Source: a virus
Reading direction: 5' to 3' (one strand)
Length of the DNA: 41,346 bases
UHGV virus genome: UHGV-0007810
Shown here: piece by piece, positions 1 through 41,346 of the stretch
Numbering within the stretch: the first letter of the stretch is position 1
How the letters are laid out: the number at the start of each line of letters is the position of its first letter
Position numbers and translations under genes: made by a program
The notes under the pieces: generated by a model
The model's input: only the letters and a program-made list of their open reading frames with translations
Told to the model about the DNA's origin: nothing
Databases searched by the model: none

Positions 1-48
1 TTAACAGCTAACTCATAGCAAGTCATTCCTATTCAGATGCCAACTCAA

Positions 49-79
49 CCCTCTGTTTTTGCAGAGGGTTTTTGTTTTT
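49..79 (+). terminator. Rho-independent terminator-like hairpin upstream of integrase
   Basis: CCCTCTG / CAGAGGG stem (49-55, 62-68) followed by a T-rich run; a related hairpin occurs at 39537-39562. Confidence 0.5.
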
Positions 80-135
80 ATGTATTCATTTCTATTCACT
101 CTACACCATATTTTTCGGCGGTACAGGTGACGGTA

Positions 136-150
136 TTACCTTAAAGGTAT
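136..150. promoter_or_regulatory. Operator-like palindrome (one mismatch) upstream of integrase
   Basis: TTACCTTAAAGGTAT, matches the TTACC-N5-GGTAA family in 9 of 10 fixed positions; lies inside a longer inverted repeat GACGGTA...TACCGTC. Confidence 0.45.
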
Positions 151-192
151 ACTCTCATACCGTCATGAAAATGGTTTCTATACGGGTGAATT

Positions 193-1443
193 GTGCTTAC
201 CGATACAAAATTAAAAAACCTCAAGCCGCAGGACAAACTGTACAAGGTCTCCGATCGTGACGGGCTGTATGTAGCTGTGCTTACGTCAGGCACGGTCTCG
301 TTTCGCTATGACTACCGTATCAACGGTCGCCGCGAAACACTGGTAATCGGGCAGTATGGGCGTGACGGTATCAGCCTGGCAGAAGCGCGAGAAGAACTGA
401 TTGCTGCAAAGAAGCTGCTTAAAGCAGGCCAGTCACCGGCTGCGGCTAAACGTGACGGTATCAAAAAGATTCGTGGTGCCGAGACGTTTGCGGTACATAC
501 CGACAGTTATATGAAACACGTCATCCTGGCTGACAGTACCCGCGCAATGAAACAGGCGGTGATCGACCGTGACATACTTCCGGTTCTTGGCAATAAAATG
601 ATGGCTGAAATTACCACATCGATGGTTCGTGATTTGTGTGACCGGATTGTCGAACGCGGTGGCCGGGCAACAGCAGTGCAGGCCAGGGAGATCATCAGTA
701 GCGTATACCGTCACGCCAATGACCGTGGTCATGGTTTGTTTAATCCTGCGGCTGACATTAAACCTTCGTCTATCGCCATATTTAAACCACGAGAGCGAAC
801 ACTGACACCAGAAGAAATTGGCCTGTTCTTCCGCACGCTGGATGCCATTGGTGCTATGGGCACTATGAAAATGGCTTTAAAACTGGTGCTTATCACTATG
901 GTTCGTAAGGGCGAATTCACCAATGCAACGTGGGATGAAATAGATTTTAAAAAATGGACATGGACAATTCCTCCAGACCGCATGAAGGGAAGCCGGGCGC
1001 ACGTTATTTACCTGCCTAAACAGGCACAGGATATATTGGTCGGGTTGCAGATGTGCGCTGGTGGAAGTGAATATCTGGTTCCTGGTCGTTACAATTTCCG
1101 AAAGCCATTATCTAATGCCGCGCTGAACTCTCTGATCGACAGAACGGTGAAAATAATAAATGAAGATGGTGAGCATATTCAGGACTTCACTGTACATGAT
1201 ATGCGCCGTACAGCCAGTACGTTGTTGCATGAGGCTGGTTATCCTTCAGACTGGATTGAAAAGGCTCTGGCACATGAGCAGAAAGGTGTGCGCGCCGTAT
1301 ATAACAAAGCGGAATACGCCAGACAGCGCGCCTACATGTTGCAGCAGTGGGCCGATATGATTGATTCATGGATTGACGGGGAGCATACGGATCTGATTCC
1401 GTTCTCCCCGTCGAAGTTTGAGAAGTGGATGGCGGGGGAATAA
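193..1443 (+). CDS. Tyrosine recombinase / integrase, P4-type (GTG start in ORF track)
   Basis: 416 aa; N-terminal arm-binding-like region typical of P4-family integrases; C-terminal HDMRRT...HEAGY...VYNKAEY matches the tyrosine recombinase catalytic region. Confidence 0.85.
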   Translation: MLTDTKLKNLKPQDKLYKVSDRDGLYVAVLTSGTVSFRYDYRINGRRETLVIGQYGRDGISLAEAREELIAAKKLLKAGQSPAAAKRDGIKKIRGAETFAVHTDSYMKHVILADSTRAMKQAVIDRDILPVLGNKMMAEITTSMVRDLCDRIVERGGRATAVQAREIISSVYRHANDRGHGLFNPAADIKPSSIAIFKPRERTLTPEEIGLFFRTLDAIGAMGTMKMALKLVLITMVRKGEFTNATWDEIDFKKWTWTIPPDRMKGSRAHVIYLPKQAQDILVGLQMCAGGSEYLVPGRYNFRKPLSNAALNSLIDRTVKIINEDGEHIQDFTVHDMRRTASTLLHEAGYPSDWIEKALAHEQKGVRAVYNKAEYARQRAYMLQQWADMIDSWIDGEHTDLIPFSPSKFEKWMAGE

Positions 1444-1446
1444 CGT

Positions 1447-1641
1447 TTAATAGTTCTGCTGATTTTCTTCCATCTCGGCTTCTGCTGCCAGTGATTCAAT
1501 TTTATCTGCGAATATTGCTGACAGTGTTGCAAATTCAGCATCAGTGACAGCGGGAATTGGAACAAACCTGATCCCGCTGTGTGCAAGCATGTTTGCAGTT
1601 TCAAGGCATTTCCTTAAATCTGCTGGTGATGCCCGGTTCAT
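1447..1641 (-). CDS. Hypothetical small acidic protein (64 aa)
   Basis: Internal ATG at 1641 overlaps the stop of the upstream methyltransferase gene (ATGA), suggesting translational coupling; the longer ORF-track version overlaps that gene. Confidence 0.4.
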   Translation of the reverse strand: MNRASPADLRKCLETANMLAHSGIRFVPIPAVTDAEFATLSAIFADKIESLAAEAEMEENQQNY

Positions 1642-2288
1642 GCTGCACGCTCCCGCCCCTGGTTGTCTGTTGGTGACAGCGGAGCATTGCTGAATGCATT
1701 TGTTAATCTGGCAATATCCAATGCGTATCCAGGGTGTAGTTGCACTGCCGGGTCTTCGCACTGATTACCCCAAACATCGAAGCCATGAGACGACTGGCGG
1801 GCGAACAGTTCAATGCGAGAAACATCGCCTAACAATTGCACAAGTTTTTCACGAACGACATCTGGTTTTCTTGAATGCTCAAGCCGCGGTGCGGTAAATG
1901 ACTGAACGATCCCTGCATTAATGCGCGGAGGTAGTTTTCCCTTTACTGCAAACAGGCAATCTTCACTATTGGCGCGAGTCATGTGTCCCATACCCATAAC
2001 CAGTTTATCTGGTTGTCGACTACCACATTTTATCCATGTGAAGCCCTTCATGGTCATCAGACGGAATCCCCAGGCTTCAACAACTTTTAGAGCTTCGAGT
2101 GGTTGTGTTGGCACCCACCACATGGCCAACAGACAGTTTTCATCGGCCAAATCCCACACAGGAAGGCGGCAGATATCCATCACACTCATAACCGGATATT
2201 TAAAACCGGCACCGCGATTACCATCTGCGGCTTTGTCCCGGTATACCCAGGGTGGATCTGCATAGATTAGTGTGTATTTCTTAGTCAT
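1638..2288 (-). CDS. DNA N6-adenine methyltransferase, MT-A70-like
   Basis: 216 aa with the catalytic DPPW motif (LIYADPPWVY) near the N-terminus; GGGGTGG Shine-Dalgarno upstream. Confidence 0.75.
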   Translation of the reverse strand: MTKKYTLIYADPPWVYRDKAADGNRGAGFKYPVMSVMDICRLPVWDLADENCLLAMWWVPTQPLEALKVVEAWGFRLMTMKGFTWIKCGSRQPDKLVMGMGHMTRANSEDCLFAVKGKLPPRINAGIVQSFTAPRLEHSRKPDVVREKLVQLLGDVSRIELFARQSSHGFDVWGNQCEDPAVQLHPGYALDIARLTNAFSNAPLSPTDNQGRERAA

Positions 2289-2580
2289 AAACCACCCCGC
2301 AACATCCTATACCGCTATAGTCGCCACGGCGAAGGCCGTTACCTTTTGTGATACATTGGTCCCTGCGAACCGCGATCCTTGCACGCTCAACATCACCAGA
2401 AGCAACATCCATACACTGAAGCCAAAGGTGAGCGGCAATGCGGAACTGTCCTTTTTTCTCTCTTTCAATTGCGCGTTTTTCGATCTCTATCGCCGCAGGA
2501 GTAACGGCGACAATCTTTGACGGACTGCGCATTGAAACCTTGTTCATGTGATATTTTTCAAGTCGGCTTAACTTTCTCAC
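2281..2580 (-). CDS. Hypothetical protein
   Basis: 99-aa ORF ending with an overlap onto the methyltransferase start; start codon uncertain (GTG at 2580 or internal ATGs). Confidence 0.35.
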   Translation of the reverse strand: MRKLSRLEKYHMNKVSMRSPSKIVAVTPAAIEIEKRAIEREKKGQFRIAAHLWLQCMDVASGDVERARIAVRRDQCITKGNGLRRGDYSGIGCCGVVYD

Positions 2581-2689
2581 TTAATCCAACCCTCTCTGAA
2601 AATTAATGCCAGCAGATAAAGCCATGCTGAAACAGAGGCCAGGAATAAGTACCATCCTGACCATTTGCTCCAGTGCCTTAGCAGCACAC

Positions 2690-2938
2690 TCATGCAGCGT
2701 TGCTCACAGGACGATATACACGTTGCTGAACAGGAGGTTTTTTACCCTGGAACTCTGCCGGGCTTGCTGCCTGACGTTCATCAAGCCAACGCTCAACTTC
2801 ATCACGGTTCCATGCGCAGCGTTTATCGGTGATATACCAGCGTTTAGGAAATTCCCCTGCGCGCTCCATACGATCGATAGTGCTCCATGACAGTGGCACC
2901 ACCGCCAGGAGTTCCTTCTTACCTAATGCACCTTTCAT
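2690..2938 (-). CDS. AlpA-family excisionase / transcriptional regulator
   Basis: 82 aa; LLAVVPLSWSTIDRMERAGEFPKRWYIT resembles the AlpA/Xis helix-turn-helix; GAGAGG Shine-Dalgarno. Confidence 0.65.
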   Translation of the reverse strand: MKGALGKKELLAVVPLSWSTIDRMERAGEFPKRWYITDKRCAWNRDEVERWLDERQAASPAEFQGKKPPVQQRVYRPVSNAA

Positions 2939-2987
2939 AAATACCTCTCTTGGTTGCAGTGCGGCGCGCGTGGCGCCGCGGTGGTGG

Positions 2988-3869
2988 TTACATAGATGTT
3001 TCGTTTAATTCTTCCCGACGAACGCTGTAAACGTCGGTGGCTTTTGCCAGCAGTTCGTCATCATCTGAAAGTTTTTGTGCAATATATTTGTAAGCCTTAT
3101 CCAGTTCGGAGACAGTGCTGTAATTCATCGCTGCGCTGGTAAAGGCCATCAGCATTTCTTCTGGCTCACGGCTATCCGCTTTACGCGTTTGCTCATCAGG
3201 CTTTTTCACTGATTTAGCGTTGATCAGACTGTTCATTCCCGCAGCCGTAGTTGTTTGCGGAGTAATGTCTCGCTCAACGCGCGGTGCCGTTTCCTGTAAT
3301 TCGTCAGGGGTGTAAACACCAAGAAGTACATCAGGAGCGTGCAGGCGAGCCCATCGTTTCGTGCAAAGATAGGCAAGTTGCTGGCGCGGATCCTGTTCCC
3401 ACAATGGAGAGTTACGCACTCCGGCTTGCGCCATACTGATGGTAAGCTCACGTGGTTCTGCTTCTCCTTTAAGGACTGCTGACACAGTTACCGTCAGATT
3501 CGGTGATTTATCTGTTTTGCCGTTAACATTCGACCAGTCACCGCTCCAGCGATAATTAAGGCGTGTCGCCAGCAGGCTGGAAGAGGATACGACCGCGTTT
3601 ACCAACTGTGCTTCGTAGCCTAACGTTCCGTTTACCACATGCGTTTTCTGCGCCACGGCGAAAGGGTTCATTCCCCACTGTGCCGCCTGCATGGTCACCG
3701 CCAGACAATCGGCAGGTTTGCCTTCAAGATGTTTCGGTACAGTCGCTTTGCTTTGTGACATCAACTCCGCGAAACGCACCAGTTGATTCATGCCCTCCGG
3801 GCTGAAGATTGCCGCAGCAGTACCTACAGTTGCGCCTGGTTGTGATGTGATTGCGATATCATTGCTCAT
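2988..3869 (-). CDS. RecT-family single-strand annealing recombinase
   Basis: 293 aa; the central region (KPADCLAVTMQAAQWGMNPF...GTLGYEAQL) resembles RecT/Bet-like proteins; start overlaps the stop of the upstream exonuclease gene. Confidence 0.65.
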   Translation of the reverse strand: MSNDIAITSQPGATVGTAAAIFSPEGMNQLVRFAELMSQSKATVPKHLEGKPADCLAVTMQAAQWGMNPFAVAQKTHVVNGTLGYEAQLVNAVVSSSSLLATRLNYRWSGDWSNVNGKTDKSPNLTVTVSAVLKGEAEPRELTISMAQAGVRNSPLWEQDPRQQLAYLCTKRWARLHAPDVLLGVYTPDELQETAPRVERDITPQTTTAAGMNSLINAKSVKKPDEQTRKADSREPEEMLMAFTSAAMNYSTVSELDKAYKYIAQKLSDDDELLAKATDVYSVRREELNETSM

Positions 3870-4687
3870 ACGTACATATCCTGTTTACGTGCCCAGTCAG
3901 GGCGTTTAATAATTTCCACTCCGCCCCACTCATCGTTGATGCGGCATTCGTGATAGGTATTCAGATCCCGGCGGAACAGAGCGTGCCCGGCATCGACATC
4001 CGGCGCATCCAGCTCGAACACGCGTACCGGATATCGACCACAATCAATGCTTTCGCTCACGGCAAGAAAGAAAAAACCATGCGGCTGACCAGTAACCCTC
4101 ATTGCGCCTTCGCGGTACATTGCGTCCTGCACGTGGTAGCGGAATTCCTCGATGTGGCGTGCAAAACGGTCCATATCTGCAACCTTTTTCACGTCGACGA
4201 TCACGTTGTGCTCGTTCAGCCATTTGTCTGGACGAATGCGGCACAACTCACCAGTATCTTCATCGTTCCAGTACATTGATGCTTCGCAGTAACCAGGTGC
4301 TTCCAGCATCCAGCGTGCCGCCGGGTGAGCCATTGCGCTATCACGCATCAGCTCCAGTTTCCGCCACTGCTCGGCATCAAGTACCGTAATCCCCATATCC
4401 GCCACATCACGAAGAAATGCCTCTTCGTCAGCTTTACCTTGTTTCGTCCGACGATCGAATTTCGGTGAAACAATGAAGCGTTTGTCGAACTCTCCAGGCT
4501 CCAGAAGCAGACAGTGCAATGCGGTTCCCATATCCAGTGCAGACTTTTTCTCTTCGTCTTCTGGTGCTGCCTGAACCCATTTAAGAAGCGCCGGATTCTT
4601 GGCAACCATGTCCAGTTGCGACTTACTCACGCCGTCACCGGCGTGGTAGTCTTCGTTGCTGATGTCGAAATAAATTCCCGGTTTCAT
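3866..4687 (-). CDS. RecE-like exonuclease (PD-(D/E)XK nuclease domain)
   Basis: 273 aa; N-terminal YFDISNEDYHA motif and overall pattern resemble the exonuclease VIII / YqaJ-type nuclease domain; paired with RecT. Confidence 0.65.
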   Translation of the reverse strand: MKPGIYFDISNEDYHAGDGVSKSQLDMVAKNPALLKWVQAAPEDEEKKSALDMGTALHCLLLEPGEFDKRFIVSPKFDRRTKQGKADEEAFLRDVADMGITVLDAEQWRKLELMRDSAMAHPAARWMLEAPGYCEASMYWNDEDTGELCRIRPDKWLNEHNVIVDVKKVADMDRFARHIEEFRYHVQDAMYREGAMRVTGQPHGFFFLAVSESIDCGRYPVRVFELDAPDVDAGHALFRRDLNTYHECRINDEWGGVEIIKRPDWARKQDMYV

Positions 4688-4983
4688 GCCGCGTCCCTCT
4701 GTCCATCAAGCTGATCCGCCAGATCCCAGCGCGCTATAATTGCCATTGCCTCTCGCCGATAGGCATCCATCAGTTCTTCGAACTCAGGGCTGTCTTTAGC
4801 AGCCTCCAGCACTTCCTGACGAACGCCTTTGCCTGTTACAACGTCGAAAGTTGAGGACAGTTGATGAAGTCGGATGCTCTCAATCAGTTCAACTTGTCGG
4901 TCATATAGCTGTTCTGACAGGCGGTAGTCCTTGTCGAATGCCAGCATGATTTTTTGAAGATTTTTCTGCTGATTAACGTTCAT
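4684..4983 (-). CDS. Hypothetical protein (about 99 aa from the second ATG)
   Basis: ORF-track ORF 4684..4998; the second ATG at 4983 is preceded by GGAGGG and is the likelier start. Confidence 0.5.
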   Translation of the reverse strand: MNVNQQKNLQKIMLAFDKDYRLSEQLYDRQVELIESIRLHQLSSTFDVVTGKGVRQEVLEAAKDSPEFEELMDAYRREAMAIIARWDLADQLDGQRDAA

Positions 4984-4985
4984 TA

Positions 4986-5138
4986 TCAGCCCTCCCATAT
5001 CTCGTTATCGTTGGCTACATCGCGAGCTTCTTTGCTGACGAAAGCCCACTTAATGCCTTCCTGTAAGGTGCGGAACTTCCAGCTCATGAATCCGCATGCA
5101 GTAACGCAGTACCAACCTTTGATGATTTTCCACTGCAT
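4986..5138 (-). CDS. Hypothetical small protein (50 aa), first gene of the leftward early operon
   Basis: Not in the ORF track (<60 aa); hand translation MQWKIIKGWYCVTACGFMSW...; GAGGT Shine-Dalgarno 8 nt upstream; stop lies 2 nt before the next start. Confidence 0.35.
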   Translation of the reverse strand: MQWKIIKGWYCVTACGFMSWKFRTLQEGIKWAFVSKEARDVANDNEIWEG

Positions 5139-5157
5139 AACTTGTTACCTCGGTCTG

Positions 5158-5172
5158 TTACCGTTGAGGTAA
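5158..5172. promoter_or_regulatory. Operator-like palindrome TTACCGTTGAGGTAA
   Basis: Exact TTACC-N5-GGTAA, 20 nt upstream of the first gene of the leftward early operon. Confidence 0.55.
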
Positions 5173-5219
5173 TAATTATGCGTATTTGGTTTGATGTCAA
5201 TAGATATGAGTTAAAAAAA

Positions 5220-5234
5220 TTACCCATTAGGTAA
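5220..5234. promoter_or_regulatory. Operator-like palindrome TTACCCATTAGGTAA
   Basis: Exact TTACC-N5-GGTAA in the promoter region of the leftward early operon. Confidence 0.55.
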
Positions 5235-5244
5235 TAGTATAGGC

Positions 5245-5269
5245 AATAAAAAAGCCGCCAGAAGGCGGC
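5245..5269 (-). terminator. Rho-independent terminator after the repressor gene
   Basis: GCCGCC-AGAA-GGCGGC hairpin with an A-run on the + strand (T-run on the - strand). Confidence 0.6.
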
Positions 5270-5291
5270 TTACTTACTGAAAAGTATGATT

Positions 5292-5876
5292 TTATTGTTT
5301 GTTTTTTTCGTTCTGGTTGATGACAAATTCAATGTAACTTTCGATCTTTGCTTTCTCGGTTTCGGGTAACAATGCGTAGCGCGAGCGGTCATAGTTGATG
5401 GTCGCAGGGTCGTGCGGGTGAATCAGTAATTCATAGCCGTGACGCCCGAATGCGGATGCAACATTCTCCAGGGTGGAAATGGAAACGCTGACCTCATTGT
5501 TTAACAGGCGACTGATTGTCACCTGGGCGACGCCGGATGCGCGGTGAAGTTTTCCCTGCGTTGAAAGGTCGCGGCTTTCGCTCATCCAGCGTTCCAGGTT
5601 GTGAGCCGCCAGCTGACCAATGTCGCTTGGGCCGACAGGCTGAAAACCTTCCTGAGAAAGCGAGCGATCGATATCAAGCCAGTTACGGGGTTTATTGGCG
5701 GCAGCTTCAATTTTTCGTGCAACCTGGTCGCCGATAACCTTCTTGCCAAGAGCCCAGCGGTTTACCAGATTTGCCTGAGTTCCAAGTTTTTCTGCCATCC
5801 GCGTCTGAACACCATTGAATTCACGGTCGATCAAGTCGTTGAGATTTTGCCTGCGGACGTCCTGGATACTTTTCAT
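5292..5876 (-). CDS. CI-like phage repressor with two helix-turn-helix regions, no LexA-like peptidase domain
   Basis: 194 aa; HTH-like segments near the N-terminus (QTRMAEKLGTQANLVNRW) and the middle (ASGVAQVTISRLLNNE); divergent from the cro-like gene; no G-D-S-M / Ser-Lys cleavage-domain signature seen. Confidence 0.7.
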   Translation of the reverse strand: MKSIQDVRRQNLNDLIDREFNGVQTRMAEKLGTQANLVNRWALGKKVIGDQVARKIEAAANKPRNWLDIDRSLSQEGFQPVGPSDIGQLAAHNLERWMSESRDLSTQGKLHRASGVAQVTISRLLNNEVSVSISTLENVASAFGRHGYELLIHPHDPATINYDRSRYALLPETEKAKIESYIEFVINQNEKNKQ

Positions 5877-5931
5877 TTTCTGGAAAATCGCCTCATATAT
5901 GAATCAGTAGATGATTCAATTTAAAGCAATA

Positions 5932-5946
5932 TTACCCAACAGGTAA
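5932..5946. promoter_or_regulatory. Operator O1 in the repressor/cro intergenic region
   Basis: TTACCCAACAGGTAA, exact. Confidence 0.6.
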
Positions 5947-5948
5947 AT

Positions 5949-5963
5949 GCACCTCATAGGTAA
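5949..5963. promoter_or_regulatory. Operator O2 (variant) in the repressor/cro intergenic region
   Basis: GCACCTCATAGGTAA, one half-site mismatch; centre 17 bp from O1. Confidence 0.5.
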
Positions 5964-5979
5964 CTATCCTTGATTTTTG

Positions 5980-5994
5980 TTACCTTATGGGTGA
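5980..5994. promoter_or_regulatory. Operator O3 (variant) in the repressor/cro intergenic region
   Basis: TTACCTTATGGGTGA, one half-site mismatch; about 40 nt upstream of the cro-like start. Confidence 0.5.
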
Positions 5995-6030
5995 ATATTT
6001 ATTATCTGAAATAAATATCAGGCAATAGCT

Positions 6031-6261
6031 ATGAGCGATAACGGACATTTCGATTTCAAAAAGCACTGGCTTGCACTTACTCCGGATGAGCGTGAAGCCT
6101 TCGCACAGGAAGCCGGAACGACGAGTCACTATATCCAGACTCACTTAACAGGTAAGCGCAAAATGCCAGGTAAGGTATTGATGAATGGGCTTTTTAAAGC
6201 CTGTAAAACAAGACAATGGCTGCGCTCAAAAGCAGAACTGGCATACTTCTTCTACTCATGA
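6031..6261 (+). CDS. Cro-like HTH regulator
   Basis: 76 aa; HTH-like LTPDEREAFAQEAGTTSHYIQTHLTGKRK; divergent from the repressor across the triple-operator region. Confidence 0.6.
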   Translation: MSDNGHFDFKKHWLALTPDEREAFAQEAGTTSHYIQTHLTGKRKMPGKVLMNGLFKACKTRQWLRSKAELAYFFYS

Positions 6262-6283
6262 TATCCAGCCACAACCCTCTGTA

Positions 6284-6308
6284 GACCGCCATCCGGCGGT
6301 CTTTTCAT
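6284..6308 (+). terminator. Rho-independent terminator after the cro-like gene
   Basis: GACCGCC-ATCC-GGCGGTC followed by TTTTCAT. Confidence 0.6.
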
Positions 6309-6316
6309 ATCTATTC

Positions 6317-6331
6317 GTACCTCAAAGGTAA
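6317..6331. promoter_or_regulatory. Operator-like palindrome (variant) GTACCTCAAAGGTAA
   Basis: Just downstream of the post-cro terminator and upstream of the replication operon. Confidence 0.45.
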
Positions 6332-6411
6332 TAAAAAACCAAATCTGGTTGATCTTTTTTTTGTGTCAGCACAAAATGACCGTAATCCCAATACTAATAA
6401 CAGGGCTTACC

Positions 6412-6612
6412 ATGGAAATCATTACACGTATTGATGCCGCAAAGCGCGGACTTAAACGCTACTACACCGGAAAACCATGTAAGCATGGACATGACAGTGA
6501 ACGCTGGGTTTACAACGGACACTGTGTTGAGTGCACCATGGAATCAAACCGTCGCATCAGGGCAGAGATTAAGCAGATCATGATTAATTCCTCCCCACAA
6601 CACTCAAGCTGA
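6412..6612 (+). CDS. Hypothetical Cys/His-rich small protein (cII position)
   Basis: About 66 aa from the ATG at 6412; C-x4-H ... C-x2-C arrangement (KPCKHGH...GHCVEC); start uncertain (ORF track starts at 6349 with TTG). Confidence 0.45.
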   Translation: MEIITRIDAAKRGLKRYYTGKPCKHGHDSERWVYNGHCVECTMESNRRIRAEIKQIMINSSPQHSS

Positions 6613-6627
6613 TAGCGGAGATTAATC

Positions 6628-7443
6628 ATGAGCAGACATGCAACAGATTGGGCCTGGGAGACAGATCCAGGTAGCTCATCATTAAAGCTCATACTGCTCT
6701 CGATGGCTGACAGAGCCGATGAATATAACCTCTGCTACCCCAGCATAGAACGCCTCGTTAAAGACACTTGCCTGAATAAAAAAACCGTGCAGGCCGGGCT
6801 TATATCGCTCATGAAAATGGGGCTTATTTCAGATACCGGAGAGAGAAAGGGAGCGACAAAAAGAGTGCGGGTTTTCTCTCTTAATATAACCAAAAACGGG
6901 AACATTAAAGGCAACCGGGAGGGGGGCAATGAACCCGAAAACGGTAATGTTACCGAAAACGGGAATATACCCAAAAACGGGATGTTGAATGATCCCAAAA
7001 ACGGGATGTTGAATGATCCCAAAAACGGGATCCAGAACCAGTCATATAACCAGTCATTTAACCAAGAGAGGGAGAGCAGGACAAAAACCGGGGATTCTGT
7101 TCCTCATGACCCCGGCGCAAACAACGCCGTGATGAATAACTTTGTTCCTCCTGGTGGGCCAGGGCAATTAGGCAAATTTGTCATGCATGAACAATGGCAG
7201 CCATCAGATGACTTTCTTCGGAAAAGCTCATTGCAGGGAATCTACCTGGACAGTCTGCCAACGGCACAGGAACTTGCAGAGTTCAGAATTTACTGGATGG
7301 CTGAGGGTAAGGCATACCATCAGGCACAGTGGGAGCAGAAGCTGGCAAGGCGGCTGCAGATTAGCAGACAGAAGCAATCAACATTACCTGATAACAACGT
7401 TCCGCACTGGAACAGCCCTGAAGCATGGGAGGATTTCTTGTGA
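6628..7443 (+). CDS. Replication initiator (O-like, N-terminal DNA-binding domain)
   Basis: 271 aa; GGAG Shine-Dalgarno; position before the P-like gene; internal KNG-rich repeat region encoded by direct DNA repeats. Confidence 0.6.
   Translation: MSRHATDWAWETDPGSSSLKLILLSMADRADEYNLCYPSIERLVKDTCLNKKTVQAGLISLMKMGLISDTGERKGATKRVRVFSLNITKNGNIKGNREGGNEPENGNVTENGNIPKNGMLNDPKNGMLNDPKNGIQNQSYNQSFNQERESRTKTGDSVPHDPGANNAVMNNFVPPGGPGQLGKFVMHEQWQPSDDFLRKSSLQGIYLDSLPTAQELAEFRIYWMAEGKAYHQAQWEQKLARRLQISRQKQSTLPDNNVPHWNSPEAWEDFL
6889..7035. repeat. Iteron-like direct repeats inside the O-like gene (candidate replication origin)
   Basis: Six copies of CC(A/G)AAAACGG(G/T) at 6889, 6934, 6954, 6971, 6994, 7018 (spacing 17-45 bp); two are full 24-bp repeats CCCAAAAACGGGATGTTGAATGAT; AACCAGTCAT x2 follows at 7047-7067. 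Confidence 0.6.
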
Positions 7444-8225
7444 ACAACGTTTTTACCGCGATACAAAACCGTGACGGAGAAGCCCTTTCTCGCATGTCAG
7501 GTTATGAGCATCAGTACACCAACAATGACAACGTGGTGAACATGTCAGCAGAGAGGCTTGTTGATGCCCTTTTCAAACAGCTGAAACAACTGTTTCCGGC
7601 GGCAGTGGTAACCAACCTGAAGACGCCAGAGCAGGAAGTTGCTGCAAAACAGCAGTGGATTGCTGCGTTTGCCGAAGGGGGGATCCGAACCCGTGAACAG
7701 GTTTCTGCTGGTATGCGCCACGCCCGCGCCAGTGAATCTCCGTTCTGGCCGTCGCCAGGGCAATTCATCAAGTGGTGTAAAGACAGCAAGATGGTTCTTG
7801 GCGTCACCATTGACGATGTGATGGCGGAGTTTCACCGGTACAGCAAGGAAAAAAGTTTATATCCTGGTGGTCCCGAAAGATTCCCGTGGCGACATCCGGT
7901 TATGTACTGGGTCGTATGTGATACCCGCCGTGCAATGTATCAGCGCCAGCTTAGCGAGATTGAGGTTGAGAAACACGCGCGCAGGCTGCTCGATGATTGG
8001 GCGAAAAAGGTGGCTTCCGGACAGCAGATACCCGATCCGGTGATCAGCATACAGGCAAAGCCAGAACCCATGAGTACGCCTCCGGACACAGGGAGAGACG
8101 TTTACCATCCACCAGGGCGAAGTTTCGGGTGCATGCCTAACGCCGCCACCCTTGGGGGAATAACACCGGCGCAGTGGCTGATGGAGGAATACAGGCGGGG
8201 AAAGGCGTCAGGATTTATCAAGTAA
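7440..8225 (+). CDS. Replication protein P-like (helicase loader)
   Basis: The segment GGIRTREQVSAGMRHARASESPFWPSPGQFIKWCK resembles lambda P as recalled; likely start is GTG 7440 (GGGAGG upstream, overlapping the O stop) rather than the ORF-track start 7425. Confidence 0.7.
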   Translation: MNNVFTAIQNRDGEALSRMSGYEHQYTNNDNVVNMSAERLVDALFKQLKQLFPAAVVTNLKTPEQEVAAKQQWIAAFAEGGIRTREQVSAGMRHARASESPFWPSPGQFIKWCKDSKMVLGVTIDDVMAEFHRYSKEKSLYPGGPERFPWRHPVMYWVVCDTRRAMYQRQLSEIEVEKHARRLLDDWAKKVASGQQIPDPVISIQAKPEPMSTPPDTGRDVYHPPGRSFGCMPNAATLGGITPAQWLMEEYRRGKASGFIK

Positions 8226-8230
8226 TACCA

Positions 8231-8250
8231 GCGCGATAGCGCATTTTTTT
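8231..8250 (+). terminator. Weak terminator-like element after the P-like gene
   Basis: Short GCGC-GATA-GCGC stem followed by a run of eight T. Confidence 0.35.
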
Positions 8251-8262
8251 ACGTCTCGATAA

Positions 8263-8277
8263 TTACCTTCGAGGTAA
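8263..8277. promoter_or_regulatory. Operator-like palindrome TTACCTTCGAGGTAA
   Basis: Exact; upstream of a sigma70-like promoter (TTGATT-17-TTTAAT at about 8297-8325). Confidence 0.55.
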
Positions 8278-8324
8278 TAAAATATTCTAAAATCTATTGA
8301 TTTCGTGTCTTATGTGGTTTTTAA

Positions 8325-8339
8325 TTACCTAAGGGGTAA
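8325..8339. promoter_or_regulatory. Operator-like palindrome TTACCTAAGGGGTAA
   Basis: Exact; overlaps the putative -10 and ribosome-binding region 4 nt before the ATG at 8343. Confidence 0.55.
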
Positions 8340-8342
8340 ATC

Positions 8343-8687
8343 ATGAGAAAACAGATACAGGCTCTTGGTCGACTCAAAACAGGCCAGATGAACAAAACAG
8401 AATCTGCGTATTGCCAGCACCTTGAGCTGCGTAAACGTGCAGGAGAAATCGTCTGGTATCGATTTGAGGGTATCAAGTTGCGGTTAGCTGACAACACGTT
8501 CTATACGCCAGATTTTGCTGTGATGCTCGCCACCGGTGAGATGGAACTGCACGAAGTGAAAGGTTTCTGGACCGACGACGCCAGGGTGAAAACCAAAGTC
8601 ACCGCAGATCAGTATCCGTTCCGAATCATCGGGGTAACGGTTAAACCAAAGAAAGCAGGTGGTGGCTGGAACATCGAAGAGTTCTGA
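8343..8687 (+). CDS. DUF1064-like phage protein (possible nuclease/resolvase)
   Basis: 114 aa; YTPDF ... ELHEVKG ... YP signature as recalled for that family. Confidence 0.5.
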   Translation: MRKQIQALGRLKTGQMNKTESAYCQHLELRKRAGEIVWYRFEGIKLRLADNTFYTPDFAVMLATGEMELHEVKGFWTDDARVKTKVTADQYPFRIIGVTVKPKKAGGGWNIEEF

Positions 8688-8748
8688 ATCGACGATCTTT
8701 TTAGTTATCAATGTAATCAATAAGTTATGTGGATAAGCGAGGGTAAAT

Positions 8749-9249
8749 ATGGACGGTAATATCAAGGGGTTAGTTTCCGCCGGGCATGAGATGGCTTCGG
8801 AACTGAAAGCAGAATGTGGTGCCGTTGATATGCGCAGTGTGGCAAAGCTGATCAGCGATTTGGCAACGCAACTGGAAGTGCAATTGGTGCGTGCTAATGC
8901 GCTGGCAGCGGAGAATGCGGGGCTGAAGGCTGCGCACCCTCAACCATTCGGACATGAGATGATGAAGGCTCTTGATGCGTATGAGAAGCATCAGGATGAA
9001 GTGCCAGAGACTGGAATGCTCAATGCATTTTTCATCTTGCGCGACAGCATCCGTGTTGACACCCCAGCCACCGATGCTTTTCTGGCTGAAGTACGGGCGC
9101 AGGGCGTGGAGATGTACGCAGATAACCTCGACAACGCAGCAGACGACGCAGAACGAGGTGGTTTTGATTATGCCGTTAAGTTTCTACGCAGTGAAGCGTC
9201 TAGTGTACGTTTGTTCGCCGGCCAGCTTCGCAAAGGAGGCAAACAGTGA
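8749..9249 (+). CDS. Hypothetical protein
   Basis: 166 aa; GAGGG Shine-Dalgarno; coiled-coil-like composition. Confidence 0.55.
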   Translation: MDGNIKGLVSAGHEMASELKAECGAVDMRSVAKLISDLATQLEVQLVRANALAAENAGLKAAHPQPFGHEMMKALDAYEKHQDEVPETGMLNAFFILRDSIRVDTPATDAFLAEVRAQGVEMYADNLDNAADDAERGGFDYAVKFLRSEASSVRLFAGQLRKGGKQ

Positions 9250-9731
9250 GCGAAATTGACTATCAGGCACTGCGTGAGGCGGCGGAACGTGCAATTCCAG
9301 CAATGGAACGCCTGTTAATGTTGCCAGCTGATGATGATTTGTTAAGTGAACAGGAACTTAAAGATTACGGTGTGGATATTGATGCGCTCAACGCCTTCAA
9401 ATTTCTGGCCGGACCAGAAACCGTGCTGGCACTACTGGATGAACGGGAAAGGAACCAGCAATACATCAAACGCCGCGATCAGGAGAACGAGGATATTGCG
9501 CTAACGGTAGGGAAGCTGCGCGTTGAGCTTGAAGCAGAAAAACAGCGGGCAAAGGTTCTATTTATGGAAAATGCTCGGCTTAAGTCAGGCATAGCCGGTC
9601 TGATACACCTCGGTATTCGATATGCAGATGTTGAGGTCATGAAAATTGCTGGAGATGCCCAGCTTTCTACCCCATGCACTGACAGCATCATAAACAGCAT
9701 TGCAACAGGCATTCGCATCAAAGGAGAGTGA
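9246..9731 (+). CDS. Ead/Ea22-like protein
   Basis: 161 aa; GTG start overlapping the upstream stop, AAGGAGG Shine-Dalgarno; N-terminal MSEIDYQALREAAE and coiled coil are typical of Ea22-like proteins (recollection). Confidence 0.5.
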   Translation: MSEIDYQALREAAERAIPAMERLLMLPADDDLLSEQELKDYGVDIDALNAFKFLAGPETVLALLDERERNQQYIKRRDQENEDIALTVGKLRVELEAEKQRAKVLFMENARLKSGIAGLIHLGIRYADVEVMKIAGDAQLSTPCTDSIINSIATGIRIKGE

Positions 9732-9732
9732 T

Positions 9733-10548
9733 ATGACCACTATTACCAAAGAGCGACTACTGACAATCAAGGAGTGGCGCGAAACATACGGACCTGGTAG
9801 CAACGTTGTACTGCCAGCAGAAGAAGCGGAAGAGCTGGCACGGATTGCGCTGGCATCACTGGAAGCAGAACCAGTTGCTTATATTTTCAAACATCCGGCC
9901 GGGAAATTATTCTGGGCTTTAACGGATGAAAGCAATAAAGAGCAAGCTGACGTTATTCCTGTTTATGCTGCCGCGCCTGCGTCGGTTGTGCCGGATAATG
10001 CATCAGAGCCTCTTGCTTATGCTTACAAAGAGCTTACGCCTGAGATTATGCGCAACCATTTAGCTGTATTCGAGCGATATGGAATAGCCCCAAACGATAG
10101 CTCTACCACAATTCAGGCACTGCGAATCGCGCTGGATGGCATAGAGCGGAGCGGCGCCATGCTTCATGGTGCCGAACCTGTAAGCCAAACTTACAAGTTG
10201 CCTCCCCTGTCATCCAACGAAGTAAACGACGCGGCATGGAAATTACGCAACATGCTTACTGAACACGGTCCTCTTAATGGGCGTCAGTTCAACAATCTGA
10301 AAGGTTGCTTCTATGAGGCATTAAAGGTCGCAATGCGCAACTCTCCGGTAACTCCGGATGGTTGGATAAGCTGTAGTGAGCGAATGCCCCCTCAAGATGA
10401 TTGGATTTTAATTTATTCAAAGCACGGCGAGTATATGGCAGGACAGGTACAAGGGGAATACGTGGAGTTGAGCGACGGCACTTTATCGTGGTTAGGGAAC
10501 GCCTTGTTCTGGATGCCGCTACCCGAACCGCTGCAGGAGGTGAAGTGA
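9733..10548 (+). CDS. Hypothetical protein with C-terminal DUF551-like domain
   Basis: ATG 9733 preceded by AAGGAGAG; C-terminus WISCSERMPPQDDWILIY...ALFWMPLPEP matches the DUF551 pattern (recollection). Confidence 0.55.
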   Translation: MTTITKERLLTIKEWRETYGPGSNVVLPAEEAEELARIALASLEAEPVAYIFKHPAGKLFWALTDESNKEQADVIPVYAAAPASVVPDNASEPLAYAYKELTPEIMRNHLAVFERYGIAPNDSSTTIQALRIALDGIERSGAMLHGAEPVSQTYKLPPLSSNEVNDAAWKLRNMLTEHGPLNGRQFNNLKGCFYEALKVAMRNSPVTPDGWISCSERMPPQDDWILIYSKHGEYMAGQVQGEYVELSDGTLSWLGNALFWMPLPEPLQEVK

Positions 10549-10898
10549 TGGACTATTCACAGTTAAGTGATTTTGAAATTAACAGAATGGTAGGAGACAT
10601 AATTTTTAAAGGCCTTTGGGCGTGTAAACCGGAAACATCAGGGAATAACACCAACAAATGGTATTACGGAAATACTGATACAACTTTTGAGCCATTAAAC
10701 CCTTTACCTGACTACTGCAATAATCCATCGGATGCATGGCCTATTATTGTTGATAATAAAATCAGTCTAACCTGCCACCAATCTCGCGGTGAGTGGTCAG
10801 CTGTTTTTAATACCGAGAACATTTGCTTTCATGCGAATAATCCACTCCGAGCCGCCATGATTGTATTTCTCATGATGCAGGAAAATCAGAATGGCTAA
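10548..10898 (+). CDS. Hypothetical protein
   Basis: Internal ATG 10548 overlapping the upstream stop (TGATG) with GGAGG upstream; the ORF-track N-terminal extension overlaps the previous gene. Confidence 0.5.
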   Translation: MDYSQLSDFEINRMVGDIIFKGLWACKPETSGNNTNKWYYGNTDTTFEPLNPLPDYCNNPSDAWPIIVDNKISLTCHQSRGEWSAVFNTENICFHANNPLRAAMIVFLMMQENQNG

Positions 10899-11229
10899 AT
10901 CAGCAGCAGAGCGCAAAGCCGCTCAGAGAGCCAGACAAGCTGCATCTGGTGTGCGTAAGCTGGAGATTGTGCTTGATGCTCAGGAAATTGAAATGCTTGA
11001 GCGTAACTGTGCCGCGCGTCGCCCCGGGCGTGCGCCTTACGAATTTGGTGAGTATATAGCGTTACTGATCCGCCAGGATGATGTACGCGTGCGCGGGCGT
11101 ATAAAATCGATCAGCAGAAAACGTTGCGGTAAGTGCGGCGAGAGAGTTCCAGTTAATTCATGCCCGTGCAATGGTGACTCGCAATGTTGGGTGACCAAAG
11201 GCTGGCATGAAACGAAATTAATAGTGTGA
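10891..11229 (+). CDS. Hypothetical basic protein with Cys-rich C-terminus
   Basis: 112 aa; AGGAAA Shine-Dalgarno; C-x2-C ... C-x-C cluster; its stop codon lies inside the 12-bp palindrome at 11226. Confidence 0.5.
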   Translation: MAKSAAERKAAQRARQAASGVRKLEIVLDAQEIEMLERNCAARRPGRAPYEFGEYIALLIRQDDVRVRGRIKSISRKRCGKCGERVPVNSCPCNGDSQCWVTKGWHETKLIV

Positions 11230-11237
11230 CATGTCAC
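11226..11237. repeat. Perfect 12-bp palindrome GTGACATGTCAC (copy 1 of 3)
   Basis: Exact; 41 bp upstream of a terminator hairpin. Confidence 0.8.
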
Positions 11238-11278
11238 GAGTAGATTATGCATGATGAATTTGATGTGTTTTGAATACT

Positions 11279-11305
11279 GCCGCCAACTATGGCGGCTTTA
11301 TTTTG
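11279..11305 (+). terminator. Rho-independent terminator before the packaging operon
   Basis: GCCGCC-AACTAT-GGCGGC followed by TTTATTTTG. Confidence 0.6.
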
Positions 11306-11315
11306 CATGGTACTA

Positions 11316-11330
11316 TTACCACAACGGTAA
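11316..11330. promoter_or_regulatory. Operator-like palindrome TTACCACAACGGTAA
   Basis: Exact; 20 nt upstream of the small terminase start, within an 11-bp direct repeat ACTATTACCAC x2. Confidence 0.55.
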
Positions 11331-11350
11331 CTATTACCACGGTGGTTACG

Positions 11351-11944
11351 ATGCCTGCTGAACCTAAAACCTATAAACGTAAATCAACGCAATTTAAGCC
11401 ACTAACAGCAATGCAGGAGGCTTATTGCCAGTCATACATCAAAACGCCTGAAAACCAGACTCAGGCAGCGATTAACGCAGGATTCTCCCCAAATACAGCG
11501 GCAGTTAAAGCCAGTGTCATGATGCGCGATGAACGCATTCAAAAACGGATTGCCGAGCTGATGGAAGAGCGCAACAAACGAATGCGTGTCAGTGCTGATT
11601 ACGTTCTCATGCGCCTGGTGGAGATCGACCAGATGGACGTGATTGATATCCTCAACGATGATGGGGGCCTTAAGCCAATCCGCGAGTGGCCGAAAATCTG
11701 GCGCACTACGCTTAGCGGCTTTGATCTGTCATCGACCATCATGAACATGAACGAGGATTCGATAGAGACAATCCTCAAAAAAATTAAATGGCCTGACAAG
11801 GTGAAGAACCTTGAGCTGATTGGTAAGCACGTCGATGTCAATGCATTCAAAGAACGCCTGGATGTTAATGTGAATGTGACAATTGCTGATCGCATAGCGG
11901 CAGCCAGGAAGAGACTGAAAGAACGTCAGGATGGCAATCAGTGA
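11351..11944 (+). CDS. Terminase small subunit
   Basis: About 197 aa from ATG 11351 (the ORF-track extension covers a terminator and operator); HTH-containing N-terminus (TAMQEAYCQSYIKTPENQTQAAINAGFS) typical of small terminases; precedes the large subunit. Confidence 0.7.
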   Translation: MPAEPKTYKRKSTQFKPLTAMQEAYCQSYIKTPENQTQAAINAGFSPNTAAVKASVMMRDERIQKRIAELMEERNKRMRVSADYVLMRLVEIDQMDVIDILNDDGGLKPIREWPKIWRTTLSGFDLSSTIMNMNEDSIETILKKIKWPDKVKNLELIGKHVDVNAFKERLDVNVNVTIADRIAAARKRLKERQDGNQ

Positions 11945-13416
11945 CAGATGCAGCGTTATCTCCTGAAGAGCAGTTGATCGAGGATATTGCAGGGTTCACT
12001 CACGATCCGCTTGGCTATGCCCTCTATGCGTTCCCGTGGGGGGAAGATGGGACTGAACTGGCACATGCCACCGGTCCACGTCAGTGGCAGGCTGATGCGT
12101 TCCGAGAGATACGTGATCACCTGCAGAATCCAGAGACTCGCTATCAGCCGCTTATGCTGGCACGTGCTTCGGGTCACGGTATTGGTAAATCCGCATTCAT
12201 CTCAATGCTGATCAACTGGGGCATGTCCACTTGCGAGGATTGTAAGGTTGTGGTGACCGCCAACACCGACAACCAGCTTCGAACGAAGACCTGGCCGGAA
12301 ATTATCAAGTGGTCGAACCTTGCTATCACGAAAGACTGGTTTACCTGTACCGCTACCGCGATGTACAGCAATGATCCTGGACACGACAAGCGGTGGCGAG
12401 CTGACGCAATCCCCTGGTCTGAGCACAACACTGAGGCATTCGCCGGACTACACAACGAGCGCAAACGCATCATTGTGGTATTCGATGAAGCGTCGAACAT
12501 TGCGGATCTGGTGTGGGAAGTTGCCGAGGGTGCGCTAACGGACGAAGACACTGAGATTATCTGGGTGGCGTTCGGAAACCCTACACGTAATACCGGGCGT
12601 TTTCGCGAATGTTTCCGCAAATACAAACACCGCTGGAAAACTGCGCAGATTGACAGCCGGACGGTGGAAGGTACTAACAAACAGCAGTTGCAGAAATGGG
12701 TTGATGACTACGGGGAAGACAGCGACTTCGTTAAAATCCGTGTGCGCGGCATATTTCCTGATGCATCTGAATTGCAGTTTATCCCTACCGGCCTTACTGA
12801 CGAGGCAATGAAACGGGTGGTAACCGCTGCGCAGGTTGCACATGCTCCGGTGATAATCGGCGTTGACCCGGCATACTCCGGCGTTGATGACGCTGTGATA
12901 TACCTGCGGCAGGGGCTGCACAGTAAGGTGCTGTGGACTGGCAACAAGACCACTGACGATCTGATTATGGCGAAGCGTATCGCTGACTTTGAAGACCAGT
13001 ACCAGGCTGACGCAGTGTTCATCGACTTCGGTTACGGAACTGGTCTGAAGTCAATCGGTGATGGCTGGGGTCGTACATGGCAACTTGTTCCGTTCGGTGG
13101 CGCGTCTACTGACCCGCAGATGCTCAACAAGCGTGGGGAGATGTTCAACTCATGCAAGACATGGCTGAGGCTGGGCGGCATGCTGGATGACCAGGAAACA
13201 GCGGACGACCTGTCTGCGGCAGAGTACAAAGTTCGAGTGGACGGTAAAATCGTTATCGAACCGAAGGAAGATATCAAGGAGCGGCTTGGGCGTTCTCCTG
13301 GTAAAGGCGATGCGCTACTGCTGACGTTTGCGTTCCCTGTGTCGAAGCGTCTGCGAATTCTAGGTCAGCAGAACCAGCAAGGAAAGGCCATTACAGATTA
13401 CGATCCCTATGCTTAA
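11941..13416 (+). CDS. Terminase large subunit
   Basis: 491 aa; P-loop ARASGHGIGKS, Walker B-like VVFDEAS, C-terminal nuclease-like region; GTG start overlapping the small-subunit stop. Confidence 0.85.
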   Translation: MTDAALSPEEQLIEDIAGFTHDPLGYALYAFPWGEDGTELAHATGPRQWQADAFREIRDHLQNPETRYQPLMLARASGHGIGKSAFISMLINWGMSTCEDCKVVVTANTDNQLRTKTWPEIIKWSNLAITKDWFTCTATAMYSNDPGHDKRWRADAIPWSEHNTEAFAGLHNERKRIIVVFDEASNIADLVWEVAEGALTDEDTEIIWVAFGNPTRNTGRFRECFRKYKHRWKTAQIDSRTVEGTNKQQLQKWVDDYGEDSDFVKIRVRGIFPDASELQFIPTGLTDEAMKRVVTAAQVAHAPVIIGVDPAYSGVDDAVIYLRQGLHSKVLWTGNKTTDDLIMAKRIADFEDQYQADAVFIDFGYGTGLKSIGDGWGRTWQLVPFGGASTDPQMLNKRGEMFNSCKTWLRLGGMLDDQETADDLSAAEYKVRVDGKIVIEPKEDIKERLGRSPGKGDALLLTFAFPVSKRLRILGQQNQQGKAITDYDPYA

Positions 13417-13466
13417 TCCGCTGGTGGGGATAATGTCGTTGATATCCTCTGGTGAGGATAAAACAA

Positions 13467-13486
13467 AGCCAGCTCATAGGCTGGCT
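13467..13486. terminator. Bidirectional terminator-like hairpin after the large terminase
   Basis: AGCCAGC-TCATAG-GCTGGCT with an A-run upstream and T-rich downstream. Confidence 0.5.
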
Positions 13487-13490
13487 GTTT

Positions 13491-13502
13491 GTGACATGTC
13501 AC
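13491..13502. repeat. Perfect 12-bp palindrome GTGACATGTCAC (copy 2 of 3)
   Basis: Exact; directly abuts the hairpin at 13467-13486. Confidence 0.8.
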
Positions 13503-13506
13503 GGTG

Positions 13507-13878
13507 TTATTGCTCGCTTAACTTCTGCTTCAGCAAGTAACCTTCAAGCATCCAGATTTTGTTTACAGCATTCTGCCGGGCAATCTTCCGACCAATTTCT
13601 GCATCAAAGTTTTCCGGGCTTGCACAGGCGCTCTCTCCGGTGACGGTGAAGCCGTTGCGCAGCACCAGGACGCAGAACGTCAGCAGAGAAAGTGATTCGT
13701 GCGGCTGGTAGTTTACATATCCGCCAGTATGTTTCGCTTTTATGGCTTTGCCAAAGGCACCATCCTCTGCTGTGAAATATGCCTCCTGAGCAATAATGCT
13801 TTCGATATGGTCTGGCGTAACGCGCGGAGCAGTTTTGCCTTTCTCAACGATTTCTTTTTCGATTTGCTGGTCGTTCAT
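13507..13878 (-). CDS. Hypothetical phage protein (possibly Sf6 gp66 / N4 gp49-like family)
   Basis: 123 aa; AAGGTGA Shine-Dalgarno; central GFTVTGESACASPENFDAEIGRKIA resembles that family as recalled. Confidence 0.55.
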   Translation of the reverse strand: MNDQQIEKEIVEKGKTAPRVTPDHIESIIAQEAYFTAEDGAFGKAIKAKHTGGYVNYQPHESLSLLTFCVLVLRNGFTVTGESACASPENFDAEIGRKIARQNAVNKIWMLEGYLLKQKLSEQ

Positions 13879-13889
13879 AATCTCACCTT

Positions 13890-13913
13890 AAAAAAATGCC
13901 CGGCGAACCGGGC
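13890..13913 (-). terminator. Rho-independent terminator downstream of the tRNA, abutting the next ribosome-binding site
   Basis: GCCCGG-CGAA-CCGGGC with a 7-nt A-run on the + strand (T-run on the - strand). Confidence 0.6.
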
Positions 13914-14076
13914 GAACTGGAAGCAATGAGTTATGCCTTCCGTGGCTGTACTGGTTTACAGCATGAAGTCATCGTAATGGCGTCCTGCTGTAAAAAGGGC
14001 GGTGATAGTCCTTCAAGGGAAACCATCACCGCCAAGCACCTGGAACTTCTGGCATCACGGTCCTTAAGCGTGATTC

Positions 14077-14153
14077 TGGCGTGGCATGCAGGATTCGAAC
14101 CTGCGACCAACCGCTTAGAAGGCGGTTGCTCTGTCCAACTGAGCTAATGCCAC
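14077..14153 (-). tRNA. tRNA-Arg (anticodon UCU)
   Basis: Reverse complement folds as a cloverleaf: acceptor GTGGCAT/ATGCCAC, D-stem GCTC/GAGC, anticodon stem ACCGC/GCGGT with loop CTTCTAA (anticodon TCT), T-arm GCAGG-TTCGAAT-CCTGC, discriminator G and CCA. Confidence 0.9.
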
Positions 14154-14475
14154 AACGCTGAGAGCACTTAGCCTGTTAAGTCGCCACACTTTGTCGCGGC
14201 TCCATAAATGCTCTCAGCGTTGTACCCTCGTCTCTTCCGAGGCGTCACACCGAATCGCCGGGATGGTGAATTCCCGTGCGCGGAATAAAACCGCTCGACT
14301 TGCACATTCCGGCTACCTGGTTCGTTTGCCCGAGCAAGGGAGGGTGCCCCTTAAACGTATCCAGACCGCTATCGGCGCATGTGCCATACGCCGTACTGCT
14401 CAAAATAAAAGCTCACTCCACCTGTTCAATTTAACGACAAGCCAGTCAGGTTAGTAACCGGAATGAACTCTTTGG

Positions 14476-14490
14476 TTACCTGAAAGGTAA
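14476..14490. promoter_or_regulatory. Operator-like palindrome TTACCTGAAAGGTAA
   Basis: Exact; about 90 nt upstream of the small ORF that precedes the portal gene. Confidence 0.55.
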
Positions 14491-14580
14491 TAATTCGCGC
14501 GTTAAATGTCAACTGTCTACGATAAATAAATCATATGTGGTTAAATTGGTAATAATTTAATTGCGTACGGAGTCATTGAT

Positions 14581-14787
14581 ATGTGCATGGGTAGCTCACC
14601 ATCAGTGCCTGCAACACCAGAAGTTCAGGCAGCACCACAGGAGCAGGATGCCGCCGTTGTTGATGCCCGCGACGAAGAAACTCGTCGCCGTCGCGCTGCT
14701 GCTGGTCGTAGTTCTACGCTGCTTACCGGTTCTCAGGGCGACACATCAACTGCTAATACCAGCGGTAAAACGCTACTTGGTCAGTAA
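14581..14787 (+). CDS. Hypothetical small protein (68 aa), low complexity
   Basis: Shares the initiation context CGGAGTCATTGA-(A/T)-ATG with the portal gene 220 bp downstream; coding status uncertain. Confidence 0.35.
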   Translation: MCMGSSPSVPATPEVQAAPQEQDAAVVDARDEETRRRRAAAGRSSTLLTGSQGDTSTANTSGKTLLGQ

Positions 14788-14801
14788 CCGGAGTCATTGA
14801 A

Positions 14802-16481
14802 ATGGCGGAAACAACTAAAGAGCGATTGAACAAACAGTTCGCACAACTTGAAAGCGAGCGTCAGTCGTTCGAGCCGCACTGGCGCGAGTTGAGTGATTAC
14901 ATCAACCCGCGTGGTTCCCGCTTTCTGACTTCTGAGGTCAACCGTAACGATCGACGCAATACACGCATTATTGATTCGACCGGGACTATGGCGGCGCGCA
15001 CTCTCGCCAGCGGCATGATGTCAGGCATCACAAGCCCCGCGCGTCCGTGGTTTCGCCTGGCTACGCCAGATCCTGAAATGATGGATTATGGCCCTGTTAA
15101 GTTGTGGCTTGAGGCGGTGCAGAACCGCATGAACGATATGTTCAATAAGTCGAATCTCTATCAGTCGCTGCCGCAGTTATACGGAAGCCTCGGCACATAC
15201 AGCACTGGTGCAATGGCAGTGCTGGAGGATGACGAGGACATCATTCGCACAATGCCATTCCCGATAGGCAGTTACTACCTGGCTAACTCACCTCGTGGCA
15301 GTGTGGACACCTGTTTTCGCAAGTTCTCTATGACTGTTCGTCAGCTTGTTCAGGAGTTCGGGCTAAATAACGTCAGCGAATCCGTAAAAAGCATGTGGGA
15401 AAGCGGCACCTACGAGAAGTGGATTGAAGTGATGCATTCGGTTTACCCGAACATTGACCGCGATACATCGAAGCTGGATAGCAAGAACAAGCCATTCAAA
15501 TCGGTTTATTACGAGGTTGGTGGCGATAACGACAAGTTGTTGCGTGAGTCCGGATTCGATGAGTTTCCAATTATGGCCCCGCGCTGGGAAGTTAACGGCG
15601 AAGATGTTTATGGATCATCATGCCCGGGTATGCTGGCGCTTGGACCTGTTAAGGCATTGCAGCTTCTCCAGAAGCGCAAGTCGCAGTTGATTGATAAAGC
15701 CACCAATCCGCCGATGGTTGCTCCGACTTCCCTCAAGAATCAGCGTGCCTCCCTTCTTCCTGGCGACATCACGTATATCGATCAGATTACTGGTCAGGAT
15801 GGTTTCAGGCCTGCTTATCTGGTTAACCCCAGTACAGCAGATTTGGTGGCAGACATTCAGGACACTCGTCAAATCATTAACAGCGCCTACTTTGTCGATC
15901 TGTTCATGATGTTGCAGAACATCAATACCCGCTCGATGCCTGTGGAAGCGGTGATCGAAATGAAAGAAGAAAAACTTCTGATGTTGGGGCCGGTTCTGGA
16001 GCGCCTGAACGACGAATGTCTTAATCCTCTCATTGATCGCTCTTTCTCGATGATGGTGCGTAAAAACATGCTGCCGCCACCGCCTGACGCGATGGAAGGC
16101 ATGCCCCTGAAGGTCGAATACATTTCCGTCATGGCTCAGGCGCAGAAGTCTATCGGCCTGTCCAGTCTGGCGTCCACGGTTAACTTCATTGGTCAACTTG
16201 CGCAAGCGAAACCAGAAGCTCTCGACAAACTCAACGTTGATCAGGCGATCGATGCATTCGCTGATATGTCCGGAGTGTCTCCAACCGTCATTGTTCCGCA
16301 GGAACAGGTTGAGCAGGCTCGCCAGCAACGGGCACAGCAACAACAGCAGCAACAAATGATGGCGATGGGGATGGCGGCGGCACAGGGTGCCAAGACGCTA
16401 AGTGAAGCTAAAACTTCGGATCCGAGTGTTTTGTCAGCTATGGCGAATGTAGTTAGTGGTCAGGGTGGGCAATCACAATGA
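14802..16481 (+). CDS. Portal protein (podovirus head-tail connector type)
   Basis: 559 aa; position after the terminases; Q/A/M-rich flexible C-terminus (QQQQQQQMMAMGMAAAQGA) like T7 gp8 as recalled. Confidence 0.8.
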   Translation: MAETTKERLNKQFAQLESERQSFEPHWRELSDYINPRGSRFLTSEVNRNDRRNTRIIDSTGTMAARTLASGMMSGITSPARPWFRLATPDPEMMDYGPVKLWLEAVQNRMNDMFNKSNLYQSLPQLYGSLGTYSTGAMAVLEDDEDIIRTMPFPIGSYYLANSPRGSVDTCFRKFSMTVRQLVQEFGLNNVSESVKSMWESGTYEKWIEVMHSVYPNIDRDTSKLDSKNKPFKSVYYEVGGDNDKLLRESGFDEFPIMAPRWEVNGEDVYGSSCPGMLALGPVKALQLLQKRKSQLIDKATNPPMVAPTSLKNQRASLLPGDITYIDQITGQDGFRPAYLVNPSTADLVADIQDTRQIINSAYFVDLFMMLQNINTRSMPVEAVIEMKEEKLLMLGPVLERLNDECLNPLIDRSFSMMVRKNMLPPPPDAMEGMPLKVEYISVMAQAQKSIGLSSLASTVNFIGQLAQAKPEALDKLNVDQAIDAFADMSGVSPTVIVPQEQVEQARQQRAQQQQQQQMMAMGMAAAQGAKTLSEAKTSDPSVLSAMANVVSGQGGQSQ

Positions 16482-16774
16482 CAGATTACGAAGACGATCA
16501 ACTGAAAGAAGAAAACGCCCGTAAGCAACGTGACATGGCGCAGCGTGAAATTGATGACATTCGCTTTGTCATGAGCAGTGAACAGGGGCGTCGCGTTGTC
16601 TGGTCGGTGCTGGAGAAAGGCCGTGTGTTTTCCGCTATCTCACCGATGGACGCTATGGCAATGGCATTTAATGAGGGGCAACGCAATCTGGCGCTGGAAC
16701 TGTTTCAGCGCGTTATGGCGCATTGCCCTGAACAGTATTTGAAGATGGCCAAAGAGGCCAGTGAACAGGAGTGA
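16478..16774 (+). CDS. Hypothetical head-associated protein
   Basis: 98 aa; ATGA overlap with the portal stop. Confidence 0.55.
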   Translation: MTDYEDDQLKEENARKQRDMAQREIDDIRFVMSSEQGRRVVWSVLEKGRVFSAISPMDAMAMAFNEGQRNLALELFQRVMAHCPEQYLKMAKEASEQE

Positions 16775-16776
16775 TC

Positions 16777-17472
16777 ATGAATTTATTTGAGCGTTTGCTG
16801 TATCGCCGTCTTTGCAATGAGCAACCAGTCGATGGTGGAGCAGCTCCGGCTGCGTCAGAACCGTCAGCGCCTACAGGTGATAACCCTGCTCCAGTTGGTG
16901 ATCCATCACAACAGGAAGGTGATAAGCCACAACCTGTTGCTGATGTCGATAAACCTGATGATGAAAAAAAATCTGAAAACGATAAGCAGGGTGAAAAAAA
17001 AGACGGCGATAAACCAGAGGGTGCGCCGGAGAAGTACGAATTTCAGGCTGCCGAAGGCGTAGAGCTGGATACAGAAGCGTTGAAGGAATTCGAGCCGGTG
17101 GCGCGAGAACTTAACCTGACCAACGAGCAAGCGCAAAAGCTGGTTGATGCTTATCCGAAGATTCTGGCAGGTGTTCAGCAGCGCCAGGCAGAAGCCTGGC
17201 AGAAAACAACCGAGCAGTGGGCTGCGGATGTAAAAGCTGACAAAGAAATCGGTGGCGACAAGTTGATTTCTAACCTTAGCGCCGCACAGCGTGCGCTTGA
17301 CCAGTTCGGGACACCTGAACTCAAAGAATATCTGAACACCACCGGGCTGGGTAATCACCCTGATCTGGTCAAAACGTTCGTGAAAATCGGAAAGGCGATG
17401 TCTGAAGATGGCATGGTCACCGGTGGTAATGAAGGCCAGCGTAGTGCGGCCGAAGTGCTCTATGGCAAATAA
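16777..17472 (+). CDS. Scaffolding protein (putative)
   Basis: About 231 aa, acidic and helical with a D/E/K-rich N-terminal third; between portal and major capsid; AGGAG Shine-Dalgarno. Confidence 0.55.
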   Translation: MNLFERLLYRRLCNEQPVDGGAAPAASEPSAPTGDNPAPVGDPSQQEGDKPQPVADVDKPDDEKKSENDKQGEKKDGDKPEGAPEKYEFQAAEGVELDTEALKEFEPVARELNLTNEQAQKLVDAYPKILAGVQQRQAEAWQKTTEQWAADVKADKEIGGDKLISNLSAAQRALDQFGTPELKEYLNTTGLGNHPDLVKTFVKIGKAMSEDGMVTGGNEGQRSAAEVLYGK

Positions 17473-17486
17473 GAGAGGAAATGACA

Positions 17487-18473
17487 ATGGCTGTTAAAGG
17501 CTTAACTGCGCTAACGCTGGCTGACTGGGGTAAGCGCGTCGATCCAAACGGGAAAGTCGATAAGATTATCGAGCTTCTCGGTCAAACTAACCCGATCCTT
17601 CAGGATATGCCTTTTGTCGAAGGGAACCTTCCTACCGGACACCGAACCACCATTCGTTCTGGTTTACCTTCAGCTACCTGGCGTTTGCTGAACTATGGCG
17701 TACAGCCAAGCAAATCAACCACAGTGCAGGTAACCGATTCCGTGGGCATGCTGGAAACCTATGCTGAAGTCGATAAGTCACTGGCTGATCTGAACGGCAA
17801 TACCGCCGAATTCCGCCTGTCTGAAGACCGCGCATTTATTGAAGCGATGAATCAGCAGATGGCGCAGACGCTGTTTTATGGTGATTCCAGCGTTAACCCT
17901 CAGCAGTTTATGGGACTGTCCTCCCGCTATTCCAGCCTGTCTGCGGGTAATGCTCAGAACATCATTGATGCTGGTGGCACGGGTACAGATAACACCTCAA
18001 TCTGGTTAGTGGTGTGGGGCGAAAACACCGTGCATGGCATCTTCCCGAAAGGACAGAAGGCTGGCATCCAGATGGAAGATAAAGGCCAGGTGACACTGGA
18101 AGATGCTAATGGCGGCAAGTACGAAGGCTATCGCACCCATTATAAATGGGATAACGGACTTGCTCTGCGTGACTGGCGTTATGTTGTTCGCATTGCAAAC
18201 ATCGATGTCAGCAATCTTTCAGAACCTTCCTCTGCCGCAAATATTGCGAAGTTGATGGTTAAAGCACTGCATCGCATTCCAAACCGTGGCATGGGCCGCC
18301 CGGTGTTCTACATGAACCGCACTGTAGGCCAGGCTCTTGATCTGCAATCTCTGGAGAAAACATCTCTGGCGATCAGCGTAAAAGAGACAGAAGGCGAGTG
18401 GTGGACTTCATTCCGTGGTGTACCAATCCGTGAAACTGATGCGCTTCTGGAAACAGAAGCCCGCGTGGTGTAA
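17487..18473 (+). CDS. Major capsid protein
   Basis: About 328 aa immediately after the scaffold; GAGAGGAA Shine-Dalgarno; followed by a hairpin and small head genes. Confidence 0.7.
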   Translation: MAVKGLTALTLADWGKRVDPNGKVDKIIELLGQTNPILQDMPFVEGNLPTGHRTTIRSGLPSATWRLLNYGVQPSKSTTVQVTDSVGMLETYAEVDKSLADLNGNTAEFRLSEDRAFIEAMNQQMAQTLFYGDSSVNPQQFMGLSSRYSSLSAGNAQNIIDAGGTGTDNTSIWLVVWGENTVHGIFPKGQKAGIQMEDKGQVTLEDANGGKYEGYRTHYKWDNGLALRDWRYVVRIANIDVSNLSEPSSAANIAKLMVKALHRIPNRGMGRPVFYMNRTVGQALDLQSLEKTSLAISVKETEGEWWTSFRGVPIRETDALLETEARVV

Positions 18474-18489
18474 CGCCTGTTATTAACCT

Positions 18490-18509
18490 GTGGGTCGTAA
18501 CAGACCCAC
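18490..18509 (+). other. Stem-loop between the capsid gene and the next gene (no T-run)
   Basis: GTGGGTC-GTAACA-GACCCAC; possible RNA stability or processing element. Confidence 0.3.
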
Positions 18510-18524
18510 TAATGGAGAAAGAAG

Positions 18525-18962
18525 ATGATCACCGACAAACTGTTGATGTTCTCCGAAGCTCAGGCGGTTACGAATACCGCGGCTTCTACTGACGTAATCG
18601 ATCTCGGTCCAATTGACGGAAAACGTCGTGATATCGGCGTGGGTTACCCGCTTGAGTTTTGGGCGCTGGTTAACACAGCCGCCGCGGCAAGCGGTGATGC
18701 AACTGTAAACATCCAGTTGCAGACGAGTGAGAATAACAGCTCATGGACCACTATTTATGATAGTGGCGCACTGGCAAAGACCGCCCTGACAGCAGGTAAA
18801 CGAGTTGTTTCTGCAAAGGTGCCTGCCGGTGTTCAGCGATATCTGCGTGTTAACTACTCCGTCGCAACTGGCCCACTAACGGCTGGCGAATTCACTGCTG
18901 GTATCAGTCTTGATGTTGATGCCAATACGCCGTATCCGATCCGCTCAAAAGTAACTGGTTAA
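18525..18962 (+). CDS. Head protein (possible capsid decoration protein)
   Basis: 145 aa, Ala/Thr/Gly-rich; position directly after the major capsid. Confidence 0.45.
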   Translation: MITDKLLMFSEAQAVTNTAASTDVIDLGPIDGKRRDIGVGYPLEFWALVNTAAAASGDATVNIQLQTSENNSSWTTIYDSGALAKTALTAGKRVVSAKVPAGVQRYLRVNYSVATGPLTAGEFTAGISLDVDANTPYPIRSKVTG

Positions 18963-18972
18963 GGTGATATCG

Positions 18973-19308
18973 ATGTCAGGTGAGAAACCAAGATACCGCG
19001 TTCTGCGCCTCTCTCATATCCATAACACTCTGTGGCCGGAGGGGGCAGAAATCGAATACGAAGGTGAGCCTGGTAGCGCACTGGAACCTGTTAACGATGC
19101 AGCCAGACAGGCAAAAGCAAAGGTAGCAGGAAAGGTGTCTATGGCAGCAACCAGCACCAAAATCATCAACGATGTGTCAGATGATGGTGAACTGGATAAG
19201 CTCCGTGAAGAGTACGAATTGCTCTTTAACGAGAAGCCACACCATAACGCTAAAGCCGAAACGCTCCGCGAGAAGATCGCAGATAAGCGTAAAGAACTGG
19301 GCGTGTAA
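18973..19308 (+). CDS. Hypothetical virion-module protein
   Basis: About 111 aa from ATG 18973 (AAGGTGA upstream). Confidence 0.5.
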   Translation: MSGEKPRYRVLRLSHIHNTLWPEGAEIEYEGEPGSALEPVNDAARQAKAKVAGKVSMAATSTKIINDVSDDGELDKLREEYELLFNEKPHHNAKAETLREKIADKRKELGV

Positions 19309-19326
19309 GCCTCGCGAATCCGACAA

Positions 19327-19346
19327 GGGGCTTCGGCCCCTTTATT
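19327..19346 (+). terminator. Rho-independent terminator after the head gene block
   Basis: GGGGC-TTCG-GCCCC followed by TTTATT. Confidence 0.65.
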
Positions 19347-19358
19347 GCAGGAGTGTAT

Positions 19359-19682
19359 ATGGAACTCGTAAACCTCAAAACCGGCACTGACAGCTACCAG
19401 GATGAGAGCGGAGAAACCAGAACTCGCGATGAATACCCGTGGGGGCTGTGCATCACTCTTAATAACGACACATTGAATAAGCTGAAGGCGCAACCTCAGG
19501 GCGTCGGAACAGAAGTGATGATAACTGCAAAGGCTGTTATTCGAGGCCTATCTGCCAGAGAAACTGACGATGGTGTTAATCGCAGCGCCGATCTGCAGAT
19601 CACTGATATGGCGATCGCTCCTGTTTCCGGGGATGTAGAAAAATCAGCGGCTGAAACCCTGTACGGCAATGGGGGTGAGTAA
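19359..19682 (+). CDS. Hypothetical virion-module protein
   Basis: About 107 aa; AGGAG Shine-Dalgarno 6 nt upstream of ATG 19359. Confidence 0.5.
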   Translation: MELVNLKTGTDSYQDESGETRTRDEYPWGLCITLNNDTLNKLKAQPQGVGTEVMITAKAVIRGLSARETDDGVNRSADLQITDMAIAPVSGDVEKSAAETLYGNGGE

Positions 19683-20287
19683 TGGCCTCTGTAGTAGAGA
19701 TCTGCAATCGTGCGCTGTCCAATATTGGCAATAGCCGCAGCATTAACAGCCTGACGGAAGCCAGTAAGGAAGCGGGGGAATGTTCGCTGCACTTTGAGGC
19801 CTGCCGTGATGCTGTGCTTTCTGATTTTGACTGGAACTTTGCTACCAAACGCGTGGCGCTTGCAGATACGAGCAATCCACCGCCTGACTGGGAATATGCG
19901 TATCAGTACCCGTCAGATTGTCTGCGCATTACTGAAATTATGCTTCCTGGTGTACGCAATCCAACAGCAGCAATGCGCGTTCAGTACGAAGTTGGTGCAG
20001 ACACCAACGGAACAGGAAAGTTGATCTACACAGACCAGCCTCAGGCATGGCTCAAGTATGTCTCTCGCGTTACAGATGTAAACATGTTTGATGCCATTTT
20101 TATGGAGGCGCTGGCCTGGCGTCTTGCGGCAGCCATTAACATGGCGCTGACTGGGAATGCGGATCTCGGTACATTTGCTCTCAATATGTACAATCGCGTG
20201 ATTCTTAGTGCTGGCTCGCATAGCCAGAATGAATCACAGGAACCACAGCCACCGGTTGATGAGTTTACCATTGCGAGGTTGTCCTGA
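19682..20287 (+). CDS. Tail tube / adaptor protein (T7 gp11-position)
   Basis: 201 aa; ATG overlaps the upstream stop; assignment by position and size only. Confidence 0.45.
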   Translation: MASVVEICNRALSNIGNSRSINSLTEASKEAGECSLHFEACRDAVLSDFDWNFATKRVALADTSNPPPDWEYAYQYPSDCLRITEIMLPGVRNPTAAMRVQYEVGADTNGTGKLIYTDQPQAWLKYVSRVTDVNMFDAIFMEALAWRLAAAINMALTGNADLGTFALNMYNRVILSAGSHSQNESQEPQPPVDEFTIARLS

Positions 20288-22758
20288 TGGCTATCAGTTG
20301 GATCCAGCCCAGCTTTGCCGGTGGTGAGATTGGACCGTCGTTGTACGGGCGTATTGACATGGCGAAGTACCAGGTGGCATTGCGCAAGTGCGATAACTTT
20401 ATCGTGCGGCAGTATGGCGGCGTTGAGAATCGACCTGGTACGCGTTTTGTCGGTGCCGCCAAATACCCAAATCGGAAATGCCGTCTGATCCCGTTCCAGT
20501 TCTCGACGGTTCAGACCTATGCTCTGGAGTTCGGACACCTGTACATGCGCGTTATCAAAGATGGTGCGTTGGTGCTGAACAGCAGCAATGTTATTTATGA
20601 AATTGCCACGCCATATACTGAAGCCGATCTGTTCCGAATTAAATTCACGCAAAGCGCCGACGTGCTTACGCTGGTTCATCCGGCATACCCGCCGAAAGAG
20701 TTGCGTCGCTATGCGCATGACAACTGGCAACTGGTTGATGTGGTAACGAAGAACGGGCCATTTGAAGATATCAATATTGACGAGTCAGTGACGGTTTATG
20801 CCAGCGCCAGCACCGGGACAATTACGTTAACGGCAAGCGCCTCTATTTTTGGCGCGGAGCAGGTAGGCAAATTGTTCTATCTGGAACAGCCTGCAGTGGA
20901 TTCTGTGCCGGTATGGGAAACCAGTAAGAGTACGTCGATTGGCGATATTCGCCGTGCAGACAGTAACTACTATCGCGCCGTTACAGCAGGCAAAACAGGT
21001 ACTTTGCGCCCTTCGCATACAGAAGGCACATCATGGGATGGCTGGGGCGGATCCGGTGATGATGATACCGGCATTGAGTGGGAGTATCTGCACAGTGGTT
21101 TTGGCATTGCCCGTATCTCTGCTGCAAATGGAACTACTGCAACTGCCGAGGTGATTTCCTATATCCCTTCGCAGGTAGTTGGCGAGGATAATGCCAGCTA
21201 TAAATGGGCTAAATATGCCTGGAACAGTATTAACGGTTATCCTGGCACTGTTGTTTATTATCAACAACGCCTTTACTTCGCCGCATCGACTGCGTTCCCT
21301 CAGACTATCTGGGCCAGCCGTACCGGGGATTATAAGGATTTTGGCAAAAGCAATCCTACGCAGGATGACGACAGAATTATCTACACCTATGCCGGGCGTC
21401 AGGTTAATGAGATCCGTCACCTGATTGATGTTGGTTCGCTGGTGGCGCTGACTTCCGGAGGTGAGTACGTCATCACTGGCGACCAGAACAAAGTGCTTAC
21501 CCCATCATCATTTGCATTCAGCTCTCAGGGATCAAATGGCTCGAGCAATGTCCCACCAATTGCCGTGGCGAATATTGCTCTGTTCGTCCAGGAGAAAGGC
21601 AGTGTTGTCCGTGATCTGGCCTACTCATTCGATGTTGACGGCTATCAGGGGAACGACCTGACCATCCTTGCCAATCATCTTTTTCAGAAGCACAGCATTG
21701 TTGACTGGTGCTTCTCGATTGTCCCTTACTCCAGCGCCTTCTGCATTCGTGATGACGGTAAATTACTGGTGATGACCTATTTGCGTGATCAGCAGGTTTT
21801 TGCATGGGCACCACAATCCAGTACCGGAAAATATGAAAGTACATGCAGTATCAGCGAAGGCAATGAAGATGCGGTGTATTTCGTCGTTAACCGAACCGTT
21901 AACGGGCAAACAGTGAGATACATCGAGCGACTGTCCAGCCGTTTATTTACCAGCGATGAAGATGCTTTCTTTGTTGATTCTGGCCTTAGCTATGATGGAA
22001 GAAATACGTCTGACAGAACGATGATCATCACTGGTGGTTCTGGCGAATGGGATTACCGCGCGGAATATACAATCAGTGTTTCTGGTGGTGCGTACTTCAC
22101 CAGTAGTGATGTCGGTGCTCAACTACAGTTCCCTTATACCGGAACTGTTCCTGATACTGGCGATGAAGTGTCAAAAGAATTACGTTGCGACATCATTTCT
22201 GTAACCAGCAATACCGCTGTAGTGGTTCGTGCTAACAGGAACGTCCCGCCATCCCTCAGGAATGTGGCCACCACGAACTGGCAGATGGCGCGCCGGACAT
22301 TTGGAGGCCTGTCTCATCTTGAAGGCCAGACCGTAAACATTCTCTCTGATGCGAACGTGGAACCACAGAAAGTAGTTTCCGGAGGTGCCGTCACGCTGGA
22401 ATCTCCGGGGGCTGTAGTGCACATCGGCCTGCCAATAACTGCTGAATTCGAAACACTGGATATCAACATTCACGGACAGGAAACGCTGCTGGACAAAAAA
22501 CAGGTGATCCCATCCGTTACTCTGGTTGTGAATGCCAGTCGCGGCATCTGGGCGACTACGCCTGGCGGTAAATGGTACGAATATCCACAGCGTGAATTCG
22601 AGTTCTACGATGATCCTGTTGATGATGCTACCGGAAAAGTAGAAGTGAAACTGGACAGTAACTGGGGCAAAAACGGACGTGTAAGAATCCGTCAGCTTGA
22701 CCCGTTGCCGCTGTCTGTTCTTGCCGTTATTCCTCGCCTTACTGTTGGGGGATTCTGA
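20287..22758 (+). CDS. Large tail tube / nozzle-like structural protein (T7 gp12-position)
   Basis: 823 aa; translationally coupled to flanking genes; assignment by position and size only. Confidence 0.5.
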   Translation: MAISWIQPSFAGGEIGPSLYGRIDMAKYQVALRKCDNFIVRQYGGVENRPGTRFVGAAKYPNRKCRLIPFQFSTVQTYALEFGHLYMRVIKDGALVLNSSNVIYEIATPYTEADLFRIKFTQSADVLTLVHPAYPPKELRRYAHDNWQLVDVVTKNGPFEDINIDESVTVYASASTGTITLTASASIFGAEQVGKLFYLEQPAVDSVPVWETSKSTSIGDIRRADSNYYRAVTAGKTGTLRPSHTEGTSWDGWGGSGDDDTGIEWEYLHSGFGIARISAANGTTATAEVISYIPSQVVGEDNASYKWAKYAWNSINGYPGTVVYYQQRLYFAASTAFPQTIWASRTGDYKDFGKSNPTQDDDRIIYTYAGRQVNEIRHLIDVGSLVALTSGGEYVITGDQNKVLTPSSFAFSSQGSNGSSNVPPIAVANIALFVQEKGSVVRDLAYSFDVDGYQGNDLTILANHLFQKHSIVDWCFSIVPYSSAFCIRDDGKLLVMTYLRDQQVFAWAPQSSTGKYESTCSISEGNEDAVYFVVNRTVNGQTVRYIERLSSRLFTSDEDAFFVDSGLSYDGRNTSDRTMIITGGSGEWDYRAEYTISVSGGAYFTSSDVGAQLQFPYTGTVPDTGDEVSKELRCDIISVTSNTAVVVRANRNVPPSLRNVATTNWQMARRTFGGLSHLEGQTVNILSDANVEPQKVVSGGAVTLESPGAVVHIGLPITAEFETLDINIHGQETLLDKKQVIPSVTLVVNASRGIWATTPGGKWYEYPQREFEFYDDPVDDATGKVEVKLDSNWGKNGRVRIRQLDPLPLSVLAVIPRLTVGGF

Positions 22759-23222
22759 TGATCGACGTTCAAATTATTCCCGCTACAGAAGAGCATCTTC
22801 AGATGATTTTGCCGGATGTTCGTCAGGCTGATATTGACGAACTGTATGCGGTATCGCTGATGACTACCGAAGATGCGCTGCGTGTTGGTCTTCGCACTGC
22901 GACTATGGCCTGGTCAGGATTTGCGAACGGAGAACTGGTAACCATGTTTGGCGTATCTCCGGCGTCAATGATCGGTGGCAATGGTACGCCCTGGCTGGTA
23001 GGAACCAGCCGTATTGAAAAATATCAGAAGACATTTCTTCGCCACTGCCGCCCTGTATTGCAGCAGATGCTGGCAGTTTATCCGCGCCTGGAAAACTACG
23101 TCGACGAGCGAAATCATGTTGCCAAAGCATGGCTGCACTGGCTTGGATTCAGGCTTGAAGAAGCCGCGCCTTATGGTGCTCTTGGTCTTAATTTCCACAG
23201 ATTTCACATGGAGAGAAAATAA
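22758..23222 (+). CDS. Hypothetical virion protein
   Basis: 154 aa; overlapping start/stop with its neighbours. Confidence 0.5.
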   Translation: MIDVQIIPATEEHLQMILPDVRQADIDELYAVSLMTTEDALRVGLRTATMAWSGFANGELVTMFGVSPASMIGGNGTPWLVGTSRIEKYQKTFLRHCRPVLQQMLAVYPRLENYVDERNHVAKAWLHWLGFRLEEAAPYGALGLNFHRFHMERK

Positions 23223-23767
23223 TGTGCGATCCGGTTATTGCTGGTGGCGCAATGCTCGCCATGAGTGGCATTCAGGCATACACCCAGTACCAACAGGGAA
23301 AGTATGCCTCGAAGGTTGCAGAAGCGAACGCAGATATAGCCACTGCTCAGGCAAATGATGCAATAAACAGAGGTAACGCTGAAGCTGAGCAACGGCGCAG
23401 AGAGACCCGACAGCGGCTTGGTACACAGGCGGCGACAATGGGGGCTACCGGCGCTGATTTATCTACAGGTAACGCGCTGGATATATTTGACGACACTGCC
23501 CAGTTTGGCGCTCTTGATTCGCTGACGACGGTGAATAACGCGCAACGCGAGGCTTACGGTTATCAGGTTCAGGCTGCCAACTATAAAGCAGAAGCCAGTT
23601 CAGCCCGTAAACAGGGGAATGTGGGAGCAGCAACAACATTGCTCACTGCGCCTCTGAAGGCATACGGTGCGTACCAGATGTTTGGTGGGACGTGGAGTCC
23701 GTTTACTCAAAGCACTCCTGCGCCAATCGGGGCAGCAGCAGGAACCAGATTACCCGGAGGATTATAA
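23222..23767 (+). CDS. Internal virion / ejection protein (T7 gp14-like)
   Basis: 181 aa; N-terminus MCDPVIAGGAMLAMSGIQAY resembles the T7 gp14 N-terminus as recalled; Ala/Gln-rich. Confidence 0.55.
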   Translation: MCDPVIAGGAMLAMSGIQAYTQYQQGKYASKVAEANADIATAQANDAINRGNAEAEQRRRETRQRLGTQAATMGATGADLSTGNALDIFDDTAQFGALDSLTTVNNAQREAYGYQVQAANYKAEASSARKQGNVGAATTLLTAPLKAYGAYQMFGGTWSPFTQSTPAPIGAAAGTRLPGGL

Positions 23768-26280
23768 TGCCAGTCGTACCAACAGTATCCGGACGTCAGG
23801 TTGAGAGCCGTGGAGTTCAGTCAGCAGGCTTGCAGACGTTTTCTCAGCCAGGTATTGGTGATGCTTTTGTTCTGGCAGGGGCAGAGACTATTGATGTTTT
23901 TGGTCAGGCAAAACAGCGTGCCAATATCGCTCTGGCTCAGGAGGCATCTCTTAACCTCAGTCAGATAAGCAGCGATCTGCTGAATAACCCTGAAACAGGG
24001 TTGCTTAACCTGAAAGGGAAAAATGCTATTGGAAAAGGCCATGAGTATACGCAGCAGTTTGATGCTCAGGTCGAACAACTGGCTATGTCGCTGCCGGATG
24101 AACAGGCTCGTAATACTTTCATGCAGCAGGCGCAGCAGCAGCGCATTCAGTTCACTACGCAGGCCGGGCGGCACGAGATAGGGCAAATAAACGCCTACGA
24201 AGAAGGCCAGTTTCAGGCTACGCTGCTGAACAATGGTAAAAATGCCGCAGCATTGTATGGCGACAACGCCGCATACGTATTGGCTAATAAGCAAACTTTC
24301 CAGCAAATTGAGGATTACGGCATTGCGCATGGCTGGAGCGACGAGCAAATCCAGGCCAAGAAAGTCGAGTTTAAAGAGAAGGTTGCTGATGCCGCATTGT
24401 CCCAGTGGTCGGCAAACAATGCGACCGCATTCATCCAAAGTAATGGCGAGTTAAGTGATACTGCTGCTGGAGCTCGCCGTGCTGTAGCAGATAGTGACTC
24501 TTCCGAGCGTGCCCGTGGCATACGCAACAATAACCCAGGAAATCTCGAATACAGCAAAACTAATCCGTGGGTAGGCCAGACCGGTGATGATGGTCGATTT
24601 GCTAAATTCGAAACACCTGAACACGGGATTCGTGCATTAGGGCGAAACCTGATGTCGTATCAGAGGCAGGGTATTGATACCGTCAGCGAGATAATTAATC
24701 GCTGGGCACCGCCTACTGATAAAAATGACACTATGTCGTATATCAAAGCAGTGTGCGAACAACTTGGCGTTTCTGCTGATGAGCCTCTCGATGCATCTAA
24801 TCCTGATACCCTGAAGGCGCTTTGTGCAGCCATTATCCATCATGAGAACGGTAGCCAGCCATACAGTGATCAGCAGTTAACTGCTGGTGTCAGTGCAGCA
24901 CTTGGTTTATCAACAATTCCAACCAACACCAAACGCTATACCGGTAATGCAGCATTCGATGCGGCATCTCCTGAGGCGCAGGCAAGTTTTATGCGACAGG
25001 CGGATCAACTGCGTCGGCAGCAGCAGGCTGAATATAAAACGATGATTGACAGCCAGGTTCGCGATGCGACAGCTGCGTATATGCGTGGCGTTGAATTTCC
25101 TAACCCACCTGGTGAGGCTGATTTTATTGCAGCTTATGGAGTCAGAGAAGGAAACCTGCGATATACCGAGTTCAGAAATACGCAAATCGCCGGACAGTAT
25201 ATAGGCTCTTTCCGCAACATGCCGACAAGCAGCATTACAGCATATGTTGAGCAATTACGCCCGGATACTGGTGAGACAGGGGAGGGTTATGCGGCACGAG
25301 CCGCTCTTTATGACAACGTTGTGTCGGCTGCAAGTCAGGTGATAAAGCAGCGACAGGCTGATCCTGTACAGTTCTCTCTTGCCGCCGGACAGGCAAAGCC
25401 TATCGACATGAGCAATAAGGATAACTTTGGACAGAGCGTTGCCTTGCGTGCTGCTCAGGTCAGTGACCTTGCTAAGTCATATGGCACTCCACTGACGTTC
25501 TTTTCCAAAGACGAGGCCAATCAGATCGGTGTTTTCTTTCGTGATGCGCCCGTTTCCCAACAGGCAGCATATCTCGATACCATCAGGCAGAGCACTGGTG
25601 GTGGGCAGGTGTATATGTCAGCACTACAGCAGATCAGTGCCAACGCTCCATCTGCTGCCGTTGCCGGGATACTGATGGATAAGCCAGGTGGTATTTTGGC
25701 AGAAAAAAACTGGTTTAATCCGGATGTTTCCGTGTCTCCTGAAACCGCTGCGCAGACAATTCTTGCTGGCGCGGCGGCTCGTAAAGGTACTGATGACGCG
25801 AAAGGTATTCCGATGCCTAAAGATGCTGATCTCCGCCTTGAGTTTTCTGACATGGTGAAGGATGCATTTGCTGGTGATGCTCAGGGGGCATCAATGGCAT
25901 ACGAGATCGCAAAGGACTATTACGCAGGTGTGATGGCGAAAAAAGGCGTGGTATCAGGCGAAATTGACAATGATATCTGGAAACAGGCTGTTAACGTAGC
26001 TACAGGTGGCGTGCATGACTATAACGGAATGGGGAATGTTCTTTTGCCGTGGGGAATGTCTGCAGAGCAATTCGATAAGCAGGTTAATCAGGCTTGGAAT
26101 GAACAAGTTGTTGGCACAGGGATAAAAACACCGCCTGGTCAGTATGGTTTGCAAAGTTACGGCGATAGTCAGTACCTGGTGAAACTTGGTACTGGTTATC
26201 TGCTAAAAGATGATGGTTCTCCCGTTGTTCTTGATCTGACACAGAAGCGTCAGAGATTCTCCGGAGATATTCCGCAATGA
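23767..26280 (+). CDS. Internal virion / ejection protein with a conserved-looking central block
   Basis: About 837 aa from ATG 23767 (TAATG overlap; the ORF-track start 23692 overlaps the previous gene); central motif RGIRNNNPGNLEY...WVGQTGDDGRFAKF. Confidence 0.6.
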   Translation: MPVVPTVSGRQVESRGVQSAGLQTFSQPGIGDAFVLAGAETIDVFGQAKQRANIALAQEASLNLSQISSDLLNNPETGLLNLKGKNAIGKGHEYTQQFDAQVEQLAMSLPDEQARNTFMQQAQQQRIQFTTQAGRHEIGQINAYEEGQFQATLLNNGKNAAALYGDNAAYVLANKQTFQQIEDYGIAHGWSDEQIQAKKVEFKEKVADAALSQWSANNATAFIQSNGELSDTAAGARRAVADSDSSERARGIRNNNPGNLEYSKTNPWVGQTGDDGRFAKFETPEHGIRALGRNLMSYQRQGIDTVSEIINRWAPPTDKNDTMSYIKAVCEQLGVSADEPLDASNPDTLKALCAAIIHHENGSQPYSDQQLTAGVSAALGLSTIPTNTKRYTGNAAFDAASPEAQASFMRQADQLRRQQQAEYKTMIDSQVRDATAAYMRGVEFPNPPGEADFIAAYGVREGNLRYTEFRNTQIAGQYIGSFRNMPTSSITAYVEQLRPDTGETGEGYAARAALYDNVVSAASQVIKQRQADPVQFSLAAGQAKPIDMSNKDNFGQSVALRAAQVSDLAKSYGTPLTFFSKDEANQIGVFFRDAPVSQQAAYLDTIRQSTGGGQVYMSALQQISANAPSAAVAGILMDKPGGILAEKNWFNPDVSVSPETAAQTILAGAAARKGTDDAKGIPMPKDADLRLEFSDMVKDAFAGDAQGASMAYEIAKDYYAGVMAKKGVVSGEIDNDIWKQAVNVATGGVHDYNGMGNVLLPWGMSAEQFDKQVNQAWNEQVVGTGIKTPPGQYGLQSYGDSQYLVKLGTGYLLKDDGSPVVLDLTQKRQRFSGDIPQ

Positions 26281-28079
26281 GTTACTTTGGCCTTAATCCA
26301 GTAAACCAGAATCAGCAGCTTGACGAAGCAGCATCAAATCCAGCGGGCTTTAACAGCGATGTTGGTTTTTTCGACAATGCTGTAGGAGCGGCATTGTCTG
26401 GTTTGTACTCCGGGCTGGTGGCAAAGCCAGACCAGTTGCTATGGGCAGGAATGGATAAAATCGTATCCCCGATTGCTCAGTTTGTTAACGAAAACACCTC
26501 GTTCAATGATACTTCAGTTTCATACATTGCCGAGCAGAGAAAACTAGCAGAGCAGCAGGTTAAGCGGCTGACGCCTGATGCGGCGACAACCGGAACCGCC
26601 GGGCAGGTCCTTTATGGGTTGTTCGATATGGGCGGGCAGGCTGTTGTCGGTACAACGCTCGGTGGTCCGGTCGGAGGTGCTGCGGCGGTAACTTCGCTAC
26701 AGGGTTTTTCTGAGTTTGAACGGCTGACAGCACAGGGTGTTGATTTCAGGACGGCGCAGGAAGCGGGATTAGTGCAGGGTATTACTGCTGGTGCCGGAAC
26801 ACTGATCCCTATGAGCCTCGGGTTACGTGCTGGTGGTGCGCTGGCGGAAGGTGTGGCGGCTCAGCTTGCGCGGACGGGTGAAAGTTCAGTGCGACGCGCC
26901 GCAGCAACAGCAGTACGTGCAACGCCAGATATTGCCTATGCCGCAGGTACAAATATTGCGTTCGGTATGGCACAGCGTGGGCTTACTGCAAAAACGCTTC
27001 GTGATGGTGGCTATAGCGAAATGGCTAACCAGTATGATGTGTTGGATCGACAGGCAATTGCTATTGATGCTGTTCTTGGGGTGGCGTTTGGTGGTGTCGG
27101 CAGATTTATTAACTCTCGCGGCGAGTCTACAAACGCACCAAATTTTTCACCAGTTGATGTCGATGCTGCACTGGCGGCGAATGCCGCTCATCATGCTGAA
27201 ATTGATATTGCGCCCGGCGTGCCGATCAACGTGCTTTCGCGCAATTCTCACATTCAGGCTCTGCGAAAAGCTATGTCTGATGTTAGCCAGGGGAGACCTG
27301 TAGACGTTGCCAGCATTGTTGAGTCTGCATCTTTCAGTGAAATTCCTGGGCGCAAGAGTCTGCTGTCTCAGGCAGTTAATGAGGCTCTGTCATCTGTAGA
27401 TGATGGAGTAACGGCGCGCGCTATAGAAAATCGGTTGCTTGAAGAACAGGCCGCGCAGCTTTTGCCGCGTGGAGATAGACAGGTTTACCAGTCTGAAATC
27501 GCTAATAGCCAACGAATTATTGAAAATCTCACTAAACAGCGTGCACAAATTCTTGCAGAAGAGCCAACCGGTAGCGGTAAAGCTTTGTCTCGTGCTCGAT
27601 CAGATAAACAGGCCAGACTTCGCGATATTGACCAACGAATCCGGCAGGCACAAGAACGCCTGGAATTTTCCCGTAACGCGTTGGCACCGCATGAGCCTGG
27701 CGGTCAGTTTTTTGAAGCTCGAGCAGAACTGGCACGGAGACAGCAGGCTGAAAGTGAACTTAATGCTCAGGCTGTTTCATTCTATAAAACAGCAGAGGTC
27801 AGGACGCCAGACGAAGTAGCTCCTTTTGAGCCTGATAAAATATTGCAACAGGCAGAACAAAAAATGATGGCGGATCAGGCAGGAGATATTGATCTGCGCA
27901 TAGCTGAAGACTCGCTGCTTGAATCACCTGACATGATAATCACCGTGCTGGATGATGATGGTAATCCACAATCGCGCAGCGCGCGTGAAGTACTGGATGA
28001 AGCGAACAGGGAAAGTGAGCAGGCAATACAGGATTCCAGCCTGTTTGATGTCGCTGTGGCGTGTTTCTTGAGAGGTTAA
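26277..28079 (+). CDS. Internal virion / ejection protein
   Basis: 600 aa; ATGA overlap with the upstream gene; Ala/Gly-rich N-terminal half, coiled-coil C-terminal half. Confidence 0.55.
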   Translation: MSYFGLNPVNQNQQLDEAASNPAGFNSDVGFFDNAVGAALSGLYSGLVAKPDQLLWAGMDKIVSPIAQFVNENTSFNDTSVSYIAEQRKLAEQQVKRLTPDAATTGTAGQVLYGLFDMGGQAVVGTTLGGPVGGAAAVTSLQGFSEFERLTAQGVDFRTAQEAGLVQGITAGAGTLIPMSLGLRAGGALAEGVAAQLARTGESSVRRAAATAVRATPDIAYAAGTNIAFGMAQRGLTAKTLRDGGYSEMANQYDVLDRQAIAIDAVLGVAFGGVGRFINSRGESTNAPNFSPVDVDAALAANAAHHAEIDIAPGVPINVLSRNSHIQALRKAMSDVSQGRPVDVASIVESASFSEIPGRKSLLSQAVNEALSSVDDGVTARAIENRLLEEQAAQLLPRGDRQVYQSEIANSQRIIENLTKQRAQILAEEPTGSGKALSRARSDKQARLRDIDQRIRQAQERLEFSRNALAPHEPGGQFFEARAELARRQQAESELNAQAVSFYKTAEVRTPDEVAPFEPDKILQQAEQKMMADQAGDIDLRIAEDSLLESPDMIITVLDDDGNPQSRSAREVLDEANRESEQAIQDSSLFDVAVACFLRG

Positions 28080-28084
28080 ATTAA

Positions 28085-30559
28085 ATGAGACAGGAATGTA
28101 TACAAGCGGTCCAGCAGGCGGCGCAGCGCACGTTAACGGCGCGAGAAATACAGAACATTGAAGACCGCATTTATCGAAATATGCGCTCCATTGCTCGTGA
28201 TGACCCGATGTCGTGGCGACAACTTTCCGAATCAGAACGGTTGTATCGTGCAGCACAATTGGCATCTGAAGAATTACAGCGAGAAGCGGCATTAAAGAAA
28301 CGTCGTGTGGCTCTCACTATAGCCGCACGTCAGAGATTGGATAAATTTATCAATAGCTATCAAGGGGCTGATGGGAAACTTGGCGCTCTTAACCGTACTA
28401 TTGCTTTTAATGCAGACGGTAAATCGAATTTCCTCTCTGTTGAGTCCAGAACAAAAGCCACTCGTGATTATGCATTGAGTCAATTGCAGGAGGCATTCGA
28501 AGCAGTTGATCCTCGCTTTTTTGGCCTGTTTGAAGATGAAGCGGGCGTGCGTGACCTGGTATATGAAATGCGAGGGCAAAATACTGGCAATGCTAAAGCA
28601 AGAAAAGGTGCTAAGGCGTGGAGAGAAGTGACAGATCTACTCCGCCGCCGGTTTAATGATGCTGGTGGGGACATTGGCTATCTCGAAAACTGGGGGATCC
28701 CTCAACATCATTCTATGGAAAAGGTTGGGGCGGTATCAAAAGATAAATGGGTTAGCGATGTTATAGGTAAGCTGGATCGCAAATATTATACCCGAGCCGA
28801 TGGACAACTGATGAACGATGCCGAGTTGTCTGCATTTCTTGGAGAGGCTTATAACACGATCGCTACTGGTGGGCTGAATAAGCTTACTGATACCGGAATG
28901 CGAATTTCCGGCGCACGTGCTAACCGTGGTAATGCATCACGACAGATACATTTCAAAGATGCAGATTCCTATCTGCAATATCAGCAACTTTATGGCGATC
29001 GCTCTCTATGGGAAATCATGGTCGGTCACCTGGAAGGTATCAGTAAAGATATTGCTCTGGTGGAAACATATGGTCCAAACCCCGATCATGTTTTCCGCTC
29101 CCTTCTTGATCAGGTTAAGGCAGAAACGGCAACAGCTAACCCGAGTAAAACCGGTAGCGTCGAGCGTCTGGCGAACAAAACAGAGAACTTGTACAACTTT
29201 ATTTCCGGAAAAACACAGCCTGTAGCGAATCCCCACATCGCGCGATGGTCTGACAATATCCGCAACTGGCTGGTTGCCAGCAGACTCGGATCCGCGTTGC
29301 TGTCATCGTTCTCTGATCTTGGAACCATGTATCTGTCTGCGAAGGTTACCAACCTTCCAATGAACCAGTTATTTCGCAACCAGCTTGAAGCTATGGACCC
29401 AACGAACCGTACTGAGCTTGCGCGGGCGCGCCGCGCTGGCCTGGCGATGGAATCTCTACTTGGCAGCGTTAACCGCTGGGCGATGGATAATATGGGGCCG
29501 TCTGTGTCTCGTTGGGCGGCAACGGCGGTAATGCGTGCCAGTGGGCTTACAGCATGGTCAGATGCGCACAAGCGCGCCTATGGCGTAACCATGATGGGAA
29601 GCCTGGGAGAAGTAGTGTCACGGACACCAGACCTTCGTAGCCTCGATGACTCTGATTTTCGTATCCTGAAAAGTAAAGGGATTACTGACACAGACTGGAG
29701 CGTATGGAAGCTGGCGCAACAGGAGGACTGGGGGAACGGTAATAATACGATGCTGACACCGGAAAGCATTATGCGTATCCCTGATTCAGCAGTTAAACAT
29801 CTTGGTGAGCCTGAACGCGTGAAATTTGAGGCAATGCGTAAACTGCTCGGTGCCGTAACTGAAGAAGTTGATATGGCTGTTATTACACCGGGCGCACGTG
29901 AGCAGATGTTCGTAGGGTCTGGTCTTCAGCGTGGAACATGGAAAGGTGAATTAACGAGAAGTGTTTTCCTGTTTAAATCGTTCCCTATCTCGGTTGTTAT
30001 GCGTCACTGGTCACGCGCTATGGGTATGCCGTCTGCTGGTGGGCGTGCAGCATATATAGCAACGTTTTTAGCAAGCACAACCATGCTTGGTGCTCTTTCC
30101 ATGCAGATTACTGATCTTATTAATGGGAGAAATCCAAAGGAAATGACCGGTGACCACATGGTTAAATTCTGGATAAATGCATTTTTAAAAGGTGGCGGGG
30201 CTGGGTTGTACGGTGATTTTCTTTTCTCTGACCACACTAGGTACGGGAGCGGCGCGCTGGCGTCGATGCTTGGCCCGGTAGCTGGTCTGGTTGATGATGT
30301 AGTGAAGATTACTCAGGGCATACCGTTAAATGCTGTGGAAGGGAAGAGTGAGCAGACTGGTGGTGATCTGGTGAAGCTGGGGAAAGGTTTGATGCCTGGT
30401 GCGAATCTCTGGTACTTGAAGGCGGCTCTCGATCACATGATCTTTAACCAGATGCAGGAGTATTTTTCACCAGGTTATTTGCGTAAAATGGAGCAACGTT
30501 CGAAGAAAGAGTTTAACCAGACATACTGGTGGCGACCACAGGATGTCACTCCGCAATAA
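28085..30559 (+). CDS. Internal virion / ejection protein (T7 gp16-position)
   Basis: 824 aa; last and largest of the ejection-protein block; hydrophobic stretch near residues 640-680. Confidence 0.55.
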   Translation: MRQECIQAVQQAAQRTLTAREIQNIEDRIYRNMRSIARDDPMSWRQLSESERLYRAAQLASEELQREAALKKRRVALTIAARQRLDKFINSYQGADGKLGALNRTIAFNADGKSNFLSVESRTKATRDYALSQLQEAFEAVDPRFFGLFEDEAGVRDLVYEMRGQNTGNAKARKGAKAWREVTDLLRRRFNDAGGDIGYLENWGIPQHHSMEKVGAVSKDKWVSDVIGKLDRKYYTRADGQLMNDAELSAFLGEAYNTIATGGLNKLTDTGMRISGARANRGNASRQIHFKDADSYLQYQQLYGDRSLWEIMVGHLEGISKDIALVETYGPNPDHVFRSLLDQVKAETATANPSKTGSVERLANKTENLYNFISGKTQPVANPHIARWSDNIRNWLVASRLGSALLSSFSDLGTMYLSAKVTNLPMNQLFRNQLEAMDPTNRTELARARRAGLAMESLLGSVNRWAMDNMGPSVSRWAATAVMRASGLTAWSDAHKRAYGVTMMGSLGEVVSRTPDLRSLDDSDFRILKSKGITDTDWSVWKLAQQEDWGNGNNTMLTPESIMRIPDSAVKHLGEPERVKFEAMRKLLGAVTEEVDMAVITPGAREQMFVGSGLQRGTWKGELTRSVFLFKSFPISVVMRHWSRAMGMPSAGGRAAYIATFLASTTMLGALSMQITDLINGRNPKEMTGDHMVKFWINAFLKGGGAGLYGDFLFSDHTRYGSGALASMLGPVAGLVDDVVKITQGIPLNAVEGKSEQTGGDLVKLGKGLMPGANLWYLKAALDHMIFNQMQEYFSPGYLRKMEQRSKKEFNQTYWWRPQDVTPQ

Positions 30560-30568
30560 GGAAGTGTT

Positions 30569-30742
30569 GTGTTTTTAATTATTTTGAGTGTGATAATTTC
30601 TGGTGGATTGTTATTTATTGACCGCTACAAATATTTTCTTAACCCTCAGACTCAAGCTATTTGCTGGTTCATCTTTGTTGTGCAGGGAGTAGTTCTTGTT
30701 GCAAGCCTTATTGAGGGGAGGCCTCTTATTTTTACTGGGTAA
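30569..30742 (+). CDS. Small membrane protein (57 aa, two predicted TM helices)
   Basis: Not in the ORF track; hand-translated from GTG 30569 (AAGGAAG 5 nt upstream): MFLIILSVIISGGLLFIDRY...AICWFIFVVQGVVLVASLI.... Confidence 0.35.
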   Translation: MFLIILSVIISGGLLFIDRYKYFLNPQTQAICWFIFVVQGVVLVASLIEGRPLIFTG

Positions 30743-30755
30743 ATTAGGTGACTAC

Positions 30756-31052
30756 ATGCAAGCTATAGGATTCATTGTTTATATCGTCGTTGGTCTTTTT
30801 CAGTTGGCAGCAATTATGGCTGGGCTTGAATCATGGTGGGGATTGCACTGGATAATTGCAGCCCCCATTGCTTTCATCGTGAGCTATATTCCATTTGTTG
30901 GAGCGATTGTTGGTATGGTTGGCGCTGTGGATGTATGGCGGTGGGAGTGGTGGCAGGCTGGCCTTCTCTTCTTTGGTGGGATCATCTTTGCTATTGTCTG
31001 CGGTGGAATGTCATCATTTTTCGAACGGCTATCATTCAGAAAAGGAACGTGA
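30756..31052 (+). CDS. Membrane protein (about 98 aa, three predicted TM helices)
   Basis: ATG 30756 with AGGTGA upstream; hydrophobic throughout; stop codon lies inside the 12-bp palindrome at 31049. Confidence 0.5.
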   Translation: MQAIGFIVYIVVGLFQLAAIMAGLESWWGLHWIIAAPIAFIVSYIPFVGAIVGMVGAVDVWRWEWWQAGLLFFGGIIFAIVCGGMSSFFERLSFRKGT

Positions 31053-31060
31053 CATGTCAC
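31049..31060. repeat. Perfect 12-bp palindrome GTGACATGTCAC (copy 3 of 3)
   Basis: Exact; directly abuts the terminator hairpin at 31061-31085. Confidence 0.8.
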
Positions 31061-31085
31061 AGGCCGCTTTCGCGGCCTTGTTTTT
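31061..31085 (+). terminator. Rho-independent terminator after the membrane-protein gene
   Basis: AGGCCGC-TTTC-GCGGCCT followed by TGTTTTT. Confidence 0.65.
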
Positions 31086-31245
31086 AACGAATGCCACCGC
31101 CACCCGGGCGGGAATCCGCAGAACGCCCACCGCAGCGGGAGCCGTCAGCGGCAGTATCGCTGTCGTGCTGACAACGACCGGCAAAGGCCTGAGTTGAAGC
31201 TACCAGAGACAACAAAACGAACAGTGCAGCAAATGCTTTTTTCAT
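31084..31245 (-). CDS. Possible small secreted peptide (53 aa with signal-peptide-like N-terminus)
   Basis: MKKAFAALFVLLSLVASTQAFA followed by a 31-aa Cys-containing tail; GC-rich segment, and the opposite strand also has an ORF, so coding status is uncertain. Confidence 0.3.
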   Translation of the reverse strand: MKKAFAALFVLLSLVASTQAFAGRCQHDSDTAADGSRCGGRSADSRPGGGGIR

Positions 31246-31313
31246 TGTGAAATTTCCATCTATAATCCACCTCAATGTGGCGTCAATGAGTGTAGCACTG
31301 ACTTTTGTTTCGT

Positions 31314-31338
31314 CCACAAAAAAGCCCGCGGCGCGGGC
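31314..31338 (-). terminator. Rho-independent terminator after the AT-rich gene
   Basis: GCCCGCG / CGCGGGC stem with an 8-nt A-run on the + strand (T-run on the - strand). Confidence 0.6.
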
Positions 31339-31884
31339 TTATTCCTTCCATTTATCAGAAAAAAGATCTTCTTCTAAAGGCATTGGTTCTGTTTTTGTTT
31401 TCTCAAAGAATTGATAACTGATAGTGATTGCTGCCTCTTTAAACTCTTCTTGCTCAGTTATGTTGTGGGCATCTGCGTCAACAAAAAACATAACCAGCGC
31501 ATCACGATTGTGATTTACCGAATAAACTAAAAAGCAATTACTTGTTGGTATGCATTTTACTTGCACAGACGCTATTTTTTTCCATGCATCCCAAGATGAT
31601 TTTTTACCAGTGTGTTTTTTATCACTATCTTCTGGAATATAGTCTTGGTTATCGACATGAGTATGCCTGACATTTAGTTTAAGCATTTCTGTCGGACGAG
31701 CAAATGCAGCATCTTTACCAAGAGATGGATGGTATCCCGTTTTCCAATACTGGGTAAAGGCATCAGATACTTTCTTCAGCTCAAGATCAGATGCACAAAG
31801 GGCCGAGAAATTTTGCGTATGCAATACTCGACCCTTATATCTGACAATTTGATTTTTATCATTCTGCGACGCAGACGAACTCAT
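31339..31884 (-). CDS. Hypothetical protein with possible YafO-like toxin domain (AT-rich moron)
   Basis: About 181 aa from ATG 31884 (AAGGAAA 5 nt upstream); visibly AT-rich relative to the surrounding DNA; GYHPSLGKDAAF...VRHTHV...FLVYSV resembles YafO-family toxins as recalled (unverified). Confidence 0.55.
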   Translation of the reverse strand: MSSSASQNDKNQIVRYKGRVLHTQNFSALCASDLELKKVSDAFTQYWKTGYHPSLGKDAAFARPTEMLKLNVRHTHVDNQDYIPEDSDKKHTGKKSSWDAWKKIASVQVKCIPTSNCFLVYSVNHNRDALVMFFVDADAHNITEQEEFKEAAITISYQFFEKTKTEPMPLEEDLFSDKWKE

Positions 31885-32038
31885 AATTTTCCTTATTGTT
31901 ACGAGAATCAAAGAAAGCGCGGGATACGCGACTTGCGTGATCTTTTGTCATAGTAACTTTTACGCACTCTACGCTTCCATTGAAAGAACGTCTTGCGGCA
32001 GCTTGCGCTCTACGCATCTGCAATTTTTCGTTTCGCAT
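31859..32038 (-). CDS. Hypothetical small basic protein (59 aa) upstream of the YafO-like gene
   Basis: Not in the ORF track; hand-translated MRNEKLQMRRAQAAARRSFNGSVECVKVTMTKDHASRVSRAFFDSRNNKENYEFVCVAE; GAGGT Shine-Dalgarno 7 nt upstream; overlaps the downstream gene by 26 nt. Confidence 0.3.
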   Translation of the reverse strand: MRNEKLQMRRAQAAARRSFNGSVECVKVTMTKDHASRVSRAFFDSRNNKENYEFVCVAE

Positions 32039-32098
32039 GACATTACCTCATATCTCATAAGTTCATTACACGGATTAATAAAAATGAAACCAATCCGT

Positions 32099-32113
32099 TT
32101 ACCCTTGAGGTAA
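32099..32113. promoter_or_regulatory. Operator-like palindrome TTACCCTTGAGGTAA
   Basis: Exact; in the promoter region of the leftward small-ORF / YafO-like unit. Confidence 0.55.
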
Positions 32114-32161
32114 TAGTACGCTATTCACCCACAGTCTGCAATCTGTACAGAATTATTTAAA

Positions 32162-32177
32162 GGCACATCCCTGTGCC
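32162..32177 (-). terminator. Terminator-like hairpin after the Bro-N gene
   Basis: GGCACA-TCCC-TGTGCC 9 nt beyond the stop, followed on the - strand by a T/A-rich stretch. Confidence 0.35.
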
Positions 32178-32185
32178 GCCGCCCG

Positions 32186-32881
32186 TCAGAAGAACCCTGC
32201 CTTGTCGTTGATGTACTCCGCGTGCGTCTGGATATCACGCAGGCATTTGCTCACACCGACGATGTAGCAGAACATGGTGGTCAGCTCCGCCGCCGCGCCC
32301 GATACGTCGTGCCCGTCGTCCTGTAACTGGTTCAGCAGATTCATCAGCAGTGAGTTCTCCGTCAGGCCGAGAACACCAGACGGCGAATGAATCAGGCTGC
32401 GGTAGCCGGGCTTCAGTGGGGCACTGTAGGTTTTGTTCTCTATCTTCATCGCCTGCATCACTGCTGATGCTGTGGCGTTGGCTACCTGGTCGGCAACCAT
32501 CTTTATGCGCTCTTCCTGCGGGAGCGAGTTTTTAATGTAACTTCCGGTGCGGCGGATCTGAGGAAGAACCTCACCTGTAACCCATTTACGAAAGCGGTAT
32601 GGGATAGTGCCTGGTGTCACTGCGTCGCGGCAGCGGAGGATCAGTGTGTAGAGGCCTGACTCGGAGATGATGATCGATTCTTGCTCACCGCCAGGGGTGT
32701 CGGTTGAAGCGACGCCCTTCTCATCATCATCAAGTTTTCGAACAGCATCTCGATGGTTTGCTATGCCTATAGCCCGACAAACATCTGAAGCGATAAACCA
32801 TGGCTCACCATTAATGACGATTACTCGTATATCGGCTTGGGATTCGAAAGAAAAAATGGACGTGCTTTTTGTAGCTGTCAT
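32186..32881 (-). CDS. Bro-N domain protein (antirepressor-like), C-terminal domain paralogous to 34029..34286
   Basis: 231 aa; N-terminal FESQADIRVIVINGEPWFIASDVCRAIGIANHRDAVRKL is a classic Bro-N signature; C-terminal ~70 aa align with the small LexA-box gene product. Confidence 0.75.
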   Translation of the reverse strand: MTATKSTSIFSFESQADIRVIVINGEPWFIASDVCRAIGIANHRDAVRKLDDDEKGVASTDTPGGEQESIIISESGLYTLILRCRDAVTPGTIPYRFRKWVTGEVLPQIRRTGSYIKNSLPQEERIKMVADQVANATASAVMQAMKIENKTYSAPLKPGYRSLIHSPSGVLGLTENSLLMNLLNQLQDDGHDVSGAAAELTTMFCYIVGVSKCLRDIQTHAEYINDKAGFF

Positions 32882-33150
32882 AGTGGTTACCTTTTAGTCA
32901 GGTTAATCACCACTACCGACGCCAATCGGTTGGTGGTGAACTGTGCAGGGTTGGCGTAACCGGCTAAAAGGACCCGGCGCACCTTTCGGTGCCCCCACAC
33001 AGCCCACCATAATACGAATGTGGCCGTGCTATACGCATAAAAAAACCGCTTGCGCGGTGAATGCGCCTTTTAGTAATCCGGGACGCCAATCCCGGCACTG
33101 GATTTTGCCAGTGCCCGATTACTATGGCACAAGAGGAGTGCAATGTAAAT

Positions 33151-33165
33151 TTACCGCAAAGGTAA
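33151..33165. promoter_or_regulatory. Operator-like palindrome TTACCGCAAAGGTAA
   Basis: Exact; in the divergent region between the Bro-N gene and the zinc-ribbon gene. Confidence 0.55.
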
Positions 33166-33243
33166 TGATAAACGCGGAGAAATATTAAAATCAACCGCAT
33201 TTGGTTGATTGCGTTTAACGCTTGATCACCTGAAAGCAAGATA

Positions 33244-33258
33244 TTACCTTTAAGGTAA
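33244..33258. promoter_or_regulatory. Operator-like palindrome TTACCTTTAAGGTAA
   Basis: Exact; 20 nt upstream of the ATG at 33279. Confidence 0.55.
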
Positions 33259-33278
33259 TGTTATTGTGAGGAAAAGCA

Positions 33279-34007
33279 ATGGAAGTTTTCTGGATAGTTG
33301 TTGGTGTTGTTACGGTGATTATTTACGTTATCAACCAGAACAGGACTAAGGTCTCTGATCGCACAGTCGTTAATCATCGCAAAACGATAAAGACCGAAGA
33401 TGGAGAAATAACGATTAATCGTACACAGGTGATAGACCACACCTCCACTCAGTTTCAAAAAACTGGAGGTAATGCGCCTAATATTTCCGCACCTCCTGCT
33501 TATGATAGTGCGGTAATCCAGACATATTATAAACAGCAGGAGTTAGCAAAAGAGAGGCAACTGATTCAGCCAAAGCCATTTACAGCAGAGCTTCCACCTG
33601 GAGTGTCAACGCGTCCGGCATATCATGGAAGATTCCCTGGTGATGACATATCGTCTCAGTCATCTAAAAAAGCACCTCAGGCAGTATCAGAGCCAGCAAG
33701 AATACCTTCTGTATCGCCGCCAAAAGAAGAATCAGCTAACAGAGTTTCAAGTGGTAGCAAGCAGTGCTTGCGATGCAGAATAAACCTTCCATATGAAAAA
33801 TTCAGGAAATCGTCAAAAAATCCAGATGGATTGACTAAGTGGTGTGCAAGGTGTCTCGATGGTCCAAAGAATACACGCCATATGAAGTGGTGCCCAATTT
33901 GTAATGTCCGCAGAAAACGAACCAGCTTTTACCCTAATAATCAAAATGCGGATGGCTTAATGGCATGGTGCAAAACGTGCTGGGACGAGCACAAAGCGAA
34001 ACGATAG
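33279..34007 (+). CDS. Membrane-anchored protein with tandem C-x2-C ... WC-x2-C zinc-ribbon-like repeats
   Basis: 242 aa; N-terminal TM helix (FWIVVGVVTVIIYVI), Pro/Ser-rich linker, two repeats CLRCR...DGLTKWCARC and CPICN...DGLMAWCKTC. Confidence 0.6.
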   Translation: MEVFWIVVGVVTVIIYVINQNRTKVSDRTVVNHRKTIKTEDGEITINRTQVIDHTSTQFQKTGGNAPNISAPPAYDSAVIQTYYKQQELAKERQLIQPKPFTAELPPGVSTRPAYHGRFPGDDISSQSSKKAPQAVSEPARIPSVSPPKEESANRVSSGSKQCLRCRINLPYEKFRKSSKNPDGLTKWCARCLDGPKNTRHMKWCPICNVRRKRTSFYPNNQNADGLMAWCKTCWDEHKAKR

Positions 34008-34030
34008 GCCGCTCTAGCGGCCTTTTCTTT
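34006..34030. terminator. Bidirectional terminator-like hairpin between convergent genes
   Basis: AGGCCGC-TCTA-GCGGCCT followed by TTTCTTT. Confidence 0.55.
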
Positions 34031-34286
34031 ATGTGGTTTGTTTTCGTAATTGTTCGGCACAATAGTCGAGATGTGTTTGCAAATCCTGCATAGACATCTG
34101 TGAGCTGGTGACGTAGTTAATCAGTGCAGTCAGTTCGGCAAGTGGGCCATCGACATTAAATCCATCCTTATCGAGATCCCGGAGTAATTTCATCAAGTGC
34201 GATCCCTCCACCAGTGACCTGACGCCTCCCGGCGTGTGAATCCTTTCGGTAAATCCGTCTTCCAGTGGATAGTGATACTGCTGCAT
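34029..34286 (-). CDS. Small protein behind a LexA box (candidate SOS-induced antirepressor)
   Basis: About 85 aa from ATG 34286 (GGAG 8 nt upstream); homologous to the Bro-N protein C-terminus; consensus LexA box 22-37 nt upstream of the start. Confidence 0.6.
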   Translation of the reverse strand: MQQYHYPLEDGFTERIHTPGGVRSLVEGSHLMKLLRDLDKDGFNVDGPLAELTALINYVTSSQMSMQDLQTHLDYCAEQLRKQTT

Positions 34287-34307
34287 CTTATCTTCTCCAT
34301 GCAATAA

Positions 34308-34323
34308 CTGTATATTTATACAG
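34308..34323. promoter_or_regulatory. LexA (SOS) box
   Basis: CTGTATATTTATACAG with flanks AA...TA; matches CTGT-N8-ACAG and the consensus TACTGTATATATATACAGTA at 18 of 20 positions. Confidence 0.7.
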
Positions 34324-34362
34324 TATCAAATAATTTGTTTGCTATCCAGCACGTTTTGCAAA

Positions 34363-34377
34363 TTACCCGAAAGGTAA
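34363..34377. promoter_or_regulatory. Operator-like palindrome TTACCCGAAAGGTAA
   Basis: Exact; between the LexA-box promoter and the tail-fibre gene. Confidence 0.55.
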
Positions 34378-34481
34378 TATCTGTTCATATTCACAGTCTT
34401 TCTATCCATATGTGGTTTTTCAGGTAATAGAATAACCAGATATGCGGCGCAACGGGTGCTGCGACTATCTGGAGATTTAAC

Positions 34482-37109
34482 ATGACGGTCTCAACCGAAG
34501 TTGACCACAACGAATACACAGGTAACGGCGTTACGACATCATTTCCGTATACCTTCCGTATTTTCAAAAAATCCGACCTGGTTGTTCAGGTGTCTGACCT
34601 TAACGGTAACGTAACAGAACTAGTGCTGGATGCTGGTTATACAGTAACAGGGGCGGGAACTTATAGTGGCGGTGCAGTGGTTCTTCCGTCGCCGCTTGCT
34701 GCTGGCTGGCGAATCACGATAGAGCGTGTGCTTGATGTGGTGCAGGAGACTGATCTTCGCAATCAGGGAAAATTTTTCCCCGAAGTTCATGAAGATGCAT
34801 TTGACTACCTGACGATGCTGATCCAGCGATGTTTTGGGTGGTTCAGACGTGCATTGATGAAACCATCTTTGCTTGCAAAATATTACGATGCAAAGCAAAA
34901 CAGAATTTCCAATTTGGCCGATCCGAAGAACTCTCAGGATGCTGTAACAAAAAAATATGTGCAAGACTTATATAGTGGGGTAGTTAGGCCTGATAACATC
35001 GACAACGCAATGTATGTTACAGATCTCGCTAATGGCAAATATGACAGCTCTCGCTTGGACATGTCTGTCGGGTATGAGATAAAAACCATTTCAAACTTTG
35101 TCAGGATTAATGGGGCTGTTTATCGTGTTACTCCTGCTGCAGTCGGCATAGTGACAGAAATAACCTCGCGTTACATTTTGGCCGGAGGGAAAAAAAGCTA
35201 CCTGTCTCATATTTCCAGGCATGTCAGTGGTACGCGTAGGCCGCTGAACTGGAAATTAGAATTCAGCATCATAGACGATGAGATTACCGCAGATCTTAAA
35301 GATCAGTATGGTTACACGACCATGGGATTTCAGGGGATTTACATAGACAGCAATGATGGAATGGTATACATCGGCTGGCAGACGCTAGACCCCGCATCGG
35401 TATGGGTTACGGTGCATGACTGGGTAACAGGAGCATTGGTAACACGTCTTCATTTTCCGAATAACGTTGGTGCACCAGAAGGCATCCACGTTTACCGAGT
35501 GGCAGGACAGCGTTACATCCTGCTGCCGTACAGCCCATCTCGCACTATCAGAATTTACCCTATCGAAGATCCGCGTACGCTGGTTGATAAAACGCAGATT
35601 ACAAACTTCACTGAATCAACACGCCTTGGAGTGCGATATCAGTTTAGTGGCTTTGGTAATACCCTGATATACGAAAATGCGGATATGGGTTGGCCGAAAA
35701 TTTTTGATGTTGAGACAGGTGTATCCAATATCTTTAACACACTGGATATTAACAGCCTTATAGAAGGATCTTACAGTCCAATGGGGACTATTACGGTTGA
35801 TGCAAATGTTGGAGGTCGCGGAGCCGGTAAACCAAAACGGCAGGGTGTCGCTCTTGGTTCTCAACGGATATTTGCTGGTATTGGTGCATCTACCACGGCG
35901 GGATCTGGAAATACTTTCGCAGGGTTGCAGGGTTATATTGAGTACAGCCTTAATGGTTCAGAATTAGGTCAGTACCTGCTGTCACCTGCAGATTTCAAAA
36001 CATACTGGGATAGTTATTCAGGGAAGAGTGTTTACTCCACTGAAAATGAGGGGGTGCAGTCTTGTGATATTTCTGGCTCTGAGGAATTGTATCTTCTACA
36101 GTCTATTCGCTATGACAATGGGGGCGGATCAAATTATAGGACTTTAAACATCATTCGCGCTAACTGTCCATCTAATGAACCTGGAACAGTAGACATGACT
36201 CCGCTATCCAATGCCTCATCACAGTTATTTAACCCTCGCGGAAGGGTGATTAACGCTGGCCGTCACCCTGTAAACCCGGCTGATGGTATTGCGCTATTTA
36301 CATCGGCACAGGCTATTTGTGACTATTTGCGGAATACAGATGCAGGTAGATATGTGACATATCTTGAACAGGATATGCCACTGTTTGAAGGTGGGCCATC
36401 TGCGCCAGGACAGATGACGCTGCCAGCATTCTGCCTATTGCAGATCGACTTCATCAACGGCGATACCTGGGAAATTACAGTTAATGGAACTAACAGGGCT
36501 AATAATTATACAGGAAGGATTTCCAAAAACGGCGGGTACAACTCTTTTACTAAGGTGTCCTCCCGCAGCATGTCGATTCTCGGATCCCCTGGTCTGGTTG
36601 ATGTATCAATTCGCTCACCTAACTCACTAAATCTTCCAGAATTTGCTGGAGACTGGTCTACTGGTGTAAGTATAGGAGCTGCAGGTGGGGTGACAAACTG
36701 GCAGCCAGAAGGAACAGGTAACGGAGCATTATGGGAGTCAGGATATGCAAAAAACCGTGTGTTGCAGATATTCATGTCCACAACATCAAAGCTGTTCTTC
36801 CGCTACGCAGACGATGCTATTCGCGCAGGTAACACAGGCTGGGCTGAGGCATGGTCGTCGCTGAACACGACCGTCGATTCAAGTGGTTTCATCAAAAAAG
36901 CCTCTCCGGTTGTGAAGATTTTCTCAGACGGTAGTAGTGAAACAAATCGCGAATCAGATGGGGTAACCGTCACACGGCTGGCATTGGGTGAATATCTGAT
37001 TGAGGGTTGCGTAGGTCTGAATGCAGATGCTTCATGGGGGGGGATTGATGGTGGATTTGAAATACCGCAGGACCGAAACAAGCAGCCGCTCATCGGATTA
37101 TGTTGTTAA
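34482..37109 (+). CDS. Tail fibre / tailspike protein
   Basis: 875 aa; GGAG Shine-Dalgarno; N-terminal ~150 aa resemble the T7 gp17 virion-attachment domain as recalled (YTGNGVTTSFPYTF..., ISNLADPKNSQDAVTKKYVQ). Confidence 0.75.
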   Translation: MTVSTEVDHNEYTGNGVTTSFPYTFRIFKKSDLVVQVSDLNGNVTELVLDAGYTVTGAGTYSGGAVVLPSPLAAGWRITIERVLDVVQETDLRNQGKFFPEVHEDAFDYLTMLIQRCFGWFRRALMKPSLLAKYYDAKQNRISNLADPKNSQDAVTKKYVQDLYSGVVRPDNIDNAMYVTDLANGKYDSSRLDMSVGYEIKTISNFVRINGAVYRVTPAAVGIVTEITSRYILAGGKKSYLSHISRHVSGTRRPLNWKLEFSIIDDEITADLKDQYGYTTMGFQGIYIDSNDGMVYIGWQTLDPASVWVTVHDWVTGALVTRLHFPNNVGAPEGIHVYRVAGQRYILLPYSPSRTIRIYPIEDPRTLVDKTQITNFTESTRLGVRYQFSGFGNTLIYENADMGWPKIFDVETGVSNIFNTLDINSLIEGSYSPMGTITVDANVGGRGAGKPKRQGVALGSQRIFAGIGASTTAGSGNTFAGLQGYIEYSLNGSELGQYLLSPADFKTYWDSYSGKSVYSTENEGVQSCDISGSEELYLLQSIRYDNGGGSNYRTLNIIRANCPSNEPGTVDMTPLSNASSQLFNPRGRVINAGRHPVNPADGIALFTSAQAICDYLRNTDAGRYVTYLEQDMPLFEGGPSAPGQMTLPAFCLLQIDFINGDTWEITVNGTNRANNYTGRISKNGGYNSFTKVSSRSMSILGSPGLVDVSIRSPNSLNLPEFAGDWSTGVSIGAAGGVTNWQPEGTGNGALWESGYAKNRVLQIFMSTTSKLFFRYADDAIRAGNTGWAEAWSSLNTTVDSSGFIKKASPVVKIFSDGSSETNRESDGVTVTRLALGEYLIEGCVGLNADASWGGIDGGFEIPQDRNKQPLIGLCC
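37036..37043. repeat. G8 homopolymer near the tail-fibre 3' end
   Basis: Eight consecutive G, 66 nt before the tail-fibre stop, where a +1-frame ORF begins. Confidence 0.9.
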
Positions 37110-37326
37110 CCAAGATGGATCTGTGTTGGTGAAAACGTTTCACCGCACTCATGATAACTCGCCCGTTTTTGCACGTAACGACATCCCTGGTGTTTCGAAC
37201 GGTGACCCGATCGACATTCCTGCTAATCAATTCGTTTCTGTGCGAGTACAGATGCCTGAGGATTCTGCATGGAATAAGCTTAAGGAACAACTCAATAAGG
37301 CTGAACCAATGGAAAAAAATAAGTAA
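37048..37326 (+). CDS. Hypothetical ORF in the +1 frame overlapping the tail-fibre 3' end (separate gene or frameshifted continuation)
   Basis: About 92 aa; begins right after the G8 tract and overlaps the tail-fibre gene by 62 nt. Confidence 0.3.
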   Translation: MVDLKYRRTETSSRSSDYVVNQDGSVLVKTFHRTHDNSPVFARNDIPGVSNGDPIDIPANQFVSVRVQMPEDSAWNKLKEQLNKAEPMEKNK

Positions 37327-37483
37327 TTATTTTCCATATCAGGCATGGCGGAGAAATCATAAGTTTAGTAATTACCACGGCAAGGACGCCACTTATCAAC
37401 AATGTAATTATCATTTAATTCTCTTGACATCCTCTACGCCAAGAAGAACTAGTTTTTACGGCGCACCGGATAAATACGAATAA

Positions 37484-37536
37484 TCAAGAATAATATTGAG
37501 TAATAATTATTCTTATATGGTTTGTTGTGTATAATT
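37484..37536 (+). promoter_or_regulatory. AT-rich inverted repeat and candidate sigma70-like promoter for the lysis cassette
   Basis: AAGAATAATATT...AATTATTCTT inverted repeat; TATAAT at 37530-37535 with a weak -35 (TTATTC) 17 bp upstream. Confidence 0.3.
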
Positions 37537-37571
37537 AGCTGACAGTTTAAGTGGATCTGTATATACAAAAT

Positions 37572-37988
37572 ATGGTGCACATTATGTCAGCTCAACTAAC
37601 TAGTGAATCTTTAAATCAATGGCTTAGCATGAGTTCTCTTGCTGCGGTTATAGCAGGAGTTCCTCCTGAGGTTGCTTTAGGGTCTTTGGCTGGTGCGGTA
37701 ATTTTTGTTACCTCTGCGGTAGAGTACCCAATTCATCGTCGCGTACTCTTATCGATGCTTAGCTTTCTCTGCGGCCTTCTTTTTTATAAACCAGCAGCAT
37801 CAATTCTTATCGGCATAGCCAGCCTGATCCCTACTATCACGCAGGACTCTTTTGAAAAAGGGATTGTTTTCTCTGCTGGCGCATTCGTGTCAGCAATTGT
37901 TGCTGTGCGTATTGGTATATGGCTCTACCACCGTTCCGATAATCCACGCGAGTTAATTCCGGGGAGAAAAGACGATGGTAACGCATGA
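37572..37988 (+). CDS. Holin (putative, multi-TM), possible dual start
   Basis: 3-4 hydrophobic helices; two in-frame ATGs separated by three codons (M-V-H-I-M), reminiscent of holin/antiholin dual-start motifs; start uncertain (ORF track gives GTG 37551). Confidence 0.5.
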   Translation: MVHIMSAQLTSESLNQWLSMSSLAAVIAGVPPEVALGSLAGAVIFVTSAVEYPIHRRVLLSMLSFLCGLLFYKPAASILIGIASLIPTITQDSFEKGIVFSAGAFVSAIVAVRIGIWLYHRSDNPRELIPGRKDDGNA

Positions 37989-38283
37989 GTTTTTTTTGCT
38001 TATCACCAATGCAGTTATTTGTACTGGCATAGCAATTCGCGTTGTCACATTCCGGCGTAACGGATCTCAACATCGAAGATGGGGGGGGTGGCTTGCTTAT
38101 TTCCTGATTGTTGCTGCGGCCAGTATTCCGGTTCGTGTTGCCTATGCAATCTGGTTCCGCACGCCAATGGCTGTGGATTTATCTGAGGTCATTATCAACG
38201 CTGTCATGCTCGCTGCGGTTATTAAAACGCGCGGTAACGTCGTTCAAATTTTCAAAGTATCGAGGTCTAAACATGGAGATTAA
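37975..38283 (+). CDS. Second small membrane protein of the lysis cassette (holin/antiholin-like)
   Basis: 102 aa with 2-3 TM segments; GGAG Shine-Dalgarno; its end overlaps the endolysin start; contains a G8 tract. Confidence 0.45.
38081..38088. repeat. G8 homopolymer inside the lysis-cassette membrane-protein gene
   Basis: Eight consecutive G, in frame. Confidence 0.9.
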
Positions 38284-38902
38284 ACAATTCCAGCGAGCTG
38301 CTGGTATCAGCGAGGCGCTGGCTGCACGCTGGTTCTCGTATATAACTTCTGCGATGAGAGAGTTTGGTATCAGCAAACCAGAAGATCAGGCTATGTTTAT
38401 TGCTCAGGTCGGGCATGAGTCTGGAGGCTTCACCAGGTTGCAGGAGAATTTCAATTACAGCGTCACCGGACTGGCTAACTTCGTTCGTGCCGGTCGTCTC
38501 ACTCAGGGACAGGCCAACGCACTGGGTCGCCGTGCTGGTGAACCGCCATTACCACTCGAGCGCCAGCGTGCGATCGCAAATCTGGTGTACAGCAAACGCA
38601 TGGGGAACAATGCCCCCGGCGATGGCTGGAATTACCGAGGTCGCGGACTTATCCAGATTACCGGTTTGAATAACTATCGTGATTGCGGAAACGGCCTGAA
38701 AGTGGACCTGCTGGAGAATCCTGAACTGTTGGCGCAGGACGAATACGCGGCTCGTAGCGCGGCGTGGTTCTTCTCCAGCAAAGGCTGCATGAAGTATACC
38801 GGAGATATTGCACGTGTAACTCTGCTTATCAATGGTGGCCGGAACGGCATTGATGACCGGCGCGCGCGATACATCACTGCCAGTAAGGTGCTGGCGGTAT
38901 GA
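38273..38902 (+). CDS. Endolysin, glycoside hydrolase family 19 (chitinase-like)
   Basis: About 209 aa; motifs [13 protein letters not shown] and [11 protein letters not shown] are characteristic of phage GH19 endolysins; no N-terminal signal-anchor. Confidence 0.8.
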
Positions 38903-39381
38903 TCTGGGCATTCGCAAAAGCATACTGGAAACAGTTGGTTATCATGGCGATGTTTGCTGTTCTGGTCATATCAGGAGTTGTAGCCTGGAATGCACACGGC
39001 AGTCGTCAGTACGATGCCGGGTATGCACAGGCGAAAGAAGACCGCAAAACCGAAGATGAGAGAATTCGTCAGCACTACGAACAGGAGAAATCGATCAATG
39101 AACGTGAAGCGCAGCAGAGGATCGACCAGGCGCGCAATGATGCTCTTGATGCTGCCGCTCGCGCTGGCCGGTTGCAGCAACAGCTCGTTGCCATCCGTGA
39201 GCAGCTCAGGCACTATAACGCCATTGTCGGCGCTGGGTCGTCAGCCGCAGACACCGGAGTTTTGCTTGCCGACGTGTTCAGCAAATCTCTCGAGAGAAAT
39301 AGACAACTGGCAGAGTATGCTGACCGGGCAGCCGAAGCCGGAAGAGTCTGCGAAAAACAGTACGACACCCTGACCAGATAG
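38899..39381 (+). CDS. i-spanin (Rz-like)
   Basis: 160 aa; N-terminal TM helix then a charged coiled-coil domain; ATGA overlap with the endolysin stop. Confidence 0.7.
39098..39373 (+). CDS. o-spanin (Rz1-like lipoprotein) embedded in the i-spanin gene in the +1 frame
   Basis: ATG 39098 with AGGAGA upstream; signal peptide with lipobox LALAGC; Pro/Ser-rich mature part; wholly nested. Confidence 0.6.
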   Translation: MNVKRSRGSTRRAMMLLMLPLALAGCSNSSLPSVSSSGTITPLSALGRQPQTPEFCLPTCSANLSREIDNWQSMLTGQPKPEESAKNSTTP

Positions 39382-39536
39382 CATGGCATTTTTCATGGTA
39401 CTTATTTCCGGTGACGGTATATAAAACGGTACGAGAAAAATTCATCTTTGGAAAAATGTTATCACTCAATTGGTTATGGTATCCGTAAATAATTGAGTGG
39501 GAATGATTTTGATCCCTGCACTATGAATGAACAAAA

Positions 39537-39562
39537 CCCTCTGTTACTACAGAGGGTTTTTT
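39537..39562. terminator. Rho-independent terminator after the lysis cassette
   Basis: CCCTCTG-TTACTA-CAGAGGG followed by TTTTTT; same stem as the hairpin at 49-68. Confidence 0.65.
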
Positions 39563-39600
39563 ATCTTCAAGAATTATAGGCTTGAAGTTACTTACATCGA

Positions 39601-40140
39601 TTAATTAAACCAGCTGTCCGATTTGTTCTCTTCTGCTTTGCCCACGCTTTTCATCAGATCGCGACCGCCCTCAGTCATATTCCTGTTTGCGTCAGCTTCA
39701 GATTGCACCACATCGGTTTGCGCAGCTTTGTGCTTCAGTTCCTGATCGATAAATTCGTTTTCTCGCTTAACGCGGGCTTCTTCTTTCGCCAGCGCCAGTT
39801 TTTGTTTCTGAATCTCTAAGCTGCGTAGCTCATCTTCATAACTTTGATCGCGTTTTTTGTCCGCAGTGGCTTCGGCGTCCAGTTTATCCTGACGAGCTTT
39901 CTTATTTGCCGCTGCCGTTGCCGCTCTTTTGTTAGCGGCGGCCTGGGCGTTTGCGCGACGTTGCTTCTCTTGCTGGATTTCCCTGTTGCGCTCCGCGACC
40001 CATTCGTCATGCTGCCTTTGCTCTTCATTTTTACCTTGCTGTTCCGCTTCTGCGACAGCAGAGAGTTGATCCTGCAATGATGAGGCGATAGCCGGATAGC
40101 TTAAGGAGGTTAAGATGGCGCAAAGAAAAACTTTCTTCAT
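39601..40140 (-). CDS. Secreted coiled-coil protein (signal peptide)
   Basis: 179 aa; strong Shine-Dalgarno (AGGAGGAG); N-terminal signal peptide; K/E/Q/A-rich mature part. Confidence 0.6.
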   Translation of the reverse strand: MKKVFLCAILTSLSYPAIASSLQDQLSAVAEAEQQGKNEEQRQHDEWVAERNREIQQEKQRRANAQAAANKRAATAAANKKARQDKLDAEATADKKRDQSYEDELRSLEIQKQKLALAKEEARVKRENEFIDQELKHKAAQTDVVQSEADANRNMTEGGRDLMKSVGKAEENKSDSWFN

Positions 40141-40155
40141 GACTCCTCCTGATCA

Positions 40156-40674
40156 TTAGCTCTTTTCAGGACATTTCGTATTTGGCTGAATACGCGTTTC
40201 GTTATACGTCGTGGTAATAACAACGGCTAAACCTGTCGTAAACTGGCACTCTTTACCCACCTGGGTAGAGGTATACACTTTGGTGCCTTCCTTATACGTT
40301 AGAGAAACACCTTCCACTAAGGTTTTATCATTCACCATAGAACCCGCTGCCGCGCCAACAGCTCCGCCGCCAACTGCACCTGCCGTCGTTCCGGAATTGC
40401 TGCCAGACCCCACGTTGTGGCCGATTACACCGCCAGCGACTGCACCAATAAGCGCGCCGAAGGCTTGTGCGTTCCGTTTATTTTGGGAGTTGTCTACGGC
40501 AACTTTTGCGGGAAGAATGGAAATAATATTAACGGTTTTAGTTTCTTGTTTGGTATTCAGTTGATCGGTTTGATAAACATCGGCGGCATGATCATCAGCA
40601 TTTGACTGGCATCCTGCCAGAGTGAATGACGCTAACATTGCCACAGGCAGAAGACATTTTTTAAATTTCATCAC
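40156..40674 (-). CDS. Outer-membrane lipoprotein with glycine-zipper domain (YcfJ/SlyB-like)
   Basis: 172 aa; lipobox LAGC; GALIGAVAGGVIGHNVG glycine-zipper motif; AT-rich promoter region upstream (40680-40860). Confidence 0.65.
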   Translation of the reverse strand: MMKFKKCLLPVAMLASFTLAGCQSNADDHAADVYQTDQLNTKQETKTVNIISILPAKVAVDNSQNKRNAQAFGALIGAVAGGVIGHNVGSGSNSGTTAGAVGGGAVGAAAGSMVNDKTLVEGVSLTYKEGTKVYTSTQVGKECQFTTGLAVVITTTYNETRIQPNTKCPEKS

Positions 40675-41346
40675 TATTCCTTGTTATACACATTACTAAA
40701 AATAAGACATTTAAGATCATCAAAAGAAGAAAGTAAATGTATTGCGTATAAAGGAATAGATTAAATTTATTAAAATTCATGTGGGAAATAATTTATAAAA
40801 ATACATCATTAAAATATATGTATTAATTTTATATTTATTTCGCAGCCAAACAGGATAAACATCTGTCAGGACAAAGACGTAAAATTTAAGATGAAAGAAT
40901 ATCTGCCGCTTTGATAATCCCAAAGAGCAAAAGCATCCGACAGCGAGGTGCCGTTATGTTCTGTGAAAGTGGAGAAGGTAACCGCTAACGTTGTACCGGT
41001 GATTCGACGGAGAGTGTGGATTGCTGAGCTTCTTTTTTGCTCTGATGGTGCTGCCATGCACCGACGGACGAGTAGATAAAACGGCCAAAGAAGAAGATAA
41101 AGCTGATGAGCAGTACGATACGGGTCATGCGACTGTTAAATCGGTGTCGTTTTCGCATACTGGTTGCCTGACTCACAAAAGGTTCCTTGAAGTATGTCCC
41201 ACGCTGTGGACGGTACTTACATTAAGGCACAACAGGACAAAATGGTCAATTCTTCGTTATGTAAAAAAGCGTCAGTGGATACATATTTTAATGTTATGGA
41301 AGTTAATTTAATTATTTACAATGATGATGTAATAATGATGAATTAA

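Follow-up and report, generated by a model that had tools for sequence, protein, structure and literature searches.

A gene for tRNA-Arg(UCU) lies on the minus strand between the terminase and portal genes of the virus genome UHGV-0007810, and the locus raises the question of what surrounds this tRNA: what is encoded in the approximately 230 bp upstream of it, and how the only open reading frame downstream, which stands behind terminators, is reached by RNA polymerase. The window analysed here is the whole 41,346-nt stretch of DNA, and all positions refer to it. Over the 1.4 kb around the finding it is 95.7% identical to phiV10 and to O157 typing phages 9 and 10, and it is therefore assigned to the Uetakeviruses (phiV10/epsilon15-like), as a phage genome or a prophage. 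The small and large terminase genes (plus strand) are followed by a leftward island, and then by a gp3 homologue and the portal gene, again on the plus strand. The features of the locus are, in order of position:

11941-13416, plus strand: large terminase gene.
13467-13486: hairpin terminator that serves both the terL and the gp49-like transcripts, which converge here; the phiV10 annotation has a terminator at this site.
13507-13889, minus strand: gene of the N4 Gp49 / Sf6 gp66 family, 123 aa, with its ATG at 13878 and the Shine-Dalgarno (SD) sequence AAGGUGAG.
13913-13890, minus strand: intrinsic terminator T2, GCCCGGTTCGCCGGGC followed by seven U (GCCCGG-UUCG-CCGGGC, A, seven U).
13914-13989, minus strand: inter-terminator segment that is conserved among Uetakeviruses and contains a small hairpin, GGAAG...CUUCC (13941-13919).
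13990-14033, minus strand: intrinsic terminator T1 (hairpin 14033-13998), a 14-bp stem GGCGGUGAUGG...CUAUCACCGCC followed by CUUUUUAC.
14054-14074, minus strand: trailer hairpin AUCACG-CUUAAGGAC-CGUGAU, conserved, also in tRNA-less homologues.
14077-14153, minus strand: tRNA-Arg(UCU), anticodon tct, with encoded CCA (ARAGORN and Rfam).
14154-14395, minus strand: structured RNA of approximately 242-245 nt, with six helices and a pseudoknot (covariation).
14396-14477, minus strand: 5' leader of approximately 85 nt, lineage-specific, conserved only within Uetakeviruses.
14475-14491: operator-like palindrome GTTACCTGAAAGGTAAT, which overlaps the leftward promoter at its -10 and start.
14484-14519, minus strand: predicted leftward sigma-70-like promoter, with -35 TTGACA at 14512-14507, a 17-nt spacer and -10 TACCTT at 14489-14484.
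14802-16481, plus strand: portal gene (PF12236).

The tRNA, which an earlier note on this DNA had read from the letters and placed on the minus strand between terminase and portal, is confirmed. It is the single tRNA that ARAGORN detects in the window, and it scores 73.3 bits with the Rfam tRNA model (RF00005; gathering score 29) as a tRNA-Arg with UCU in a 7-nt anticodon loop. A covariance-model scan of the kind that the note had proposed (Rfam 15 cmscan, E-values up to 10, positions 13300-14700 together with a lambdoid copy of the upstream element) returned this tRNA, no other Rfam family, and otherwise only matches at chance level; in particular, the Rfam 15 models of riboswitches, T-box, GOLLD, ROOL, isrK, C4 and Y RNA do not match the element. 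A C4 RNA is present in the window at 32929-33014 (Rfam) and is unrelated to the structured element.

Upstream of the tRNA, 14154-14395 on the minus strand is a covariation-supported structured RNA, a possibility that had been raised for this region and now has strong support. The region is indeed without a convincing open reading frame, as had been stated, and its reported GC richness amounts to a mild rise (0.56, against 0.44-0.55 nearby). The minus strand of 14154-14500 has a folding z-score of -4.35 relative to shuffled sequences. The elements of the RNA, all on the minus strand, are:

14393-14386 with 14380-14373: helix P1.
14369-14361 with 14320-14312: helix P2, enclosing a variable hairpin.
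14317-14299: near-invariant 19-mer GGUAGCCGGAAUGUGCAAG.
14294-14280: helix P3, a variable hairpin.
14276-14272 with 14263-14259: helix P4.
14268-14265 with 14251-14248: pseudoknot of the P4 loop CACC with GGUG.
14242-14238 with 14230-14226: helix P5, with the loop GAAGAGA.
14222-14209 with 14166-14153: helix P6, closing a variable insert.

The 11-bp inverted repeat that was thought to bracket the 5' side of the tRNA is real and extends to 14 bp (14153-14166 with 14209-14222), but it is helix P6 of the upstream RNA.

The hand-curated model comprises helices P1, P2, P4 and P5 with the H-type pseudoknot, and was evaluated on a MAFFT alignment of 38 representatives of less than 94% identity. Pairing holds in 94.8% of the alignment cells, compared with 27-47% in controls that shift the 3' partners by 1-3 columns, and 13 of the 28 pairs have compensatory changes on both sides; none of 500 shuffles reaches the observed values. 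Covarying pairs are found in P1 (GC in 20 sequences, AU in 17), P2 (CG in 27, UA in 11), P4 (AU in 24, UG in 9, CG in 4), P5 (CG in 24, GC in 9) and the pseudoknot (CG in 34, AU in 4), and in the full-length alignment P6 has seven covarying pairs and the pseudoknot covaries as well. With a covariance model (R1), the window scores 134.8 bits at 14223-14395(-) and 91 further loci score 124-165 bits, and the statistics of the 38-sequence set are reproduced when 77 distinct sequences are aligned by fitting to R1. RNAalifold, applied to 37 representatives, returns three helices with compensatory changes; its alternative, a long-range GCACAU/AUGUGC pairing that competes with helix P1, is invariant on both sides, whereas P1 covaries. 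The 19-mer GGUAGCCGGAAUGUGCAAG is single-stranded in the model and intact in 145 of 150 loci that were located through an independent anchor, the others carrying single substitutions. Conserved G-U pairs identify the minus strand, that of the tRNA, as the functional one.

Protein coding of the element on either strand is ruled out by indels that are not multiples of three, with homologue lengths about equally frequent in the three mod-3 classes, and by stops in all six frames in some homologues, including the phage P1 copy. CDSs are annotated over it in mEp460 (mEp460_037) and in Ayreon (an ORF), and beside it in cdtI (orf40); in practical terms, several databases carry spurious protein genes over the element. 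Such annotations would suit an ordinary tRNA moron, in which the upstream 240 nt are a precursor leader or recombination debris, perhaps with a small opposite-strand ORF, and the tRNA is plausibly useful alone: AGA and AGG are used 5.6 and 4.1 times per 1000 codons in 33 long ORFs of the window, approximately three times the E. coli average. This explanation is hardly credible, being contradicted by the 13 compensatory pairs and the G-U pairs that mark the tRNA strand, by the indels and six-frame stops, and by the conservation of the RNA even where the tRNA is wholly absent.

The RNA is very common. A blastn search at sensitive settings with 14154-14580 matched 88 phage records, including Uetakeviruses from E. 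coli, Salmonella, Klebsiella and Enterobacter; lambdoid matches (cdtI, mEp460, Ayreon, 2H10, Stx2c- and Stx2a-converting phages) have approximately 80% identity over 14154-14394 only. The conserved block begins at approximately 14396 and stops at the 5' end of the tRNA, the 80 nt upstream being lineage-specific. Exact matches to the 19-mer are present in at least 120 IMG/VR contigs and in 24 species-representative Enterobacterales genomes, spanning several genera, and these loci yield 114 distinct versions that are 36-99% identical to the window. Of 5426 complete E. coli genomes, 1839 contain the element, and 551 of its sites are on plasmids. Among 155 loci classified by context, 54 are in Uetakeviruses, 75 are lambdoid and 19 are P1-like. 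It is single-copy in 91 of 93 sources, and one contig has two tandem copies; it is gone from the CPS-53 prophage of E. coli K-12, and in epsilon15 it is truncated to helix P1 and half of P2 (40 bits).

The RNA and the tRNA are joined without a gap. In the window the first base of the tRNA is the last base of the 3' strand of P6, and in 25 distinct homologues the tRNA starts 1 nt after that strand. Relatives that lack the tRNA have a tRNA-shaped domain at the same place, directly at the foot of P6. Its closing stem is GUGGUG/CACCAC, its first hairpin begins 3 bases in, its middle is hypervariable, and its last hairpin abuts the 3' strand of the closing stem, as in the shape of an RNase P substrate; one such domain has the canonical T-loop UUCGACU. 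Among 12 sequences of the domain, three pairs have compensatory changes, and 99.5% of the cells are paired, compared with 27-58% in shifted controls. After this domain come the AUCACG...CGUGAU hairpin and T1, just as they come after the tRNA of the window. RNase P recognises the combination of acceptor stem and T-arm, and from this arrangement we infer a cleavage at the junction that would both mature the tRNA and set the 3' end of the structured RNA.

The transcription unit appears to begin at the predicted leftward promoter, the TTGACA-17-TACCTT arrangement of which is conserved in the alignment with epsilon15 and SPN9TCW; TAGACA-18-AATTAT at 14519-14490 is an alternative register, and the inferred start lies at approximately 14477-14483. 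The palindrome that overlaps its -10 is one of 15 sites of the form ATTACC-N5-GGTAAT (at most two mismatches) in the window, where 1.07 are expected, and none of 100 shuffles reaches 15; the homologous palindrome of epsilon15 is an annotated repressor binding site. Expression upon derepression is thus likelier than that of a lysogenic moron, and the term moron used in the earlier note does not fit well: the tRNA is not obviously expressed in lysogeny. Judged from these sites, lysogens probably do not express the unit, and its transcription would start early once repression is lifted. The lambdoid pL and phage P1 ban contexts have the same regulatory behaviour.

Downstream of the tRNA, transcription would meet two terminators. 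The strong terminator that had been described approximately 165 nt past the tRNA, abutting the ribosome-binding site of the next gene, is T2: the distance from the tRNA 3' end to its start is 164 nt, and its U-run touches the SD AAGGUGAG (13889-13882). In epsilon15 its stem is GCCCAC/GUGGGC, a compensatory change. T1 had been overlooked; it begins 44 nt past the tRNA, and its outer stem GGCGGU/ACCGCC and U-run are conserved, while its inner pairs vary by lineage with pairing kept. A RyhB-like match at 13890-13944 (18 bits, against a gathering score of 55) was rejected as merely the shape of a hairpin followed by a terminator. The gene behind T2 belongs to PF13876 (Phage_gp49_66; 121.5 bits against a cutoff of 27, E = 2.1e-35). 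A consensus scan and inspection by eye found no convincing sigma-70 promoter between T1 and T2, so the gp49-like gene would be reachable by read-through only, in agreement with one of the two routes that the note had allowed for it.

The presence of a terminator downstream of an RNA with conserved unpaired nucleotides and an aptamer-like pseudoknot brings to mind a cis-acting riboswitch or attenuator, in which a ligand or protein would decide the use of T1 or, in phage P1, of the ban ribosome-binding site; the phage P1 sequence in place of P6 could, by eye, partly pair with the SD of a small ORF before ban. We consider this unlikely. P6 and T1 are 120-125 nt apart, with a complete tRNA between them in the window, which leaves no overlapping expression platform; the genes that would be regulated are unrelated across contexts, and no riboswitch or T-box model matches at E-values up to 10. 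Still less probable is a leader RNA that promotes termination in the manner of the P4 CI RNA, processed by RNase P and pairing with the nascent leader to enforce the stop at T1. The position behind an early promoter, the probable RNase P site and the terminator that comes next would all suit it, as would the complementarity of GGCACAU in helix P1 to AUGUGC in the 19-mer. These two motifs, however, both lie within one element and are invariant, no repeated target sites are found downstream, and the phages have protein repressors with operators.

The arrangement in the window, which had been called unusual, is not peculiar to this phage. It is one case of a cassette, consisting of the RNA, a tRNA or tRNA-like domain, a hairpin and a terminator, that is common to lambdoid prophages, and its core is also common to phage P1. 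All 75 lambdoid loci have a cI-like gene on the strand of the element, 430-1900 nt upstream of it. The encoded repressors span 31-99% identity, and the downstream genes differ, being either yfdP-yfdQ-yfdR through xis-int or another set. A terminator, operator repeats and a strong pL-like leftward promoter lie between cI and the element, which is the first item after cI/pL, with the integrase at the opposite end of the operon. In the contexts examined, neither the annotation nor inspection of the ORFs shows an N gene, and the right-operon flanks of mEp460, Ayreon and cdtI (approximately 3 kb covered) hold no second copy of the element behind pR. Terminator-like hairpins occur within approximately 500 nt downstream of the element on the sense strand of 77 of 125 sequences, against 30 of 125 on the antisense strand.

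In phage P1 the core (helices P1 to P5) is unannotated and lies between trnI and ban in the C1-repressed ban operon, 2.3 kb from Pban and immediately before the ban ribosome-binding site, with a tRNA-Ile 12 nt upstream. It is without P6, without the tRNA-like domain and without a T1 downstream, and the only strong terminator of the operon, which is dicF-like, lies upstream of the core. CRISPRi knock-down of the phage P1 tciA-trnI-ban-dbn region identified it as non-essential (PMC10695390).

By analogy with the put RNAs, we tentatively favour, at somewhat less than even confidence, a role in which the RNA, released by RNase P, makes polymerase resistant to terminators. Upon derepression the leftward promoter would transcribe the leader, the RNA, tRNA-Arg, the trailer hairpin, T1, the inter-terminator segment, T2 and the gp49-like gene. 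A cut by RNase P at the P6/tRNA junction would yield a mature tRNA for the raised AGA and AGG usage of the phage and, on its other side, the structured RNA with a defined 3' end. The RNA may then stay on, or act on, the transcribing polymerase and confer resistance, following the logic of put with an unrelated and larger RNA, such that polymerase would pass T1 and T2 into the gp49-like gene and, in lambdoids, into yfdPQR through xis-int. Any effect on termination must act at a distance, since a whole tRNA lies between the RNA and T1. The reading is favoured by the place of the RNA, first behind an early promoter and with terminators after it, by the presence of both T1 and T2 before the only ORF, and by the lambdoids, which apparently have no N and yet must reach xis-int.

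Several facts weigh against terminator read-through, and the same facts favour a stand-alone, stable phage RNA that is freed by tRNA-processing enzymes and acts in trans, as a decoy or as part of an RNP, with T1 as its own terminator and with the downstream genes receiving leak-through transcription only. T1 is co-conserved with the RNA, as though ending an RNA gene, and the trailer hairpin travels with them; the phage P1 core has no terminator after it; epsilon15, with its truncated copy, keeps T2 and the gp49-like gene; and the right-operon flanks have no second copy. The phage P1 region is dispensable in the laboratory (PMC10695390), as is usual for accessory functions. Two further points against read-through are the dissimilarity from putL and putR and the size of the RNA, approximately three times that of put. 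A free-standing product would also suit the discrete ends provided by flanking tRNA or tRNA-like domains (3' in Uetakeviruses and lambdoids, 5' in phage P1), the occurrence of the cassette in three unrelated phage types with unrelated neighbouring genes, the tandem copies in one contig, and the precedents of GOLLD and ROOL near phage tRNAs and of T4 species 1 and 2. It leaves unexplained why the RNA takes first place after pL in 75 lambdoid loci with varied repressors and cargo, and how transcription gets beyond T1 as far as the distant xis-int, and no target can be named for it. We regard a stand-alone RNA as a serious possibility, although a rather doubtful one.

If the RNA modifies polymerase, antitermination by RNA alone, of which phages have so far provided a single known system, would gain a second one, and the RNA would explain how early-left operons are transcribed past terminators in apparently N-less lambdoids, in approximately a third of complete E. 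coli genomes. It is conceivable, at a confidence well short of even, that the element represents a new class of RNA-only processive antiterminator or other RNA directed at RNA polymerase, unrelated to put, with a tRNA or tRNA mimic as its RNase P site and an unnoticed copy before phage P1 ban. If it is instead free-standing, it joins a small group of ornate phage RNAs.

As a family of sequence and structure the RNA appears to be undescribed. It is nowhere annotated in the GenBank and RefSeq records inspected, and no description of it was found in the full-text literature with conserved strings or with the terms phiV10/epsilon15, yfdP/yfdQ and P1 ban/trnI. The closest functional parallel is HK022 putL/putR (and HK639 put), likewise untranslated RNA just after pL of an N-less lambdoid phage, with terminators downstream. 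The put RNA makes RNA polymerase terminator-resistant via the beta' zinc-binding domain. Its action extends over a distance and does not require that it stay tethered to the transcript (PMC9378689). In contrast to put, which has approximately 70 nt, forms two stem-loops and occurs in each of the two early operons of HK022, the element folds approximately 242 nt into six helices and a pseudoknot, and its single copy stands on the left side. Membership of the HK022 type was rejected: Rfam contains no put model, so putL and putR were extracted from HK022 for the comparison, R1 with filters off has no match in the HK022 pL-putL and pR-putR regions, and scattered identities only are seen by eye.

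GOLLD and ROOL are ornate, covariation-supported RNAs of prophages that often adjoin tRNA genes, and Rfam models exist for both. The element resembles them in being an ornate, covariation-supported phage RNA beside a tRNA; unlike it, they are two to three times larger, belong to Firmicutes and environmental phages, and give no cmscan match here, and to our knowledge they are not leaders of repressor-controlled operons. In the P4 CI and P1/P7 C4 systems, as is proposed for the element, RNase P contributes to the release of a regulatory RNA from the untranslated beginning of an early operon; those RNAs are antisense RNAs of approximately 70-80 nt with defined target repeats. In MALAT1-mascRNA, a downstream tRNA-like structure similarly lets RNase P form the 3' end of a non-coding RNA, and T4 species 1 and 2 are stable RNAs of unknown function that are co-transcribed with phage tRNAs. 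With both of these the likeness is one of logic only, with no relation in sequence or structure, and the cleavage here is predicted. Finally, as with ileZ-argN-argO of Stx phages, a rare-codon tRNA-Arg is carried by a temperate coliphage with raised AGA/AGG usage. Unlike those morons, this tRNA is fused to the base of a conserved structured RNA, and in relatives a tRNA-shaped domain takes its place; the tRNA of phiV10-type phages is better understood as one component of a larger RNA unit than as a separate moron.

In the reference genome of phage P1 (AF234172), the 286 bp separating trnI from ban (record positions 71009–71294, corresponding to 3510–3795 of locus L158) contain the P1–P5 core of the structured RNA element, comprising helices P1 to P5. 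The core is 100% identical between phage P1 and P1-like plasmids. In the phage copy, helix P6 is replaced by sequence leading into the Shine–Dalgarno sequence of a 14-codon open reading frame that overlaps the start of ban.

Further variation was observed among the homologous loci. An IMG/VR contig (L025), the only one of 93 loci with more than one copy, carries two in tandem (3997–4154 and 4804–4959, both on the minus strand), separated by approximately 650 nt and scoring 125 and 159 bits with covariance model R1. Epsilon15 (L004, 2634–2723) has lost two-thirds of the element from the 3′ end, together with the tRNA and terminator T1, and retains the promoter, helix P1, terminator T2 and the gp49-like gene; its record labels the remnant hairpin region an RNase III site. 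In L014, the tRNA-like domain 3′ of the element folds into a full cloverleaf with the anticodon-like loop CUUUUAA. This is the loop found in tRNA-Lys(UUU), the tRNA on which PARIS and anticodon nucleases such as PrrC act. The domain may represent either a decayed tRNA or a decoy. The cryptic prophage CPS-53 of Escherichia coli K-12 (L131, 7247–7605) retains yfdP–yfdT, and unrelated repetitive sequence occupies the place of the cI–pL–element region, so K-12 transcript maps are uninformative on the element.

The interval between T1 and T2 (window 13914–13989, minus strand) is kept across Uetakeviruses, with a small hairpin directly before T2. The segment has the shape of an sRNA 3′ end; no promoter for it was found. 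Coding sequences annotated in databases overlap the RNAs of the cassette, at 13896–14147 (plus strand) in the window and in homologous records:

PhiV10p04, annotated CDS antisense to the tRNA
mEp460_037, annotated CDS over these RNAs
cdtI orf40, annotated CDS over these RNAs

These three are probably spurious. The mEp460 record's note names UTI89_C5094 as a similar protein.

The palindrome ATTACC-N5-GGTAAT occurs at 15 sites in the window, an approximately 14-fold over-representation, mostly in intergenic locations and frequently in pairs. The sites include:

5157/5219
8262/8324
11315/11333
14475
33150/33243
34362

They are presumably the operator set of the phage repressor, governing many promoters, including those ahead of terS. 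The palindromes at 33150 and 33243 adjoin two Rfam matches, both above the gathering score and immediately upstream of an open reading frame:

32929–33014, minus strand, C4 antisense RNA (77.7 bits)
33039–33114, minus strand, isrK (77.9 bits)
32186–32881, minus strand, 231-residue open reading frame

Together with the palindromes, these features look like an antirepressor control module of the phage P1 immI type.

What the first reader, a model, noticed from the sequence alone, without database searches (positions are those of the whole stretch)
23767..26280. Ejection protein with a conserved-looking central block that may be an enzymatic domain
Within this ~837-aa internal virion protein the segment RGIRNNNPGNLEYSKTNPWVGQTGDDGRFAKFETPEHGIRALGRNLMSYQRQ stands out as motif-like against a low-complexity Ala/Gln-rich background. 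Ejection proteins of podoviruses often carry cell-wall-degrading domains; I cannot assign this one to a known family from memory.
Basis: inference. Interest (0 to 1): 0.35.

Follow-up and report, generated by a model that had tools for sequence, protein, structure and literature searches.

The report
Cell-wall-cutting domain in phage ejection protein
The conserved block is a known type of cell-wall (peptidoglycan) cutting enzyme, first characterised in the phage Enc34 endolysin, built into an internal virion protein of a phiV10/epsilon15-like E. coli prophage; this is ordinary for short-tailed phages, although this protein's activity has never been measured.

Summary
ORF 23767-26280 (+) encodes 837 aa, and the quoted motif is residues 250-301.

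Residues about 247-386 are an Enc34-type (CDD PHA02564) peptidoglycan glycosidase domain:
- phmmer E 2.7e-17 to PDB 7q47, the Enc34 endolysin catalytic domain.
- phmmer E 3.8e-38 to the N-terminus of a Kayfunavirus (K1F-like) gp16 core protein, 9vvp.
- AF2 model pLDDT 93, with 7q47 the only significant Foldseek hit (TM 0.84).
- The Enc34 signature Trp79/Tyr95/Glu131 maps to W313/Y325/E360. E360 is invariant in 31 full-length homologues down to 23% identity.

The window is a phiV10-like prophage (98.7% nt identity). The protein is phiV10 gp18 and the orthologue of epsilon15 gp15, which GenBank already calls a 'putative lytic transglycosylase'. It sits directly after a Pfam T7_gp14-family core gene, and the phage has its own holin/GH19 endolysin/spanin cassette elsewhere.

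Relatives that share the flanking modules carry SLT or GH108 domains in the same central slot. This is domain displacement among wall-cutting enzymes.

The most likely role is local wall digestion during DNA ejection. It is already known in kind and of low interest. Bond specificity, catalysis and virion location remain untested for this protein.

The parts
23767..26280 (+). Whole gene: 837-aa virion protein. It is phiV10 gp18 and the orthologue of epsilon15 gp15.
   Evidence: Translation. 98.7% nt identity to phiV10 and about 75% to epsilon15. PHROG 992, full length.
23756..23760 (+). Shine-Dalgarno GGAGG, 6 nt upstream of the ATG. The ATG overlaps the upstream stop (TAATG).
   Evidence: Read from the sequence.
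23767..24504 (+). N-module, aa 1-246: disordered conserved N-terminus (aa 1-42), a long-helix bundle (aa 37-226), then a disordered linker (aa 229-245).
   Evidence: AF2 full-length model. The module is shared at 44% identity with the TL-2011b orthologue, which carries an SLT domain after it. No PDB sequence relative.
24451..24501 (+). Inter-module linker, aa 229-245. This is the junction where domain swaps occur and where 935-aa alleles carry a 98-aa insertion.
   Evidence: pLDDT <50. Insertion mapped between residues 242 and 249. Similarity to TL-2011b ends at residue 248.
24505..24924 (+). Enc34-type (PHA02564) peptidoglycan glycosidase domain, aa 247-386.
   Evidence: phmmer to 9vvp_L (E 3.8e-38) and 7q47_A (E 2.7e-17). 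AF2 pLDDT 93. Foldseek TM 0.84 to 7q47.
24703..24705 (+). Trp313 codon, equivalent to Enc34 Trp79 (substrate-positioning aromatic).
   Evidence: Alignment mapping. The column is W or Y in homologues.
24739..24741 (+). Tyr325 codon, equivalent to Enc34 Tyr95.
   Evidence: At least 90% conserved.
24844..24846 (+). Glu360 codon, the predicted catalytic glutamate, equivalent to Enc34 Glu131 (HENG motif).
   Evidence: Invariant in 31 full-length homologues and at least 90% conserved in 36 domain homologues.
24925..26277 (+). C-module, aa 387-837: mostly helical with small beta elements. It is the scaffold shared with relatives that carry SLT or GH108 in place of the Enc34-type domain.
   Evidence: AF2. 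54 representatives match only this module, of which 28 have SLT, 15 GH108 and 1 both SLT and Transglycosylas. No PDB sequence relative.
23222..23767 (+). Upstream gene: 181-aa internal virion (core) protein of the T7 gp14 family.
   Evidence: Pfam PF24072 T7_gp14, 32.5 bits against a cut-off of 27. PHROG 418 'internal virion protein'. PGAP name 'virion core protein, T7 gp14 family'.
22758..23222 (+). 154-aa internal virion protein (epsilon15 gp13-like), in the T7 gene 13 position.
   Evidence: PHROG 308. Synteny.
26277..28079 (+). Downstream 600-aa protein (epsilon15 gp16-like), probably a further core/ejection component.
   Evidence: PHROG 1145, function unknown. Start overlaps the gene's stop. 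One weakly hydrophobic segment near aa 260.
28085..30559 (+). Downstream 824-aa virion structural protein (epsilon15 gp17-like).
   Evidence: PHROG 684 'virion structural protein'.
37551..39381 (+). Separate lysis cassette: two holins (37551-37988, 37975-38283), a GH19 endolysin (38273-38902), Rz (38899-39381) and embedded Rz1 (38990-39373). It shows that the domain under study is not the lysis endolysin.
   Evidence: PHROGs 198, 217 and 312. Pfam PF00182, 37.6 bits. ORF translations.

Best explanation
Residues about 247-386 form an Enc34-type (PHA02564) peptidoglycan glycosidase domain. [quoted passage not shown]

The domain is spliced, through a disordered linker, between two helical scaffold modules of an 837-aa virion protein. 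That protein occupies the T7 gene-15 position in the core/ejection-protein operon of a phiV10/epsilon15-like prophage.

Inferred mechanism: the protein is packaged in the virion. On infection it leaves through the portal and tail with the other ejection proteins. Its enzyme domain then cuts glycan strands locally in the periplasm, so that the trans-envelope DNA conduit can pass the murein layer. This is the role played by the SLT domain of T7 gp16 and the lysozyme domains of SP6/K1-5 gp15-like proteins.

Shown here: family membership, fold, conserved active-site signature and genomic context.
Inferred: catalysis by this protein, its bond specificity (N-acetylglucosaminidase is favoured by the data on family members), virion packaging and ejection.
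For: Family and fold:
- phmmer hits to 7q47 (E 2.7e-17) and to the 9vvp gp16-like core protein (E 3.8e-38). Profile E-values are 1.4e-41 and 2.4e-53.
- AF2 domain model pLDDT 93, pTM 0.88.
- Foldseek finds only 7q47 as significant (E 4e-11, TM 0.84).

Active site:
- W313/Y325/E360 align to Enc34 W79/Y95/E131.
- E360 is invariant and Y325 at least 90% conserved in 31 homologues at 23-50% identity.

Biochemistry of family members:
- Enc34 ORF39deltaC lyses outer-membrane-permeabilised E. coli, P. aeruginosa and H. alvei (PMC8943055).
- M4Lys without its transmembrane domain degrades purified peptidoglycan, and its LC-MS products lack GlcNAc (PMC7143992).

Domain displacement at the same slot:
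- The syntenic phage TL-2011b has the same N-module followed by Pfam SLT at residues 263-342.
- Of 54 representatives sharing only the C-module, 28 have SLT and 15 have GH108, at about residues 233-383 where checked.
- BFVD structural neighbours of the whole model are 650-980-aa phage proteins named after GH108, SLT, tail lysozyme, LT_GEWL, NlpC/P60 or M23 domains.

Virion/ejection context:
- The upstream gene is Pfam T7_gp14.
- Gene order and sizes parallel T7 genes 11-15.
- The same enzyme domain is the N-terminus of K1F-type gp16, annotated 'internal virion protein with endolysin domain'.
- The top PDB fold hits of the full-length model are T7 gp15 chains 7k5c_A and 6yt5_A (E 5.5e-4 and 1.1e-3, probability 0.99 and 0.98).

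Not the lysis enzyme: a separate holin/GH19 endolysin/spanin cassette lies at 37551-39381, and the protein has no hydrophobic segment.
Against: - No activity, virion proteomics or mutant data for this protein or phiV10 gp18 were found in the searchable literature. The review of virion-associated lysins does not list it.
- The catalytic role of Glu131 in Enc34 is itself inferred from superposition, not mutagenesis.
- The link to T7 gp15 is weak: TM 0.16-0.19 and no profile-profile signal (hhalign probability 0.2).
- From memory, not checked here (the paper is not held): Guichard et al. 2013 placed epsilon15 gp15 in the tail tube/hub rather than the internal core.
- Bond specificity is unresolved. 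The GenBank annotation of epsilon15 says lytic transglycosylase, while data on family members point to glucosaminidase.
Confidence: 0.78

Rival explanations
1. Same role, different chemistry. The domain is a lytic transglycosylase that produces 1,6-anhydroMurNAc, as the GenBank annotation of epsilon15 gp15 says, rather than a hydrolytic N-acetylglucosaminidase.
For: - AY150271.2 annotates gp15 as 'putative lytic transglycosylase' through HHpred to SltB 4anr.
- Several K1F-like records call the homologous gp16 N-terminus a 'peptidoglycan lytic exotransglycosylase'.
- The Enc34 structure superposes its single catalytic Glu on that of the GH23 enzymes phiKZ gp144 and MltC.
- SLT domains occupy the same slot in relatives.
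Against: - No Pfam SLT hit even at E<=1.
- No significant Foldseek hit to any SLT/GH23 structure.
- The closest structural relative of Enc34 reported is a GH73 glucosaminidase, and the helix order is permuted relative to GH23.
- M4Lys products lacked GlcNAc, which indicates glucosaminidase.
- GH108 muramidases also fill the slot, so the slot does not dictate the chemistry.
Confidence: 0.2
2. The domain is a catalytically silent relic. It serves only as a structural or peptidoglycan-binding spacer within a scaffold protein.
For: - No activity has been measured for any gp15-type carrier of this domain.
- In T7 the gp16 transglycosylase is dispensable under standard conditions (established knowledge, Moak & Molineux 2000, cited).
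Against: - E360 is invariant and Y325, the RNNNPGN loop and HENG are near-invariant across homologues down to 23% identity. This is the pattern of a maintained active site.
- Alternative domains in the slot are bona fide enzyme families.
Confidence: 0.06
3. The protein is a fixed tail-hub or tail-tube component rather than an ejected internal core protein. The enzyme would then act from the tail tip after adsorption.
For: - From memory: Guichard et al. 2013 (World J Virol 2:152) inferred from nonsense mutants that epsilon15 gp4, gp15 and gp17 form the central tube of the adsorption apparatus. A 2025 paper repeats this assignment.
- Sequence homology to T7 gp15 is undetectable.
Against: - epsilon15/phiV10 already encode T7 gp11-like and gp12-like adaptor and nozzle proteins just upstream.
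- The immediately preceding gene is a T7_gp14-family core protein.
- The homologous enzyme domain in K1F-like phages sits on gp16, a core protein present as 4 chains in entry 9vvp.
- The best PDB fold hit is T7 gp15.
Confidence: 0.15
4. It is a second endolysin that acts from within at the end of the lytic cycle.
For: PHROGs 1044 and 873, which the protein matches, are labelled 'endolysin'. Many stand-alone homologues are endolysins of Chivirus and Seuratvirus phages.
Against: - It is embedded in an 837-aa protein in the virion-structure operon, 11 kb from the complete holin/GH19 endolysin/Rz/Rz1 cassette.
- It has no signal, SAR or transmembrane segment.
Confidence: 0.03

Closest known systems
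Hafnia phage Enc34 ORF39 endolysin catalytic domain (PDB 7q47; CDD PHA02564) and Salmonella phage BSPM4 M4Lys
   Same: Homologous domain: about 36% identity over the fold alignment, TM 0.84, and the same W/Y/E signature. The family has demonstrated muralytic activity.
   Different: Those are about 25-kDa lysis-cassette endolysins with a C-terminal transmembrane domain. Here the domain is internal to an 837-aa virion protein, has no membrane segment, and lies outside the lysis cassette.
gp16 (internal virion protein D) of K1F-like Kayfunavirus phages; PDB 9vvp 'Gp29', 1295 aa
   Same: The closest solved-structure sequence relative of the domain (E 3.8e-38; 50-56% identity to K1F-like gp16 in phage genomes). 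It is likewise a virion-internal ejection protein of an enterobacterial podovirus.
   Different: There the domain is at the extreme N-terminus of a gp16-type protein. Here it is central, in the protein at the gene-15 position. The rest of the two proteins is unrelated by sequence.
Salmonella phage epsilon15 gp15 / Escherichia phage phiV10 gp18 (Uetakevirus)
   Same: Direct orthologues: phiV10 at 98.7% nt identity, and epsilon15 at about 75% nt over the first 61% of the gene. Same operon.
   Different: Nothing of substance. The annotations differ: 'head protein', 'hypothetical structural protein', 'putative lytic transglycosylase', and 'hypothetical protein' in RefSeq E. coli genomes.
T7 gp16 N-terminal SLT domain; SP6 gp36 / K1-5 gp15-like lysozyme domains; phiKMV gp36
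   Same: Works like them: a murein-cutting domain carried on a podovirus ejection protein. SLT and GH108 domains replace the Enc34-type domain in relatives of this very protein.
   Different: A different enzyme family (no Pfam SLT, GH108 or lysozyme hit) and a different position in the carrier protein.
PM2 structural protein P5 and its homologues in Vinavirales and Microviridae
   Same: Same domain family. phiV10's own annotation cites similarity to PM2 P5, an AF2 overlay of P5 on 7q47 has been published, and tblastn finds hits in Vibrio PM2-like phages and Microviridae.
   Different: Those are small proteins of tailless phages.

Membership tests
Enc34-type / PHA02564 peptidoglycan hydrolase domain | Significant sequence similarity to a characterised member | tested here: met
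   phmmer E 2.7e-17 to 7q47_A over query residues 249-367. Profile E 1.4e-41.
Enc34-type / PHA02564 peptidoglycan hydrolase domain | Compact, mostly helical fold resembling the alpha-lobe of lysozyme | tested here: met
   AF2 pLDDT 93 with five core helices plus a short beta-hairpin in the alpha1-alpha2 loop region. Foldseek TM 0.84, E 4e-11 to 7q47, with no other significant hit. This is a predicted structure, not an experimental one.
Enc34-type / PHA02564 peptidoglycan hydrolase domain | Conserved Trp79/Tyr95/Glu131 active-site signature | tested here: met
   W313, Y325 and E360 align to it, with a constant SEQRES offset of +1. E360 is invariant in alignment A3, and Y325 is at least 90% conserved.
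Enc34-type / PHA02564 peptidoglycan hydrolase domain | Muralytic activity on Gram-negative peptidoglycan, and its bond specificity | not testable with these tools
   Shown only for Enc34 ORF39deltaC and M4Lys without its transmembrane domain.
SLT / GH23 lytic transglycosylase (the epsilon15 GenBank annotation) | Match to the SLT model (PF01464) | tested here: not met
   No Pfam family at E<=1. The TL-2011b orthologue does hit SLT at 30.2 bits.
SLT / GH23 lytic transglycosylase (the epsilon15 GenBank annotation) | Significant fold match to a GH23 structure | tested here: not met
T7 gp15-type internal virion protein C (periplasmic tunnel) | Gene lies immediately downstream of a T7 gp14-family gene, after the adaptor and nozzle genes | tested here: met
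   PF24072 on 23222-23767. Order and sizes compared with T7 genes 11-16.
T7 gp15-type internal virion protein C (periplasmic tunnel) | Sequence homology to T7 gp15 | tested here: not met
   hhalign of A3 against T7+K1F gp15: probability 0.2, E 0.28. A profile search of PDB sequences finds no gp15.
T7 gp15-type internal virion protein C (periplasmic tunnel) | Fold similarity to T7 gp15 | tested here: inconclusive
   The top two Foldseek PDB hits are gp15 chains 7k5c_A and 6yt5_A (E 5.5e-4 and 1.1e-3, probability 0.99 and 0.98), but TM is 0.16-0.19 and rmsd 28 A.
T7 gp15-type internal virion protein C (periplasmic tunnel) | Packaged inside the capsid and ejected at infection | not testable with these tools
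   Needs virion mass spectrometry, cryo-EM or cryo-ET.
Lysis-cassette endolysin | Encoded with holin and spanins, small and soluble or SAR/TM-anchored | tested here: not met
   The lysis cassette with a GH19 endolysin is at 37551-39381. This protein is 837 aa, sits in the structural operon, and has no hydrophobic segment.

The most novel reading that the evidence does not exclude
This would be a virion-borne N-acetylglucosaminidase, a bond specificity not among the lysozymes and lytic transglycosylases listed for ejection proteins of Gram-negative podoviruses. It would sit in a hot-swappable 'enzyme slot' of a T7 gp15-like tunnel protein. The disordered linker before that slot (aa 229-245) also accepts a 98-aa module of unknown function, which the 935-aa alleles that dominate the hit list carry and which elsewhere is found fused to Peptidase_M15_3.
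Probability: 0.3. Interest if true: 0.35.

Novelty: already known. Interest (0 to 1): 0.15.

Why it matters
Practical value is modest.
- The result gives a correct, specific family name to a protein that RefSeq calls 'hypothetical' in about 8% of complete E. coli genomes (413 of 5426) and that Pfam and NCBIfam do not cover.
- It corrects the SLT-type label on epsilon15 gp15.
- It documents a clean case of non-homologous displacement of wall-cutting domains within one ejection-protein scaffold.

It does not open a new question. Murein-cutting domains on podovirus ejection proteins are textbook, and this domain family has a crystal structure and activity data.

Tried and rejected
Searches that found nothing:
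- Pfam and NCBIfam scans of the protein gave nothing relevant. NCBIfam on six neighbouring genes gave nothing.
- PDB sequence searches with the N-module and the C-module alone found no relatives.
- A profile-profile comparison with T7/K1F gp15 gave no signal.

Identifying PDB 9vvp:
- The PDB code occurs in no held paper.
- The cyanophage A4 'gp29' lead was false, because that protein is 380 aa.
- The entry was identified indirectly, by tblastn to Kayfunavirus gp16 and by its length of 1295 aa, equal to K1F gp16.

Papers not available: the primary epsilon15 papers (Guichard 2013, Chang 2010, Jiang 2006) are not held. Statements about virion location from them rest on memory.

Unreliable source: Table 1 of the ejection-protein review (PMC8954989) lists 'Epsilon 15 gp11 229 aa / gp12 499 aa / gp13 708 aa'. 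These sizes do not match AY150271.2, so its epsilon15 assignments were not used.

Readings considered and rejected:
- Lysis endolysin: rejected because of the separate lysis cassette.
- Low-complexity background: rejected on the entropy figures.
- Alternative GTG start at 23692: rejected because of the SD-ATG arrangement and orthologue starts.
Full report
**1. The observation**

ORF 23767-26280 (+) is open and encodes 837 aa. Three things support the ATG at 23767 over the upstream in-frame GTG at 23692: it overlaps the stop of the preceding gene (TAATG), it is preceded by GGAGG at 23756-23760, and orthologues begin with the same MPVVPTVSGRQ.

The quoted motif is residues 250-301, nt 24514-24669. 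It is far beyond chance:
- The domain alone finds 2269 homologues at E<=1e-3 in the 5.8-billion-protein collection.
- The whole protein finds 12,649 cluster representatives at E<=1e-3.
- RGIRNNNPGN, GIRAL, RWAPP and HENG are near-invariant in alignment.

The flanks are Ala/Gln-rich but not low-complexity, at 3.94-4.02 bits against 4.12 for the domain. AlphaFold2 predicts them to be folded helical modules.

**2. Where the window comes from**

The gene is 98.7-99.1% identical in DNA to phiV10 and its close relatives, and about 75% identical to Salmonella phage epsilon15 (genus Uetakevirus). The protein is phiV10 gp18 and the orthologue of epsilon15 gp15.

The right end of the window (39601-41346) is E. 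coli core chromosome carrying yfgI, yfgH and yfgG, present in all 5426 complete genomes. The window is therefore a prophage. The gene occurs in 413 of 5426 complete E. coli genomes, where PGAP calls it 'hypothetical protein'.

**3. What the central block is**

Pfam and NCBIfam have no model for it. A sequence search of the PDB gives two strong hits confined to residues 249-398:
- 9vvp chain L, 'Gp29', 1295 aa, E 3.8e-38, matching its residues 3-146.
- 7q47, the catalytic domain of the Hafnia phage Enc34 endolysin, E 2.7e-17.

A profile of 31 full-length homologues raises these to 2.4e-53 and 1.4e-41.

An AlphaFold2 model of residues 247-386, built on a 36-sequence alignment, has mean pLDDT 93 and pTM 0.88. 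Foldseek against the PDB finds 7q47 as the only significant match (E 4e-11, TM 0.84). The next hit has E 1.4.

[quoted passage not shown] It reports muralytic activity against outer-membrane-permeabilised E. coli, P. aeruginosa and H. alvei, and a putative catalytic Glu131 flanked by Trp79 and Tyr95. These three residues align with W313, Y325 and E360 of the window protein, with a constant +1 SEQRES offset. E360 is invariant and Y325 at least 90% conserved in 31 full-length homologues at 23-50% identity.

A second family member, M4Lys of phage BSPM4, degrades purified peptidoglycan. Its LC-MS products lack GlcNAc, which suggests N-acetylglucosaminidase activity (PMC7143992). The Enc34 authors reach the same conclusion.

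**4. Identity of 9vvp**

No held paper cites the entry. A tblastn search with its aligned N-terminus hits Kayfunavirus (K1F-like, T7 family) phages at 95-99% identity. The features there are annotated 'internal virion protein D', 'internal virion protein with endolysin domain' or 'peptidoglycan lytic exotransglycosylase'. K1F gene 16 encodes exactly 1295 aa.

So in K1F-like phages the Enc34-type domain takes the place that the SLT domain has at the N-terminus of T7 gp16.

In all, 747 phage records carry the domain, in these contexts:
- Kayfunavirus gp16.
- Uetakevirus gp15.
- Chivirus and Seuratvirus endolysins.
- Pseudomonas JBD/D3112-like 'structural' proteins.
- PM2 P5-like proteins of Vibrio phages.
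- Microviridae.

**5. Architecture of the whole protein**

A full-length AF2 model (31-sequence alignment, pLDDT 84) shows these parts:

| Residues | Predicted structure |
|---|---|
| 1-42 | Disordered N-terminus |
| 37-226 | Long-helix N-module |
| 229-245 | Disordered linker |
| 247-386 | Enzyme domain |
| 387-827 | Mostly helical C-module |

The linker is a recombination joint, on three lines of evidence:

(a) In the syntenic phage TL-2011b the positional orthologue (905 aa) shares residues 1-248 at 44% identity. It then carries a Pfam SLT domain at 263-342, and the rest is unalignable.

(b) Of 54 cluster representatives that match only the C-module, 28 carry SLT and 15 carry GH108 (one of the SLT carriers also matches Transglycosylas). 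Where positions were checked, the domains lie at about 233-383.

(c) The E. coli prophage alleles that fill the full-length hit list are mostly 935 aa, because a 98-aa module is inserted between residues 242 and 249.

BFVD structural neighbours of the whole model (88 at E<=1e-3) are 650-980-aa phage proteins. UniProt names them after GH108, SLT, tail lysozyme, LT_GEWL, NlpC/P60 or M23 domains.

The central position is thus a slot filled interchangeably by cell-wall-cleaving enzymes. This is strong contextual evidence that the Enc34-type block does the same job here.

**6. Context in the virion operon**

The operon runs as follows:

| Coordinates | Product |
|---|---|
| 19682-20287 | Adaptor-like tail protein |
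| 20287-22758 | Nozzle-like tail protein |
| 22758-23222 | Internal virion protein |
| 23222-23767 | Internal virion protein; Pfam T7_gp14, 32.5 bits against a cut-off of 27 |
| 23767-26280 | This gene |
| 26277-28079 | 600-aa protein |
| 28085-30559 | 824-aa protein |

The order and sizes of the first five parallel T7 genes 11-15. The best PDB fold hits of the full-length model are T7 gp15 chains from the ejectosome structures 7k5c and 6yt5 (E 5.5e-4 and 1.1e-3, probability 0.99 and 0.98). However, TM is only 0.16-0.19, and a profile-profile comparison with T7/K1F gp15 shows nothing. I therefore call this protein a positional analogue of gp15, and possibly a remote homologue, but not a demonstrated family member.

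The phage has its own complete lysis cassette: two holins, a GH19 endolysin at 38273-38902, Rz and Rz1. The 837-aa protein has no hydrophobic segment. It is therefore not the lysis enzyme.

**7. Mechanism**

Best-supported reading (confidence about 0.78): a virion-packaged ejection protein whose central Enc34-type glycosidase cuts the murein locally, so that the DNA conduit can cross the periplasm. This is functionally equivalent to T7 gp16-N and to the lysozyme domains on the gp15-like proteins of SP6, K1-5 and K1E.

Shown here: family, predicted fold, conserved catalytic signature, slot displacement and operon context.
Inferred: catalysis, specificity, packaging and ejection.

Open alternatives:
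- Lytic-transglycosylase chemistry, as the epsilon15 GenBank record says through HHpred to SltB. Pfam SLT and Foldseek do not support SLT membership.
- A fixed tail-hub location. This is Guichard et al. 2013, recalled from memory and echoed; the paper is not held.
- A silent domain, which is unlikely given the invariant Glu.
- A second endolysin, which is rejected.

**8. Novelty**

The protein is a near-identical copy of a sequenced phage protein, and its epsilon15 orthologue is already annotated as a putative murein-cleaving enzyme. The domain family has a crystal structure and activity data. Its use on podovirus core proteins is annotated in many K1F-like genomes.

What this analysis adds:
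- The correct family assignment: Enc34-type rather than SLT.
- The catalytic residues.
- The modular slot picture.

Rating: already known in kind; low interest (0.15).

**9. Caveats**

- Both structures are predictions.
- The catalytic role of the Glu is inferred by superposition even in Enc34.
- The review PMC8954989 lists epsilon15 ejection proteins with sizes that do not match the epsilon15 genome, so it was not relied on.

Noticed in passing
Related proteins, e.g. P0123 residues 243-346. The corresponding site in the window is aa 242-249, nt about 24490-24513.: The E. coli prophage alleles that fill the full-length hit list are mostly 935 aa. They carry a 98-aa insertion ([43 protein letters not shown]...HEQQDQYYVKGG) exactly in the disordered linker before the enzyme domain. 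It has no Pfam family. Homologues are mostly stand-alone 100-140-aa metagenomic proteins, and three are fused to Peptidase_M15_3 (PF08291). Its function is unknown.
   Followed up: partly
window 23767-23820 (aa 1-18): The first 18 residues (MPVVPTVSGRQVESRGVQ) are identical to those of the TL-2011b orthologue, although the N-module is only 44% identical overall. AF2 predicts residues 1-42 to be disordered. This may be a docking peptide for the portal or a core partner.
   Followed up: no
window 39601-41346: The right end of the window is E. coli core chromosome (yfgI, yfgH, yfgG; found in 5426 of 5426 complete genomes). The window is therefore an integrated phiV10-like prophage, with its junction just after the Rz/Rz1 genes.
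   Followed up: partly
window 14077-14153 (-): A tRNA-Arg (anticodon TCT) is encoded inside the prophage, between the early/replication genes and the structural genes.
   Followed up: no
window 38273-38902 (+): The dedicated endolysin is GH19-type (PF00182, 37.6 bits). Its ATG lies 11 nt inside the end of the second holin gene. The mechanical ORF list shows it as a longer TTG ORF starting at 38108.
   Followed up: partly
Literature: PMC8954989, Table 1: The review's 'Epsilon 15' ejection proteins (gp11 229 aa, gp12 499 aa, gp13 708 aa) do not match the epsilon15 genome record, where gp11 is 201 aa, gp12 825 aa and gp13 154 aa. The row probably belongs to a different, P22-like phage.
   Followed up: partly
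L004 1521-3992 (E. coli SCU-116 prophage): In this otherwise intact-looking related prophage, the nozzle-like tail gene upstream is annotated as a pseudogene with an internal stop. Some of the chromosomal copies are therefore probably defective.
   Followed up: no
E. coli JNE12-007, hit H123; TL-2011b, L003 6001-8718: Alleles of the same gene that carry an SLT domain instead of the Enc34-type domain circulate in E. coli prophages. Exchange of the enzyme module therefore happens within a single host species.
   Followed up: partly

Follow-up and report, generated by a model that had tools for sequence, protein, structure and literature searches.

In the system described for phage SPC32H, cleavage of LexA leads to production of the small antirepressor Ant, which inhibits the prophage repressor (reviewed in PMC7380047). 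The repressor, Rep, reportedly binds DNA in tetrameric form, dimers binding only weakly (PMC9638917), and Ant breaks the Rep tetramer (reviewed in PMC9638917). In phage P22, the genes sieA-orf59a-mnt-arc-sar-ant lie between gene 16 and gene 9. The isrK-orf45-anrP locus of Gifsy-1, homologous to a module described below, controls the translation of an antirepressor-like gene (PMC4825925). In phage ZX5, overexpression of the antirepressor ORF4 took the prophage titre from 1e9 to 1e6, pushing the phage towards lysis (PMC9782041); that overexpression experiment was crude.

The DNA analysed here, a stretch of 41,346 nucleotides referred to as the window, is an E. coli prophage of the epsilon15/phiV10 type (Uetakevirus), and it is most similar at the nucleotide level to phages of Uetakevirus and to prophages of E. 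coli. The 3.9 kb region between its ejection and tail-fibre genes is likely to serve mainly induction control, by means of two antirepressor genes, with swappable cargo arranged around them.

A variable slot with one invariant gene

The slot is anchored on the left by the gene for a gp17-like virion (ejection) protein (28085..30559, + strand; phrog_684 virion structural protein, 1278 bits), which is homologous to phiV10 p20 and SPC32H_018, and on the right by the tail-fibre or tailspike gene (34482..37109, + strand), whose product has tail protein PHROGs on its N-terminal 160 aa and the Pfam domain Phage_tail_C_2. Between the end of the gp17-like ORF at 30559 and the tail-fibre ORF start at 34482, the gap measures 3,922 bp, in agreement with the ~3.9 kb given in a preliminary description of this DNA, and the ORF coordinates place eight genes in it, on both strands as that description had said. 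Its premise, that the tail-fibre gene as a rule comes straight after the last internal virion protein, fails for temperate podoviruses, as P22, SPC32H and phiV10 show. The terminators it reported are borne out by 17 terminator-like hairpins in 30000-35000 versus 5.0 +/- 2.2 expected, the strong ones lying at 31061-31078, 31322-31340, 33045-33058 and 34006-34023. The promoter scan gave 8 sites overall versus 9.3 in shuffled sequence, and all promoters given below are consensus-level predictions.

The suggestion that the slot is a hotspot was followed up in a synteny sample anchored on gp17, with 72 complete slots counted for gene presence. It proved correct: slot length ranged from 645 to 5,634 bp, and 113 loci contained 87 distinct slot sequences and 66 gene architectures. 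The gene ant was present in all 72 complete slots, in a sample that, being anchored on gp17, has no bias towards ant, whereas each of the seven other island genes occurred in at most 51 of the 72. Relatives with 91-100% identical gp17 have 645-bp slots with ant, some with an additional tm47 ORF of 46-48 aa, and no other gene of this island besides ant was found in those slots. All slot content except ant is mosaic. These distributions bear directly on the idea that the genes in between belong to the structural module as conserved accessories of virion assembly or of the tail fibre (chaperones, adaptors), which would fit their location inside the structural gene order and the fact that no promoter was detected for two of them, tm57 and tm98, which lie behind gp17. 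The short slots beside nearly identical gp17 genes and the patchy occurrence of the seven other genes, together with the solved structure that identifies Ant as an antirepressor, leave this idea barely credible, and it was rejected by the synteny survey, in which the only invariant gene is not a structural component but a regulator.

The antirepressor gene ant and the presumed operators of Rep

The invariant gene ant (34029..34286, - strand) had been described as a small SOS gene. The SOS control stands, on the strength of a LexA box, and the gene can now be given the identity that had gone unnoticed: it is the ortholog of the SPC32H antirepressor gene, behind a conserved LexA box, its product matching SPC32H Ant chain 5D50_E (PDB 5D50) at E 1.3e-47 with ~89% identity. 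The box, a strong one (CTGTATATTTATACAG, 34308-34323; as a 20-nt element AACTGTATATTTATACAGTA, 34306..34325), lies over the ant promoter, ~20 nt upstream of the start codon; 101 of 102 distinct homologous intergenic regions keep it exactly, apart from the spacer, which comes in 9 variants. It aligns with the box of SPC32H; SPC32H and SPC32N show only two differences, one of them a G>T change in that box. A second CTGT-N8-ACAG (34381..34396), exact in 4 of the 102 regions and, read directly, agreeing with the LexA consensus at 13/20 positions, is probably fortuitous and non-functional.

The presumed partner of the antirepressors and of the island operators, acting in trans, is the master repressor of the prophage, encoded outside the island by rep (5292..5876, - strand). 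Rep matches the SPC32H Rep chain 5D50_A over its full length (E 4e-42) and has HTH_3 domains; a domain search of the Rep protein detected no S24 peptidase domain. The four operator copies reported earlier are all exact instances of TTACC-N5-GGTAA, at 32099, 33151, 33244 and 34363, and with at most one mismatch the motif has 17 matches in the whole window versus 0.77 by chance. The SPC32H genome is similarly enriched (18 versus 0.69 expected), and in both genomes the motif clusters between rep and cro, the copies in the window being at 5932 and 5980 next to the divergent cro-like gene, and at the early-left promoter. We infer from this placement that the motif is bound by Rep. P_L (5158-5200), P_isrK and the cargo promoter share a layout in which the -10 hexamer is followed by the operator, and at the two mapped island promoters (cargo and isrK/bro) the operator overlaps -10/+1, as it does at the early-left promoter; the prediction is therefore that both stay closed in the lysogen until induction opens them.

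The two remaining island copies are also retained in relatives. One (ATTACCTTTAAGGTAAT, 33243..33259) lies 20 nt upstream of the start codon of znr, where relatives also have an operator. The other (34362..34378), between ant and the tail-fibre gene and upstream of P_ant, is found in 102/102 intergenic regions and is kept in SPC32H and in Citrobacter, Erwinia and Scandinavium relatives. Beside it, 5′ of the tail-fibre gene, is a promoter-like element (CCATATGTGGTTTTTCAGGTAATAGAAT, 34405..34432, + strand), whose conservation reaches SPC32H and which has look-alikes at ~8306 and ~14533, both preceded by a full operator; it may be the promoter of the tail-fibre gene.

A putative second antirepressor gene with a probably RNA-controlled leader

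The Bro-N protein of the preliminary description is encoded by bro-ant (32186..32881, - strand). Its Bro-N domain (aa 17-107; Pfam, 76.7 bits) is confirmed, but it is fused to a C-terminal domain (aa 150-226) that had been missed and that is Ant-like, matching SPC32H Ant chain 5D50_E at E 1.9e-13 and also phrog_450. This architecture marks the product as a putative second antirepressor. It is identical to ZX5 ORF4 at 230 of 231 residues (99.6%).

Upstream, ~400 bp that had been taken as intergenic encode two overlooked RNA genes, an IsrK-type and a C4-type, both on the - strand. Transcription would start at P_isrK/bro (33150..33194, - strand; -35 TTGATT at 33189-33194, 18-nt spacer, -10 TATCAT at 33165-33170, operator at 33150-33166), which is conserved across 45 variants (alignment A1). 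The IsrK-type sRNA (33039..33114, - strand; Rfam RF01394, 77.9 bits versus a gathering score of 50) has its own terminator (33045-33058) and carries the decoys a1 (33067-33074) and b1 (33083-33090); the c4-a1b1 model RF03163 gave 45.1 bits here, versus 46.7. It is followed by the C4-type antisense RNA (32929..33014, - strand; RF01695, 77.7 bits versus a gathering score of 45, E 1e-15), with the loops a′ (CCUUUUAG, 32964-32971) and b′ (ACGCCAA, 32951-32957), and by the bro-ant 5′ leader (32882..32928, - strand), with the C4 targets b2 (AUUGGCGU, 32919-32926) and a2 (CUAAAAGG, 32891-32898), the latter covering the Shine-Dalgarno sequence of bro-ant.

The C4 loops are complementary to the bro-ant ribosome-binding site in every allele. 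The pairings a′.a2 and b′.b2 are present in 100% of 692 cells, with compensatory changes at 6/16 pairs, and those with the IsrK decoys a1/b1 also in 100% of cells, with 6 compensatory pairs, a covariation that represents few independent events given ~3 alleles per site recombining among closely related prophages. When the partner was slid by 1-3 columns as a control, pairing was found in only 26-48% of cells. A 1-nt insertion co-occurs on all three sites.

Put together, these elements suggest a switch in which DNA damage would remove LexA, upon which Ant would be made and would take Rep off its operators, so that the early promoters and the island's own Rep-operated promoters would open. The isrK-C4-bro-ant transcript would then appear, with C4 holding back bro-ant translation and IsrK titrating C4; under such restraint and titration, Bro-Ant would therefore be made only under strong transcription, and it might reinforce the switch or act on the repressors of related prophages.

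Exchangeable cargo

One position in the slot is a socket, consisting of promoter, operator, cargo and terminator, which is occupied by ten alternative gene families. Its promoter and operator (32098..32141, - strand) comprise a -35 TTGCAG (32136-32141), a 17-nt spacer, a -10 TACTAT (32113-32118) and the operator ATTACC-N5-GGTAAA (32098-32114), which covers +1. This stretch is conserved upstream of most alternative cargo families, similarity ending directly after ...GGTAA, and a second, upstream variant of the promoter with a -10 TAATAT precedes some families. At the other end, the terminator (31322..31340, - strand), a hairpin AAGCCCGCGCCGCGGGCTT followed by T6, is fused to the stop codon of the cargo gene, and the same hairpin AAGCCCGCGCCGCGGGCTT stands 3′ of nearly every alternative cargo gene in relatives. 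The socket content is exchanged by recombination in its flanks.

Here the socket holds the AT-rich gene noted before (31339..31884, - strand; 38-40% G+C for the region versus ~50% in the flanks), whose 181-aa product, with a RelE/HigB fold, is a candidate YafO-like endoribonuclease. A 59-aa ORF upstream (31859..32038, - strand; phrog_6685), overlapping the toxin start by 26 nt, is the candidate antitoxin; a family search gave no match of it to known antitoxin families. A podophage of Serratia and a lambdoid prophage of Kosakonia have the two together, at 55-61% identity. Neither addiction nor abortive infection of the classical kind would be served by a toxin-antitoxin pair kept silent in the lysogen.

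A tripwire for abortive infection might nevertheless be imagined, in which the Rep-silenced toxin fires on the antirepressor of an invading related phage and the cell dies before the invader completes its cycle. It would make sense of the operator at +1 of every socket promoter, of the several cargo families that are RelE-fold or YafO-like toxins, and of the recurrence of the same pair after a TTACC-N5-GGTAA promoter in unrelated, lambdoid surroundings, and trans-acting antirepressor crosstalk between Salmonella prophages is documented (PMC7380047). Yet the resident phage would set off the same toxin whenever it was itself induced by SOS, the co-expressed partner ORF would neutralise it, and most cargo families are not recognisable toxins; the firing itself is hypothetical, and this reading appears quite improbable. 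Our best guess is that the socket genes act as accessories in the early lytic phase and are turned on when the early genes are, with possible roles in host shut-off, exclusion of competitors or counter-defence.

The remaining cargo is of several kinds. Behind gp17 are tm57 (30569..30742, + strand; 57 aa, two hydrophobic helices), which starts 10 nt after the gp17 stop, and tm98 (30756..31052, + strand; a 98-aa multi-helix membrane protein, phrog_3075, 182 bits, an annotated CDS in NZ_LS992166). The promoter scan found no promoter-like site on the + strand of 30000-30570, so none precedes tm57, whose position is taken in other loci by tm47, a C6 lipoprotein or C14 with C15. A G+C-rich hairpin terminator (31061..31078; 7 pairs, 6 of them G-C, then a T-run) separates tm98 from the convergent sp53 (31084..31245, - strand), which encodes a 53-aa pre-peptide with a Sec-type signal sequence (MKKAFAALFVLLSLVASTQAFA/GR...), matching phrog_14503, 'membrane associated protein', of the moron category (137 bits). 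It is present in 24 of the 72 loci, and loci lacking it keep a 3′ remnant. Its promoter, read from the sequence, is operator-free (TTGACG at 31281-31286, 16-nt spacer, TATAGA at 31259-31264), and sp53 is the only gene laid out as operator-free promoter, gene and terminator, the order to be expected of a lysogen-expressed gene; expression in the lysogen or late in infection is plausible only for sp53 and for the small membrane proteins behind gp17. Finally, znr242 (33279..34007, + strand; phrog_6762, 497 bits), present in 16 of the 72 loci and separated from the convergent ant by the hairpin terminator at 34006..34023, encodes a protein with a membrane anchor at its N-terminus, then a low-complexity linker, and a pair of CxxC...WCxxC zinc ribbons at its C-terminus; locally it resembles the zinc motif of endonuclease VII and Lar-like PHROGs, in both cases weakly.

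Comparison with known systems

The preliminary description had seen the region as cargo for lysogenic conversion, defence or regulation. The regulatory part stands, with two antirepressors and the RNAs; most of the content is unlikely to serve lysogenic conversion, since the four operators share the motif attributed to the repressor of the prophage itself, and PADLOC gave no match to a known defence system among 18 island or cargo proteins. An accessory island in the strict sense, with genes expressed in the prophage from their own promoters for lysogenic conversion or anti-phage defence and taking no part in life-cycle control, would accord with the hypervariable slot, with sp53, with the resemblance of the toxin-like pair to type II TA modules, a class often linked to defence, and with the superinfection-exclusion gene sieA of P22; moreover, SPC32H Rep reportedly being weak as a dimer, the lone operator of the cargo promoter may repress only partly, with leaky expression in the lysogen. 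This reading is nonetheless unlikely, for besides the PADLOC result two of the eight genes are antirepressor genes, one of them predicted to be regulated by two RNA genes, the repressor operator overlaps -10/+1 in both mapped promoters, and ant is invariant.

Phages P22 and SPC32H already provide known cases of this slot arrangement: the P22 array from sieA to ant occupies the same position, and in SPC32H and phiV10 ant or a gp19-like gene is annotated at the same place. The island is probably a secondary immunity and induction-control region with mosaic cargo, the positional and functional counterpart of P22 immI.

Identity and Nature of the Island

Nucleotide searches placed the region among the temperate podoviruses of the epsilon15/phiV10 type (genus Uetakevirus) and E. 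coli prophages, with HEMP4, phiv142-3 and phiV10 as the top phage matches at ~95% identity across the flanking virion and tail-fibre genes. The intervening stretch is real, with the gp17-like virion gene stopping at 30559 and the tail-fibre gene not starting until 34482. The preliminary description had taken these 3.9 kb for an accessory island devoted to lysogenic conversion, defence or regulatory cargo, and as a description it was good: all eight ORFs that it named are present, its AT-rich gene is the YafO-like one (38–40% G+C versus ~50% around it), its terminators are borne out by 17 terminator-like hairpins against 5.0 ± 2.2 expected, its four operator copies are all exact matches to TTACC-N5-GGTAA, and its LexA box is a near-consensus one (34306–34325). 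What it misjudged was the nature of the island. Since the sieA, orf59a, mnt, arc, sar and ant genes of P22 lie between genes 16 and 9, the island is the Uetakevirus counterpart of the P22 immI region. It consists of an antirepressor switch already known from Salmonella phage SPC32H, to which an RNA-gated antirepressor of the P1/Gifsy type has been added, with moron-like cargo around both.

The whole 3.9 kb was found in one complete E. coli chromosome (NZ_LS992166, 99.4% identity), and some part of the region was matched in 1,025 of 5,426 complete E. coli genomes, i.e., the prophage family concerned matched, at least in part, about a fifth of them. In public records the island appears as several entries of “hypothetical protein” together with “BRO-N” and “YafO toxin”, while it is really a lysis–lysogeny control region.

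The LexA-Controlled Antirepressor

The small SOS-controlled gene at 34029–34286 encodes an 85-residue protein, Ant, whose residues 2–85 match chain E of 5D50 (phmmer, E 1.3e-47, ~89% identity), a chain that is labelled “anti-repressor protein” and comes from SPC32H. The master repressor of the prophage, Rep (194 aa, 5292–5876), matches SPC32H Rep (5D50_A) over its full length at E 4e-42; a Pfam search found only HTH domains in it and no Peptidase_S24 autocleavage domain. In the annotation of SPC32H, also a Uetakevirus, ant is located between the gp17 homologue and the tailspike gene. The Rep–Ant–LexA antirepression switch of SPC32H was reportedly worked out by Kim and Ryu (2013, J Virol) and Kim et al. 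(2016, PNAS), with structures 5D4Z and 5D50.

The LexA box over the ant promoter, CTGTATATTTATACAG (34308–34323), is exact in 101 of 102 distinct ant/tail-fibre spacers, its 8-nt spacer occurring in nine forms. SPC32H and its clear-plaque sibling SPC32N show two differences only, one of which is a G>T change in the CTGT of the LexA box, and the SPC32H box that bears this change aligns with the LexA box of the window. The SPC32N mutation is said by Kim and Ryu (2013, J Virol) to lead to constitutive synthesis of Ant. A second CTGT-N8-ACAG (34381–34396) was considered as a conserved LexA site and dropped; being exact in only 4 of the 102 regions, it was treated as a chance occurrence. According to a review, Ant is made after LexA self-cleavage and inhibits the repressor through protein–protein contact (PMC7380047). 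The binding of Rep by Ant and the release of Rep from DNA are known for SPC32H only.

A Putative Second Antirepressor and Its Predicted RNA Control

To judge from its domains, the Bro-N protein (32186–32881) is a putative second antirepressor, here called Bro-Ant: its residues 150–226 match SPC32H Ant (E 1.9e-13) and phrog_450, the PHROG to which Ant itself belongs. It is nearly the same protein as ORF4 of phage vB_EcoP_ZX5 (230 of 231 residues identical), overexpression of which lowered the prophage titre from ~1e9 to 1e6 (PMC9782041). At one locus of the survey described below (L049, cluster C45), the same Ant-like C-terminal domain stands behind a different N-terminal domain that is not Bro-N, a sign that domains are shuffled around a repressor-binding module that stays constant.

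Two RNA genes occupy the minus strand in the 400 bp that separate the Bro-N and zinc-ribbon genes, namely an IsrK-type sRNA (33039–33114; RF01394, 77.9 bits against a gathering score of 50) with its own terminator, a hairpin at 33045–33058 followed by U7, and a C4-type antisense RNA (32929–33014; RF01695, 77.7 bits against a gathering score of 45). The C4 loops a′ and b′, CCUUUUAG and ACGCCAA, are complementary to CUAAAAGG (site a2) and UUGGCGU (site b2) in the Bro-N leader, where CUAAAAGG overlies the Shine–Dalgarno sequence 9 nt before the AUG. Identical target sites for both loops, a1 and b1, also exist inside IsrK, the covarying a1 being a single-stranded CUAAAAGG at 33067–33074. An assignment of a1 to the first IsrK hairpin loop proved wrong, as covariation puts it at 33067–33074, and RNAduplex, run on the whole RNAs, returned only long duplexes and was uninformative.

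The 45 distinct variants collected from related prophages show three “a” and three “b” alleles in seven combinations, and the copies of these sites in IsrK, C4 and the leader vary together. Pairing is kept in 100% of 692 cells, for C4–leader and C4–IsrK alike, with compensatory changes on both sides in 6 of 16 pairs and a 1-nt insertion that occurs on all partners at once; when the partner was slid by 1–3 columns as a control, pairing fell to 26–48% (26–46% for C4–leader). As the C4 alleles are few and recombine, the number of independent covariation events is small. The pattern nevertheless has the appearance of the immI specificity of P1 and P7. The homologous isrK locus of Gifsy-1 governs how anrP, an antirepressor-like gene downstream of it, is translated, and it also has a part in induction (PMC4825925).

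A 37-codon ORF runs through C4 (32887–33000, minus strand; 1779–1892 in L175) and is annotated in phage ZX5 as an “ash family protein”. A Pfam search of it gave no match, and its frame is not kept between the insertion alleles of a′/a2, which makes a coupling ORF of the icd/orf45 type doubtful; it is probably an artefact of an RNA gene annotated as a protein. More than 100 records of Stx1- and Stx2-converting phages match the island only at 32906–33108, the C4/IsrK module, with ~81% identity; in these records the module is either left without annotation or labelled “hypothetical protein”. The two RNA genes are thus hidden by annotation under one label or another. The module is the sole part of the island that these Stx-converting phages have in common with it, so it may take part in an induction crosstalk that affects Shiga-toxin release.

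Operators and Promoters

The operator motif occurs 17 times in the whole window at one mismatch or fewer, where 0.77 matches are expected, and in SPC32H it recurs at the equivalent positions (18 matches versus 0.69 expected). Outside the island, two copies (5932, 5980) fall in the gap that separates rep from the divergent cro-like gene, two (5158, 5220) mark the early-left promoter, and others precede further operons (6317, 8263, 8325, 14476). In the early-left promoter, TTGACA is followed by the spacer, the −10 and, directly after it, the operator; this layout is shared by the isrK/bro promoter, in which TATCAT runs straight into TACC..., and by the promoter of the toxin pair (TTGCAG-17-TACTAT, then TACC...). 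The operators of the island would thus belong to Rep, with repression predicted, from their position, where they overlap the −10 and +1.

The promoter–operator–cargo–terminator unit that holds the toxin pair, hereafter the socket, should then be silent in the lysogen, though its lone operator may be leaky, since Rep of SPC32H binds DNA well only in tetramer form (PMC9638917). At two of the three mapped island promoters, the operator positions argue against lysogenic conversion, one of the roles first proposed for the island.

A common promoter-like element, CATATGTGGTT(T/A)3..GGTAATA(G/A)AT, is found at 8306–8330, 14533–14560 and 34405–34432, preceding an early gene, the structural operon and the tail-fibre gene, respectively, and at all three sites it lies downstream of a full operator, about 45–55 bp from start to start. 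This arrangement suggests that the tail-fibre gene may have its own repressor-controlled promoter behind the terminators of the island. Upstream of the structural operon there is also a tRNA gene (14080–14153, minus strand; Rfam, 73 bits), and the equivalent position in SPC32H is taken by a tRNA-Arg. Of the sigma-70-like matches in the region, the best, TTTTCA-16-TATAAT (31239–31266, plus strand, 10/12), is directed rightwards into the YafO-like gene at its 3′ end and could thus give rise to an antisense transcript.

A Variable Slot with a Constant Frame

The slot, i.e., the stretch between the gp17-like gene and the tail-fibre gene, was surveyed mainly on IMG/VR contigs, mostly from close E. 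coli relatives, because a single-sequence Ant search of genome contigs had given only 5 loci. A second sample was anchored on the gp17 C-terminus, which avoids the bias towards ant, and comprised 72 complete slots; the greedy ORF calling labelled some Ant ORFs with N-terminal extensions as Bro-Ant, and presence counts were length-filtered to correct for this. All 72 slots contain ant, and their median length is 2,954 bp (range 645–5,634 bp). The pooled gp17- and ant-anchored samples (113 loci) include 87 distinct slot sequences with 66 gene architectures. The order of elements is constant: gp17 is followed by small membrane proteins or lipoproteins on the plus strand (four alternatives), optionally by the gene of a 53-residue secreted-peptide candidate (sp53), then by variable cargo on the minus strand, bro-ant with its RNAs (51 of 72 loci), the zinc-ribbon gene (16 of 72), ant and the tail fibre.

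Most alternative cargo families are preceded by the conserved promoter and operator, with similarity ending directly after ...GGTAA, and some by a second upstream promoter variant with TAATAT as −10. Nearly every cargo gene has its stop codon fused to the same hairpin, GCCCGCG-nnn-CGCGGGC-T6. Of the 72 gp17-anchored loci, 48 have a filled socket, with ten families in all (three YafO-like lineages, DUF4760, DUF2335, phrog_1349 and several unannotated ones), and 24 an empty one. Defence was another of the proposed roles, and the PADLOC-DB v2 defence models gave 0 matches to the 8 island proteins and 10 alternative cargo proteins; an NCBIfam scan of all island proteins gave none either. At one locus (L113, clusters C52 and C53) the slot holds an IS3-family transposase pair, and no transposase or integrase is present in any other slot.

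Like a moron, sp53 has its own promoter (TTGACG-16-TATAGA) and terminator, and it occurs in 24 of the 72 loci; the socket cargo has a promoter and terminator too, but with a repressor operator. In slots devoid of sp53 (e.g., L037, L038 and L060), a remnant of ~40 nt from the end of its coding sequence (...GGCGGTGGCATTCGTTAA) survives just past the socket terminator, so that its absence reflects deletion and not the ancestral state.

The Toxin Pair and the Socket

The 181-residue toxin candidate in the socket of the window scores 23.4 bits with PF13957 (YafO), under the Pfam cut-off of 25, and matches no NCBIfam model; a sister cargo family (C56) passes PF13957 with 34.4 bits. A fold search places the candidate in the RelE-superfamily ribonuclease fold, and a profile of the toxin family, run against the PDB sequences, found nothing. 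The 59-residue ORF upstream (ORF59), which overlaps the toxin start, belongs to no Pfam, NCBIfam or PADLOC family and to no known antitoxin family of the YafN/Phd type. ORF59 accompanies the toxin in the slot of a Serratia podophage, which also holds Bro-N and, beside a tailspike gene, an Ant homologue, and again in a lambdoid prophage of Kosakonia, where the lysis and terminase genes flank the pair; in both cases the pair lies behind a promoter that ends in TTACC-N5-GGTAA. The pair is therefore accepted as a candidate RelE-fold toxin with a cognate partner, but the toxin is not counted as an established member of the YafO family proper.

In the Kosakonia locus (L173, 4740–4790), where Rz and HNH/terminase lie on either side in a siphovirus-type setting, the pair is preceded by TTGACG-17-CAGAAT and then TTACCTTAAAGGTAA; operators of this type thus also occur outside Uetakevirus. 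TTGGTT-17-TGTAAT was also considered as the cargo promoter, with the inverted repeat ACGGATT...AATCCGT as a toxin–antitoxin operator, and rejected, as this leader is cargo-specific and not conserved before the same gene pair in Serratia or Kosakonia.

A tentative proposal, which must be considered unlikely as it stands, is that the position downstream of bro-ant is a dedicated, Rep-gated socket for cargo that is fired by derepression, and that the slot with its C4 alleles is a module for prophage competition. Such a socket would consist of the −35 and −10, a Rep operator at +1, the cargo ORF or ORFs and a terminator fused to the stop codon, and at least ten unrelated families, including three RelE-fold toxin lineages, would be swapped by recombination in the flanks of ~45 bp and ~25 bp. 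The cargo fired in this way could serve counter-defence or host shut-off for the phage's own induction; alternatively, it could act as a tripwire, with cell death following once an invader's antirepressor has stripped the resident repressor. Together with the 3 × 3 C4 specificity alleles, the socket would make the slot combinatorial, suited to the competition between prophages. The repressor-gated socket is the part of the island most worth experiment, and, if confirmed, it would offer a compact and easily recognised place to seek new early-acting phage accessory functions.

Comparison with Known Systems

The closest system is that of SPC32H, a phage of the same genus, which shares with the window the slot between a gp17-like gene and the tailspike, homologous Ant and Rep, a LexA box at equal distance from ant and the operator motif in the ant–tailspike spacer. 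The two Rep proteins, alignable over their full length, are clearly diverged. In contrast to the window, the SPC32H slot holds only a 46-residue membrane protein and ant; the window has in addition the Bro-N-fused antirepressor, two sRNAs, the zinc-ribbon protein, the toxin pair, the secreted peptide and two membrane proteins.

The immI genes of P22 occupy the same site, from the last ejection gene (16) to the tailspike gene (9), and resemble the island in having an antirepressor under antisense RNA, along with small ORFs in both orientations and a membrane exclusion gene. However, Ant, Arc and Mnt of P22 are unrelated to Ant of the SPC32H type, and the antisense RNA is sar and not C4-type. 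The ant gene of P22 is not known to be under LexA, and the C2 repressor of that phage is RecA-cleavable. P22 orf59a was considered as a relative of ORF59 and showed no similarity to it.

With immI of P1/P7 (c4-icd-ant) and isrK-orf45-anrP of Gifsy-1, the window shares the combination of a C4-family RNA, an IsrK-family RNA and an antirepressor gene on one transcript (PMC4825925), with RNA loops that are complementary to sites on either side of the RNA, and the specificity alleles that distinguish P1 from P7 have their like in the RNA module of the window. The differences are that the a2 target in the window covers the ribosome binding site of the antirepressor gene itself, that the promoter carries a Rep operator of the SPC32H type and that the antirepressor is a fusion of Bro-N with an Ant-like domain.

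The toxin pair resembles the type II systems YafNO, HigBA and RelBE in that a small upstream ORF overlaps the toxin start and the unit moves between phages. Nevertheless, the toxin is ~50 residues longer than YafO, its partner falls in no antitoxin family and lacks a recognisable DNA-binding domain, and the operon has a promoter with a phage repressor operator instead of an autoregulated toxin–antitoxin promoter. Finally, the slot is comparable to the morons of HK97 and lambda and to the defence hotspots of P2 and P4, where inserts of promoter, gene and terminator sit between conserved genes and many alternatives use one position, but its exchange junctions lie within a few nucleotides of a repressor operator on one side and, on the other, of a terminator hairpin fused to the stop codon; moreover, no known defence cargo was matched, and in the lysogen repression, not activity, is predicted for the socket promoter.

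Follow-up and report, generated by a model that had tools for sequence, protein, structure and literature searches.

How closely does a YafO-like gene carried by a phage resemble the systems in which YafO has been described? YafO cleaves translated mRNA, YafN neutralises YafO and autoregulates the operon, and induction is Lon-dependent (PMC2814082). Among the BECR monodomain toxins YafO makes up one of 13 families, and its antitoxin gene precedes the toxin gene (PMC11980606). It is atypical among RelE-like toxins, its catalytic residues being undefined (PMC8546651), and its ribosome dependence is disputed (PMC8546651, PMC11980606). In a survey of E. coli, only 8% of the proteins partnering a YafO-domain toxin were known antitoxins (PMC10790755). 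A prophage-borne yafO-like gene is also found in the Salmonella prophage mTmII, where it has been proposed to form a toxin-antitoxin pair, possibly with a role in phage resistance, with a gene that is ydaS-like by description (PMC9836087); the likeness to the pair considered here is likewise one of description only.

That pair lies in the window, by which we mean the whole 41,346-nt stretch of DNA analysed (virus genome UHGV-0007810). With its integrase, HTH repressor, portal, GP7-type capsid protein and tailspike genes, the window is by its gene content an epsilon15/phiV10-like (Uetakevirus-type) E. coli prophage. Like E. coli yafN-yafO (PF13957; dinB-yafN-yafO-yafP operon), the pair is a compact bicistron in which the candidate antitoxin gene precedes the gene for a YafO-homologous protein. 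The differences are considerable. The partner here has 59 residues, lacks a Phd/YefM domain and has no detectable similarity to YafN; the two genes share 26 nt, as against a gap of 2 nt between yafN and yafO; and the pair is phage-borne, with a predicted phage repressor operator at its promoter, unlike yafNO, which belongs to the SOS-regulated dinB operon. Likeness to the ribosome-dependent mRNases HigB2, HigB, RelE, YoeB and YafQ is more remote, with only 4-15% sequence identity to the 181-aa protein encoded here, and HigB-type loci have the toxin-antitoxin order, the reverse of that seen here, with unrelated antitoxins. The reading that we prefer, with a probability of about 0.6, is that of a type II toxin-antitoxin-like pair, a long-form YafO mRNase with a new minimal inhibitor that would act through its C-terminal module, carried as swappable prophage cargo under the control of the phage repressor. 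We found no characterisation of this 181-aa/59-aa pair in the literature.

A two-gene cassette and its relatives

The two open reading frames are on the minus strand, between the gene for a Bro-N antirepressor (32186-32881) and that for a 53-aa membrane protein (31084-31245). The upstream frame (31859-32038; ATG at 32038, stop at 31859) encodes the 59-aa basic protein, and the downstream frame (31339-31884; ATG at 31884, stop at 31339), which is +1 relative to it, encodes the 181-aa YafO-family protein, a predicted mRNA endoribonuclease toxin of RelE/HigB fold. Each gene has a Shine-Dalgarno sequence on the same strand: GAGG at 32046-32049, 7 nt 5' of the small ORF's ATG and part of a TATGAGG that is invariant in 8 diverged loci, and AAGGA at 31890-31894, which serves the toxin gene from inside the small ORF and overlaps an equally invariant ATAAGG. 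An earlier note, made from the sequence alone, had described the unit as AT-rich, with a ribosome-binding site and terminator for the toxin gene and a basic upstream ORF overlapping it by 26 nt behind a Shine-Dalgarno of its own, and all of this holds. The unit (31339-32038) has 38.7% GC, with 37.4% in the 181-aa gene and 44.4% in the 59-aa ORF, about 10 points below the 48.8% of the window, and the pI of the small protein is 9.9.

Hairpins bound the cassette on both sides. Downstream, directly 3' of the toxin stop codon, is an intrinsic terminator on the minus strand (31340-31322), AAGCCCGCG-CCG-CGGGCTT followed by TTTTGT, with an 8-bp stem containing 6 G-C pairs and a T-run. Upstream, 3' of the Bro-N antirepressor gene, is the minus-strand hairpin GGCACAGGGATGTGCC (32162-32177), probably the terminator of that preceding gene; it is kept in the alignment of 8 diverged loci, where some A-T pairs of the stem are replaced, by compensatory changes, with G-C pairs (GGCGCAGGGACGCGCC in L036 and GGCGCAGGGATGCGCC in L043). 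The equivalent slot in other phages is filled by unrelated cargo, a pair of DUF2335 membrane-protein genes in EC.W1-9 and two tiny ORFs in phiv142-3. The low GC content, the flanking hairpins and the unrelated cargo of the equivalent slot together characterise the unit as a self-contained accessory cassette. Phage TL-2011b is 98.8% identical to the window over 31200-32200, some E. coli chromosomes are 100% identical over the same stretch, and at least 80% of this 1 kb is carried by 61 of 5,426 complete E. coli genomes. There is no YafO cassette in the part of the epsilon15 genome examined, which includes the corresponding tail-proximal region.

All 50 of the 50 related loci have an overlapping upstream ORF that ends inside or at the start of the toxin gene, the overlap ranging from 4 to 59 nt. 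The pair is retained with toxins only 28-45% identical, in a P22-like immunity-I region, in a siphovirus tail module and in another epsilon15-like phage, and more distant relatives (about 30% identity), found in phage EC.W1-9 and on plasmids of Klebsiella and Rahnella, are preceded by longer overlapping genes encoding 113-139 aa. The only two disrupted copies that we saw, one with a truncated toxin gene and an intact small ORF (L050) and one with both genes frameshifted (P0040), fit a toxin-antitoxin logic. A small upstream gene that overlaps the toxin gene and is kept together with it, behind a single predicted promoter and ahead of a single terminator, is the architecture of a type II module, and by these genomic features a type II toxin-antitoxin-like module is the most likely identity of the pair. 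The antitoxin-toxin arrangement suggested in the earlier note is strengthened by the strict co-conservation of both genes; the small protein has no detectable kinship with the known antitoxin YafN.

The putative cassette promoter and its predicted lysogeny-repressor operator

The predicted promoter is a weak one of the sigma-70 type. Its putative -10 element, TACTAT (32113-32118, minus strand; TAATAT in related loci), is conserved in the 8-locus alignment, and its putative -35 element, TTGCAG (32136-32141, minus strand; TTGACG in L043 and L049), lies 17 nt from it at a position that is constant in the 8 diverged loci. The -35 element matches at only 3 of 6 positions and was missed by a consensus promoter scan. 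From about -7 to +8 of this promoter, and so over the predicted start site, lies the palindrome TTACC-N5-GGTAA (32098-32114, core 32099-32113), which is invariant in the 8 loci and is a predicted operator of the lysogeny repressor. The window has 17 copies of it (11 exact), against an expectation of 0.77; the copies are mostly intergenic and typically joined to a -10-like hexamer in equal register, and four of them flank the repressor gene (5292-5876) at PL-/PR-like promoters. In the epsilon15 record NC_004775, ATTACC-N5-GGTAAT sites carry the depositors' own label "protein_bind, repressor, lysogeny", and the repressor of the window is 42% identical to that of epsilon15. The 17 copies in the window and the match to the epsilon15 repressor sites led us to reject the palindrome as the antitoxin's own operator: the sole conserved palindrome at the cassette promoter is the predicted operator sequence found throughout the phage.

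The repressor of a related Uetakevirus blocks lytic transcription and is counteracted by the phage's Bro-N antirepressor (PMC9782041), and PMC9638917 summarises the repressor of SPC32H, also related, as a tetramer that binds palindromic DNA. Dispersed palindromic operators are best seen as a property of the phage backbone and not of the cassette, whose own palindrome is matched to the annotated epsilon15 sites by sequence prediction. Because the palindrome is not specific to the cassette and matches these annotated sites, the cassette is probably phage-regulated. The same palindrome is present at the promoters of the unrelated cargo in EC.W1-9 and phiv142-3, and because that cargo has a like promoter-operator design, the slot can be described, from its sequence, as a cargo hot-spot wired into the repressor regulon of the phage. 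Distant cassettes in other phages lack the epsilon15 operator and have unique palindromes of 5-6 bp upstream of the small ORF, which could equally be RNA hairpins.

What would this operator mean for the function of the pair? With its start site under the lysogeny-repressor operator, the pair is probably repressed, or at least damped, in the lysogen, and is predicted to be expressed on infection or induction, once repression lifts. Predicted control by the repressor weakens a simple role in defence of the lysogen, and the suggestion of abortive infection or superinfection exclusion in the earlier note found nothing in its support. It also raises a difficulty for any classical scheme, in that shut-off by the repressor at lysogeny, combined with a labile antitoxin, would poison new lysogens; the inhibitor would then have to be stable, or repression leaky, or the classical toxin-antitoxin model incomplete.

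This difficulty is one starting point for the strongest rival reading, in which the YafO-like protein is an RNase of lytic-phase host takeover, made early after infection or induction, when the other promoters under repressor control would also fire, and degrading the mRNA of the host or of competitors. A labile antitoxin would harm its own carrier if its promoter were shut at lysogenisation, and the cassette promoter shares its operator and register with the PL-/PR-like promoters flanking the repressor gene; the unrelated cargo of the equivalent slot has a like promoter-operator design, and conserved N- and C-terminal extensions of the long form, missing from chromosomal YafO, are a further point in favour. 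Pairs in other phages argue the opposite way, being placed behind different promoters with cassette-specific palindromes and without the epsilon15 operator, and in the P22-like immunity region and the siphovirus tail module the pair resembles a classic accessory gene expressed in the lysogen. The relatives on plasmids, moreover, are typical of addiction modules. We consider a host-takeover RNase of this kind unlikely, and equally unlikely its corollary that the small protein is a built-in modulator, setting timing, dose or specificity or acting as a chaperone, and not a labile antidote.

The 59-residue partner

On the preferred reading of a toxin with its inhibitor, the 59-aa protein would be translated first from the shared transcript, ending 26 nt inside the toxin gene, and would most likely bind and neutralise the toxin. 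It matches phrog_6685 (E 1.4e-44), and its homologues form 13 clusters, all of equal length. A basic N-terminal helix (residues 2-19) is followed by a conserved C-terminal module (about residues 26-59), in which a hydrophobic strand, VKVTMT, leads into a helix with an invariant Ser and then into an acidic/aromatic segment, NYEFV...E. Classical antitoxins are usually acidic; this protein is basic overall, and its positive charge is confined entirely to residues 1-30, the N-terminal half being charged +4.5. In the 113-139-aa partners of the distant relatives, the C-terminal 30 or so residues align to the 59-aa protein without gaps and with the Ser invariant, and the N-terminal parts differ. It is likely that neutralisation would proceed through this strand-helix-acidic/aromatic module, with the basic helix as a variable add-on. 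AlphaFold2 gives the 59-aa protein alone a low confidence (pLDDT 54.7), which may fit a peptide that folds on binding or merely reflect a shallow alignment.

Selection on the small ORF is clear at the protein level. In pairwise comparisons of the 50 non-overlapping codons, dN/dS is 0.17-0.36 in frame, against values mostly of 0.8-4, within a range of 0.67-4.2, when the two remaining frames are read, and these values, with the conservation in 13 clusters and at 50 of 50 loci, rule out a chance ORF. By these sequence measures the small ORF is a genuine gene, which is listed in TL-2011b as hypothetical gp45 and which PGAP skips in E. coli chromosomes. To which family does its product belong? [quoted passage not shown] A YafN-type or other known antitoxin was rejected on the outcome of these searches, and the likeness of NYEFV...E to the acidic/aromatic C-terminus DDDFNDFKE of YafN is an analogy only. 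Two further candidates were set aside. For an RNA antitoxin or known RNA family, Rfam gave only sub-threshold matches (STnc560, at 22 bits where the gathering score is 55), and no tandem repeats were found; a programmed frameshift joining both ORFs would need a +1 shift, and relatives differ in the length of the overlap (4 to 59 nt).

Could the small ORF instead be a leader or regulatory element, with its translation controlling that of the toxin by way of mRNA structure and the 26-nt overlap, or with its basic helix binding nucleic acid, and with the antidote absent or encoded elsewhere? Synonymous divergence in the small ORF is indeed low, its dS of 0.22-0.74 being 2-8 times lower than that of the toxin gene in the same pairs (0.69-2.85), and the third codon positions of GCCGCAAGACG, a stretch predicted to pair with the start region of the small ORF itself, do not vary; the charge of the N-terminal half would suit binding to nucleic acid. 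However, the hairpin that RNAalifold predicts over this start region has a z-score of -1.6 and a covariation term, +1.94, that is unfavourable, and what distant relatives conserve is the C-terminal peptide and not the nucleotide sequence, the overlap length or the basic helix. Together with the purifying selection on the protein, this makes a leader quite improbable as the main role of the ORF.

The long-form YafO-family protein and its significance

The resemblance of the 181-aa protein to YafO, which the earlier note had proposed, is real. The Pfam family YafO_toxin (PF13957) matches residues 46-148 over model positions 3-88 of 101, with E 6.6e-5 and 23.4 bits, 1.6 bits under the gathering threshold of 25 bits; the relatives P0049 (26.5 bits) and P0053 (28.1 bits) score above this threshold, and a cluster 98% identical to the window protein (P0001) has a precomputed PF13957 match. 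In PHROGs the protein belongs to phrog_1651, of unknown function; NCBIfam gave no match for it, and PADLOC-DB v2 none at E up to 1 for either protein of the pair. In an hhalign comparison of 43 long-form with 14 canonical YafO sequences, the latter gathered with the long-form family profile itself, the probability of homology is 99.9% (E 3.1e-31 over 131 columns). Both forms share the motifs FK.YW..G, G(K/R)D...RP, RH.H, TSD..L.Y and AH. Compared with canonical YafO (132 aa), the long form has about 50 additional residues, and its conserved additions are an N-terminal YKGRV strand segment, an insertion (W..W) that separates RH.H from TSD, and an acidic C-terminal tail, PMPLEEDLFSDKW.

The long-form family is rare, with 35 clusters at 90% identity among 5.8 billion proteins. 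A search of 1.84 billion representatives with its profile (E up to 1e-3) recovers 70 of them, the weakest matches being canonical YafO proteins of 131-132 aa, whose PF13957 scores are 83-93 bits. No long-form copy occurs in the species-representative genome set, which has only 8 canonical YafO loci. AlphaFold2, run on a 31-sequence alignment, models the 181-aa protein with confidence (pLDDT 89.2, pTM 0.85), and the model has the RelE-like alpha/beta fold of the RelE/ParE superfamily (BECR), close to that of RelE and HigB. The top Foldseek ranks obtained with this model lack statistical significance, a Foldseek search of the BFVD viral structures found nothing significant, and a sequence search of solved structures returned nothing relevant and no solved YafO structure. 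Profile homology, shared motifs and the predicted model therefore identify the 181-aa protein as a divergent and longer member of the YafO family with the RelE/HigB (BECR) fold. That it is a catalytically inactive RelE-fold protein, a binder of ribosomes or RNA or an anti-defence decoy in a non-toxic pair, is very improbable: the sub-threshold Pfam score, the atypical standing of YafO with its undefined catalytic residues and the lack of a solved YafO for comparison of active sites are what might suggest it, but H76, S115, Y121, R127 and H140, which are common to canonical YafO, are invariant or nearly so in the 43 long-form sequences, the gene is under strong purifying selection (dN/dS 0.04-0.12), and it is always accompanied by the small ORF. 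An active toxin is the reading that we retain, and such a protein would most likely cleave mRNA and so block translation.

The novelty of the toxin itself is less than the earlier note implied. Its family, its fold, the gene order and even the gene name are already known, the RefSeq name of the 181-aa protein being "type II toxin-antitoxin system YafO family toxin". What appears to be new, from the comparisons of sequence, is that the long form is delineated as a clade, that its partner belongs to a family unrelated to YafN and skipped by annotation pipelines, and that the pair is apparently part of a phage repressor regulon. Members of the superfamily of RelE-like toxins commonly swap antitoxins, so that specialists are likely to find the cassette useful rather than surprising. 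A bolder proposal, which we regard as possible but doubtful, is that the 59-aa protein founds an unrecognised family of minimal antitoxins, defined only by a C-terminal module of about 30 residues that can be fused to varied N-termini and partnering the rare and mostly phage-borne long-form YafO. In Uetakevirus prophages the pair would, on this proposal, be wired into the immunity repressor regulon, and the RNase would fire on induction or infection as a means of host shut-off or as an inter-phage weapon, and not as a lysogen-resident addiction or abortive infection system.

YafO is among the least understood of the RelE-like toxins, and the cassette offers a long-form clade that is well delimited and whose structure is modelled with confidence, a candidate minimal partner omitted from the RefSeq annotation of E. 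coli chromosomes, and a natural case of a toxin pair that is apparently under the control of a phage repressor. Annotation, too, would gain in a modest but real way if every call of the toxin gene were accompanied, as it should be, by a call of the small ORF. If toxicity and neutralisation prove true, the 59-aa protein, being compact, would be of use in mapping the inhibition of YafO-type toxins, and the pair would also put to the test whether toxin pairs carried by phages promote lytic growth rather than the defence of the lysogen.

Cargo slot beside the Bro-N antirepressor gene

The slot between the gene for a 53-aa membrane protein and the Bro-N antirepressor gene (window 31246-32185), which holds the YafO cassette, is a cargo hot-spot. 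Compared with the corresponding loci of two other phages, it is occupied in phage EC.W1-9 (locus L058, 2640-3441) by an overlapping pair of 108-aa and 167-aa DUF2335 membrane proteins, and in phage phiv142-3 (locus L057, 1791-2267) by two tiny ORFs. The same operator-bearing promoter, carrying the predicted lysogeny-repressor palindrome, precedes the cargo in the window, in EC.W1-9 and in phiv142-3.

On the minus strand at 31234-31412, Rfam gives a hit below threshold to STnc560, an sRNA that binds Hfq (22.3 bits, gathering score 55, E 0.04). This hit covers the 3' end of the toxin gene, its terminator and sequence upstream of the gene for the 53-aa protein, and is probably driven by the terminator. 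Elsewhere in the window, the phrog_6762 gene (33279-34007, plus strand) is served by a separate promoter with an operator at 33244 and encodes a 242-aa protein. The repeated zinc-ribbon-like segments of this protein match PHROGs for endonuclease VII, HNH and Lar-like proteins, with a weak hit to the Pfam Stc1 domain as well. Between the terminase and portal genes is a minus-strand gene (13507-13878) with an apparent leftward promoter of its own, TAGACA and AATTAT separated by 18 nt, joined to the repressor palindrome (operator site 14476), so this gene may represent one more accessory unit built along these lines.

Variant and disrupted YafO-like loci

EC.W1-9 is a phage with different cargo in the slot and a YafO-like gene elsewhere: at a second site adjoining the tailspike gene (locus L056, 1059-1974; record 28067-28982), it carries on the other strand a 30%-identical YafO-like gene with an overlapping upstream partner of 139 aa and a repressor palindrome approximately 165 nt upstream. 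A distant relative (locus L052, 1630-2594) has tandem small ORFs of 71 and 55 aa upstream of one toxin gene, both containing the C-terminal module shared by partners of distant YafO-like toxins; the N-terminal segment of the first, KTIRMTDEHKQLLEKG, resembles a ribbon-helix-helix strand-helix. Naturally disrupted copies also occur. In a single IMG/VR copy (locus L050, 3001-3339) the toxin is frameshift-truncated to 112 aa and the small ORF is intact, and in one NCBI genome (homologue P0040) the small ORF is frameshifted after codon 32 and the toxin is frameshifted too.

Low synonymous divergence within the small ORF

Across codons 1-50 of the small ORF (31889-32038), synonymous divergence is 2-8 times below that of the adjacent toxin gene in the same genome pairs, and GCCGCAAGACG, at codons 14-17, is invariant. 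GCCGCAAGACG is predicted to base pair with the start region of the same ORF, GAUGUCAUGCG, a pairing for which no covariation support was found. Translational autoregulation is one possible reason for the low divergence and the invariant segment; recent exchange is another.

Putative dispersed operator sites

The TTACC-N5-GGTAA palindrome occurs 17 times in the window, 11 of them exact, vs. 0.77 expected, the 15-bp sites being at 136, 5158, 5220, 5932, 5980, 6317, 8263, 8325, 11316, 11334, 14476, 32099, 33151, 33244, 34363, 34595 and 37708. Sites of identical sequence in epsilon15 (NC_004775) are annotated as lysogeny-repressor binding sites; we found no experimental basis for that annotation, nor a published count of such operators in phiV10-type phages. 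Because most copies in the window lie between genes and are joined to a -10-like hexamer, their sequence context suggests a dispersed operator regulon extending over early, late and accessory promoters.

Follow-up and report, generated by a model that had tools for sequence, protein, structure and literature searches.

Small antirepressors under LexA control have been described from several temperate phages and prophages, including 186 Tum, N15 AntC and the Gifsy proteins GfoA, GfhA and GftA (PMC3121763). In each of them a small protein binds and inactivates a non-cleavable repressor, and the gene encoding this protein maps away from the immunity region and is directly repressed by LexA; Tum contains a DinI-like half, and antirepressors acting across prophages have been documented in Salmonella (PMC3121763). 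For the Rep/Ant pair of SPC32H, a review credits LexA-dependent Ant synthesis and inhibition of the repressor to Kim & Ryu 2013, J Virol 87:11775 (PMC7380047), and another article describes an Ant tetramer that binds two Rep dimers (PMC9638917), in contrast to the A2B2 complexes of Gifsy (PMC3121763). Structures of SPC32H Rep and Ant are found under PDB 5D50 and 5D4Z, the former holding eight Rep and eight Ant chains at a ratio of 1:1. In Kim et al. 2016 (PNAS 113:E2480), Ant reportedly contacts the C-terminal domain of Rep. From the E. coli branch, overexpression of an “anti-repressor” termed ORF4 of phage vB_EcoP_ZX5 (ZX5) brought lysogens down from a titre of about 1e9 to one of 1e6, roughly 1000-fold less lysogeny, and reduced repressor transcription by 75%, in a phage where spontaneous induction is high (PMC9782041).

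Here we analysed a window of 41,346 nucleotides (UHGV-0007810), which is an E. coli prophage of the epsilon15/phiV10-like (Uetakevirus) group. Judged from sequence, the closest known system is SPC32H Rep/Ant, which has already been described, and very probably the locus serves an epsilon15/phiV10-like temperate phage as its SOS sensor and works in the same manner. The likeness extends to an orthologous Ant, a homologous Rep, the gene position, the distance between LexA box and start codon, and a family of palindromes located around rep and upstream of ant. The differences are the host, E. coli, a Rep of only 42% identity, and the presence in the window of both a Bro-N fusion and an isrK/C4 leader, which SPC32H lacks. 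In Table 1, we summarized all the features.

Table 1. Features of the antirepressor locus and of rep in the window
Feature	Coordinates	Strand	Remarks
rep	5292..5876	-	194-aa non-cleavable repressor (predicted), predicted Ant target
Fusion antirepressor gene	32186..32881	-	231 aa; Bro-N domain + Ant-like C-terminal domain
Ant-like C-terminal domain	32204-32434		fusion residues 150-226
Bro-N domain	32561-32833		fusion residues 17-107; Pfam PF02498, E 2e-21
C4 targets in fusion 5′UTR	32890..32925	-	b2 UUGGCGU 32919-32925; a2 CUAAAAGG 32890-32897
C4 antisense RNA	32929..33014	-	Rfam RF01695, 77.7 bits (gathering score 45); loops a′ CCUUUUAG 32964-32971, b′ ACGCCAA 32951-32957
isrK-like sRNA	33039..33114	-	Rfam RF01394, 77.9 bits (gathering score 50); targets b1 UUGGCGU 33083-33089, a1 CUAAAAGG 33066-33073; terminator (hairpin + U7) 33039-33058
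c4-a1b1 match	33075-33127		Rfam RF03163, 45.1 bits, slightly below gathering score 46.7
Promoter-like site	33121..33149	-	TTTACA-17-CATAGT, TG before -10; predicted to drive isrK/C4/Bro-N transcript
Palindrome TTACCGCAAAGGTAA	33151..33165		predicted Rep operator, 1 base from -35 of isrK/C4/Bro-N promoter
Inserted ORF	33279..34007	+	242 aa; phrog_6762, E 2e-149; weak EndoVII/Lar-like matches
Stem-loop terminator	34006..34023	+	7-bp stem, 6 GC pairs, T-run on + strand
ant	34029..34286	-	85-aa antirepressor (predicted), orthologue of SPC32H Ant; ATG 34286, Shine-Dalgarno GGAGA 34294-34298, stop 34029
LexA (SOS) box CTGTATATTTATACAG	34308..34323		overlaps predicted -10/+1 of ant promoter
Predicted ant promoter	34320..34348	-	-35 TGGATA 34343-34348, 17-nt spacer, extended -10 TGaTACTGT 34320-34328
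Palindrome TTACCCGAAAGGTAA	34363..34377		predicted Rep operator; ant-tailspike intergenic, upstream of ant promoter
Second CTGT-N8-ACAG, CTGTTCATATTCACAG	34381..34396		probably fortuitous

The small gene of about 85 codons proposed in the initial annotation proved to be real, with start, Shine-Dalgarno sequence and stop all in place. Residues 2-85 of its product match SPC32H Ant (PDB 5D50_E) with an E of 1.3e-47, and identity reaches about 88% by tblastn, higher than in any other part of the module; the protein also falls into phrog_450 of PHROGs. The gene is syntenic with the annotated ant of SPC32H: the block of virion genes ends on one side of it, and on the other is the tailspike gene, from which it diverges. 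The initial annotation took 186 Tum and Gifsy as its model, but SPC32H Ant is closer: no sequence relation to Tum, AntC or the Gifsy proteins was found by Pfam/NCBIfam and Ant-profile searches, no family of Pfam or NCBIfam (DinI-type included) matched Ant, and the 186 Tum and Gifsy proteins are functional analogues only. A DUF724 match was discarded as noise, its 17.6 bits falling well short of the cutoff at 38.4. An exhaustive profile search recovered Ant homologues as 63 representatives among 1.84 billion proteins, a narrow family confined to the lineage with epsilon15/phiV10-like phages, for which Pfam and NCBIfam hold no model and PHROGs no name. Among 5,426 complete E. coli genomes, 112 contain at least 80% of the 2.3-kb module, and practically every E. 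coli genome and phage record calls the ant product a “hypothetical protein”.

Downstream of ant and on the opposite strand lies an inserted ORF, which is separated from the 3′ end of ant by the stem-loop terminator. In phiV10, ZX5 and a Klebsiella prophage, the stretch from ant to the Bro-N leader lacks it; this ORF is outside the antirepressor circuit. By eye, its product has a hydrophobic N-terminal segment and Cys-rich zinc-ribbon repeats towards the C-terminus.

The Ant domain occurs on its own or forms the C-terminal module of proteins that begin with a Bro-N, AntA, Rha or ORF6N domain, and tblastn with Ant detected only two copies in the window. The second is the C-terminal part of the Bro-N protein, as the initial annotation had proposed: residues 2-75 of Ant align to residues 150-223 of the fusion without gaps (42% identity, E 2e-15), sharing the blocks IH[TS]P.G, AELT and D[LI]QTH..Y and 16 invariant positions, and the fusion domain itself matches 5D50_E with an E of 2e-13. 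The Bro-N domain scores 76.7 bits against a gathering score of 25.6. The whole fusion is identical to ZX5 ORF4 at 230 of 231 positions. The ZX5 study left its Ant-like C-terminal domain, the small ant (“hypothetical”) and the isrK/C4 leader unnoticed, and its experiment concerned the ORF4 fusion and not the SOS response or the small ant (PMC9782041); as far as we found, the link of the Ant domain to the Bro-N fusion is apparently undescribed, the ZX5 paper included. The idea of a shared effector domain thus stood, whereas the fusion is not under the LexA box but behind a promoter-like site and an isrK/C4 leader of its own. We rejected the idea that LexA acts directly on the Bro-N gene, as no CTGT-N8-ACAG occurs near this promoter or leader.

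The leader is of the P1/P7 immI type. Its promoter-like site keeps an invariant -10 and TTGTGCCATAGT block (alignment A3), and the RNA predicted to start there contains an isrK-like sRNA with its own terminator, then a C4 RNA, then the fusion gene. The two loops of C4 are exactly complementary, over 7-9 nt, to paired targets upstream (a1, b1) and downstream (a2, b2), and a2 overlies the Shine-Dalgarno sequence of the fusion gene, 8 nt before the AUG (8-10 nt across lineages). Using explicit loop/target segments, we found compensatory changes of a′/a1/a2 and b′/b1/b2 in four lineages. RNAduplex energies of cognate and non-cognate C4/UTR pairs were uninformative: a conserved GGUGGUGA/UCACCACC stem dominates them, and the cognate value of the window, -33.8, lies within about 1.2 sd of shuffles. 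The isrK and C4 elements recur in relatives; TL-2011b, phiV10 and Tyrion likewise have a C4 RNA ahead of their fusion gene. A mir-1175 match in Rfam (E 0.28) was noise. Neither the isrK/C4 leader nor the second CTGT-N8-ACAG site had been mentioned in the initial annotation.

Like the immI region of P1/P7, the locus has a C4 RNA above the gathering threshold with targets on both sides, a ribosome-binding site covered by a2 and an antirepressor gene downstream, and its lineage-specific loop/target pairs resemble the difference in specificity between P1 and P7. Unlike immI, it has no icd-like leader ORF on whose translation ant transcription depends, as no ORF follows C4 before the Bro-N gene begins, and a2 sits directly on the Shine-Dalgarno sequence of the antirepressor gene. 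In addition, a1b1 and C4 are separated by an IsrK-type terminator, and the C-terminal domain of the antirepressor differs, being SPC32H Ant-like. The order of a leaky-terminator sRNA, a structured RNA and an antirepressor-like gene also recalls isrK-orf45(STnc1160)-anrP of Gifsy-1, where AnrP induces the prophage, and is matched by the isrK score; however, IsrK there activates translation through orf45 coupling and the downstream effect goes via AntQ (PMC4825925), and no coupled ORF is evident in the window. Another parallel is N15, which combines the SOS-controlled antC with a separate immA locus (antA-icd-antB) under a small processed RNA (PMC4488713), but as far as tested its proteins show no relationship to those of the window, and its two antirepressors have not been reported to have a common effector domain, in contrast to the paralogous pair in the window. 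By analogy with P1/P7 ant, the C4 loops would pair with the ribosome-binding site of the fusion and block its translation. The fusion is therewith most likely a non-SOS antirepressor, which may serve in anti-immunity or reinforcement when control by Rep gives way or upon infection.

The roles of the two proteins could also be reversed, with the fusion as the main antirepressor and the small LexA-controlled protein modulating it, for example through mixed oligomers via the Ant domain, instead of targeting Rep directly. The sole experiment in the E. coli branch concerns the fusion (ZX5 ORF4), SPC32H Ant is oligomeric (PMC9638917), both proteins share the 16 invariant positions, and every phage record with a fusion also has a free Ant. 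Free Ant occurs without a fusion, however, in SPC32H, epsilon15 and many further relatives, all of which keep the LexA box. In phiV10, a 16-nt deletion truncates the Ant-like domain of the fusion, which is therefore dispensable in at least one viable phage, and free Ant is the most conserved part of the module, so we consider this reversal improbable and retain the small protein as the SOS-controlled antirepressor.

The predicted target of Ant, Rep, matches SPC32H Rep (PDB 5D50_A) with an E of 4e-42. The absence of a LexA-like self-cleavage signature, noted in the initial annotation, was borne out: a domain search returned HTH domains only, with no Peptidase_S24 domain, and no Ala-Gly or Cys-Gly dipeptide occurs over the whole protein, so Rep appears unable to cleave itself. 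Palindromes of the form TTACC-N5-GGTAA, which we predict to be Rep operators, occur at 17 sites in the window against 0.77 expected, and rep is flanked by them at 5158, 5220, 5932 and 5980. The one upstream of ant is invariant across relatives and lies 75-76 nt from the ant ATG, and its epsilon15 counterpart is annotated “repressor; lysogeny”; control of ant may therefore not be by LexA alone. The one beside the promoter of the fusion is kept in phiV10, Tyrion, the Klebsiella prophage and phiv142-3. Since Ant is 88% but Rep only 42% identical to the SPC32H protein, the compatibility of Ant with Rep is something we can only infer.

The same disparity raises the thought that the small protein has drifted from Rep, being either uncoupled or directed at repressors of co-resident prophages, while induction takes another route. 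The C-terminal domain of Rep has only 37% identity to that of SPC32H compared with 88% for Ant, crosstalk by antirepressors such as those of Gifsy/Fels is documented in Salmonella (PMC3121763), and the high spontaneous induction of ZX5 (PMC9782041) would fit as well. Such drift nevertheless seems quite improbable to us, because the geometry of Ant, LexA box and operator is strictly kept in every lineage with the Rep family, the homologues of Ant stay within this lineage, and the window contains neither another strong LexA box nor a cleavable repressor. An Ant that acts on its own Rep remains the preferred reading.

The near-consensus LexA box reported upstream of the small gene held up well. 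With a rough LexA PWM trained on E. coli boxes from the literature, the 20-mer at 34306-34325 reaches 27.4 bits; it is the best site in the window and exceeds all training sites (maximum 26.6) and the best of 100 shuffles (22.0), and the runner-up in the window reaches 11.9 bits. The distance from box to ant ATG is exactly 21 nt in every relative examined, covering E. coli, Salmonella, Enterobacter, Klebsiella, Scandinavium, Pluralibacter and Yersinia-labelled contigs. The halves CTGT and ATACAG are invariant in eight of nine relatives (alignment A1) and are kept while the flanks diverge (mean identity 77%) and the spacer varies; in several lineages, the distal half-site reads ATGT instead of CTGT. 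CTGT-N8-ACAG occurs four times in the window against 0.53 expected. We rejected the second such site beside ant as a functional LexA site, as its 11.9 bits are at the level of chance (shuffle median 11.4), its left half is missing in phiV10 and TL-2011b, and it is not conserved even in relatives of 96% identity. The ant promoter is predicted from conservation, resting on the (nearly) invariant blocks CTGGA.A and T.TG.TA (alignment A1); a generic sigma-70 scan made no call there.

That the box is a chance AT-rich palindrome, or the site of a phage factor controlling the divergent tailspike gene, is scarcely credible despite the AT-rich region, the abundance of a phage-specific palindrome family in the window and the ATGT half-site of some relatives, because the score tops every genuine E. 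coli SOS box of the training set and all shuffles, invariance is limited to the halves contacted by LexA, the box is only 21 nt away from the ant ATG compared with 159 nt for that of the tailspike gene, and the orthologous SPC32H gene is reported as LexA-controlled (PMC7380047).

Orthology to the characterised SPC32H system thus implies a LexA-repressed Ant acting on a non-cleavable Rep, and the proposal that induction proceeds through such an antirepressor instead of repressor autocleavage is upheld by the SPC32H orthology of Rep and Ant, by synteny and by the fixed distance of the box. In the lysogen, host LexA would occupy the box over the extended -10 and the ant start and keep ant silent, while Rep, with its two HTH domains and no self-cleavage, would hold the phage promoters via the TTACC-N5-GGTAA operators. 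Upon DNA damage, activated RecA would provoke LexA self-cleavage and ant would be transcribed; Ant would then bind Rep, release it from its operators and derepress the lytic genes. The fusion gene would be read from its own promoter, adjoining a Rep-operator-like palindrome. Whether one Rep-binding domain, the structurally defined SPC32H Ant fold, is used twice, under two independent sensors (LexA and an IsrK/C4 switch with lineage-covarying specificity), is for us an evenly balanced question.

For these prophages, the small gene can be confidently annotated as their SOS-controlled antirepressor. Phages of the phiV10-like group, which modify the O-antigen of pathogenic E. coli, serve as reporter and typing phages, and induction through LexA, Ant and Rep, not by repressor cleavage, tells how they may be stabilised or triggered. 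The occurrence of the Ant domain behind Bro-N, AntA, Rha and ORF6N heads also offers a testable function for poorly understood phage “antirepressors”: if true, capture of the repressor would be the function of the C-terminal half in one class of Bro/Rha-type “antirepressors”, and these podoviruses would carry a second, P1-like “immI” immunity layer, in which the co-varying C4 RNA suggests a possible second layer of immunity specificity within the phage group.

The LexA box that the initial annotation placed ahead of a small gene for an 85-aa protein is present and is the top-scoring site in the window. On a rough, approximate matrix of E. coli SOS boxes from the literature, the 20-mer at 34306-34325 reached 27.4 bits, more than every training site (12.7-26.6 bits) and the top match across 100 shuffles (22.0 bits); the second-ranked site in the window scored 11.9 bits. 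The gene itself, termed ant, has its ATG behind a Shine-Dalgarno sequence at the proposed place. Nine phages of E. coli, Salmonella, Enterobacter and Klebsiella were aligned over the sequence upstream of ant (mean identity 77%); the box halves CTGT and ATACAG are invariant in eight of the nine and the central spacer is variable. The distance of exactly 21 nt from the end of a LexA-type box to the ATG downstream is likewise kept where the free Ant is more distant (67-75% identity; Scandinavium, Pluralibacter, metagenome contigs) and in a Yersinia-labelled assembly with a close Ant homologue (96%). Conserved blocks suggest an ant promoter overlapping the box, although a generic promoter scan did not call it.

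The distal half-site is ATGT, not CTGT (TATATGTATATATATACAGTA), in Klebsiella, Pluralibacter and some metagenomic lineages (L011 2530-2550; upstream of ant in L016, L018 and L019, all records from relatives), which brings the overlapping -10 closer to TATAAT; these lineages may have traded repression strength for promoter strength. A second CTGT-N8-ACAG at 34381-34396 was taken as fortuitous, given its chance-level score and its absence from phiV10 and TL-2011b. Upstream of the tailspike gene, a block invariant in all nine relatives (34404-34435; alignment columns 49-77) reads TCTATTACC...AACC..ATATG.A on the minus strand and T.CATAT..GGTT...GGTAATAGA on the plus strand; it includes a GGTAAT half-site and a TAGAAT -10-like hexamer, and is possibly a tailspike promoter with a half-operator.

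Ant is 88% identical to Ant of phage SPC32H. In PDB 5D50, the chain named 'Anti-repressor protein' is matched by Ant (E 1.3e-47), and the chain named 'Repressor' by the repressor Rep (194 aa; 5292..5876, minus strand; E 4e-42). The annotated SPC32H ant has the same place in its genome: it follows the virion genes and diverges from the tailspike gene. Rep has HTH domains only, and a search of it for autocleavage features found no Peptidase_S24 domain and no Ala-Gly or Cys-Gly dipeptide, in line with the earlier view of a repressor that does not cleave itself. In the SPC32H system, the C-terminal domains of Rep are reportedly the Ant contact site. In the review account of Kim and Ryu (2013), LexA self-cleaves, Ant is then made, and Ant inhibits the repressor through protein-protein contact (PMC7380047); a published summary of the structure work describes Rep binding DNA as a tetramer, and an Ant tetramer with two Rep dimers in which the Rep tetramer is broken (PMC9638917). 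In every respect that sequence can test, the LexA-Ant-Rep circuit belongs to the SPC32H system. The finding is real in all its elements and its interpretation as induction through a LexA-repressed antirepressor correct, the mechanism being already published in a close relative. The parallel drawn with 186 Tum and the Gifsy antirepressors stands for the way of working, shared also with N15 AntC (PMC3121763), but there is no detectable homology to these proteins; the closest known system is that of SPC32H.

The palindrome TTACC-N5-GGTAA, a predicted Rep operator, occurs 17 times in the window (136-37722; one mismatch allowed) against 0.77 expected, a 20-fold over-representation; the sites are nearly all intergenic and precede nearly every transcription unit, virion and tailspike genes included. 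Four copies lie on either side of rep and the gene divergent from it, the same motif is found around SPC32H rep, and in the epsilon15 record these sites are annotated 'repressor; lysogeny'. One palindrome (34363-34377) lies 75-76 nt upstream of the ant ATG in all relatives, and another (33151-33165) is a single base away from the -35 element of the promoter that precedes the Bro-N gene. Rep may act at both promoters, which would give positive feedback after Ant appears. If all 17 copies are Rep operators, repression would be far more distributed than in lambda.

Features of the ant/Bro-N region and predicted Rep operators
Feature	Position	Strand	Details
YafO-like toxin ORF and overlapping 59-aa ORF	31339-32113	minus	190 aa; phrog_6685 for the 59-aa ORF
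C4 target a2 (5'UTR)	32890-32897		covers Shine-Dalgarno, 8 nt upstream of AUG
C4 target b2 (5'UTR)	32919-32925		
C4 antisense RNA match (Rfam)	32929-33014		77.7 bits, gathering score 45
isrK match (Rfam)	33039-33114		77.9 bits, gathering score 50
Inserted 242-aa ORF	33279-34007	plus	between ant and isrK promoter; phrog_6762
ant	start ATG 34286	minus	GGAGA Shine-Dalgarno, 85 aa
LexA box	34308-34323		CTGTATATTTATACAG; palindrome, ends 21 nt upstream of ant ATG
Predicted ant promoter	34320-34348		TGGATA-17-(TG)a-TACTGT; conserved blocks, -10 overlaps LexA box
Palindromes flanking rep	5158, 5220, 5932, 5980		
Other palindromes, examples	8263, 8325, 11316, 14476, 32099, 33151, 33244, 34363		

A second copy of the Ant domain ends the 231-aa Bro-N protein, encoded at 32186..32881 on the minus strand. 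The suggested paralogy is borne out by a gapless alignment of Ant with residues 150-223 (42% identity, E 2e-15), and the window holds no third copy. In the phage collection the domain, free or fused, occurs in only 32-35 records, from this lineage and a few Klebsiella prophages, and every fusion-bearing record also has the free gene. A word-indexed search gave 132 clusters; nearly all are 85-86 aa long, and they derive from Enterobacterales and carry the name 'hypothetical protein'. When 1.84 billion representatives were searched exhaustively with a profile, only 63 matched at E ≤ 1e-3, and wherever the matching protein is longer the domain lies at its C-terminus, behind Bro-N, AntA, Phage_pRha or ORF6N. 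Free and fused copies have 16 invariant positions in common, and the segment DGHDVSGAAAEL is common to fused copies and Klebsiella-type free Ant. Pfam and NCBIfam hold no model of the domain, and PHROGs lists Ant (phrog_450) as 'unknown function'.

No LexA-type box (CTGT-N8-ACAG) was found near the Bro-N gene in the window. Its control elements fall into the C4 and IsrK RNA families, and the isrK and C4 pair is also found upstream of the fusion orthologue in TL-2011b, phiV10 and Tyrion. The C4 loops CCUUUUAG (a') and ACGCCAA (b') are exact complements of CUAAAAGG and UUGGCGU. One upstream target set, a1/b1, lies within the isrK-like RNA (Rfam motif 45.1 bits, slightly below the threshold of 46.7), and the 5'UTR carries the set a2/b2. 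Loops and both target sets co-change across four lineages, with a'/a2 pairs CCUUUUAG/CUAAAAGG, CCUUUGUAG/CUACAAAGG, CCGUUUAG/CUAAGCGG and CCACUUAG/CUAAGUGG, and b'/b pairs ACGCCAA/UUGGCGU and AGACCAA/UUGGUCU. We take this as comparative evidence that a C4 antisense RNA co-varying with its targets, and not LexA, would control the second Ant-domain copy. The predicted fold of the full read-through leader (32879-33114, minus strand; MFE -104.3 kcal/mol, z = -5.3 versus shuffles) places a1/b1 in cis pairing with the C4 loops, as would fit a precursor that keeps C4 masked until it is processed or the short IsrK-like RNA is made.

SPC32H has the free ant but neither the Bro-N gene nor the isrK/C4 leader. 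The leader has the architecture of P1/P7 immI, but without the icd-like ORF, and shares the IsrK-type leaky terminator with Gifsy-1, where read-through encodes the antirepressor AnrP and leads to prophage induction (PMC4825925). N15 likewise pairs antC, under SOS control, with an anti-immunity locus controlled by RNA (PMC4488713), but no domain sharing is reported for its two antirepressors, whereas the two here share the Ant domain.

ORF4 of phage ZX5 is identical to the fusion at 230 of 231 residues, and when it was overexpressed during infection, lysogens fell from ~10^9 to 10^6 per mL and transcription of the repressor dropped by 75% (PMC9782041). That paper does not mention LexA, SPC32H or the small Ant, which the ZX5 record annotates as hypothetical. 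The fusion is frameshifted in phiV10 by the loss of 16 nt at codons 181-186 (L002 3012-3691; window equivalent 32325-32340). Most of its Ant-like domain is missing as a result, and the record annotates a 194-aa protein and a 29-aa ORF; the fusion is therefore not essential.

The inserted 242-aa ORF has an N-terminal hydrophobic segment (by eye), C-terminal CxxC zinc-ribbon repeats and weak EndoVII/Lar-like and Stc1 matches, with an operator-like palindrome (33244-33258) ~20 nt upstream; it is missing at this site in phiV10, ZX5 and a Klebsiella prophage, and is only a misc_feature in TL-2011b. The YafO-like ORF (Pfam YafO_toxin, 23.2 bits, slightly below cutoff) and the 59-aa ORF, preceded by an operator-like palindrome (32099-32113), may be a toxin-antitoxin pair, a moron beside the antirepressor module. 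TL-2011b carries a third antirepressor module, absent from the window (L001 1027-2211, 1198-1265), with an Arc-like repressor, a P22-type Ant (314 aa) and sar antisense RNA (Rfam 44.8 bits). A tblastn search with Ant hit its genome in three places; LexA-, C4- and sar/Arc-controlled antirepressors can therefore combine in one phage.

Over 2.7 kb around the ant/Bro-N locus, the window is 97.5% identical to TL-2011b; for phiV10, vB_EcoP_ZX5 and further epsilon15-like phages (Uetakevirus) the identity is 96-98%. Integration of ZX5, phiV10 and epsilon15 is reported at the guaA 3' end, with the att core ATTGAGTGGGAATGATT (PMC9782041). This core occurs once in the window (39492-39508), which identifies the window as an integrated prophage; the copy is its right end and is followed by host DNA (39509-41346), and the left copy would lie just outside position 1. 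What is added here is modest: an unannotated ant gene of E. coli prophages, the SPC32H Ant domain recognised in a Bro-N 'antirepressor', and evidence for C4 rather than LexA control of the second copy, in a module that is common in E. coli: 112 of 5,426 complete genomes carry at least 80% of it.

Follow-up and report, generated by a model that had tools for sequence, protein, structure and literature searches.

The leader of the putative Bro-N antirepressor gene in this epsilon15/phiV10-like prophage very probably forms the RNA part of a secondary immunity operon of the P1/P7 immI type. It occupies positions 32882–33150 of the window, by which we mean the whole 41,346-nt stretch of viral DNA that was analysed (UHGV-0007810). 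Within it an isrK-like RNA is followed in tandem by a C4 antisense RNA, and by every criterion that can be tested the pair is a P1/P7 immI-type module and a member of known families. Six lines of evidence were computed here: family membership, covarying structure, a three-way complementarity between short recognition sequences, the overlap of one of these (b2) with the ribosome-binding site of the Bro-N gene, an intrinsic terminator and the identity of the regulated protein. The features concerned are collected in Table 1.

Table 1. Features of the Bro-N leader and its surroundings, with positions in the window
Feature	Position	Strand	Sequence, score or basis
Distal promoter-like site	33165..33194	minus	TTGATT, 18 nt, TATCAT; weak candidate from consensus scan only
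Operator-like palindrome	33151..33165		TTACCGCAAAGGTAA; abuts the proximal −35 and lies at the predicted start of the distal promoter
Proximal sigma-70-like promoter	33121..33149	minus	TTTACA, 17 nt, TGc-CATAGT; consensus scan
c4-a1b1 (RF03163)	33127..33075	minus	45.1 bits against gathering score 46.7; E = 1.1e-9
isrK-like RNA (isrK Hfq-binding RNA family, RF01394)	33114..33039	minus	77.9 bits against gathering score 50
isrK hairpin 1	33114..33095	minus	part of isrK
Perfect hairpin CACTGG-ATTTT(G)-CCAGTG	33096-33113		isrK hairpin 1 when read on the minus strand
isrK hairpin 2	33094..33079	minus	part of isrK; followed by linker, then terminator
Perfect hairpin CCGGGA-CGCCAA-TCCCGG	33078-33095		isrK hairpin 2 when read on the minus strand
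a1	33089..33083	minus	UUGGCGU; in and around the loop of isrK hairpin 2; exact 7-nt complement of a′
b1	33073..33066	minus	CUAAAAGG; isrK linker; exact 8-nt complement of b′; positional match to P1 b1
Clamp helix	33066..33061 / 33038..33033	minus	GCGCAU / AUGCGU; encloses terminator hairpin and U-tract; RNAfold per locus
Intrinsic terminator	33058..33039	minus	ACCGC-GCAA-GCGGU + U7; terminator scan; part of isrK model
C4 antisense RNA (RF01695), Rfam span	33014..32929	minus	77.7 bits against gathering score 45
Mature C4 (predicted)	33008..32932	minus	77 nt
Perfect hairpin GCACC-TTTC-GGTGC	32979-32992		C4 hairpin 1 when read on the minus strand
b′	32971..32964	minus	CCUUUUAG; loop of C4 hairpin 2
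a′	32957..32951	minus	ACGCCAA; single-stranded junction of C4
a2	32925..32919	minus	UUGGCGU; 4 nt 3′ of the C4 Rfam span; exact complement of a′
b2	32897..32890	minus	CUAAAAGG; exact 8-nt complement of b′
Bro-N gene (putative antirepressor and putative regulated gene)	32881..32186	minus	231 aa; Pfam Bro-N PF02498, E = 2.3e-21

When the whole window was searched against Rfam 15, three matches rose above gathering score, two of them within the interval and on the minus strand. The isrK-like RNA is the equivalent of a c4-a1b1 segment plus terminator: it scores above threshold, has two covarying 5′ hairpins and ends in a Rho-independent terminator, and is predicted to take the family shape when folded alone. 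The C4 match is full-length (model positions 1–87), and the extent of the mature RNA is predicted from its register with the annotated 77-nt C4 of P1. Folded alone, this 77-mer is predicted to have as its minimum free energy structure that of the family: a 17-bp closing stem enclosing two hairpins, with 27 pairs and with a′ and b′ left unpaired (z = −4.5; −45.1 kcal/mol; 53% of the ensemble). The c4-a1b1 match narrowly misses its threshold in the window and passes it in P1 and four others among the fetched loci; a1 and b1 (isrK nucleotides 26–32 and 42–49) complement a′ and b′ of the adjoining C4. A permissive Rfam search of 32100–34100 found isrK, C4 and c4-a1b1 only, the rest being at chance level (E ≥ 0.19), and the sar family had no match in the window in the Rfam searches. 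A tRNA-like gene was considered and rejected, as ARAGORN gives only a tRNA-Arg, at 14077–14153.

Three perfect hairpins had been named in the initial annotation of this interval, and all three are found where it placed them. The minus strand is the sense strand of the Bro-N gene, and judged from sequence the hairpins would belong to RNAs of that strand. The initial annotation did not include the minus-strand terminator, the 17-bp outer stem of C4 or the repeated short target sequences. Folded as a whole, the 257-nt minus-strand leader reaches −110.7 kcal/mol, against −84.1 ± 4.7 kcal/mol in dinucleotide shuffles (z = −5.7), with none of 200 shuffles folding as well. The plus-strand fold of the interval is likewise stable (z = −4.65), as one would expect of the strand opposite a structured RNA.

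The complements of a′ and b′ stand on both sides of C4. Upstream, a1 holds the same position within isrK as the annotated a1 of P1. Downstream, the geometry of a2 agrees with that of P1 a2, while b2 includes the Shine-Dalgarno sequence AAAGG of the Bro-N gene, its 3′ end being 8 nt from the ATG. In the 41 kb of the window, the composite pattern UUGGCGU-N(5-35)-CUAAAAGG has exactly three occurrences against 0.00 expected, namely a1b1, a2b2 and the complement of a′b′; elsewhere in the window it points to no further C4 target. In the predicted fold of the full-length leader, a1b1 pairs in cis with a′b′.

The window is an epsilon15/phiV10-like (Uetakevirus) prophage. Over 2 kb it shares 97.6% identity with TL-2011b, and two members of Uetakevirus, phiV10 and vB_EcoP_ZX5, are also close to it. 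With the 301-nt leader as query, blastn gave matches in 306 phage records; many are Stx-converting phages, and Gifsy-1, APSE and phages of Klebsiella, Hafnia, Yersinia and Actinobacillus are also represented. Of 5426 complete E. coli genomes, 941 match the leader by megablast. We fetched 19 diverse loci together with the P1 immI region, 20 in total, and made comparisons over 21 loci, P1 and Gifsy-1 included. The isrK-then-C4 tandem is present in all 20 fetched loci, with C4 beginning 22–27 nt after isrK; in P1, c4-a1b1 with a weak isrK match takes the place of isrK.

Covariation across the 21 sequences is extensive. For C4, paired cells amount to 98.8% and pairs changed on both sides to 11, against 31–51% of cells and 1–3 pairs in controls with slid partners; for isrK hairpins 1 and 2, the figures are 93.6% of cells and 7 pairs. 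Conservation and covariation of the hairpins in relatives, the check that had been proposed for this region, are thus borne out. Variability in the alignment is highest at the unpaired nucleotides, and the 21 loci carry 12 variants of a′ and 19 of b′. In Kp4865-1 and Tyrion, for example, a differs from that of the window and b differs by one base. At every locus a′ complements its own a2 over the exact 7 nt and its own a1 over 6–7 nt, and at most loci b′ matches its own b2 over 6–10 nt; the median length of the b2 match is 8 nt in cognate and 4 nt in non-cognate pairs, and only 1% of the non-cognate pairs attain the cognate median. That the recognition sequences vary, yet stay complementary three ways, argues for RNA–RNA specificity and not for a ligand-binding leader. 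Score, compensatory changes in the stem, complementarity to a2 and b2 with b2 at the ribosome-binding site, and co-variation of the recognition sequences all place the RNA in the C4 family.

The Bro-N assignment of the putative regulated gene, made previously from the letters of the DNA, is correct (Table 1). The protein is identical at 230 of 231 residues (99%) to ORF4 of vB_EcoP_ZX5. Overexpression of ORF4 reduced the prophage titre from 1e9 to 1e6 (~1000-fold), lowered repressor transcription by 75% and pushed ZX5, a sister phage, towards lysis (PMC9782041); no sRNA is mentioned in that paper. Downstream genes at the 21 loci encode Bro-N proteins, ORF6N proteins with or without P22_AR_C, Phage_pRha proteins and two small proteins without Pfam match, and in P1 they are icd and then ant. 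Judged by sequence, most of the downstream products are antirepressor-type proteins. The initial annotation had left the choice between a regulatory 5′ leader and a small RNA that controls expression of the antirepressor; a combination of the two agrees with the evidence. The leader has a terminator and also encodes a C4-type RNA whose exposed loops exactly complement the Bro-N ribosome-binding region.

From the proximal promoter, transcription is predicted to begin near 33114, at isrK position 1, and the spacing from promoter to isrK position 1 equals that in Gifsy-1, where transcription of isrK is driven by the isrK promoter (PMC4825925). The −10 of the distal site touches the operator; in P1, the annotated promoters P2c4/P1c4 likewise form a tandem. 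Promoter matches are about as frequent here as in shuffled sequence, with 3 found and 3.9 expected. In the GenBank record of phiV10, a terminator is annotated at the homologous place.

The palindrome TTACC-N5-GGTAA, which is the ‘nearest operator’ of the initial annotation, has 17 copies in the window against 0.77 expected; the same pattern with a 6-nt spacer has no matches, the correct spacer being 5 nt. The palindrome is kept at the same place in Kp4865-1, Tyrion, ST11-OXA245phi3.2, ZX5, phiV10 and TL-2011b. Four of the 17 copies surround a 194-aa HTH-only protein (5292..5876) without an S24 peptidase domain, which is a candidate for the main repressor and may be the protein that binds the operator. 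Induction through an antirepressor would fit with this, since the candidate repressor has HTH domains only and lacks S24.

Additional helices are predicted around the terminator and C4. The clamp helix is possible only in read-through transcripts, and its mean energy is −8.3 kcal/mol for cognate and −5.3 kcal/mol for non-cognate partners; the cognate value was attained by 0 of 10000 permutations. In the C4 stem, the 5′ strand can also pair with the leader that precedes C4 (5 of 10000 permutations reach the cognate value). Both the clamp helix and the leader segment that mimics the C4 3′ strand are conserved and lie outside the two Rfam models. In the window, a further helix is predicted between the conserved GGUGGUGA, which follows a2, and the sequence leading up to the AUG, and it would sequester the ribosome-binding site; across the loci this helix showed no cognate specificity (919 of 10000 permutations).

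How such a module would work in the prophage can be proposed by homology, and this applies to its transcription, processing and repression and to the decoy role of isrK. Minus-strand transcription would start near 33114, from a promoter beside the repressor operator. Part of the transcripts would stop at the terminator (33039) and yield a short isrK-like RNA with a1 and b1, whilst the read-through RNA would hold the tRNA-acceptor-like 77-nt C4, which would then be cut out. In P1, the 5′ cut of C4 is made by RNase P. Mature C4 would present b′ in the loop of a hairpin and a′ in its single-stranded junction, and these would pair with b2 and a2 on the mRNA just downstream; ribosome binding at Bro-N would then be blocked, because b2 contains the Bro-N Shine-Dalgarno sequence. 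In P1, curtailed downstream transcription follows from blocked ribosome binding. The antirepressor would stay off in the lysogen, and also in incoming phages with the same a/b specificity. The a1/b1 copy would compete for C4, both in cis, while the read-through RNA is unprocessed, and in trans, in the form of the short RNA, and this competition would set the threshold for antirepressor escape. The isrK part probably titrates C4: a1b1 pairs in cis with a′b′ in the fold of the full-length leader, the experimentally verified compensatory mutant pairs of Gifsy-1, G28-C162 and G31-C159, map exactly onto a1:a′, and antirepressor translation in Gifsy-1 rose 139-fold when IsrK was provided in trans (Hershko-Shalev et al. 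2016, PMC4825925). The details may differ from P1 and Gifsy-1, since b2 lies directly on the antirepressor ribosome-binding site and the ORF within C4 stops 21 nt before the ATG.

A broader proposal, to which we give slightly less than even credence, is that the isrK family as such is the ‘a1b1’ segment of P1, and that its short terminated form is a dedicated C4 decoy (an anti-antisense RNA). Were this true, antirepressor expression would be set by how transcripts divide between termination and read-through at 33039, and the ‘activator’ IsrK of Gifsy-1 and the ‘repressor’ C4 of P1 would be halves of one widespread circuit, which would also include the clamp helix and the leader segment mimicking the C4 3′ strand. 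This unification of IsrK and C4 was not found stated in a literature search, and the overlapping Rfam models already imply it; the search likewise found no literature tying isrK to P1 a1b1, or STnc1160 to C4, beyond the APSE annotation paper.

Work on Gifsy-1 suggests a different account, in which the read-through leader is the translationally silent conformer of an IsrK switch and a free C4 repressor RNA is unneeded. We regard this as a possible but rather doubtful explanation for the window. The Gifsy-1 locus is homologous and the mechanism was demonstrated genetically there; the authors describe IsrK as an activator that works via a conformational switch coupled to orf45 translation (PMC4825925). 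The fold of the full-length window leader, with a1b1 paired to a′b′, corresponds to the published ‘structure A’, and the alternative helices favour cognate partners (5/10000 for the leader with the C4 5′ strand, 0/10000 for the clamp helix). It is the coupling that fits poorly. The C4-internal ORF, which starts at a conserved AUG at the C4 5′ end and is the ‘orf45’ of the Gifsy-1 literature, is 8, 14, 15, 31, 33, 35, 36 or 45 aa long at the 21 loci, or else fused in frame downstream. Since both length and frame vary in this way it is not a conserved coding frame, and since the window ORF (35 aa) ends 21 nt upstream of the Bro-N ATG, coupling through a conserved upstream ORF is unlikely here. 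The switch also gives no reason for the exact complementarity of a2 and b2 to a′ and b′ at nearly every locus, or for the position of b2 on the antirepressor ribosome-binding site, and Gifsy-1 accumulates a stable RNA from the C4 region too (STnc1160); in a Salmonella lysogen, IsrK and this RNA were highly transcribed in every condition tested (PMC7067206). The switch and the C4 model are not mutually exclusive: apart from the orf45 coupling they are compatible, as a C4 decoy would yield activation by IsrK.

Very unlikely, in our estimation, is a purely cis-acting leader that resembles an attenuator or riboswitch, senses a metabolite or protein and involves no trans-acting RNA. An intrinsic terminator inside the leader, a very stable fold (z = −5.7) and several mutually exclusive helices would all suit such an element, but two strongly scoring sRNA families account for the whole region, and 12 a′ and 19 b′ variants that are still mutually complementary are the signature of RNA–RNA specificity. 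Nor did the permissive Rfam search return any riboswitch or leader family at E ≤ 10, which leaves the ‘riboswitch-like’ option of the initial annotation unsupported even at E = 10. The effector here is an RNA and not a metabolite, and for the P1 homologue repression by C4 provided in trans has already been demonstrated. That the region encodes small proteins (a 37-aa ‘Ash family protein’ as in ZX5, the 35-aa orf45-like frame or the 81-aa plus-strand ORF) and that its hairpins are incidental is almost certainly wrong, for although GenBank has CDSs here (‘ash family protein’ in ZX5, ‘similar to SF0880’ in phiV10) and ORFs of 34 to 91 aa lie on both strands, the 81-aa ORF, the only leader ORF scanned, has no Pfam match, homologues keep neither frame nor length, and the stem substitutions are compensatory, which coding constraint would not give.

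The view that the leader holds only implausible ORFs therefore stands, given the lack of a Pfam match for the 81-aa frame and the variable length of the C4-internal ORF across the 21 loci. Some of the CDS calls in GenBank are over-long or spurious because the C4 ORF runs in frame into the downstream gene: affected are the ‘Ash family protein’ of ZX5 and yong2 and the extended ‘antirepressor’ or ‘regulator’ genes of Stx1_14040 and cdtI, and in some of the fetched records spurious or over-extended CDSs overlie the RNAs. The RNAs themselves are unannotated in the phiV10, TL-2011b and ZX5 records and in the RefSeq E. coli genomes listed, and the listed GenBank and RefSeq annotations under leader matches name no RNA in nearly all cases. 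The missing labels are an annotation gap and not a discovery, as the element is of a well-known kind; the finding matters mainly for annotation and leaves current understanding unchallenged. Correct RNA labels would remove false small proteins, and the a/b sequences would give each prophage a readable ‘immunity specificity’, one that predicts cross-repression of antirepressors among co-resident and incoming phages.

Among known systems, the sar RNA of the P22 immI region is alike in that a small RNA blocks antirepressor translation. It is, however, a cis-antisense RNA from the opposite strand, whereas the regulator in the window would share the strand of its target, be encoded upstream of it and act via two short loops. 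Much closer are the APSE phages of Hamiltonella, for which Rouil et al. (2020; PMC7313666; LR794149) have already described and annotated the layout of isrK, C4 and Bro-N. There too a Bro-N gene lies directly downstream, and a′ and b′ match its upstream region, but the a and b sequences are UUCGCAU and CUAAACAGG and both phage family and host are different. The APSE record annotates the RNAs, unlike the records of the phiV10 group.

The isrK-orf45(STnc1160)-anrP locus of Gifsy-1 shares with the window the succession of isrK and terminator, C4-like RNA and then antirepressor, and scores 79.3 bits for isrK and 69 bits for C4. The a site, UUGGCGU, is identical in the two, and in both a1b1 is expected to pair in cis with a′b′ in the read-through transcript. 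They differ in the antirepressor, which is an ORF6N protein in Gifsy-1, in b specificity and in the reported need for orf45 translation, for which the window has no conserved counterpart. They differ also in setting: the Gifsy-1 locus lies beside antQ, and that of the window between virion-protein and tail-spike genes.

The closest parallel in organisation is P1 itself. The order given for immI of P1/P7 is promoters P51a/b, a1 b1, c4, a2 b2, icd and ant1/2 (Citron & Schuster 1990, as relayed in PMC8198154; NC_005856), and C4 is known to repress ant by pairing around the ribosome-binding site, with an established role in heteroimmunity (PMC12197685, PMC8198154). The GenBank record of P1 annotates a1, b1, a 77-nt c4, a2 and b2 at positions homologous to the sites in the window, which were found independently of that annotation; a1 and b1 carry the label ‘putative’ in the record, and their role is unsettled even in P1. 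Shared between the two are the order of elements on one strand, the C4 fold and, by prediction, its 77-nt size, the presence of a 7-nt a and an 8-nt b site both upstream and downstream of C4, the location of b2 on the ribosome-binding site of the first downstream gene (icd in P1), equally near to its start, and the 48 nt from the end of C4 to the ATG. In each, the promoter carries an operator of a repressor with dispersed sites (a putative one in the window) and the regulated product is an antirepressor, again a putative one in the window; according to the P1 record, the dispersed-operator repressor C1 controls one of the two c4 promoters, and the arrangement in the window appears similar. The differences are equally plain. 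P1 interposes icd and uses translational coupling, whereas the window has no icd gene and b2 lies directly on the ribosome-binding site of the antirepressor, which is a Bro-N protein and not Ant1/2. The a1b1 segment of the window ends in a strong intrinsic terminator and scores 77.9 bits as isrK, against 35.1 bits in P1, and the phage is a small integrating podovirus where P1 is a plasmid prophage. Finally, the a and b sequences of the two differ, and their immunity specificities would therefore differ as well.

The region of Gifsy-1 published as 'orf45'/STnc1160 (895-1135 in L004, the fetched Gifsy-1 DNA) is identified by Rfam as a C4 RNA, with a score of 69 bits. The conserved AUG at the C4 5' end is the first AUG of this region (nt 107), and both compensatory pairs that were published, G28-C162 and G31-C159, join a1, in the isrK part, to the C4 recognition sequence a'. 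No statement of this equivalence was found in the literature searched.

Two conserved helices on the minus strand of the window lie beyond the Rfam models: a clamp around the isrK terminator and an alternative helix in which a leader segment can replace the normal partner of the 5' strand of the C4 stem. Across the 21 loci (the window and 20 homologues), both favour their cognate partners.

In GenBank records of relatives, the isrK and C4 RNAs are overlain by CDS or misc features, which are probably misannotations. Some are tiny ORFs called 'Ash family'; in the others, the antirepressor gene has been extended upstream, as the conserved C4 AUG happens to lie in its frame. Enterobacteria phage PPyecE_EH1910 carries two complete isrK-C4 modules, ~650 nt apart and unlike in their a and b sequences, which suggests two antirepressor-type genes in tandem under independent control.

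Coordinates of features in the window and in fetched DNA with homologous loci (L numbers)
Feature	Position	Strand	Remarks
Clamp helix around isrK terminator	33033-33066	-
Leader segment with C4 stem 5' strand	33015-33031 with 32992-33009	-	alternative helix
GenBank features over isrK/C4	L024 1327-1440; L006 688-1371; L014 525-1673; L018 657-1679; L001 3297-3364		L024 is ZX5
isrK-C4 modules of PPyecE_EH1910	L013 229-417; L013 885-1073
242-aa ORF	33279-34007	+	divergent from RNA module
190-aa ORF	31339-31911	-	downstream of antirepressor gene
tRNA-Arg(UCU) gene	14077-14153	-	inside prophage; ARAGORN; Rfam 73.3 bits
TTACC-N5-GGTAA, perfect copies	5158, 5220, 5932, 8263, 8325, 11316, 14476, 32099, 33151, 33244, 34363

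Upstream of the RNA module, an inverted repeat, AATCAACC-N6-GGTTGATT (33189-33210), has a T-rich run after it on the minus strand and was flagged as resembling a terminator. It could shield the module from upstream minus-strand transcription or serve as a second protein-binding site. The divergent 242-aa ORF encodes a protein whose N-terminal segment is hydrophobic and in which CxxC motifs recur; its match to Stc1 is weak and below threshold (E = 5e-4). It looks like an inserted accessory gene, since it is found in TL-2011b (annotated there only as a misc_feature) and is absent from phiV10 and vB_EcoP_ZX5. The 190-aa ORF, possibly an accessory gene of a toxin-like kind, has a sub-threshold match to the YafO toxin, at 23.2 bits where the cut-off is 25.

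The palindrome TTACC-N5-GGTAA occurs 17 times in the window with at most one mismatch (span 136-37722), against 0.77 copies expected. The copies are mostly intergenic and spread across the entire prophage, and four of them are located around the minus-strand gene (5292..5876) for a 194-aa HTH-only protein without an S24 domain, which is likely to be the repressor. The C1 operators of P1 are scattered likewise.
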